The notes beneath the pieces were generated by a model. That model searched no databases, had not been told where the DNA came from, and was given only the letters and a program-made list of their open reading frames with translations. From positions 1 through 19,131 of the forward strand of contig JAPWTZ010000011.1 in assembly GCA_028275775.1 (NCBI GenBank): a DNA stretch of 19,131 nucleotides, written 5' to 3'. Within the stretch, counting starts at the first letter, position 1, and every line of letters starts with the position of its first letter. Positions 1-19,131 of this stretch are shown one piece after another. The position numbers and the translations under genes are program-made. This DNA comes from Candidatus Nanopusillus sp. (GTDB lineage Archaea > Nanobdellota > Nanobdellia > Nanobdellales > Nanobdellaceae).

Positions 1-1
1 A

Positions 2-100
2 GGAAAGAAACCAGCAGTTGTAAAAGCATTAATTACAAGATATGTAAATAAAGGAATGATAAAGGAACAAGGTGGAAAATATGTTTGGGCTGGCCAATAA
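2..100 (+). CDS. 3' end of a CDS truncated by the window edge (…GKKPAVVKALITRYVNKGMIKEQGGKYVWAGQ*). Function unknown.
   Basis: Frame 2 is open from the window edge to TAA at 98-100. The other two + frames hit stops within about 50 nt. The K/E-rich composition matches the cytoplasmic proteins here. The fragment is too short to assign a family. Confidence 0.4.
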   Translation, partial: GKKPAVVKALITRYVNKGMIKEQGGKYVWAGQ

Positions 101-465
101 AATTTTTTCTTTATTTATATTTTATAACAATTTTATAATAAACAATTCAATTATATAAACTAATTTTAGATGCAATTCTAAAATGTAATTTATTGCTTAT
201 TTATTTTAGACATTTAATAAGAATATTATTAATAATCCTATGATATAAATCAATTATTATAATACCATATAATATTTCATTTACTTTTATAGTTTAGTTA
301 TATTTTTTTATTTAATTTTTCAATGATTCGTTTTTCCATAAATTTTCAGATTTAATTGTAAATTTAATAAAATAAAAATATCTAAATAAAATTTGCCTTT
401 ATTAAAACTTTATTAAATTGTTTAATATTAGTTAAATACAAAATTAAAAATTTTTCAGATATAGA

Positions 466-3400
466 TTAGCTCTCTTTGAGTTTAATTCCTGTTTTTCTTT
501 CTATAATTTCTTTAACTTTTTTTCTAAGTTTTGATTCTGATATATATTCATTTAACTTTTCTTCAATTTCTTCAGAAATAGAATTATATACCCCTTCAAA
601 ATCTTTTAATATTTTTTCCATAATTGATTCATCCCTTGGTATTTTTACTTCTTTATTTCCAGAAATAGCAGAATAATATATCCATTTTGCTTCTATTGAA
701 GATTTACATCTTATTCTTTCATTACCAAATTTTACATAATATCCAAATATGTCTCTTACAATTTCTATATTTTCTCTTTCTTCTGGTAATTGTATTATTT
801 TTTCTATCTCAATTTTTGGAGATAGATAATTATCTGGAAATTCTTTCAATTTACTTATATCTATTTCACTTATTATTTTTTCGGCGTATGATTCTTCAAT
901 AATTTTCTTTCCTTTTTTATTTTCCTTTTCTACGCTTTTAGCTCTTTCAATTCTTTCCTTTACGAGCTGAATAATAGCTTTATATACATCTAATTGTTCA
1001 TCTTCTGTTAAACCCAAAATTTCACCCATTATAATTTTATCTAACTCTCTTCTATCTGGCTTTACTTTATCTAATGAAACTCCTTCTGGAGAATTAGCAC
1101 CAAGTTCTTCAAAGATAGATCCAATTTCTCGTTTTGAAAAAATATTTATGATTTTTTTAATTCTATTTATTTGCTCTTCCTTAAAAATATTAGGATTGAT
1201 TATTAACATTTTAGCATATTCATATACTTTTACATCAAGGGCTCCTTCACCTAAATTTACTCGTCCCAAGAGTTCAACAAACAGAGGAATAAGAGATGAA
1301 TTCAATATTGCGGAAAGAATTATCTTTTTGTTATTATTGTTTTCTTTTAGTGAAATTCCATAAAGTCTGGCATCAATAAAAGATTTAACATTATTTAACC
1401 AGAAAACATGTCTGTCATTAAAGCTCATCATGGATAATAATTCCCCTTGTATTTCCTCTAGTTCATACCATCTTTTTCTTGAAGCACAAGTGGGCCTTTT
1501 ATGAAATCCTCGAAGTTCTCCCCATTCAATATACTTCAAAACTTTTGTTCCCTTTAGCTCAGATTTATCCTTATGTATTAGAAGAACTCTATATTTTAGG
1601 TTTTTAGGATCAATTAAAATTGATTTACATTCTCTAGGTGATTTTATAACATAATTTGGAATCCAATAAACATATCCATCATCTCTTAAAACATCATCTA
1701 ATTTCATTATTTTAGCATATTGGCTCTCTTTAAAATATTCCCCTCCTTTATCCTTCCATACATGTTCTGGAACCGGCACTTCTTCTTCTTTCTTTAGAGG
1801 ATGCATCCAAAACTCCCTTTCAATGCCCCACCTCTGAATATCATCTTCAGTTAAATAGAAGAATTCATTAGCACCAGTTGTAAATCCTCTTCTTACTTCA
1901 GCAATTTCTTTTAATGGAATAAGTATTCCTTTTCCTTTTCCTTTTTCCAAAATCTTAAAGAATATTTCCGGTGCTCTTATATACTTTCCCCATTTTGAAC
2001 CAACATATTCTTTCTTTTCTTCATCATAACCCTCTTTTAACAATTCCTCTTGGAGTTTTGGGTATATTCTAATCTTATCGTCTTCATATAATTCTTTAGT
2101 ATTTTCTATTTTATTAATCAGATCATCAAGAAATTTAAATCTTCCTTCTTCATCAGCTGGAATCAATTCCCTAAGTGGAACTTTTAATTTAACAAATTTA
2201 ACAAGGTTGTTATTTCTTTCTTTTTCATCATCACATTTCTCTAAAATAGTTATTACTGTATTTATATCTGCATCTGGAAAAACTCTTTCTTTTGTTTCAA
2301 TTATTGCAATTATTTTACAATGTTTTAAGAAAAATTCCTGTAAATCTTTTCCATAATCAACATCCAACCATGAATTTGTTGTAATATATCCTAATCTTCC
2401 TCCATTCTTCAAAAATCTCAGGCTATGAATGAAAAAGTATGCATATATTCCTGCCCTTTTGTTTAACTTTATATTCTCCCCCCAATCTTCTTTTAATGTT
2501 TTTTGTAATTTTTCCTTATAGTTTTCAACATATGCATCTAATTCTTCCTGTCTTGTGTAAGGTGGATTACCAACAACAGCATCTAATTCATCAGGAAGTT
2601 CAATCTCTATACTTTCTCCCCCCAAACTTTCAACCAAAAATTTATTATATCTTCTCCATTCCTTAACTTTACTAACTTTTATATCAAAAAAATCTTTACA
2701 AATTACAATAGGGTTTTCTATTGTACTTAAATCTCTAATAGCAAGATTGATTGTTGTTAAATGTGCTGCAAACTTTGATATGTCAACCCCAATTAACTGT
2801 TTTAATATTTCTTTATGGGATTTAGAAGGATCTAAATGTTTTATCCTAGCATAAGCTCTAACTAAAAATGTTCCAGCACCACAACCAAAATCAGCAACTT
2901 TTGCATTTGGGTCTCTTATACAAAAAGTATTGATTATATCAACTATATCTGGATTTGTAAAATATTGACCAAGTTTATATCTTTCTTCATCTGGAATTAA
3001 TTTATCAAATATATGTCCAATATCTTTATATCCAAGCTTAGAAAAATCATACTTAGATAAACTATTGATAAAACTTCTAAGACTTGGAACTATTGAATTT
3101 GGTATTGGCATTCTTTCCAATAGATCAAAACCAAAAATTGCTTCAAAATCTTTTGTAGTTTTTTCGGCTTTGTCAAAGTATTTTTGTAATTCTCTTTTAA
3201 GAGCTTCTCCATCTTCAATATCTTCTAATATTATTGGTTCTAAAGATGAAAAATTCTTTCTAAGGGCGTTATAGAACATTACTTTATTCATGAGCAGATA
3301 TAAAAACTGTCTAGCAACTTTTTCAAATGGTTCAATATCATCAGTAATTGGTGCACTCCACCCTTGGGACACAAACCACTCAATAAGCTTGTTTCTAAAT

Positions 3401-4023
3401 TCCGCATTCCTTCTAAATTTTTCTCTAATTTCAATAGCAATATGATAATAAACATTATCTACAAAACTTCTAAGGGAATAAATAAAGAATTCATCAATTG
3501 GGATCTTTGGTAATTCTTTTTTTCCTTCTATAAGTTCTGCAAGATCCTTCAAAAACTTTCTTAAACCTTCTTTAATTCTCTTTTGAACTTCAGGATCACG
3601 TATCTCTTTAAGGTCTCTAATTTCAACCAATTTATATATACTTACCCTTTTTTCGTCCCATGAAATAACTTCTTTATGAGTTTCCCAAAGTGCTAATTCA
3701 TTGATATTCCAAGTAGCAAAGAAAGGACTTGTTGGAGGGAGAATAGCTTTTAATTGAGCATCTTCAACTACTTCCCAATCATAAGGGTTCCAACCTTGAG
3801 TAGGATCTTTCAATTCTATATGACAAGCTGGTTTGTTTAATACTTTCCAGATAATTATATCAGGAAATTTTTTTAATTTACCATCAGGTGTTTTTTTCTC
3901 AACATCAACATCAGCTCTCTCAAAAGGTAAGTTATCTTCTTTTATGATTTCATTTATTATTTCAACCAATATTTGTCTAACAGTATTTTCTACATATTTA
4001 ACAGGTTCAGTATTTTTACCCAT
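466..4023 (-). CDS. Type IIG-like fused restriction endonuclease / N6-adenine DNA methyltransferase (single-chain R-M with a C-terminal target-recognition region)
   Basis: 1185-aa ORF. The N-terminus carries a PD-(D/E)xK-type motif, FPD55IIIW…CHIE70LK72 (nt 3808-3861). The methyltransferase has motif X-like GQYFTNPDIV, motif I VADFGCGAGTF (nt 2869-2892) and motif IV NPPY (nt 2557-2568, checked codon by codon). It continues with GIYAYFFIHSLRFLKNGGRLGYITTNSWL and a TaqI-C-like RRGFTTGANEFFYL. This order (nuclease, helical region, gamma-class MTase, TRD) is that of Eco57I/MmeI-type enzymes. Confidence 0.8.
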   Translation of the reverse strand: MGKNTEPVKYVENTVRQILVEIINEIIKEDNLPFERADVDVEKKTPDGKLKKFPDIIIWKVLNKPACHIELKDPTQGWNPYDWEVVEDAQLKAILPPTSPFFATWNINELALWETHKEVISWDEKRVSIYKLVEIRDLKEIRDPEVQKRIKEGLRKFLKDLAELIEGKKELPKIPIDEFFIYSLRSFVDNVYYHIAIEIREKFRRNAEFRNKLIEWFVSQGWSAPITDDIEPFEKVARQFLYLLMNKVMFYNALRKNFSSLEPIILEDIEDGEALKRELQKYFDKAEKTTKDFEAIFGFDLLERMPIPNSIVPSLRSFINSLSKYDFSKLGYKDIGHIFDKLIPDEERYKLGQYFTNPDIVDIINTFCIRDPNAKVADFGCGAGTFLVRAYARIKHLDPSKSHKEILKQLIGVDISKFAAHLTTINLAIRDLSTIENPIVICKDFFDIKVSKVKEWRRYNKFLVESLGGESIEIELPDELDAVVGNPPYTRQEELDAYVENYKEKLQKTLKEDWGENIKLNKRAGIYAYFFIHSLRFLKNGGRLGYITTNSWLDVDYGKDLQEFFLKHCKIIAIIETKERVFPDADINTVITILEKCDDEKERNNNLVKFVKLKVPLRELIPADEEGRFKFLDDLINKIENTKELYEDDKIRIYPKLQEELLKEGYDEEKKEYVGSKWGKYIRAPEIFFKILEKGKGKGILIPLKEIAEVRRGFTTGANEFFYLTEDDIQRWGIEREFWMHPLKKEEEVPVPEHVWKDKGGEYFKESQYAKIMKLDDVLRDDGYVYWIPNYVIKSPRECKSILIDPKNLKYRVLLIHKDKSELKGTKVLKYIEWGELRGFHKRPTCASRKRWYELEEIQGELLSMMSFNDRHVFWLNNVKSFIDARLYGISLKENNNNKKIILSAILNSSLIPLFVELLGRVNLGEGALDVKVYEYAKMLIINPNIFKEEQINRIKKIINIFSKREIGSIFEELGANSPEGVSLDKVKPDRRELDKIIMGEILGLTEDEQLDVYKAIIQLVKERIERAKSVEKENKKGKKIIEESYAEKIISEIDISKLKEFPDNYLSPKIEIEKIIQLPEERENIEIVRDIFGYYVKFGNERIRCKSSIEAKWIYYSAISGNKEVKIPRDESIMEKILKDFEGVYNSISEEIEEKLNEYISESKLRKKVKEIIERKTGIKLKES

Positions 4024-4192
4024 TATTTATTGGTTATTTTTAAAAAATTTTAAAAATTTAGAATAATGCATTTACTTTAATATTTTTTATCTTTAAAAAA
4101 CATTATTTCGATATAATTATCTCGAGTTATCATCTTAAAAGTTAAAAATCTCTTGGAAAATTTCTTAAAAACTAGAAATTAACCAAAAACAT

Positions 4193-4218
4193 GATTATAT
4201 ATAAAGATTATATATAAA
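4193..4218. repeat. Perfect tandem duplication of a 13-nt unit (gattatatataaa x2)
   Basis: Read directly: 4193-4205 is identical to 4206-4218. It lies in the spacer between the tRNA-Glu 3' end and the R-M gene start. Confidence 0.9.
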
Positions 4219-4233
4219 GTTACAAATTAAAGC

Positions 4234-4241
4234 ATAAAAAT
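4234..4241 (-). terminator. Oligo-T tract immediately after tRNA-Glu (minus strand reads …GGGGGC-A-ATTTTTATGC)
   Basis: A T5 run on the transcribed strand lies directly 3' of the discriminator base. Archaeal RNA polymerase terminates at oligo-T tracts. Confidence 0.4.
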
Positions 4242-4316
4242 TGCCCCCACCGGGATTTGAACCCGGGTCTCGGGGATGAGGACCCCGTATCCTGGACCTG
4301 ACTAGACGACGGGGGC
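4242..4316 (-). tRNA. tRNA-Glu (anticodon CUC), no encoded CCA
   Basis: Manual cloverleaf of the reverse complement: GCCCCCG-UC-GUCU-AGUCAGGUCCA-GGAU-A-CGGGG-UCCUCAU-CCCCG-AGAC-CCGGG-UUCAAAU-CCCGG-UGGGGGC-A. A14, G18G19 and A21 are present and the T-loop is UUCAAAU. The variable region is 4 nt, as is common in tRNA-Glu. The anticodon loop has C at position 33 (see findings). Confidence 0.85.
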
Positions 4317-4594
4317 TATGGATTATTTAATATATATTCAGAATTTTGAGTTATAACTATTATATTTGTTCCATTATCATAACATATAATATTCTCCTCT
4401 AAACAAATATTATAATACGTTTGATTTATAATGGAAGAATAATTTGGATATAATAATAATTTAACATAAAAATCTTCTGCAATATATTTACCAATATTTG
4501 GTTGGTAATAGAAATTGTTTTGTAAATTTGAAACAAAATATAATGTAATAAATAATATTAAGATTAAATATAATAGAATAAATTGAGATCTCAT
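4316..4594 (-). CDS. Small prepilin-like (class III signal peptide-like) secreted protein, paralog 3 of 3
   Basis: The ORF track gives 4316..4600 (MEMRSQF…). The second ATG (4592-4594) forms an ATGA overlap with the upstream stop, so I call MRSQFILLYLILILFITLYFV… as the start. The protein has a short basic N-terminus followed by a hydrophobic helix, then an N/Y-rich, charge-poor body. It shares the C-terminal motif ICYDNGTNIIVIT with its two neighbours. Confidence 0.6.
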   Translation of the reverse strand: MRSQFILLYLILILFITLYFVSNLQNNFYYQPNIGKYIAEDFYVKLLLYPNYSSIINQTYYNICLEENIICYDNGTNIIVITQNSEYILNNP

Positions 4595-4935
4595 TTCCAA
4601 TATATATCTACATAATATATTGAGCCATTAATAATATAAAATGTTTCAATTCCCTGTTCACATTCATTTAAATTCGTATTATTAAATTCAACTTGTCCAT
4701 TTATTTCAACATAATAATATGGTAAAATATTTGTAACAATTTGATATAAACTATTGTTTAGTTGTTGTGTATTATTTAGATCCATATAATTTATTGATAT
4801 TAATGATGCATATAGATCTTCCTTATTATATCCCCCAATATAAAAATTACTATAATATGTTGAAGTTAAAATAAAATATAAAACAATTATTACAACCACC
4901 AATTCAATAAATATTGATATACTAAAAGATCTCAT
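4591..4935 (-). CDS. Small prepilin-like secreted protein, paralog 2 of 3
   Basis: The N-terminus MRSFSISIFIELVVVIIVLYFIL resembles the type IV pilin (F/S)xxIEL hydrophobic helix with a Glu near its start. The C-terminal motif is FYIINGSIYYVDI. There is a 4-nt ATGA overlap with the upstream gene. Confidence 0.65.
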   Translation of the reverse strand: MRSFSISIFIELVVVIIVLYFILTSTYYSNFYIGGYNKEDLYASLISINYMDLNNTQQLNNSLYQIVTNILPYYYVEINGQVEFNNTNLNECEQGIETFYIINGSIYYVDIYWK

Positions 4936-5324
4936 TGAACAAATACACTAACTAAAAATAATGAGCCATCATAATAACAAACCCTATTAAATTCTATATA
5001 ATTTTGCATGTTTGTTATATTATCATTACTAAAAATATATTCCTGACTAATATTACTTAAATTTTTATATATTATTTCATATGGAAAACTTGCTAAATTA
5101 TCCATTATATTTGGATTAAAATTATTTGATGTTAAATTACAAATATTGTTTGTATATTGTTCTGTAATTTCTTTAATTAAAATCCTTCCATGCATAAATT
5201 GATTATATATAATTTGATATTTTTCATTAATATTATAAATATAAGAAACTTTCTCCATTAATAATAATGTAATAAAAAATATTACTAGAACAATTACAAA
5301 CAATTCAAAAAACCTATCTAGCAT
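4932..5324 (-). CDS. Small prepilin-like secreted protein, paralog 1 of 3
   Basis: The N-terminus is MLDRFFELFVIVLVIFFITLLL (basic residue, Glu, long hydrophobic helix). The C-terminal motif is VCYYDGSLFLVSV. It is the first gene of a translationally coupled triplet. Confidence 0.6.
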   Translation of the reverse strand: MLDRFFELFVIVLVIFFITLLLMEKVSYIYNINEKYQIIYNQFMHGRILIKEITEQYTNNICNLTSNNFNPNIMDNLASFPYEIIYKNLSNISQEYIFSNDNITNMQNYIEFNRVCYYDGSLFLVSVFVQ

Positions 5325-5366
5325 ATATTATATATTTTATAAACATTTTTATATATAGATGTCTAA
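5325..5366. promoter_or_regulatory. 42-bp bidirectional promoter region with two TATA-like boxes
   Basis: TTTTATAAA (5335-5343) is centred about 28 nt upstream of ATG 5367. TATATATAAAAA on the minus strand (5346-5357) is centred about 27-28 nt upstream of the minus-strand ATG at 5324. This spacing fits leaderless transcripts in both directions. The AT-rich background weakens the call. Confidence 0.4.
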
Positions 5367-5942
5367 ATGGATTCAAAACTTGTATCATTATTAAAAGAGA
5401 ATAAGAAAATTGTTACTGTATCATCTAATAATTTACCTATATCAAGGAAAGATTCTGAAATGGTTGGTAGATTTATTAAATATTTAACAATACCATATGC
5501 AAAGAAATATTTACAAATGGTTATTGAAAAGAAGATTGCAGTCCCATATTATAAATATCATAAAAAGCAAGCACACCATAAAAATGTAATGGGAAAGGTC
5601 CCATACGGAAGATATCCGGTTAAAGTTTCGAAATATTTTATTAAATTATTAAATTCTTTAGAAAATAATGCAAAAAATATAGGATTGGATCCTAATAAAG
5701 TTGTAATTATTTCTGTTAATGTTTCTAAGGGGAATAAGTTTCCTGGAAGATTAAGGGTTGTAAAAATAAAAACAGGTCCTGGTGGAGTAAAAAGAACATT
5801 AATTGTTGCTCATAAGAAAACATCACACATTAAAATATACGGGCTATATTTAGAATCATTAGATACATCTAAAAAATTGAAAAGAAAAAGCTTAAAACAA
5901 ATTGTTAAACAAATATTAGAAGAATGGCGTCAAAAAATATAG
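5367..5942 (+). CDS. rpl22: 50S ribosomal protein uL22 (L22p/L17e) with a Lys-rich C-terminal extension
   Basis: ISRKDSEMVGRFIKYLTIPYAKKYLQMVIEKKIAVPY…HKKQAHH…GRYPVKVSKYFIKLLNSLENNA matches the uL22 core. It lies directly upstream of uS3, as in the conserved archaeal order. Confidence 0.85.
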   Translation: MDSKLVSLLKENKKIVTVSSNNLPISRKDSEMVGRFIKYLTIPYAKKYLQMVIEKKIAVPYYKYHKKQAHHKNVMGKVPYGRYPVKVSKYFIKLLNSLENNAKNIGLDPNKVVIISVNVSKGNKFPGRLRVVKIKTGPGGVKRTLIVAHKKTSHIKIYGLYLESLDTSKKLKRKSLKQIVKQILEEWRQKI

Positions 5943-6601
5943 AAGAACTTTTAAAAGAACAAAAAATACAAGCAATTTTAGATAAAACTTTAAAAGAAAG
6001 ATTTAAAGGTAAATTAATTAGTAGAGTTGAATATTTTAAGGTATCAATGGGTACAAAAGTTATTATATATTGCGCAAGACCAAGATTGGTTTTAGGAAGA
6101 GCAAATGAAAATTTAGATGAAATTAAAAGAATTGTAGAAAATATTGCAAATGTTAAAGATCCAAGTATTGAAGTTGTTGGCGTAGAAAATCCATTATTAG
6201 ATTCTGAAATTGTTGCAGATTTAATTGCATCTCAAATAGAAAGATATGGAAATAGAGCAATAAGAAGAATTATGCAAAGGGTAATGGAACAAGTAATGCA
6301 AGCTGGAGCTTTAGGTATTGAAGTAAGAGTTACTGGAAAAATAATTGGAGATAGAACATCTACAATAAGAGAACAAAAGGGATATATTAAAAAATCTGGA
6401 GAATTAAATAAAATAATTGGAAAAAGTATAAGACATGCAAAATTACCTTCTGGAGTAATTGGAGTACAAGTTAGAATATTAAGGCCAACAGATAAATTAC
6501 CTGATAGAATAAAAATAAAAGATATATCTGAAATAAAACCTGAAGAATTAGAAAAAATAGACCCTTCTTTATTAGAAAAATTAGCTAAACCGGGTCAATA
6601 A
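5924..6601 (+). CDS. rps3: 30S ribosomal protein uS3
   Basis: It has a KH-domain N-terminus (KVIIYCARPRLVLGRANENLDEIK) and the uS3 C-domain (ADLIASQIERYGNRAIRRIMQRVMEQVMQAGALGIEVRVTGKI). It overlaps the uL22 stop by 19 nt. Confidence 0.9.
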   Translation: MASKNIEELLKEQKIQAILDKTLKERFKGKLISRVEYFKVSMGTKVIIYCARPRLVLGRANENLDEIKRIVENIANVKDPSIEVVGVENPLLDSEIVADLIASQIERYGNRAIRRIMQRVMEQVMQAGALGIEVRVTGKIIGDRTSTIREQKGYIKKSGELNKIIGKSIRHAKLPSGVIGVQVRILRPTDKLPDRIKIKDISEIKPEELEKIDPSLLEKLAKPGQ

Positions 6602-7546
6602 TTATTTTAATCTATCAATAAATATTTTTATAATATCTTTTGAATTTAATAATCCTAAAGTTCCTTTTATACATTTTCTTTCAGAGAAATTTTTTACAAA
6701 ACCATATCTTGAATATTTTGAATATATCATAACAGGTACAGGATCTGAAATGTGTCTTCCTTTAATTGATGATGTAGAATGATCTCCTGTAATTAATATA
6801 GCATCAAAATATTCTTTTATTCTTTTTATTAAATATTCATCAATTTCTTCAATTATTTTTTTCTTTTTAAATGGGTTTTTTAAGTGAGATAAAATATCCG
6901 GAGCCCTTATATGAATAAATATTATATCATATTTATTTCTATTTGCTATTGCATATTCTGAAAATGAAAATAAATTTTCATCACTTTTTCCAGTAGTTCC
7001 CAAAGGTTTTTCATAATCAATTTTCAAATATTTTGCAATTGATAAATGAATAGGACTTGAAGATAAATATAATGCTTTTACTTTATATTTTTTTTCAAAT
7101 AAATCTTTTTTATTTAAATCTTTATATATTGTTTTATTTTTTATTTTATATTTCTTTAATTTTTCAATTATTTCTTTATCATAATTATCAAAAATCAATA
7201 TATAATCATTATCTTTATATTTTATTATATCATATATATCTTTTATTTTTGGTTCTTCCTTTGATTCTATTTCAACTAAAAATTGATTTTCTTTTAATTC
7301 TTTATATATCAATGCTTTAAATATTAATTCATTATATTTAAAATCATAACCTAGTAAAGATAAATTTGATTCAATACATTTTGGAACATGTCCTCTTTCT
7401 TTTATATATAATAATCCACATTCAGAATATCTTACCAATTTATCAATATTTGGTTTTTTAGCATCCTCTAATGGTGTTTTATATCTTAATTCTTTAATTA
7501 AATTATCTCCTAATCCATCTAATATAATAAATATCCCCTTATCCAT
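6602..7546 (-). CDS. apgM: Cofactor-independent phosphoglycerate mutase, archaeal ApgM-like (alkaline-phosphatase-superfamily metalloenzyme), short form
   Basis: The N-terminus FIILDGLGDNLIKELRYKTPLEDAKKPNIDKLV…LSLLGYD and the C-terminal ILITGDHSTSSIKGRHISDPVPVMIY match the two metal-binding ends of the ApgM family. The central region is divergent and shorter than I expect for the family. Confidence 0.65.
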   Translation of the reverse strand: MDKGIFIILDGLGDNLIKELRYKTPLEDAKKPNIDKLVRYSECGLLYIKERGHVPKCIESNLSLLGYDFKYNELIFKALIYKELKENQFLVEIESKEEPKIKDIYDIIKYKDNDYILIFDNYDKEIIEKLKKYKIKNKTIYKDLNKKDLFEKKYKVKALYLSSSPIHLSIAKYLKIDYEKPLGTTGKSDENLFSFSEYAIANRNKYDIIFIHIRAPDILSHLKNPFKKKKIIEEIDEYLIKRIKEYFDAILITGDHSTSSIKGRHISDPVPVMIYSKYSRYGFVKNFSERKCIKGTLGLLNSKDIIKIFIDRLK

Positions 7547-7585
7547 ATTATTTAAATTATTAAAATTTCTAAATATAATTATTAA

Positions 7586-7669
7586 GCGGCGGTGCCCGAG
7601 CGGACAAAGGGGCTGGGCTCAAGACCCAGTGGAGTAGATCCGTCAGGGGTTCAAATCCCCTCCGCCGCA
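7586..7669 (+). tRNA. tRNA-Leu (anticodon CAA), type II with long variable arm, no encoded CCA
   Basis: Acceptor GCGGCGG pairs with CCGCCGC. The anticodon stem is CUGGG/CCCAG with loop CUCAAGA (CAA at 7620-7622). The variable arm is 15 nt (7630-7644). The T arm is AGGGG-UUCAAAU-CCCCU and the discriminator is A. Confidence 0.9.
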
Positions 7670-7752
7670 TTTAAAATTTTATTTTATATCTTCTAAGTAA
7701 ATGAAATAATTATATCAATATTATCTACAAATTATCATCTACCATAAAAATA

Positions 7753-7765
7753 CTTATATATATTA
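7753..7765 (+). promoter_or_regulatory. TATA-like box (cttatatatatta) about 25 nt upstream of ATG 7784
   Basis: The position is consistent with a leaderless or near-leaderless transcript. This is a weak call in AT-rich DNA. Confidence 0.3.
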
Positions 7766-7783
7766 AAAAATGATAGAATATTT

Positions 7784-9547
7784 ATGAAATCTATTTCTCC
7801 AATAATAGCATCAATATTAATTATTGTTATTGTTATTGCAATTTTTCTAATTCTTTATGCATTTGTTTCAGGTATGTTTTCTTCATTAACATTACCTTCA
7901 AATAATTTAGTTAATCAACAATCTAAAGTAATATCATTTACAATAAATAATGTATATTGTTCAAATAATACAATATATTTTGATATATATAATAATGGAA
8001 ATATACCTATTAATATAAATAATTCAATAATAATATTCACTGATAATAATGGAAATACTATATCTATAAATGGGAGTAATGTTATATGTAATAATGGAAA
8101 TATAATTTCTATAGGAAGTAATAGTTTATGTTATATTAACCTGCATCCATGTTATTATAATGATACATATTATATAAAAAGTATGAATTTTATATATAAT
8201 GGAATAAATTATAATTATGATATATTAAATAATAAATTTAATTTAATATTTTCTACTATTAATAATTCTCAATCATTAAATACTACATCTAATTCAAGTA
8301 GTTCTGGTTCTTCTAGTTCAGGTGGTTCGGGTACTTCGAGTAGTCCTCCCTATTCTACTTCAAGTACTCCAACATGTCAATCATCTTATTTACCTTTAAT
8401 ATTATATAATACACAAAATATTCCAACTCCTTCTCCTTTTCAACAAGATATAGCAATATGTAATGGAAGTATTAATATTGGTAATAATTTTGCATATGTA
8501 AATAATGCAACATTATTTAATTGTATAAATCCAAATGGACAAAATGTATATTTTACAACATCATATAATAGTAATCCTAATATTTACTCGTGGTATGAAG
8601 GTCAATTAATTAATGGAAATACATATTGTGATGTTTGGTGGATTAATTTATCAAATGGAATTCCTGCTAATAATAATATAACAATATATATGTACGTAGG
8701 AAATAGTAGTAATAATTATTACCAACAATATTATCCATATGTAGGAACTAATGCGCAAGTTATAGGAACTATGCAATATGATAATGGTAATTATACATTT
8801 ATAGTATATGGATATTTTAATAATACATTTGATGGATGGACTGGATATATATGTTATAGAGCATCCGTTAATTATCTACCCCAAGCAACTCCTTATGGTA
8901 TTGAAATGTTAAATAACACAACTGGTGAAAGTACATATATCTTACCTCCAAATAATTGGAATATCACAGAAATACCTTTAATTGTTGAAGAAGCTTGGTA
9001 TTATGGAGGGGGATCTCCAAATGCAGATGCAAATATAATAGCATTATTTGGAAATACAAGTCAACAATTTCCTCCAGGTAATGTTGGATCTACTTCTGAT
9101 GGTGAGAGTTGTACGTCTAATTTATCTACATTTGTACAATTTGAATATGATGGTGCTGCTCCTCCACCCAATTCTGAAGCAGCAATGTTAAAATCTGCAG
9201 TAACAAATCAATATTTAAATTATACATATCTTCCGCCAAACGGAGGAACATTTTATTCATATTTAATTGTTAATTCATCTTATGCACAAACAGGATATTA
9301 TATTTATAATTCTAATCAAGTATGGGTTCCATTAACATTATTAGATACATATGAAATGTACTATAATATAAGTTATAATGGATCCCTACTTTATGTATAT
9401 TCTAATATCAATTATAATCCATTTCAATATGATACATTAGAAATAAGTGCAGGAGATGGAGTATATACTTCATATCAATATATAGAATGGGTTGTTGCTA
9501 GAGCATATCCTCCAAATGGAGTAATGCCATCAATTTATATTGGTTAG
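7784..9547 (+). CDS. Secreted multidomain surface protein: archaeal pilin-type N-terminus, Ser/Thr linker, DUF2341-like module, ConA/LamG-like C-terminal domain
   Basis: The N-terminus MKSISPIIASILIIVIVIAIFLILYAFVSG fits the archaeal Pilin_N signature (K/R-x-x-SP-[VI]I-x-x-[IV]L…). The linker is SNSSSSGSSSSGGSGTSSSPPYSTSSTPT (residues about 169-197). YLPLILYNTQ…NPNGQNVYFTT…IYSWYEG…YCDVWWINLSNGIPANNNITIYMYVGN fits the DUF2341 pattern as I recall it. The C-terminal signature is YIEWVVARAYPPNGVMPSIYIG. There are many N-x-S/T sequons and very few K/R/E residues. Confidence 0.75.
   Translation: MKSISPIIASILIIVIVIAIFLILYAFVSGMFSSLTLPSNNLVNQQSKVISFTINNVYCSNNTIYFDIYNNGNIPININNSIIIFTDNNGNTISINGSNVICNNGNIISIGSNSLCYINLHPCYYNDTYYIKSMNFIYNGINYNYDILNNKFNLIFSTINNSQSLNTTSNSSSSGSSSSGGSGTSSSPPYSTSSTPTCQSSYLPLILYNTQNIPTPSPFQQDIAICNGSINIGNNFAYVNNATLFNCINPNGQNVYFTTSYNSNPNIYSWYEGQLINGNTYCDVWWINLSNGIPANNNITIYMYVGNSSNNYYQQYYPYVGTNAQVIGTMQYDNGNYTFIVYGYFNNTFDGWTGYICYRASVNYLPQATPYGIEMLNNTTGESTYILPPNNWNITEIPLIVEEAWYYGGGSPNADANIIALFGNTSQQFPPGNVGSTSDGESCTSNLSTFVQFEYDGAAPPPNSEAAMLKSAVTNQYLNYTYLPPNGGTFYSYLIVNSSYAQTGYYIYNSNQVWVPLTLLDTYEMYYNISYNGSLLYVYSNINYNPFQYDTLEISAGDGVYTSYQYIEWVVARAYPPNGVMPSIYIG
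8366..8790 (+). repeat. Conserved paralog block, copy 1 (partner at 17994..18416, same strand)
   Basis: In my manual alignment, residues C198-G335 align without gaps to C171-G308 of the 516-aa protein with 113/138 identical. The nucleotide similarity is obvious by eye, for example caacaagatatagcaatatgtaatggaagtat in both copies. Confidence 0.85.
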
Positions 9548-9637
9548 ATCTTTAATAATATTTAAAACCCAAACAAAAGATAATTTATAAAAACTAAATA
9601 TGATAAAAGAATGTTTTTATTATAATTCTAAAACAAA

Positions 9638-9647
9638 TTTATATATA
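9638..9647 (+). promoter_or_regulatory. TATA-like box (tttatatata) about 28 nt upstream of tRNA-Ala position 1
   Basis: The spacing fits an archaeal TATA box at -26/-27 with little or no 5' leader on the tRNA. Confidence 0.35.
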
Positions 9648-9670
9648 TAAATATAAGAAATTTAATAATC

Positions 9671-9742
9671 GGGCCCGTAGTCTAGTCGTAGGATGCCGGC
9701 CTTGCAAGCCGGAGATCCCGGGTTCAAATCCCGGCGGGTCCA
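9671..9742 (+). tRNA. tRNA-Ala (anticodon UGC), no encoded CCA
   Basis: Acceptor GGGCCCG pairs with CGGGUCC and includes the G3:U70 Ala identity pair. The anticodon stem is CCGGC/GCCGG with loop CUUGCAA (UGC at 9703-9705). The T arm is CCGGG-UUCAAAU-CCCGG and the discriminator is A. The D-loop is short (AGUCGUA). Confidence 0.9.
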
Positions 9743-9768
9743 CTTTTATTTCTTAAAACTATAAAAAA

Positions 9769-12555
9769 CTAAGCAATTATACATTCAGACCACCCACAAT
9801 CCATACATATAACACAACCAGCTTCATGTTTTAATCTTGTAGATCCACATACAGGACATTTTTCAACTTTATTATTTCCATTTTCTTCAACCCTTAATGT
9901 ATTATTAATATTTGCATTTAATTTTATTTTTGGTACTTCAACATTATTAGTTAATTCATAATACCAGTTTGGTAACTTTATTCCATATTGTTTTAATATT
10001 TCAATTGTTCTATTATTTATTTTTCCTTCTTTAACTAATCTAAAGTAATCCATAAATCTTGCTTTACTTGCTTCTGCAGGAGCTACATATACTTGTGCAG
10101 ATCTTGATCCATCTCTATATATAGTAATTCCTTTACATCCCATCTTATGTGCTAATAAATATGAATAATATACATCATCCGGTTGAACCCAGTTTGGCAT
10201 ATTTATTGTTTTTGATATTGATGTAGTTATCCATATTTGAGCAACAGCCTGTGCCCTTATATGATCCCACCAAGGTATATCTAATGCAGTTAAGAATACT
10301 GCTTTTAAATCATCTGGAATTTCTTTTATTCCCAATAAACTTCCCCCATTATCGGATATTTTCTTTAATATATCATTATTATATAATCCCCTTTCTCTTA
10401 ATTGTCTTTCCAATTCTGGATCTACATAATAATATACACCAGCAGTTACTCTTTTTTCATATACTAAAGAATATTGTGGTTCAATACCTGAAGATGTATC
10501 TGCTAACATTGATATAGAACCTGTAGGAGCAATTGATGTAACTTCAACATTTCTTATTCCATATTTCATTATTTGTTCTTTCAAATATTCCCAATCCAAT
10601 GTCCATAATTCTTTATGATAATATCCTTCTACAGGTAATTCTCCATCTTTATATGTTGTTTGCTCATATCTATCAAATTTACCCCTTGTTTTTGCTCTTT
10701 CAACAGATTCTAACATTGAATAATATGTTAAATATTCTGTTATTTTCATTAATAATTTATATCCTTCCTCTGATGTATATGGAATTCCCAATGCATAGAA
10801 TAAATCTGCCAATCCCATAAATCCAAGTCCAACCCTTCTTACTGCTTTTGAAGCTTCCTCAATTTCTTTTATTGGATATTTATTTACATCTATTACATTA
10901 TCTAAAAATCTATATGCCCATTTTATTGTTTCAATATATTTATCCCAATTAAATTCTGCCTTTCCATCTTTAAATTCAACCAAAGCATACAGATTAATTG
11001 ATCCTAAATTACATGACTCATATGGATATAGAGGCTGTTCTCCGCATGGGTTACTGGCTCTAATTGGTCCTCTATATTTATATTGAACATTTCTTCTATT
11101 TATATTATCCATAAATAAACATCCTGGATCTCCCTTTTCCCATGCAACATATGATGCTTCCTGTAATATTCTATCAGAATTTACATATCCCGTAATTGAT
11201 TCTTTTGGTATTTTATTTATATCAAAATTTGGATCCCCTGGCAAAGGTAAATTATATTTCCTTAATAATCTTGGATTAATTAATGGATATTCTTTTTTAT
11301 TTTCAAAATATTCCCAGAAAGATGGTTCAAACATTATAGATATATTAAAGTTTTCTAATACACCTTCTTTTTCCTTTAAATGAATAAATTTAAATATTTC
11401 AGGATGCCAGGATTCTAAAATTCCCATATTCGCTCCCCTTCTTTTTCCTCCCTGTTTTACTACATCTGTAATTGTATCTATAATTTTCATAAATGAAACA
11501 GGACCTGATGCAACACCTCCAGTAGATGCAACAACATCGCCTTCGGGTCTTAATTTTGAATAATTTATTCCGATTCCACCTCCAGATTTAAATATTAAAG
11601 CTGCTTCTGTTGCTGATTTCATTATTGATTCCATATTATCATCAATATCTAATACAAAGCATGCAGATAATTGACCTAAAACTGCACCTGCATTAAATAA
11701 TGTAGGAGAATTTGGCATAAACCTTTTACTTACCATTAAATCATAATATTGATAGAAATTTTCGTAATATTTGTCAAATTCCCCATTTTCTAACATTTTT
11801 ATAAATTCTGACCATGAAACTTTCATATGGCCTCTTTCATTTAGATAATCGTACAAATATTTCATTCTTTCTAAATGATATCTATTCCATCTAAACTTTG
11901 GATCTTTTATTGGTAATCCATATTTATTTTCATTTTTTTCAAAATCAAATTCTTCTTTTGGATGTACTTTTTGTTTTCCTTCTTTATCATATATCCTTTC
12001 ATCATATAATATATCAGGTATTACAATTAATGCTGCAACCCTTTCAAACATTTGCTTTGGACCTTCTATTAATTCTTTATTTTCATTTCTTAATAAATAT
12101 CTATTTACCATTAATCTAATCGAATTAACAGAGAATCTTTTTGCAACTTCCTCTTCATAGAATTTTCCCAATAAATTTTTCTTTTCTTCTCTTATCTTTT
12201 CTTTTTCTTTTCTATAAGAAATATATGCTTTAGCAACATCATATAAATCAAATTTCAATAAAGATAATTCAACAATATCCTGAATCTCTTCAACAGTTGG
12301 ATATTTTGTATTATCATATTTTTCTTCTAATACTTTTATTACATAATCAACAACTTTTTCCAATTTTTCTTTATCATATTGACCAACAGCTTTCATTGCT
12401 CTTTCTACAGCATATTTTATTCTTTCGGGATCAAAATCAACAACCCTCCCATCTCTTTTAATAACTTTTTTTATTTTATAATTTTTTTGTCCTAAAACAA
12501 TCTCTTTTTCTTTTTTTTCATTTGAAAAATCATTTATAAACCCCTCATCACTCAT
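9769..12555 (-). CDS. nrdJ: Class II (adenosylcobalamin-dependent) ribonucleotide reductase with an N-terminal ATP-cone and a C-terminal Cys4 zinc ribbon
   Basis: The ATP-cone is KVIKRDGRVVDFDPERIKYAVERA. The active-site loop SNPCGEQPLYPYESCNLGSINL has the NPCGE motif typical of class II. The C-terminus is KCPVCGSTRLKHEAGCVICMDCGWSEC. No intein-like insertion is visible. Confidence 0.85.
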   Translation of the reverse strand: MSDEGFINDFSNEKKEKEIVLGQKNYKIKKVIKRDGRVVDFDPERIKYAVERAMKAVGQYDKEKLEKVVDYVIKVLEEKYDNTKYPTVEEIQDIVELSLLKFDLYDVAKAYISYRKEKEKIREEKKNLLGKFYEEEVAKRFSVNSIRLMVNRYLLRNENKELIEGPKQMFERVAALIVIPDILYDERIYDKEGKQKVHPKEEFDFEKNENKYGLPIKDPKFRWNRYHLERMKYLYDYLNERGHMKVSWSEFIKMLENGEFDKYYENFYQYYDLMVSKRFMPNSPTLFNAGAVLGQLSACFVLDIDDNMESIMKSATEAALIFKSGGGIGINYSKLRPEGDVVASTGGVASGPVSFMKIIDTITDVVKQGGKRRGANMGILESWHPEIFKFIHLKEKEGVLENFNISIMFEPSFWEYFENKKEYPLINPRLLRKYNLPLPGDPNFDINKIPKESITGYVNSDRILQEASYVAWEKGDPGCLFMDNINRRNVQYKYRGPIRASNPCGEQPLYPYESCNLGSINLYALVEFKDGKAEFNWDKYIETIKWAYRFLDNVIDVNKYPIKEIEEASKAVRRVGLGFMGLADLFYALGIPYTSEEGYKLLMKITEYLTYYSMLESVERAKTRGKFDRYEQTTYKDGELPVEGYYHKELWTLDWEYLKEQIMKYGIRNVEVTSIAPTGSISMLADTSSGIEPQYSLVYEKRVTAGVYYYVDPELERQLRERGLYNNDILKKISDNGGSLLGIKEIPDDLKAVFLTALDIPWWDHIRAQAVAQIWITTSISKTINMPNWVQPDDVYYSYLLAHKMGCKGITIYRDGSRSAQVYVAPAEASKARFMDYFRLVKEGKINNRTIEILKQYGIKLPNWYYELTNNVEVPKIKLNANINNTLRVEENGNNKVEKCPVCGSTRLKHEAGCVICMDCGWSECIIA

Positions 12556-12717
12556 TTAAATTTTTTATAGAAAATTTTTAAATTCTTTTCTATGAACTGT
12601 TTAAAAATACCAGTTATAAATGTTTATTTCATTGATGATCAATAATATTTTTTTATAAATATATTATTTCAATTCTATTTCTCTTATTTTCTCTTCTAAC
12701 TATCCAATTACTTATTT

Positions 12718-13341
12718 TTACTTTATTTTTATCTTTTTATCATATATTTCAACCAATTTTACTTCTCCTGCAACATTTACAACTTTTGCTTTATTTATTA
12801 TATCTTCCAAACCTCCTGCTTCATGTATATGCCCATGTATATTTAAAATAACCTTATCATTATTTTCAATGAATTTTCTTAATTCATAACTACCAGAAAT
12901 ATCTAAAGAAGTCATAGAATTCTTTGGAGGAATATGTGTTAATAAAATAAAATATTTATCATTAAATTTCTTCTTCAATTCATTTAAAAATCTTTCAATT
13001 TCTTTTTCATCAATTATATTTAATAATATATCTGCCCCTCCAAATCCAGCTAATACAAAATTATCCCTTACTATATATTTTTTATCTAAATTTCTTATTT
13101 TATATATTTTTTCCAATAATTTAATATCTTCTGATGTTTCATGATTTCCTGGTATTATTAAAATTTTATTTGGATCTATATATTCTGTTAATTTTTTTAT
13201 TAATCCTCTTTCTATTTCTCCCAATTCAGATATATCACCCAAAATTATTACATAATCTGGTCTTTCTTTTTTATATAATTCTATTATTTTATATATAATT
13301 CCAAAATCATTATGTATATCAGATGATACTATTAACTTCAT
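12718..13341 (-). CDS. Metallophosphoesterase (calcineurin-like phosphoesterase family)
   Basis: The ordered motifs are SSDIHND, LGDISELG, PGNHE, LLTHIPP and IHGHIHE. Confidence 0.8.
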   Translation of the reverse strand: MKLIVSSDIHNDFGIIYKIIELYKKERPDYVIILGDISELGEIERGLIKKLTEYIDPNKILIIPGNHETSEDIKLLEKIYKIRNLDKKYIVRDNFVLAGFGGADILLNIIDEKEIERFLNELKKKFNDKYFILLTHIPPKNSMTSLDISGSYELRKFIENNDKVILNIHGHIHEAGGLEDIINKAKVVNVAGEVKLVEIYDKKIKIK

Positions 13342-13348
13342 AATATAT

Positions 13349-14302
13349 TTATATATACCATTCTTTTTTATTTTTTATATAAGATATTAAAAATTCTTTT
13401 AATTTATTATAATCATAAAAAATATTCATATTATTATATTTTTTAATAAATTCATTAAGAATTTTTTCTTCTCTTTCTGTAAATAAATCTTTTTTTGAGA
13501 AATATAAAATTATTTCTTTATTGAATATCTTTTTTATCATATTTAATAAATTTATTTGCTCCTCAATACTATATCCACATGTTTCAGTTAAATCAAAAAT
13601 ATATATAATCAAATTTGCAAGATAATTCAATGCTAATATAGATTTTTTCTCAATTTCATTCATTTCTTCTATAGGTCTATCTAAAATTCCTGGAGTATCA
13701 ATTACTTGTATATCAAAATATGGTGTTTTAATATATCCTATCATTAAATCTTTTGTTGTAAATGGATATGGTTCAATTTTAACATTTGATCCTGTTAAAT
13801 TTTTTAATAATGTACTTTTCCCAACATTTGGTAAACCTGAAATAACAACTGTAGGTAAATTTTTAATATTCGGTATTTTTCTTCTTCTATTTAAATAAAT
13901 ATTATAATATTTAAATATTATCCAATTTCTTCTTAATATACTAGATATTCTTCCATAAAATTCTCTTCTATATTTTTCTATTAATTTTTTATCTTTTGTT
14001 AACTTTATATCATTATTATACTTTAAATAAACCTGCTTTATTGTTTTTCTTATATATTTTATCCTTTCTCTTAATTTCTTTATATCTATATCAGTAAATA
14101 ACAATTTATATAATTCTTTATAGAATTTGTTTTCAGGTAAAATTATATCATTATATATTTTTTCCAATTTATCATCAATATATTGATATATTGTTTGTAA
14201 TTTTACAATATTTCTTTCTTTTATATCATAAAATTGATTACCATTATTTTTTGCCCTTTTAAATGCAGATGATAATAATTCTTCTACAAATTTATATTTC
14301 AT
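13349..14302 (-). CDS. NOG1-family GTP-binding protein (Obg-like GTPase)
   Basis: G1 is GLPNVGKSTLLKNLTG, G2 is YPFTTKD and G3 is DTPGILDRP. These are preceded by a NOG1-type helical N-terminal domain of about 150 aa. Confidence 0.8.
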   Translation of the reverse strand: MKYKFVEELLSSAFKRAKNNGNQFYDIKERNIVKLQTIYQYIDDKLEKIYNDIILPENKFYKELYKLLFTDIDIKKLRERIKYIRKTIKQVYLKYNNDIKLTKDKKLIEKYRREFYGRISSILRRNWIIFKYYNIYLNRRRKIPNIKNLPTVVISGLPNVGKSTLLKNLTGSNVKIEPYPFTTKDLMIGYIKTPYFDIQVIDTPGILDRPIEEMNEIEKKSILALNYLANLIIYIFDLTETCGYSIEEQINLLNMIKKIFNKEIILYFSKKDLFTEREEKILNEFIKKYNNMNIFYDYNKLKEFLISYIKNKKEWYI

Positions 14303-14331
14303 AAAAATTTATATTATAAAAAATTAAAAAA

Positions 14332-14775
14332 TTATTCTAAATTAATTTTCTTTCCTTCATAGCCTGGCTTTTTCCCTATTTCAATTCTTAATACTCCATT
14401 TTCATATTTTGCCTTTATAGAATTCTCATCTGCATCTTCTGGTAATGGAATTACCCTTTTATATCCTGAAAACATTCTTTCAGACAATATATAATTCTCA
14501 TCTTTCTCTTCTTTTTCAATTTTTCTTGATGCTACAATTTTTAGATGATGATCTACTAAGGTAACATTTATATCTTTCTTATCAACTCCTGGTAGATCAA
14601 TTTCTACTATATATTTATCTCCTTTATCTACTAAATCTACTGCAGGTACTTCATATTCAAAGTTTAATCCGAATCTTTTTCTTGCTCTACTAAGGAATTT
14701 TCTCCATAATTTCATTTGTCTAGCGATTTCTCTTCTAATTTCTTCATATATGTCATTAAAGTCATCTATATCCAT
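14332..14775 (-). CDS. hsp20: Small heat-shock protein, Hsp20/alpha-crystallin family
   Basis: The alpha-crystallin domain reads VDLVDKGDKYIVEIDLPGVDKKDINVTLVDHHLKIVASRK…FSGYKRVIPLPEDADENSIKAKYENGVLRIEI. Confidence 0.9.
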   Translation of the reverse strand: MDIDDFNDIYEEIRREIARQMKLWRKFLSRARKRFGLNFEYEVPAVDLVDKGDKYIVEIDLPGVDKKDINVTLVDHHLKIVASRKIEKEEKDENYILSERMFSGYKRVIPLPEDADENSIKAKYENGVLRIEIGKKPGYEGKKINLE

Positions 14776-14782
14776 AATATTA

Positions 14783-15661
14783 TTATTTCTTTAATGGTTT
14801 ATAAGATAATAAAGATGCATAATCAACAACATTCTTTTCATCTTTATTTATTTCAGAAGATAAAACATGACTTATTAGTTCTATTTTTCCCTTATATAAT
14901 TTTGTATATTCTATAAAAAATAAAAATGGATATTTTCCGCAGAATATTTTACTATCTATTTCCAATTTATATAATTTTTCAGAATCTAAATTTAATATAT
15001 ATTCTATTATTTTTTCAGATTCTTTTTTTACATTTTCAGATATTTTTTCTTTATATATAATATTTCCATAAAATTCTCCATGATGATATAAATTTCCAGT
15101 AGATATTAATATTATTTTTCTATTTAATTCTTTAGATAATTCTTTTAATAATTTAACAAAATCTTTTATCATTTCTAATTCAACTTCTTTTACAATTATT
15201 GGAACAATCTTTACTTTATCTTTAAATAAATATCTCAATATTGGTAATTGAATTTCAATTGAATATTCATATCTAGATAATATTGGATTTTCATATGAAT
15301 CATAATTATTTAATATTTTTCTAGCAAATTCTACATCTGTTTTAATTATACCAAAAGGAGTATACCAGTCATCAATTATCAAATTTATTTTCTGACCAAT
15401 ATTATAATGATTTGGACCAATTATTATTATTGTATCAAAATCAAAATTCTCATATAATTCTTTATATAATTTTATAGAAACTGGTAAAAAATATTCATAA
15501 CTTGCATGAGGAACAATTCCAGAAATTATATTTTTTTCTTTTTTTATATTTTTTGGAATATACCCAGGTCCATATCTTTTATCCATAAAGTATTGTTCGA
15601 TTTGAGAGAGTAAATCAGAAGAATCAAATGAATAGAACCCCTTTGCTTTCATAAATTGCAT
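14783..15661 (-). CDS. MEMO1-like protein (AmmeMemoRadiSam system protein B family)
   Basis: AKGFYSFDSSDLLSQIEQYF…GIVPHASYEYFLPVSIKLYKEL…IIIIGPNHY matches the Memo/UPF0103 N-terminal signature. The start could instead be the second Met (15650-15652). Confidence 0.7.
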   Translation of the reverse strand: MQFMKAKGFYSFDSSDLLSQIEQYFMDKRYGPGYIPKNIKKEKNIISGIVPHASYEYFLPVSIKLYKELYENFDFDTIIIIGPNHYNIGQKINLIIDDWYTPFGIIKTDVEFARKILNNYDSYENPILSRYEYSIEIQLPILRYLFKDKVKIVPIIVKEVELEMIKDFVKLLKELSKELNRKIILISTGNLYHHGEFYGNIIYKEKISENVKKESEKIIEYILNLDSEKLYKLEIDSKIFCGKYPFLFFIEYTKLYKGKIELISHVLSSEINKDEKNVVDYASLLSYKPLKK

Positions 15662-15712
15662 AATTTTATTTTGAAATTATAATTTATTAATTTTTTTAAT
15701 ATTTTTATTGTT

Positions 15713-16528
15713 ATGATTGCTGGATTAGAAATACATCAACAAATTGATACAAAAGAAAAATTGTTTTGCAATTGTCCTACAAATTTAAGTGATAAATATG
15801 ATTATAGAATTGAAAGAAAATTGAGAGCAACATTAAGTGAAATTGGAAAAAAGGATATTGCTGCAGAATATGAGACAATGAAAGATAAAAAATATATATA
15901 TGAATATTCTAAAGATTATTCTTGTTTAGTTGAACTTGATGAAGAGCCTCCACATTTAATTAATATTGAAGCACTAAAATTTGGAATATTAATTTCAACA
16001 TTTTTTAATATGTATATACCAAAGGTTTTACAGGTTATGAGAAAAATTGTTGTAGATGGATCAAATACCTCTGGTTTTCAAAGAACATTATTATTATCAT
16101 TAAATGGAGAATTAAAATATAAGGATAAAAAAATAAGTATAGGAACAATTTGTATTGAAGAAGATGCTGCAAGAAAAATTGAAGAAGGAGAAGATTATAT
16201 AATTTATAGATTGGATAGATTGGGAATACCATTGATAGAAATATCTACAGGTCCAGATTTAAGAGATCCAAAAGAAGTAAAAGAAGTAGCTGAATATATT
16301 GGATTAATATTAAGATTAACTGGAAAAGTAAAAAGAGGGTTGGGAACTATTAGACAGGATGTAAATATATCAATAGAAAGGGGAGAAAAAATTGAAATAA
16401 AAGGTGTACAGAATTTAAAAATAATAGATAAAGTTTGCGAACTAGAAGTGAAAAGACAGGAAAGGATGATAGAATGGAAAAAGATTATGAATGAAAAGGG
16501 TATTGAAGGATATGAATTAATAGAATAG
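15713..16528 (+). CDS. gatE: Glu-tRNA(Gln) amidotransferase subunit E, N-terminal fragment only (split or truncated gatE)
   Basis: MIAGLEIHQQIDTKEKLFCNCPT, RLDRLGIPLIEISTGPD and GLGTIRQDVNISIERGEKIEIKGVQNL are GatE/GatB cradle-domain signatures. The ORF stops at 271 aa, right after the E-x-x-RQ element. Full-length GatE is roughly 600+ aa. Confidence 0.75.
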   Translation: MIAGLEIHQQIDTKEKLFCNCPTNLSDKYDYRIERKLRATLSEIGKKDIAAEYETMKDKKYIYEYSKDYSCLVELDEEPPHLINIEALKFGILISTFFNMYIPKVLQVMRKIVVDGSNTSGFQRTLLLSLNGELKYKDKKISIGTICIEEDAARKIEEGEDYIIYRLDRLGIPLIEISTGPDLRDPKEVKEVAEYIGLILRLTGKVKRGLGTIRQDVNISIERGEKIEIKGVQNLKIIDKVCELEVKRQERMIEWKKIMNEKGIEGYELIE

Positions 16529-16544
16529 ATTTATATTTTTTAAT
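16529..16544 (+). promoter_or_regulatory. TATA-like box (atttatattttttaat) about 25 nt upstream of ATG 16560
   Basis: The position is consistent with a leaderless first gene of the three-gene pilin-like operon. This is a weak call in AT-rich DNA. Confidence 0.3.
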
Positions 16545-16559
16545 AGATCATAATTCTTA

Positions 16560-17039
16560 ATGAAAACTCAATTCGGAACAATTCTTGTAGAAATTATATT
16601 ATTTATAGTTGCAGGTATTGCTGCTTATATATTTGTTTCTACTGCATATAATAATTTAAATGGAATAAGTAATGCTGCAATTGCAAATTCTCAATCATTA
16701 GAAAATCAATTAAATACTTATATTACACTAGATTCTTGTGCATATAATAGTACAACAAATTTATTATATTTCTATGTAACAAATAGAGGAAGTGTTGTAC
16801 TAAATCAAAATTTAACATTATTGTTTATTAATGGAGAACTAATAAATAATACTCAAATATATATTGCAAATAGTTATACTGGTACTTCTGCTTGGGGTCC
16901 ATATGATACAATTGCAATTGTTGCAAATATTTCTTTAGCAACAAACTTTTATCAGGTAAGAATTGTAGCATCTACTGGAGCATATGCACAGGATATAATA
17001 TATGTTAATACAACTGCAGGTACTTGTACAATAGAATGA
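16560..17039 (+). CDS. Prepilin-like / FlaF-FlaG-like secreted protein with a class III signal peptide
   Basis: In MKTQFG|TILVEIILFIVAGIAAYIFV, a Gly is followed by a hydrophobic helix with Glu at +5, the classical type IV prepilin cleavage context. The body contains LYFYVTNRGSVVLNQNLTLLFINGE, a beta-sandwich motif (x-N-x-G-x…φ-x-φ-N-G) resembling archaeal FlaF/FlaG and pilin domains. Confidence 0.65.
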   Translation: MKTQFGTILVEIILFIVAGIAAYIFVSTAYNNLNGISNAAIANSQSLENQLNTYITLDSCAYNSTTNLLYFYVTNRGSVVLNQNLTLLFINGELINNTQIYIANSYTGTSAWGPYDTIAIVANISLATNFYQVRIVASTGAYAQDIIYVNTTAGTCTIE

Positions 17040-17482
17040 GATCAGATTTAGGATCAATTATTGGGGCAATTATTGGATTTGTTATTTTTATTGTTTCTTC
17101 ATCAGTTTTATATTTAATTTTAAATAATTATTATAAAAACTTTTATTATACAGCAAATTCAATAGATAATCAAATAAAAAATATTGTTGGAGAAAATATA
17201 AAATTTTTAAATAATCAAACAAACTATTCAAACCCTTATTTGATTATATATAATAATGGAAACAAAGCATTGGATTTATCTTGTTTTCAATTATATGTTA
17301 ATGGTTATTTTTCTTCATTTAATTATTCTATAAATTATTTATATTCATCAAATCTATTATTACCAGGAGAAAATGCAACAATATATTTTGGTAATAATTA
17401 TTTAGTAAATAATTCATGGAATTATATAATATTGGTATCCTGTTATGGGGTTAAGTTTCAAACTTTAATATATGCTAATTGA
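17036..17482 (+). CDS. Prepilin-like secreted protein
   Basis: The first ATG (17036) overlaps the upstream TGA as ATGA. The track's earlier start at 17024 is a TTG. The N-terminus is MRSDLGSIIGAIIGFVIFIVSSSVLYLIL. The motif YLIIYNNGNKALDLSCFQLYVNG parallels the neighbouring gene. Confidence 0.6.
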   Translation: MRSDLGSIIGAIIGFVIFIVSSSVLYLILNNYYKNFYYTANSIDNQIKNIVGENIKFLNNQTNYSNPYLIIYNNGNKALDLSCFQLYVNGYFSSFNYSINYLYSSNLLLPGENATIYFGNNYLVNNSWNYIILVSCYGVKFQTLIYAN

Positions 17483-17492
17483 TTAATATAAT

Positions 17493-19043
17493 ATGAGATT
17501 ACAATCTGAAACATTTATAGCATTAATATTATTAGTAGCAGGTGCTCTTGCTACTGTTATGATATACAATATAATATTTCCAAATTTAAATATAATAAAT
17601 CCTTCTGGACAAGAAATTTCAAGATCTTTAAAATTGAATTTCCAATTATTAGATTATTATATAGCAAATAATACATTATATGCATATGTAAAACCCTCAG
17701 AACCTGTTAATTATTCTCAAGTATTTGCAATTTTAAATAATAGGTTAGTTAATGTTTATCCTTATAATTCAAATGGATCTATTGTAAATCCATATAATAA
17801 TGGTTTATTAATTGTTGTTGCAAATTTGTCACAAATTCCTCCGGATCAAAATGGAAATTATGAATTAGAAGTTGGATTAGAAAATGATATAATTGGAATA
17901 TTTGATATAAAATATATTTCAAATACATTAATTAATTATTTTCAACCCCCAATTGTTTTTAATATATCAACATCTACATCAAGTACCCCAACCACCCCAA
18001 CCTGTCAATTATCATATTTACCTTTAGTAATATATAATACTCAATCTATTTCAACTCCTTCCCCATTTCAACAAGATATAGCAATATGTAATGGAAGTAT
18101 AAATATAGGAAATAGTTTTGCATATATAAATAATGCAACGTTATTTAATTGTATAAATCCAAATGGTCAAAATGTATACTTTACTACAACTTATAACAGT
18201 AATCCAAACATATATTCATGGTATGAAGGTCGATTGATTAATGGAAGTACTTATTGTGATGTTTGGTGGATAAATTTAACAAAAGGTATCCCTGCTAATT
18301 CAAATATAACTATTTATATTAATATAGGACCAAATAGCACTAATTACTATTCTCAATATTATCCATATGTTGGTGCACCTATACAAGTTTTAGGTACTTC
18401 TCAATATGATAATGGACAATATGTATTTAATTATTATCAAAACTTTGGAAATCTAAGTTCATTACCTTCACCATGGACTTATGTATATAATAATCAAAAT
18501 AGTGTTTCTTTTTCTACAAATTATACAATTATCCCATATTCATCTTCTGGTAATGAAGGTATTACTACAACAGTAAACTTTAATATACAAAATAATATAT
18601 TACAAATTTATGCTTCTGTTCCAACTACAAGCGGTACAAGTTGGGATTATATAGATTTAGGTGTAGGTGCAGCAAATAATAGAAATACATACTTTATTGG
18701 TGGCGGAGGTGGACTTATAGCTGGTGGTAATAATAATGGTGCTGCATTTACATATCCCAATTCAGGATCCGCAGGCAAATTTAATTTATATGTAGGGACT
18801 TCTAATGTAGGAAGTACAACATATAATTATGCTCCAACAATATATGAAATTGGATTTTCTAGTAGTTATACATATTTCTTAGTAAATTATACTCAAATAT
18901 TGAGTACTACAACAATACCTGGCTCATTTAGTTTACCAATAACAATAGGACAACAAAACTCGGGTAATAATATATACTTATATTGGGTTTTATTAAGATC
19001 ATATCCACCTAATGATGTAATGCCTTCAATTTATATTAGTTAA
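17493..19043 (+). CDS. Secreted multidomain surface protein, paralog of 7784..9547: FlaG/pilin-like N-terminus, Thr/Ser linker, DUF2341-like module, Gly/Asn-rich ConA/LamG-like C-terminal domain
   Basis: The N-terminus is MRLQSETFIALILLVAGALATVMIY. The linker is NISTSTSSTPTTPT. A 138-aa block is about 82% identical to the 587-aa protein. The C-terminal signature is YLYWVLLRSYPPNDVMPSIYIS. I count only 14 charged residues in the last 346. Confidence 0.75.
   Translation: MRLQSETFIALILLVAGALATVMIYNIIFPNLNIINPSGQEISRSLKLNFQLLDYYIANNTLYAYVKPSEPVNYSQVFAILNNRLVNVYPYNSNGSIVNPYNNGLLIVVANLSQIPPDQNGNYELEVGLENDIIGIFDIKYISNTLINYFQPPIVFNISTSTSSTPTTPTCQLSYLPLVIYNTQSISTPSPFQQDIAICNGSINIGNSFAYINNATLFNCINPNGQNVYFTTTYNSNPNIYSWYEGRLINGSTYCDVWWINLTKGIPANSNITIYINIGPNSTNYYSQYYPYVGAPIQVLGTSQYDNGQYVFNYYQNFGNLSSLPSPWTYVYNNQNSVSFSTNYTIIPYSSSGNEGITTTVNFNIQNNILQIYASVPTTSGTSWDYIDLGVGAANNRNTYFIGGGGGLIAGGNNNGAAFTYPNSGSAGKFNLYVGTSNVGSTTYNYAPTIYEIGFSSSYTYFLVNYTQILSTTTIPGSFSLPITIGQQNSGNNIYLYWVLLRSYPPNDVMPSIYIS
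17994..18416 (+). repeat. Conserved paralog block, copy 2 (partner at 8366..8790)
   Basis: See copy 1. The alignment is ungapped and all four Cys residues are conserved (C171/C199/C220/C255 versus C198/C226/C247/C282). Confidence 0.85.
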
Positions 19044-19069
19044 AAATATAAATGATAATGATCTTTTAT

Positions 19070-19131
19070 GGTCCGGGTAGCCTAGTGGTAAGGCGTCAGG
19101 CTGTGGACCTGAAGATCGCGGGTTCGAATCC
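19070..19131 (+). tRNA. tRNA-His (anticodon GUG) with genome-encoded G-1. The 3' end is cut by the window edge.
   Basis: The sequence reads G(-1)-GUCCGGG-UA-GCCU-AGUGGUA-AGGC-G-UCAGG-CUGUGGA-CCUGA-AGAUC-GCGGG-UUCGAAUCC…. GUG lies at 19103-19105. The extra 5' G is the His identity element. Confidence 0.85.

Follow-up and report, generated by a model that had tools for sequence, protein, structure and literature searches.

A pilin-like protein with a DUF2341/lectin-like head: a candidate host-contact adhesin of a parasitic nanoarchaeon

A pilin-lectin fusion is already known in Bacteria, archaeal DUF2341 proteins have been predicted to be tip adhesins, and a lectin-like protein has been described in Nanobdella. 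Modular pilins, in which a pilin module is joined through a loop or linker to an extra module (Raynaud et al. 2021), are widespread (PMC8179133). PilC of S. sanguinis fuses a pilin to an Ig-like and a ConA-like lectin domain; its binding to host glycans was measured and its tip location modelled (PMC9934059). The DUF2341 proteins of the Methanococcus Epd pilus loci (arCOG03508) are surface proteins linked to type IV pili and are among the archaeal DUF2341 proteins predicted to be pilus-tip adhesins (PMC4858521). Transposon insertions in M. maripaludis MMJJ_08210 abolish transformation (PMC10133366). MJ1_0179 of Nanobdella aerobiophila combines an N-terminal TM helix and an Ig-like fold with a legume/ConA-like lectin domain and was proposed as a host-recognition factor (bioRxiv 10.1101/2023.10.27.564410). 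UpsA pilins of the Sulfolobales recognise S-layer N-glycans (PMC7064770), and the sugar-binding bindosome proteins (PMC3047682) are a case of large cargo other than a pilin borne by class III signals in archaea.

The gene analysed here encodes a 587-residue protein that resembles these systems in part. Its source is a tiny parasitic archaeon of hot springs. The window, meaning the whole stretch of DNA that was analysed, comprises 19,131 nucleotides of a Candidatus Nanopusillus contig (JAPWTZ010000011.1, assembly GCA_028275775.1). The reading frame lies where an earlier note, made from the letters alone, had placed it, and every segment described there is present. The protein is 100% identical to database entry P0001, which is named only 'hypothetical protein'. 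An adhesin reading of it is plausible; domains, fold, family, mosaicism and viral homology were computed, and processing, assembly, location and ligand are what we infer. The features are as follows.

7784..9547, + strand: whole reading frame (587 aa plus stop, ATG start), modular pilin-like protein with a 'T1' anchor and a DUF2341/lectin-like head
7784..7792, + strand: leader M-K-S, which places Lys at -2 and Ser at -1 of a predicted class III (prepilin-type) site after Ser3 (orthologue motif)
7793..7876, + strand: hydrophobic N-terminal alpha-helix, aa 4-31, putative pilin polymerisation helix or membrane anchor (AlphaFold; TIGR02537 and Pilin_N matches of orthologues)
7877..8278, + strand: Asn-rich pilin globular domain, aa 32-165, predicted beta-sandwich (AlphaFold strands, UpsA, 8fk7)
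8279..8374, + strand: disordered linker rich in Ser/Gly/Thr/Pro, aa 166-197 (pLDDT <50)
8375..8824, + strand: N-terminal sub-domain of the head, aa 198-347, starting with PLILYNTQNIPTPSPFQQDIAICNG and ending in the invariant YDNG motif
8534..8707, + strand: DUF2341 (PF10102) core, placed at aa ~251-308 by way of orthologue P0079
8825..9544, + strand: C-terminal sub-domain of the head, aa 348-587, predicted L-type-lectin-like jelly roll of ~17 strands (AlphaFold, Foldseek)
9074..9193, + strand: most variable stretch among orthologues, aa 431-470 (column entropy)
9500..9532, + strand: C-terminal signature RAYPPNGVMPS, conserved across homologues
16560..17482, + strand: pair of small ArlF/ArlG-like genes immediately upstream of 17493..19043 (NCBIfam, Pfam)
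17493..19043, + strand: second family member, 516 aa, with a different N-terminal anchor (MRLQSE...)

Layout of the 587-residue protein

Sequence comparison and structure prediction give the protein a four-part layout: a class-III-type N-terminus with helix, a pilin beta-sandwich, a disordered linker and an all-beta head of ~390 aa. As modelled, this layout fits the modular-pilin definition of Raynaud et al. 2021. The IPR012902 motif used in the modular-pilin survey is bacterial and inapplicable to archaeal pilins.

The N-terminus (MKSISPIIASILIIVIVIAIFLILYAFVSG) had been taken for an archaeal type IV pilin N-terminal domain, and the profile searches bear this out. The NCBIfam UpsA model, the best-scoring named model for the domain, matches aa 1-106 with E 4.9e-14, at 52.6 bits against an equivalog cut-off of 130. 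A profile of the N-terminal domain matches the type IV pilin of Pyrobaculum calidifontis (8fk7) with E 2.8e-6 in an alignment that extends through aa 85, and also matches Iho670 (5kyh, E 0.0015), 9myg (E 0.0043) and the solved filament subunits 3j1r, 8gi2 and 7ofq. The window protein itself scores 13.7 with TIGR02537 (cut-off 20) and 15.6 with Arch_flagellin (cut-off 29.5), and orthologues P0050 (32.1) and P0072 (23.8) exceed the TIGR02537 cut-off. Pilin_N is matched by 41 of the 61 orthologues (E<=0.1) and Arch_flagellin by 26 of them. On these matches the pilin assignment of the N-terminal domain is beyond chance, and the helix and beta-sandwich are homologous to the subunits of solved archaeal filaments. 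The predicted processing site, M-K-S/I-S-P-I-I-A with the slash marking the cleavage point, follows the class III rule (PMC4371748), which asks for a charged residue at -2 and for Gly, Ala or Ser at -1. The pattern [KR]-S-ISP[IV][IV] is conserved among full-length orthologues, with the Ser at -1 replaced once by Ala and once by Thr, and the mature N-termini of Iho670 filaments (5kyh, 3j1r) align from Ile4. The AlphaFold model has a helix at aa 6-31 followed by strands at aa 52-146 (pLDDT 70-84), in agreement with the Asn-rich beta domain described earlier (aa ~32-165). A short helix followed by a loop is AT4P-like rather than archaellin-like (AlphaFold; PMC10334743).

The Ser/Gly/Thr/Pro linker (aa ~166-197; NTTSNSSSSGSSSSGGSGTSSSPPYSTSSTPT) was likewise recovered, with predicted disorder (pLDDT <50) covering aa 159-196. 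Its length differs between orthologues, and 15% of its positions are query-identical across them. The C-terminal beta module (aa ~198-587) is present and ends ...EWVVARAYPPNGVMPSIYIG; therefore, the C-terminus quoted in the earlier note misses the last five residues.

Structure prediction, proposed earlier together with a Foldseek search, returned a confident model of the head (pLDDT 92.1, pTM 0.92). The top PDB matches of the head are legume lectins, ERGIC-53 and VIP36 (E 4e-7 to 3e-5, TM 0.5-0.66, probability 1.00). The suggested jelly-roll/lectin fold is upheld by legume lectins and ERGIC-53, with E 3e-7 to 1e-5 and TM ~0.6. The modelled head superposes on the two-sheet jelly roll of legume lectin and ERGIC-53, a likeness at the level of fold only, with 10-12% identity over ~255-280 aligned columns. 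The lectin match probably falls on the C-terminal sub-domain, judging from strand count and alignment length rather than from alignment coordinates. Unlike these L-type lectins, the head is ~160 aa larger and has no sequence-profile match to them: the Lectin_legB, Lectin_leg-like and Laminin_G profiles have no Pfam/NCBIfam match in the protein or its orthologues.

The DUF2341 module stands at the level of the family. The window protein has no match to Pfam DUF2341 (PF10102) at E<=0.1, whereas orthologue P0079 scores 27.2 bits over its aa 77-135 (gathering cut-off 23.4), 14/61 orthologues match, and the distant homologues P0165 (28.4 bits), P0203 (26.0) and P0158 (23.7) do as well. Membership of the window protein is thus suggested through transitive homology. 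In the orthologue alignment, column entropy averages 1.66 over aa 431-470, compared with 0.3-0.9 elsewhere, and peaks at 1.96 over aa 451-465; this variable stretch falls within predicted inter-strand loops, and the variable loops span aa 430-443 and 455-465. In distant homologues the residues that never vary are mainly aromatics, Gly and Pro, plus a single Asp (Asp333). The models support a domain parse of a pilin-type anchor and flexible linker followed by a DUF2341-containing sub-domain packed on an L-type-lectin-like jelly roll.

PilC is the counterpart, with a class III signal at its N-terminus, a pilin module, a loop or linker, and a ConA-like lectin that is preceded by a beta element; the view that such an architecture had never been characterised experimentally is wrong for Bacteria (PMC9934059). 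PilC is bacterial, is encoded in a pil locus and is stabilised by PilA, and it has the N-methylation motif IPR012902 and a pilin moiety that is shortened, whereas the 587-residue protein has, as far as sequence and models tell, an archaeal UpsA/AT4P-like full-size pilin module and a ~390-aa DUF2341/L-type-lectin-like head and is encoded by a lone gene. The Methanococcus DUF2341 proteins are large and encoded inside pilus loci, with no pilin fusion described in PMC4858521; the protein analysed here would be a direct pilin-DUF2341 fusion, encoded away from pilus loci in a DPANN parasite. MJ1_0179, a possible orthologue, is similar in organism family and in described architecture. In that paper its N-terminus was not read as a pilin, and cassette structure and viral homologues were unreported. 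UpsA binds through its own pilin domain without an extra head, and the bindosome proteins have no pilin globular domain.

A mosaic family with viral relatives

The head is a cassette found at 4-6 loci per Nanopusillaceae genome (~0.6-0.8 Mb) and carried by at least five types of anchor, including pilin-like, Sec-signal/C-terminal-anchor and others. The scan of genome contigs used just two peptide patterns typical of close relatives, so its Nanopusillaceae-only result does not bound the family. An all-against-all search of representatives gave 703 clusters, with proteins of Parvarchaeota and Marsarchaeota among them. Named homologues occur in Nanopusillus, Nanobsidianus, Nanobdella and Nanoarchaeota YN1, and GC is 19-31%, both in keeping with the reduced, host-attached archaeon that had been suspected. 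Nanobdella has at least five loci with the head; one of them encodes a T1 protein of 537 aa whose head is 36% identical.

Nucleotide synteny of 90-94% with contigs of Nanopusillus and Nanobsidianus places the window in Nanopusillaceae, and the window holds a second copy of the cassette. The protein encoded at 17493-19043 has the N-terminal sub-domain in common with the 587-residue protein (79% amino acid identity to aa 198-347) and a different C-terminal sub-domain ('variant B'); the paralogous segment 8356-8655/17984-18283 is the sole long repeat in the window. The ArlF/ArlG-like genes at 16560-17482 match NCBIfam ArlF with E 6.6e-14 and 8e-4, both under the cut-off, and Pfam Arch_flagellin with E 2.1e-9. 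Orthologous genes of 7784-9547 have S8e on one side and an XPD-like helicase on the other. In Nanopusillus CON-C-r01, identity at the syntenic locus is 90-92% in the flanks and just 75% in the head, and the pilin anchor is swapped; P0089 at the syntenic locus is a head on a helix-only anchor. Several T1 paralogues per genome have near-identical N-termini and different heads. The head family is a multi-copy mosaic of heads and anchors. A diversity-generating retroelement target was rejected: a reverse transcriptase domain is absent from every window ORF, and there is no template/variable repeat pair.

The sub-domain at aa 198-347 of the head is also common to rudiviral proteins. hhalign matches it to the rudiviral ORF564 family (named after SIRV2 ORF564), a conserved minor structural protein of SIRV1/2, ARV1, SRV, SMRV1 and SSRV1 (gp22), with probability 99.94% and E 4.6e-37, and an SMV1 protein is likewise homologous. 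With tblastn, viral proteins are 27-29% identical over 95-97% of the head. The rudiviral proteins share the TITNSQ..PTPSPFQQ start, the YDNG motif, the RAYPPNGVMPS end, which is also conserved in Nanopusillaceae paralogues and in the Parvarchaeota and Marsarchaeota homologues, and DUF2341 scores of 23.8-26.8 bits, over the Pfam cut-off of 23.4. They differ in being virion components and in having an unrelated N-terminal region of ~230 aa in place of the pilin module. The gene of the rudiviral ORF564 family adjoins a gene for a tail-fibre protein of ~1100 aa, and the viruses that carry head homologues (rudiviruses, SMV1) infect Sulfolobales. The multi-copy shuffled cassette family, the second copy in the window and the rudiviral homologues were all absent from the earlier note.

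A bolder reading is that the head is a host-surface recognition cassette swapped horizontally between rudiviruses and nanoarchaeal ectoparasites, both of Sulfolobales/Acidilobales-type hosts, that recombination of heads and anchors at PFQQDIAI/YDNG/YPPNGVMPS would change host specificity in Nanopusillaceae, and that some heads would ride on type IV filaments made without a canonical A24 peptidase. We consider this combination unlikely.

Filament, tether or enzyme

The explanation we favour is that the protein is an archaeal 'modular pilin' with a linker-joined, rigid beta head of ~390 aa displayed for host recognition and attachment, and that heads and anchors are recombined; the chance that it holds in full is about even. 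The protein would be inserted via Sec. Its helix would keep it in the membrane and admit it, as a low-abundance subunit, to a type IV filament or to a stub resembling a short pseudopilus. The simplest position would be the tip or its vicinity; the shaft would be another, should the linker permit. The head may bind a component of the crenarchaeal host surface, such as the glycosylated S-layer or pili, and may contribute in this way to the nanoarchaeon's host recognition and attachment. Heads and anchors of paralogues recombine at the conserved junctions PFQQDIAI, YDNG and YPPNGVMPS, which may serve to generate strain-specific repertoires. The homology to viral structural proteins, the number of loci per genome, the varied anchors, the anchor swap and the loop variability are consistent with a host-contact role. 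Nanoarchaeal surface proteins and type IV components show an excess of non-synonymous SNPs (PMC6142677), and host and nanoarchaeon have different surface glycans (PMC4935971).

Several observations count against this explanation. The gene stands between a phosphoglycerate-mutase-like gene and ribonucleotide reductase, and no type IV pilus genes adjoin it or its orthologues. Linkage to an assembly ATPase and TadC is not obligatory, many pilin genes being encoded on their own (PMC4858521). In two nanoarchaea, a survey of type IV systems across Archaea recovered no A24 prepilin peptidase (PMC4858521), the annotation of N. acidilobi lists none, and a GxGD-type motif search of ~550 kb of loci, uninformative given its partial genome coverage, found none. 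For Nps_01425, the orthologue in N. acidilobi, the proteome gives no values. In addition, the window protein stays under the curated UpsA, TIGR02537, Arch_flagellin and DUF2341 thresholds, no short pilin with the T1 N-terminal domain was found in an N-terminal search or in ~550 kb of loci, and the lectin likeness is one of fold. N. acidilobi does encode two TadC proteins, a FlaJ-like protein and a FlaI-like ATPase. Since related nanoarchaea assemble archaellum-like filaments (bioRxiv 10.1101/2023.10.27.564410), class III substrates must have a route of some kind. Of the filament-displayed lectin adhesin first proposed, the domain parse stands, and filament display is weakened by the lone gene, the failure to find a peptidase and the missing proteome values.

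A rival is a surface tether that enters no filament. The helix would then be an uncleaved anchor, or a cleaved but unassembled one, as in ArlF/ArlG or the Sulfolobus bindosome proteins, and the beta domain and linker would form a stalk holding the head at or beyond the S-layer. The solitary gene and the lack of an identified prepilin peptidase fit this arrangement, as do heads borne by proteins with a plain Sec signal and a C-terminal anchor or, like P0089 of the syntenic locus, with a helix as sole anchor, the position of the sister gene 17493-19043 behind ArlF/ArlG-like genes, and the description by Kato et al. of the analogous Nanobdella protein simply with an N-terminal TM helix. However, the processing-site pattern at the N-terminus is canonical and conserved, SP[IV]IA is there as a hallmark of pilins that assemble, the globular domain has its homologues among polymerising pilins and not in the ArlF/G models, and related nanoarchaea assemble archaellum-like filaments. 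A tether is possible, although we lean against it.

It is quite improbable that the protein is instead the major subunit of a thick, lectin-studded filament, in which T1 proteins would co-polymerise through full-size pilin modules with one head per subunit. Such a filament structure is not known, the linkers of many orthologues are too short to clear neighbouring subunits, and the missing proteome values of the N. acidilobi orthologue would be odd for a major subunit. Nevertheless, at ~160 aa the pilin module is of full size where that of S. sanguinis PilC is shortened, the disordered linker is long, and T1 paralogues within one genome share near-identical N-termini and differ in their heads. 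No separate short pilin with the T1 N-terminal domain was recovered either: the N-terminal search gave only fragments of the same long family, and in ~550 kb of Nanopusillaceae loci, scanned by motif, the domain occurred in fused proteins only. Nanobdella also has thick filaments, of 15 nm at contact sites and 50-80 nm by SEM (bioRxiv 10.1101/2023.10.27.564410).

The weakest alternative makes the head an enzyme in place of a binder. Glucanases and lyases also occur within the ConA-like fold, and a glycanase or lyase of this superfamily would remodel or breach the glycosylated S-layer of the host. Kato et al. propose host-envelope degradation by other Nanobdella surface proteins (bioRxiv 10.1101/2023.10.27.564410), yet the top structural matches to the head are all lectins and no hydrolases, its sequence profile matched nothing among PDB sequences at E<=10 and so no solved enzyme, and the residues invariant in distant homologues include a single Asp. 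By inspection, the GH16-type E-x-D-x-x-E strand motif is absent, the strand IVEEAW is unconserved in distant members and no catalytic-type motif is kept in them, and a glucanase/lyase reading was rejected as very improbable.

Host contact in nanoarchaea

To our knowledge, no adhesin has been demonstrated for host recognition and holding by Nanoarchaeota or other DPANN archaea. What is added here to the known pilin-lectin fusion, DUF2341 and Nanobdella proteins is the occurrence of the head cassette on at least five anchor types, the paralogue in the window, the anchor swap at a syntenic locus and the rudiviral homology. Its pilin-like anchor, and a lectin-like head that recurs in shuffled copies and in viruses of these hosts, make the gene a good if unproven candidate for the parasite's grip on its host. 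Two cultivated systems, N. acidilobi-Acidilobus and Nanobdella-Metallosphaera, contain concrete candidates from the head family that can be cloned: the head is pilin- and envelope-anchored, multi-copy, mosaic between strains and common to viruses of the same hosts. If the protein is merely a membrane-tethered lectin, it is still a reasonable candidate for host contact, but an ordinary one. If the head binds S-layer glycans or pili of the host, it would link the attachment strategies of parasite and virus and would carry the 'modular pilin' principle from Bacteria into Archaea.

The pilin-like N-terminus and its linker

The open reading frame described in the earlier note lies exactly at 7784-9547 on the forward strand and encodes a protein of 587 aa. 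All the segments named for it are present; the one error is that the quoted C-terminus stops five residues short of the true end, ...PPNGVMPSIYIG. An identical database entry is named only 'hypothetical protein'. GC content is 19-31%, and the protein is extremely rich in Asn (15%), Ser (11%), Tyr (11%) and Ile (11%), with only 1.2% Lys plus Arg and 23 N-X-S/T sequons. Named homologues come from Candidatus Nanopusillus, Ca. Nanobsidianus stetteri, Nanobdella aerobiophila and 'Nanoarchaeota archaeon YN1'. The window is syntenic with Nanopusillus and Nanobsidianus contigs at 90-94% nucleotide identity, so the source is a Nanopusillaceae nanoarchaeon, and the guess of a reduced, host-attached archaeon was correct.

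Profile matches and the AlphaFold prediction bear out a pilin-type N-terminus, the first ~165 aa behaving as a complete archaeal type IV pilin. The NCBIfam UpsA profile matches residues 1-106 (E 4.9e-14) far under its equivalog cut-off; therefore, the protein is not UpsA. Orthologues pass the cut-off of TIGR02537 ('archaellin/type IV pilin N-terminal domain') and match Pilin_N (41 of 61) and Arch_flagellin (26 of 61). A profile of the N-terminal domain retrieved solved archaeal filament subunits, among them the Pyrobaculum calidifontis pilin 8fk7 (E 2.8e-6), Ignicoccus Iho670, an archaellin, and a haloarchaeal and a Natrinema pilin. In its deposited mature form Iho670 begins VSPVIATLL..., which aligns with ISPIIASIL... 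of the target from residue 4, and a cut after M-K-S is therefore predicted. Full-length orthologues keep Lys/Arg at -2 and Ser at -1 of this cut. Judged by sequence, the predicted site conforms to the published processing rule, which calls for G/A/S at -1 preceded by a charged residue at -2 (PMC4371748). Leaders of proteins with the target's anchor type are all just 3-5 residues. AlphaFold predicts a helix (residues 6-31), a badly ordered connector and a beta-sandwich (52-146). Archaeal pili, unlike archaellins, show this pattern of a short helix leading into a loop (PMC10334743). Residues ~159-196, predicted to be disordered, form a linker that is the least conserved region in both length and sequence, and is only ~10-15 residues long in many orthologues.

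The head and its viral homologues

The head (residues 195-587), modelled separately with a deeper alignment including distant homologues, forms a confident single unit (pLDDT 92.1, pTM 0.92) of about 25 strands. Its top Foldseek matches in the PDB are all L-type lectins (legume lectins, ERGIC-53/LMAN1 and VIP36; E 4e-7 to 3e-5, TM 0.5-0.66, 10-12% identity, 255-280 aligned columns). The lectin likeness is one of predicted fold, and no lectin sequence profile matches the target. The DUF2341-like module is supported at the family level: orthologue P0079 scores 27.2 bits against a cut-off of 23.4 over the stretch equivalent to residues ~251-308, 14 of 61 orthologues match, and scores above the cut-off are likewise reached by distant homologues of the whole head. 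Since the first ~150 aa of the head are common to paralogues and the second half can differ, the head is read as two packed sub-domains, a DUF2341 sandwich (198-347) and a lectin-like jelly roll (348-587). Strand counts suggest that the L-type lectin match belongs to the second half.

Several head matches were also found by Foldseek among predicted viral structures. The closest in both structure and sequence is BFVD A0A5P9U552 (1311 aa, 34% identity, E 7e-29), which had no match in the 'phages' or IMG/VR searches run. Others are a DUF2341 protein of Sulfolobales Beppu rod-shaped virus 1, proteins of SEV1, TTV1 and SPV2, and a 'putative lectin' of SBFV3. Tblastn located the head in SSRV1, SRV, SMRV1 and SMV1 (27-29% identity, 95-97% of the head covered), in proteins annotated as structural protein, and IMG/VR added homologues on contigs consistent with SIRV1, SIRV2 and ARV1. 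The viral homologues of 530-595 aa pass the DUF2341 cut-off and share with the head its start (TITNSQ..PTPSPFQQ), YDNG and the exact C-terminal RAYPPNGVMPS. Profile-profile comparison of the head with the viral family gave a probability of 99.94% (E 4.6e-37). In SSRV1 the gene directly precedes that of a ~1100-aa minor structural protein of the tail-fibre family. Rudiviruses attach to host pili via terminal fibres (PMC7911016). No paper connecting the rudiviral homologue with the nanoarchaeal proteins was found in the literature searched.

Mosaic anchors and heads

An exhaustive profile search retrieved 703 cluster representatives at E<=1e-3 and 66 at E<=1e-30. Within Nanopusillaceae, head loci number at least four in N. 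acidilobi 7A, four in Nst1, six in YN1 and five in Nanobdella MJ1, whose genomes are only 0.6-0.8 Mb. Tandem heads occur, and at least five N-terminal arrangements carry the same head:

T1 (the target): M[KR]SISPIIA pilin
T2: MRLQSE... helix plus beta domain
T3: MARSQLYLY...
T4: ordinary signal peptide plus C-terminal membrane anchor
T5: [KR]S, helix only

Class-III-type N-termini are also joined to the head in one Parvarchaeota and one Marsarchaeota protein. In Nanobdella aerobiophila MJ1, three T1 proteins (L039, L048, L051) have identical first ~50 residues and different heads, which gives the impression of a single pilin 'handle' for several cargoes. Two further fusions, a 357-aa reverse-strand ORF at locus L023 and protein P0281, combine the SISPIIA N-terminus with a DUF2341 start of more canonical type (FSYYRPI..., YRYLRDIIIDN...); the first of them lacks the pilin beta domain.

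Other genes in the window
466-4023, reverse: type IIG/IIL-like restriction-modification protein, 1185 aa (Eco57I/MmeI-type N6-adenine methyltransferase fusion)
4316-5324, reverse: run of three small ORFs (94, 114 and 130 aa), all with a hydrophobic helix at the start
9769-12555, reverse: B12-dependent ribonucleotide reductase, 928 aa
15713-16528, forward: 271-aa ORF, GatB/GatE catalytic domain only
16560-19043, forward: three-gene cluster, two ArlF/ArlG-like genes followed by the 516-aa family member
17493-19043, forward: T2 family member, 516 aa, directly downstream of the two ArlF/ArlG-like genes

The second member has the target's DUF2341 sub-domain, preceded by a MRLQSE... N-terminal helix, a beta domain and a Ser/Thr linker, and followed by a different C-terminal sub-domain. 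The two proteins are 79% identical, limited to the DUF2341 sub-domain, and are linked by a 300-nt direct repeat (8356-8655 and 17984-18283; 87% identity). N. acidilobi and two other genomes match the second locus only as far as nt 18429. This point is the conserved YDNG motif, and the different second half starts there. The repeat and this break suggest recombination or gene conversion at conserved junctions. The target locus is kept in Nanopusillus sp. CON-C-r01 (order L22, S3, mutase-like, X, ribonucleotide reductase) with flanks 90-92% identical; in that genome X encodes 463 aa, its anchor is a helix alone, and its head is just 75% identical to the target's. The nucleotide sequence that best matches the target head (82%) belongs to a T2-anchored gene of another genome. 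Variability among T1 orthologues is highest at residues 431-470, within predicted loops. This mosaic pattern and loop variability are the signature of a recombining, fast-evolving surface family, a picture that agrees with published SNP data, in which non-synonymous changes are in excess in nanoarchaeal 'hypothetical external' proteins (PMC6142677).

The ArlF/ArlG-like (archaellum-stator-like) proteins (159 and 152 aa) match NCBIfam at E 6.6e-14 and 8e-4, both below cut-off. The three small ORFs may encode minor pilin-like proteins; the first, MEMRSQFILLYLILILFITLYFVSNL, is similar to an anchor found on other head-bearing paralogues, MARSQLYLY...FYFVSNL, and all three are kept in CON-C-r01 at ~90% nucleotide identity. 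At the syntenic locus of a related Nanopusillus (L043 5784-9686), the reductase has 1300 aa; the extra ~1.1 kb, corresponding to window position ~11045, is probably an intein. Split genes are typical of Nanoarchaeota, and the 271-aa ORF may be such a case.

A candidate adhesin

A modular pilin-like adhesin is the best-supported reading of the target, held at roughly even odds. Streptococcal PilC (S. sanguinis; PMC9934059) is a characterised bacterial analogue, and DUF2341 proteins in archaeal pilus loci are predicted adhesins (PMC4858521). UpsA pilins recognise S-layer glycans (PMC7064770), and surface glycans differ between N. acidilobi and its host (PMC4935971). In Nanobdella, filaments were seen at contact sites and lectin-like MJ1_0179 was proposed as a host-recognition factor (bioRxiv 10.1101/2023.10.27.564410). 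Nanoarchaea have archaellins, pilin-like proteins with canonical class III motifs, TadC/FlaJ and FlaI-like ATPases (PMC4858521; Wurch 2016).

A membrane-tethered, unassembled lectin is a serious rival. No assembly genes are linked to the target gene, and a search for a short pilin with its N-terminal domain found none. No A24 prepilin peptidase turned up in two nanoarchaea studied by Makarova et al. (PMC4858521), and the N. acidilobi gene table (Wurch 2016, supplementary file 2) lists two TadC, a FlaJ-like protein, a FlaI-like ATPase and archaellins, and no peptidase. The N. acidilobi orthologue Nps_01425, assigned by its position between S8e and 'helicase c2', has no proteome values. It is for these reasons that the tethered lectin is taken seriously and that confidence in the modular adhesin is no higher. 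Lower probability is given to a homopolymer studded with lectins and to a head acting as an enzyme.

The pilin-lectin architecture is precedented, and host recognition by lectin-like nanoarchaeal proteins has already been proposed in print. Against the literature searched, four points appear new: that these proteins carry a full archaeal pilin module, that they are organised as cassettes whose junctions are defined, that the anchor is replaced allelically at a syntenic locus, and that there is homology with a conserved rudiviral structural protein. As a modular adhesin, the target would be anchored in the membrane and probably enter a type IV filament through its pilin module, and the lectin-like head would make contact with the host surface.

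Follow-up and report, generated by a model that had tools for sequence, protein, structure and literature searches.

Three adjacent genes of a hot-spring nanoarchaeon of the Nanopusillaceae, g1, g2 and g3, are best explained as an arlF/arlG pair (g1 and g2), detached from the other genes of a scattered archaellum, followed by a lectin-headed paralogue (g3). We assign this reading a probability of about 0.6. ArlF and ArlG, the least understood parts of the archaellum, are archaellin-fold proteins anchored in the membrane; outside it they build a stalk, and they attach the archaellum motor to the S-layer. ArlG has been reported to form filaments, which are capped by ArlF at the S-layer (PMC10117864). 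The genes were analyzed in a stretch of 19,131 nt (the window), which belongs to a genome assembly of 536 kb that is approximately 80% complete.

Organization of the g1–g3 locus

The three genes are located on contig C37, between the N-terminal half of gatE and a tRNA gene:

16530..16537, + strand: TATA-like box TTTATATT, centred ~27 nt 5' of the g1 ATG
16560..17039, + strand: g1, 159 aa, N-terminus MKTQFGTILVE...
17036..17482, + strand: g2, 148 aa, N-terminus MRSDLGSIIG..., ATG at 17036
17493..19043, + strand: g3, 516 aa, N-terminus MRLQSETFIAL...
19070..19131, + strand: tRNA-His(GTG), read from the sequence, cut by the end of the window; downstream operon boundary

All three genes lie on the + strand, and each encodes a short basic N-terminus followed by a hydrophobic helix; these features and the gene coordinates were confirmed as originally predicted. 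The same holds for the junctions: the start codon of g2 sits within an ATGA shared with the TGA stop of g1, which couples the two genes translationally, and 10 nt separate the g2 stop from the g3 start. The longest g2 reading frame reaches back to a TTG at 17024, and orthologues favour the ATG at 17036. Both this layout and the gene order in relatives bear out a tight three-gene unit. Within the order, 18 of 20 genomes carry g1, and the gene order g1–g2–third gene is kept in five of six genera, covering two families. The TATA-like box suggests that g1 has its own promoter and is transcribed leaderless, because its spacing to the ATG is the usual archaeal TATA-to-start distance (a sigma-70 promoter scan is inapplicable to archaea).

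The flanks had been described as a gatE fragment and tRNA-His. Both are present, but the gatE piece, which encodes the N-terminal half of GatE (271 aa) 5' of g1, is half of a split gene rather than debris, since model positions 277–445 are found on another contig. ARAGORN places a complete tRNA-His(GTG) gene 26–29 nt 3' of the orthologous gene in four relatives; the truncated tRNA-His of the window was not called by this program.

g1 and g2 belong to the ArlF/ArlG family

Family models for ArlF/ArlG are available from Pfam (PF01917), NCBIfam (NF052590/NF052591) and arCOG (arCOG01822/01824). The g1 protein matched PF01917 (Arch_flagellin) with 38.4 bits (cut-off 29.5). It scored higher with the NCBIfam ArlF model (52 bits, E 7e-14) than with the ArlG model (38 bits, E 2e-9) and is the sole clear ArlF/ArlG HMM match in the genome. 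It combines an N-terminal helix with an archaellin-type beta-sandwich and has a conserved Cys60/Cys156 pair. Among the NCBIfam models g2 matched ArlF alone (20 bits, E 7e-4), and an assignment of ArlF and ArlG between the two genes would be tentative. Both scores (52 and 20 bits) lie under the NCBIfam ArlF/ArlG equivalog cut-off of 110 bits, which is uninformative because just one control genome passes these cut-offs.

Profile comparison with hhalign identified g2 as a paralogue of the g1 family (98.3% probability, E 2e-14) and linked it to 62 distant ArlF/G proteins (99.6%, E 5e-25). The AF2 model of g2 (pLDDT 88.8) consists of a helix (residues 5–52) and a sandwich (residues 55–147), and the Cys83/Cys136 pair is invariant. 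When this model was compared with the PDB using Foldseek, 14 matches were obtained at E ≤ 1e-3, each of them an archaellin, a related pilin of archaea or FlaF/FlaG of S. acidocaldarius. These included FlaF (4p94/4zbh), FlaG (5tuh) and their complex (5tug/6pbk), with E values of 3e-5 to 9e-4. A joint g1 and g2 profile retrieved 639 representatives, almost all of 135–160 aa; of those sampled, 62/62 matched NCBIfam ArlF and 60/62 ArlG.

The N-x-G ... (I/V)NG motif that g1 and g2 had been said to share is real and confirmed by alignment. Residues N75, G77 and G92 (g1 numbering) are invariant in the joint alignment, and N75 and G77 are still invariant over the 62 distant ArlF/G-family proteins. Thus, profiles, hhalign and Foldseek all bear out the FlaF/FlaG-like reading of g1 and g2, which extends to residues 1–150 of g3.

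The composition of all three proteins is of the extracellular type, with 2–4% K+R, 12–17% N and 2.7–3.4 sequons per 100 aa, compared with 15–22% K+R and 0–1.1 sequons per 100 aa in cytoplasmic neighbours.

g3 carries a lectin-like head on an ArlF/G-type anchor

The g3 protein joins a lectin-like head to an ArlF/G-type anchor, the third in the locus. The following parts of g3 were distinguished, and a related protein is encoded in the same window:

17493..17579, + strand: g3 residues 1–29, short basic N-terminus and hydrophobic helix, MRLQSE-TFIALILLVAGALATVMIYNII; orthologue N-termini aligned
17637..17915, + strand: g3 residues 49–141, ArlF/G-type beta-sandwich, pLDDT ~80
17961..18002, + strand: g3 residues 157–170, Ser/Thr/Pro-rich linker ISTSTSSTPTTPT
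18003..18362, + strand: g3 residues 171–290, divergent DUF2341-like module, common to pilin-anchored paralogues, pLDDT ~78
18453..19040, + strand: g3 residues 321–516, variable C-terminal cassette with conserved tail WVLLRSYPPNDVMPSIYIS
7784..9547, + strand: pilin-anchored paralogue, 587 aa, BLASTP 79% identity to g3 over 150 aa

In the AF2 model of g3 the N-terminal helix covers residues 2–28 and the sandwich residues 50–140, and residues 143–171 are disordered. The N-domain aligned by hhalign with the g1 family (96.6%) and with the distant ArlF/G proteins (95.0%), and gave no direct match to the ArlF/G family HMMs. Within the trio, the family member g3 stands closest to g1. Foldseek paired the g3 model with FlaF (4p94_B) at a probability of 1.00 and a TMt (TM-score normalised to target) of 0.49, but with an E value of 0.04; none of the Foldseek matches of this model reaches E 1e-3.

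The 516-aa product had been described as a DUF2341/ConA-like protein. Its length and a lectin-type head related to the other large protein of the window were found as described, but a Pfam DUF2341 match of its own is absent: g3 did not match PF10102 even at E ≤ 10. The DUF2341 label rests instead on paralogues and orthologues that carry it. The paralogues of g3 reach 15.8–18.1 bits with PF10102, under the cut-off of 23.4, and a PF10102 match is precomputed for some close homologues. The positional orthologues in three other genera are canonical DUF2341 proteins (71–85 bits). With the DUF2341 of these orthologues the middle part of g3 aligned in hhalign over 56 columns (72%, E 3e-5; NGxNVYF...YSWYEG...WWINL..GIPANSNITIY in g3, DCGDIRF...YWIES...IWVKVP.ISANGNATIY in DUF2341).

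The C-terminal cassette is probably a ConA/LamG-like sandwich. Foldseek returned weak matches of the head to the L-type lectin ERGIC-53/LMAN1 and to GH16 (probability 0.9–0.99, E 0.016–0.04, TMt 0.4–0.48), obtained from a low-pLDDT model that is unreliable in the C-terminal half (pLDDT < 50 for residues 284–516). A comparable combination occurs in an unrelated representative (P0292), in which an ArlF/G-like N-domain is joined to Laminin_G_3 (E 4e-18).

The head of g3 is a mosaic. While the N-domain tracks phylogeny, the C-terminal part does not, the cassette being 25% identical to that of N. acidilobi and 56% identical to that of YN1. The middle region is 79–81% identical to the paralogues at 7784–9547 of the window and on contig C17. 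The g3 head has a recombination partner in the paralogue at 7784..9547, the N-terminus of which matches NCBIfam UpsA (53 bits). In one relative (G019) the head is fused straight onto g2. Exchange of the head with copies borne on pilins is no less in keeping with an exposed adhesin than with a stator foot.

Pre-sequences

The N-termini of g1 (MKTQFG|T) and g2 (MRSDLG|S) resemble the archaellins of the same genome (MVRAQFG|L, MKGQGG|S and MKGQAFG|S) in length and terminal Gly, and the g1 pre-sequence, K-x-Q-F-G, is archaellin-like. Residue -2 of the g1 and g2 leaders is F or L, not K or R. Glu at +5 of g1 is kept within the genus only, with S, N, Y or H in other genera, and g3 carries Glu or Ala at the position of the cleavage-site Gly. 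A candidate class III peptidase is encoded at C26:59135-60118; its score with PF01478 is 24.4 bits (cut-off 26.5), and Asp22 is present, as is Asp80 within an AIGD motif. According to one report, class III signal peptides are absent from ArlF/G (PMC10117864). The description of g1 as a textbook prepilin, which was drawn from its N-terminal sequence, is unproven.

g1–g3 track the archaellum motor

It had been noted that the window holds no assembly ATPase, platform protein or prepilin peptidase. This is true of the window, but many such genes are present elsewhere in the genome, and a genome-wide search for the assembly machinery returned ATPases, platform proteins and the candidate peptidase. 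The genome encodes one true ArlI (654 bits, cut-off 550), ArlH (217 bits, cut-off 215), an ArlCDE fusion, an ArlJ-like platform protein and archaellins. It also has additional FlaI/PilB-like ATPases, four or more in number, together with TadC-like platforms. The original prediction was to fall if the genome lacked type IV filament machinery; this machinery is present. In the arl operon, which is located on C6/C13, arlCDE is followed by a gene for a 127-aa protein, arlH and arlI; the arlJ-like gene is found on C19 and the archaellin genes on C26. Hence, g1–g3 lie outside the arl cluster, and the usual ArlF/G slot between arlCDE/arlX and arlH is occupied by the conserved 127-aa membrane protein. 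Comparison of this protein with ArlF/G by hhalign gave 10–45% and no link, and it could be a very divergent ArlF or ArlG. The location of g1–g3 off the arl operon weakens ArlF/G membership but does not exclude it, because scattered arl genes are known in Nanobdellati (PMC13705601).

Across the order, g1–g3 track the presence of ArlH and ArlI. The only genomes that lack g1 are G002 (complete) and G004 (76% complete), and both are without ArlH and true ArlI. In one exception, G018 (82% complete), g1 and g2 are present and ArlH/I were not found. With only two genomes lacking the genes, and the surveyed genomes being related to one another, this link reflects few independent events. The original prediction had taken the genes for a self-contained filament or stalk-plus-adhesin module. 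This is not supported, as the family is that of ArlF/ArlG and the genes are confined to genomes with ArlH or true ArlI, with the one incomplete exception. A stator reading is therefore preferred over a self-contained pilus.

Alternative explanations

The three proteins might instead be minor subunits of the archaellum filament, processed like archaellins, with g3 placing its lectin head on the shaft and g1/g2 perhaps building a specialised proximal segment. We consider this unlikely. The full-length g2 model superimposes best on the H. salinarum archaellins (TMq, the TM-score normalised to query, 0.78–0.80), whereas its identity is 19–22% to the FlaF/G sandwiches and 10–12% to archaellins. Lengths of 148–159 aa and the profile matches are likewise those of ArlF/G, the flagellin model being matched by one of the 62 sampled relatives. 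Although the archaellin-like leaders of g1 and g2 and the candidate peptidase would fit processing, g3 has Glu or Ala in place of the cleavage-site Gly. Without g1–g3, moreover, the genome would contain no recognisable ArlF/G. Archaella of Nanobdella aerobiophila have a proximal segment of 76 nm that is corrugated, and thorn-like densities occur on them sporadically (PMC11104419). The MJ1_0772 and MJ1_0773 proteins of this species were termed archaellin-like, but signal peptides were not detected in them (bioRxiv 10.1101/2023.10.27.564410). It is conceivable, if rather far-fetched, that the g3 family is a lectin-bearing, ArlF/G-derived subunit sitting sporadically in or on the archaellum and corresponds to these thorn-like densities, and that g1/g2 form the corrugated segment. 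In that case the filament used for swimming would also serve to sense hosts and grip sugars, with heads that recombine with pilin-borne copies.

Equally doubtful is an independent pilus for host attachment, with a tip adhesin and two minor pilins as its subunits and one of the other FlaI/PilB-like ATPases, paired with a TadC-like platform, assembling them. The genome offers four or more ATPases with platforms that are not archaellar, but neither an ATPase nor a platform gene adjoins the trio in any relative. DUF2341 proteins do occur in archaeal Epd-type pilus loci and have been likened to PilY tip adhesins (PMC4858521). A variable head would suit host recognition, and paralogues with a UpsA-like pilin N-terminus carry this head too; the N-domains of g1–g3, however, are ArlF/G and not of the Pilin_N/UpsA type of these paralogues. 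The distribution of g1 also follows ArlH/ArlI rather than the other ATPases, since the N. equitans-like genome G002 keeps two FlaI-like ATPases and G004 three, both without g1. That the trio are ordinary signal-anchored surface proteins, Ig-like by descent and devoid of any filament or motor role, with operon inertia preserving their order, is very improbable. Beta-sandwich folds are widespread, but the ArlF/G profile matches are specific and full-length, including the N-terminal helix; order and coupling are kept over five genera, g1–g3 are missing together with ArlH/ArlI, and the head has been fused to g2 in one lineage.

Proposed role of the trio

According to the preferred reading, a detached stator pair with a lectin-headed paralogue, a single leaderless transcript would give rise to the three proteins, each inserted by its N-terminal helix with its bulk outside the membrane. 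Their small sandwiches would assemble together in the manner of ArlG and ArlF from Sulfolobus and Pyrococcus. The head of g3 would be a carbohydrate-binding grip, either on the cell's own glycosylated S-layer, as a reinforced stator foot, or on host surface glycans. It may link the motor with the cell coat, or serve host recognition. Between g3 and the pilin-anchored paralogues, recombination would exchange head cassettes.

With its ArlF/G-type anchor and lectin-like head, g3 offers a testable candidate for the means by which the stator grips a glycosylated S-layer. Alternatively, these obligate ectosymbionts may have adapted a motility organelle to the recognition of hosts. The swapping of heads, in the manner of cassettes, between g3 and its pilin-anchored paralogues bears on surface variation in these parasites.

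Comparison with known systems

Like g1 and g2, ArlF and ArlG of Sulfolobus acidocaldarius and Pyrococcus furiosus (PDB 4P94, 4ZBH, 5TUH, 5TUG, 6PBK) consist of a membrane helix and a small archaellin-type beta-sandwich in 130–170 aa. They too are encoded by adjacent paralogous genes, share the N-x-G motif and are found with arlH/I/J. Unlike them, g1–g3 lie off the arl operon, the archaellin-like pre-sequences of g1/g2 end in Gly, and g1/g2 are always followed by a third family member with a lectin-like head of ~350 aa.

Among cultured relatives, N. aerobiophila encodes orthologues of g1 (MJ1_0772) and, judged from sequence and position, of g2 (MJ1_0773); orthologues of g3 are MJ1_0774, YN1_3250 and Nst1_194. 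The N. aerobiophila preprint lists ArlBHIJ only, takes MJ1_0772/0773 as hints of extra filaments and does not mention MJ1_0774; it describes a further protein, MJ1_0179, with a ConA-like lectin on an N-terminal helix (bioRxiv 10.1101/2023.10.27.564410). Nst1 was reported to carry FlaF and FlaG (PMC4858521). Hence, g1 and g2 are mentioned in published papers and g3 is not. To the gene lists of cultured relatives, which give FlaF only for YN1 and ArlBHIJ only for N. aerobiophila, a second stator gene and an undescribed partner are now added.

The DUF2341 proteins of the Epd-type loci of Methanococci (PMC4858521) resemble g3 in carrying DUF2341 and then a ConA/LamG-like sandwich behind a pilin- or archaellin-like helix, and both are presumed to be surface-displayed adhesins. 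In contrast, the anchor of g3 is of the ArlF/G type and not a pilin, its gene lies beside arlF/arlG and not in a pilus locus, and within its genus DUF2341 has diverged beyond recognition by the Pfam model.

PilB and PilC of Streptococcus sanguinis are modular type IV pilins with a lectin or other binding module, and these bacterial pilus subunits have been shown in the filament. They share with g3 a filament-family N-terminal module joined to a functional head that displays a binding domain. Unlike PilB and PilC, g3 has an anchor from the non-filament stator branch.

Genomic context of the three-gene locus

The genome comprises 536 kb in 40 contigs, is about 80% complete and has a G+C content of 23-25%; the window corresponds to contig C37. 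Near homologues were found in Candidatus Nanobsidianus stetteri, Candidatus Nanopusillus acidilobi, Nanobdella aerobiophila and strain YN1, all of them hot-spring ectosymbiotic nanoarchaea. The three genes and their flanks are arranged as follows:

15713-16528: N-terminal half of GatE, 271-aa ORF (model positions 11-277)
16560-17039, + strand: g1, 159 aa
17036-17482, + strand: g2, 148 aa, its ATG lying within an ATGA common with the g1 stop
17493-19043, + strand: g3, 516 aa, starting 10 nt past the g2 stop
window end: tRNA-His, truncated here and complete in four relatives

Analysis of the ORFs confirmed the layout given in the original prediction, including the g1/g2 overlap and the short g2-g3 spacing. 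Located approximately 27 nt 5' of the g1 ATG is a TTTATATT box, and both box and spacing would be compatible with an archaeal promoter and a leaderless message. A bacterial promoter/terminator scan revealed no excess of signals, its model being a bacterial one that does not apply to archaea. The original prediction had further placed a gatE fragment at the 5' flank. A part of GatE does adjoin the locus, and the remaining model positions (277-445) are encoded by a separate ORF on contig C19 (G000:C19:4317-4838, G000 being the genome under study). Since the N-terminal half is kept at 269-271 aa in all relatives having this neighbourhood, it represents a conserved split gene rather than a decayed fragment. 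The first part of the window encodes, on the - strand (466-4023), a fused restriction-modification enzyme of the Eco57I/MmeI type (type IIG-like) of 1185 aa.

g1, g2 and the N-terminal domain of g3 resemble ArlF/ArlG

The g1 protein scored above the Pfam Arch_flagellin threshold (38.4 bits versus 29.5) and matched the NCBIfam models of ArlF (E 7e-14) and ArlG (E 2e-9), the stator pair of the archaellum also known as FlaF/FlaG. A profile search of the whole genome identified g1 as the sole clear ArlF/ArlG match. The curated cut-offs of both models are 110 bits and g1 lies below them, which carries little information because the ArlF/G proteins of every control archaeon but one miss them as well. 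On its own, g2 barely registers with the ArlF model (E 7e-4); the g2 and g1 families, when compared with each other, align end to end (hhalign 98.3%, E 2e-14). When 1.84 billion representatives were queried with a profile built jointly from g1 and g2, 639 proteins were retrieved, almost all of 135-160 aa and matching the profile from approximately residue 3. Out of a sample of 62 of these, all were recognized by the ArlF model, 60 by the ArlG model and a single one by a flagellin model.

In the confident AlphaFold model of g2 (pLDDT 88.8), a beta-sandwich follows a long helix at the N-terminus. The model gave 14 PDB matches at E<=1e-3, namely archaellins, two archaeal pilins and S. acidocaldarius FlaF (4P94, 4ZBH), FlaG (5TUH) and their complex (5TUG, 6PBK), with an identity to FlaF/G of 19-22%. 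This link to FlaF/FlaG in the PDB came from fold comparison only, as sequence and profile searches of the PDB with g1, g2, g3 and the g1/g2 family profiles returned no significant match. The first 150 residues of g3 (N-domain) form a third domain of the ArlF/G kind, aligning to the g1 family (hhalign 96.6%) and to a distant ArlF/G set built without g3 (95.0%). The reasonably confident model of this domain matches FlaF (4P94) at a probability of 1.0 with a weak E-value. No useful match to Pfam or NCBIfam was obtained when the N-domain or the C-terminal head of g3 was searched alone. The best-supported reading is that g1 and g2 are an ArlF/ArlG pair encoded apart from the motor operon, and that g3, a paralogue of the ArlF/G type, bears a lectin-like head.

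In arlCDE-type clusters F precedes G (PMC10117864). This order, together with the higher score of g1 with the ArlF model, suggests that g1 is the putative ArlF and g2 the putative ArlG; as a counterpoint, the g2 model is marginally nearer to FlaF than to FlaG. It was already known that arl genes are scattered in Nanobdellati (PMC13705601). A single FlaF and a single FlaG gene were described for the nanoarchaeote Nst1 (Makarova et al., PMC4858521), the gene list of YN1 reads FlaBDEHIJF and does not include FlaG (PMC11420986), and that of N. aerobiophila reads ArlBHIJ, the g1 and g2 orthologues MJ1_0772 and MJ1_0773 being described as archaellin-like with signal peptides undetected (10.1101/2023.10.27.564410). 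The g3 orthologue MJ1_0774 is absent from that preprint (10.1101/2023.10.27.564410), and the locus tags of the third gene are named nowhere in the searchable literature.

Predicted location and leader peptides

The three proteins differ markedly in composition from their cytoplasmic neighbours: K+R account for 2-4% of residues versus 15-22%, Asn for 12-17% versus 3-9%, and N-glycosylation sequons number 2.7-3.4 versus 0-1.1 per 100 aa. All three also carry a hydrophobic helix at the N-terminus and contain conserved cysteine pairs. Together, these features point to membrane-anchored proteins whose bulk would be extracellular, in acidic surroundings.

The leaders of g1 (MKTQFG|T) and g2 (MRSDLG|S) resemble those of the archaellins of the same genome (MVRAQFG|L, MKGQGG|S and MKGQAFG|S). 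The textbook prepilin context with Glu+5 proposed for g1 is taken as unproven: the archaellin-like leaders and a peptidase candidate speak for it, however Glu+5 is not conserved and the Gly is absent in g3. Weighing these points, the g1 and g2 leaders may be processed.

Other archaellum genes are dispersed across the genome

The original prediction had directed attention to the rest of the genome for an assembly ATPase, a platform protein and a peptidase. A genome-wide search indeed found ATPases and platforms, along with a divergent peptidase candidate, and located the other archaellum genes on further contigs:

C6 (variant copy on C13): arl operon, in the order ArlC/D/E fusion, 127-aa membrane protein, ArlH, ArlI
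G000:C6:723-1106 (variant C13:2250-2633): the 127-aa membrane protein, between arlCDE and arlH, the expected arlF/arlG slot
C19: ArlJ-like platform gene
C26: three archaellin-type genes
G000:C26:59135-60118: candidate divergent A24-type class III signal peptidase, 327 aa, PF01478 24.4 bits versus a cut-off of 26.5

ArlH and ArlI reached 217 bits (cut-off 215) and 654 bits (cut-off 550), respectively, and at least four more FlaI/PilB-like ATPases with TadC-like platforms are present. In the candidate peptidase, Asp22 (in SYQDIKYKSV) and Asp80 (in AIGD) occupy the positions of the catalytic Asp pair of PibD/FlaK; two nanoarchaea were reported to be without a peptidase of this family (Makarova et al. 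2016). Two relatives (G009:C1:498553-501540 and G001:C21:921-4307) have ArlI matches interrupted within stop-free open frames, 1049 and 1172 aa long, suggesting intein-sized insertions in the archaellum ATPase.

The 127-aa protein may be a hidden ArlF/G. It is conserved and has an invariant Cys pair; it matched nothing in Pfam or NCBIfam, and comparison with profiles of g1, of g2 and of distant ArlF/G proteins (hhalign 10-45%) established no link. The assignment of g1 and g2 as the ArlF/ArlG pair agrees with their distribution, g1 being present in 18 of the 20 genomes of the order. It is missing from G002, which is N. equitans-like and complete, and from G004 (76% complete); these two also have neither ArlH nor a true ArlI, yet retain other FlaI-like ATPases. 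As an exception, G018 (82% complete) has g1/g2 while ArlH/I were not found, and this co-absence involves few independent events. The N-domain of g3, used as a profile against 301 genomes of the phylum, gave only three marginal matches outside the order and was otherwise not detected in the 299 other genomes sampled.

Within the genus, the g1-g2-g3 order and its tight coupling are kept, always flanked by gatE-N and tRNA-His. The order of g1, g2 and a third gene also occurs in four further genera and in a second family of the order, and in all these loci the third gene has an N-domain of the g3 kind and a variable head. In G019 the head is joined directly onto g2 and a separate third N-domain is absent, which argues that the head would operate on an ArlF/G-type anchor. 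The corresponding fusion gene of G018 (L049, G018:C4 ~2030-3416) contains three in-frame TAG codons without a frameshift, two of which are TGG in G019 (L048); recent pseudogenization, read-through or an artefact of the assembly could each explain this. In the complete genome of N. acidilobi (L052, G006:C1 ~595396-596330), g3 is intact and g1/g2 are broken by three single-base insertions in homopolymer runs (TT to TTT, AAA to AAAA and AAAAA to AAAAAA), the surrounding DNA being 95% identical. Sequencing error or phase variation is likelier here than gene decay, hence these breaks were not used as evidence.

The head of g3 is mosaic

The head comprises approximately 350 residues C-terminal to a Ser/Thr/Pro linker. 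Pfam DUF2341 gave no match in g3 itself. Paralogues in the same genome have sub-threshold DUF2341 matches at the corresponding place, several close g3 homologues carry a precomputed PF10102 match, one being named DUF2341 by NCBI, and positional counterparts in three other genera match DUF2341 at 71-85 bits. Profile comparison of g3-type and DUF2341-type heads gave a probability of 72% across the motif core. The g3 model is good for residues 1-280 only; its C-terminal half is unreliable, probably because the alignment blends different head cassettes, and the lectin fold is therefore taken as unproven. Matches to L-type lectin and GH16 folds are weak. We therefore describe the head as DUF2341-like plus probable ConA/LamG-like, membership for g3 itself being predicted, not proven. 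ArlF/G-plus-lectin fusions may exist beyond g3-type proteins: P0292 (536 aa, from a 6135-bp Logan contig) carries a clear ConA-like lectin domain, Laminin_G_3 (E 4e-18), in addition to an ArlF/G-like N-domain spanning residues 3-147.

Identity of the g3 N-domain tracks phylogeny (89% N. acidilobi, 82% G012, 60% YN1, 57% N. aerobiophila, 32% Nanoclepta). That of residues 321-516 does not (25% N. acidilobi, 56% YN1), and some metagenomic alleles share N-domains at 89-92% and C-parts at just 33-39%. Residues 171-320 are 79-81% identical to pilin-anchored paralogues on C37 (7784-9547) and C17, equalling or exceeding the identity to orthologues. These region-specific patterns indicate that head modules are swapped among alleles and among paralogues. 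The pilin-anchored paralogues have UpsA/Pilin_N-type N-termini and are solitary, without small genes 5'.

The two versions of the arl operon (C6 and C13) encode a nearly identical ArlI and 127-aa proteins of 78% identity. Every relative has one copy, and the duplication suggests two strains within one bin; consequently, the large head protein may have fewer paralogues than counted.

Comparison with the archaellum stator and surface adhesins

In the current archaellum model, polymerisation of ArlG starts at the membrane, and ArlF forms the cap and binds the S-layer (PMC10117864). Both proteins possess archaellin domains and have no class III signal peptides (PMC10117864). By analogy with this ArlF precedent, the g3 head could be a foot gripping the cell's own glycosylated S-layer. 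An exposed host-binding adhesin would equally fit the exchange of cassettes with pilin-borne copies; DUF2341 proteins of Epd-type pilus loci have been compared to PilY tip adhesins (Makarova et al., PMC4858521). Free N. aerobiophila cells swim, and their archaella are corrugated along a 76-nm proximal segment and bear sporadic thorn-like densities unseen elsewhere (Gaisin et al., PMC11104419), the latter leaving room for a filament-borne lectin.
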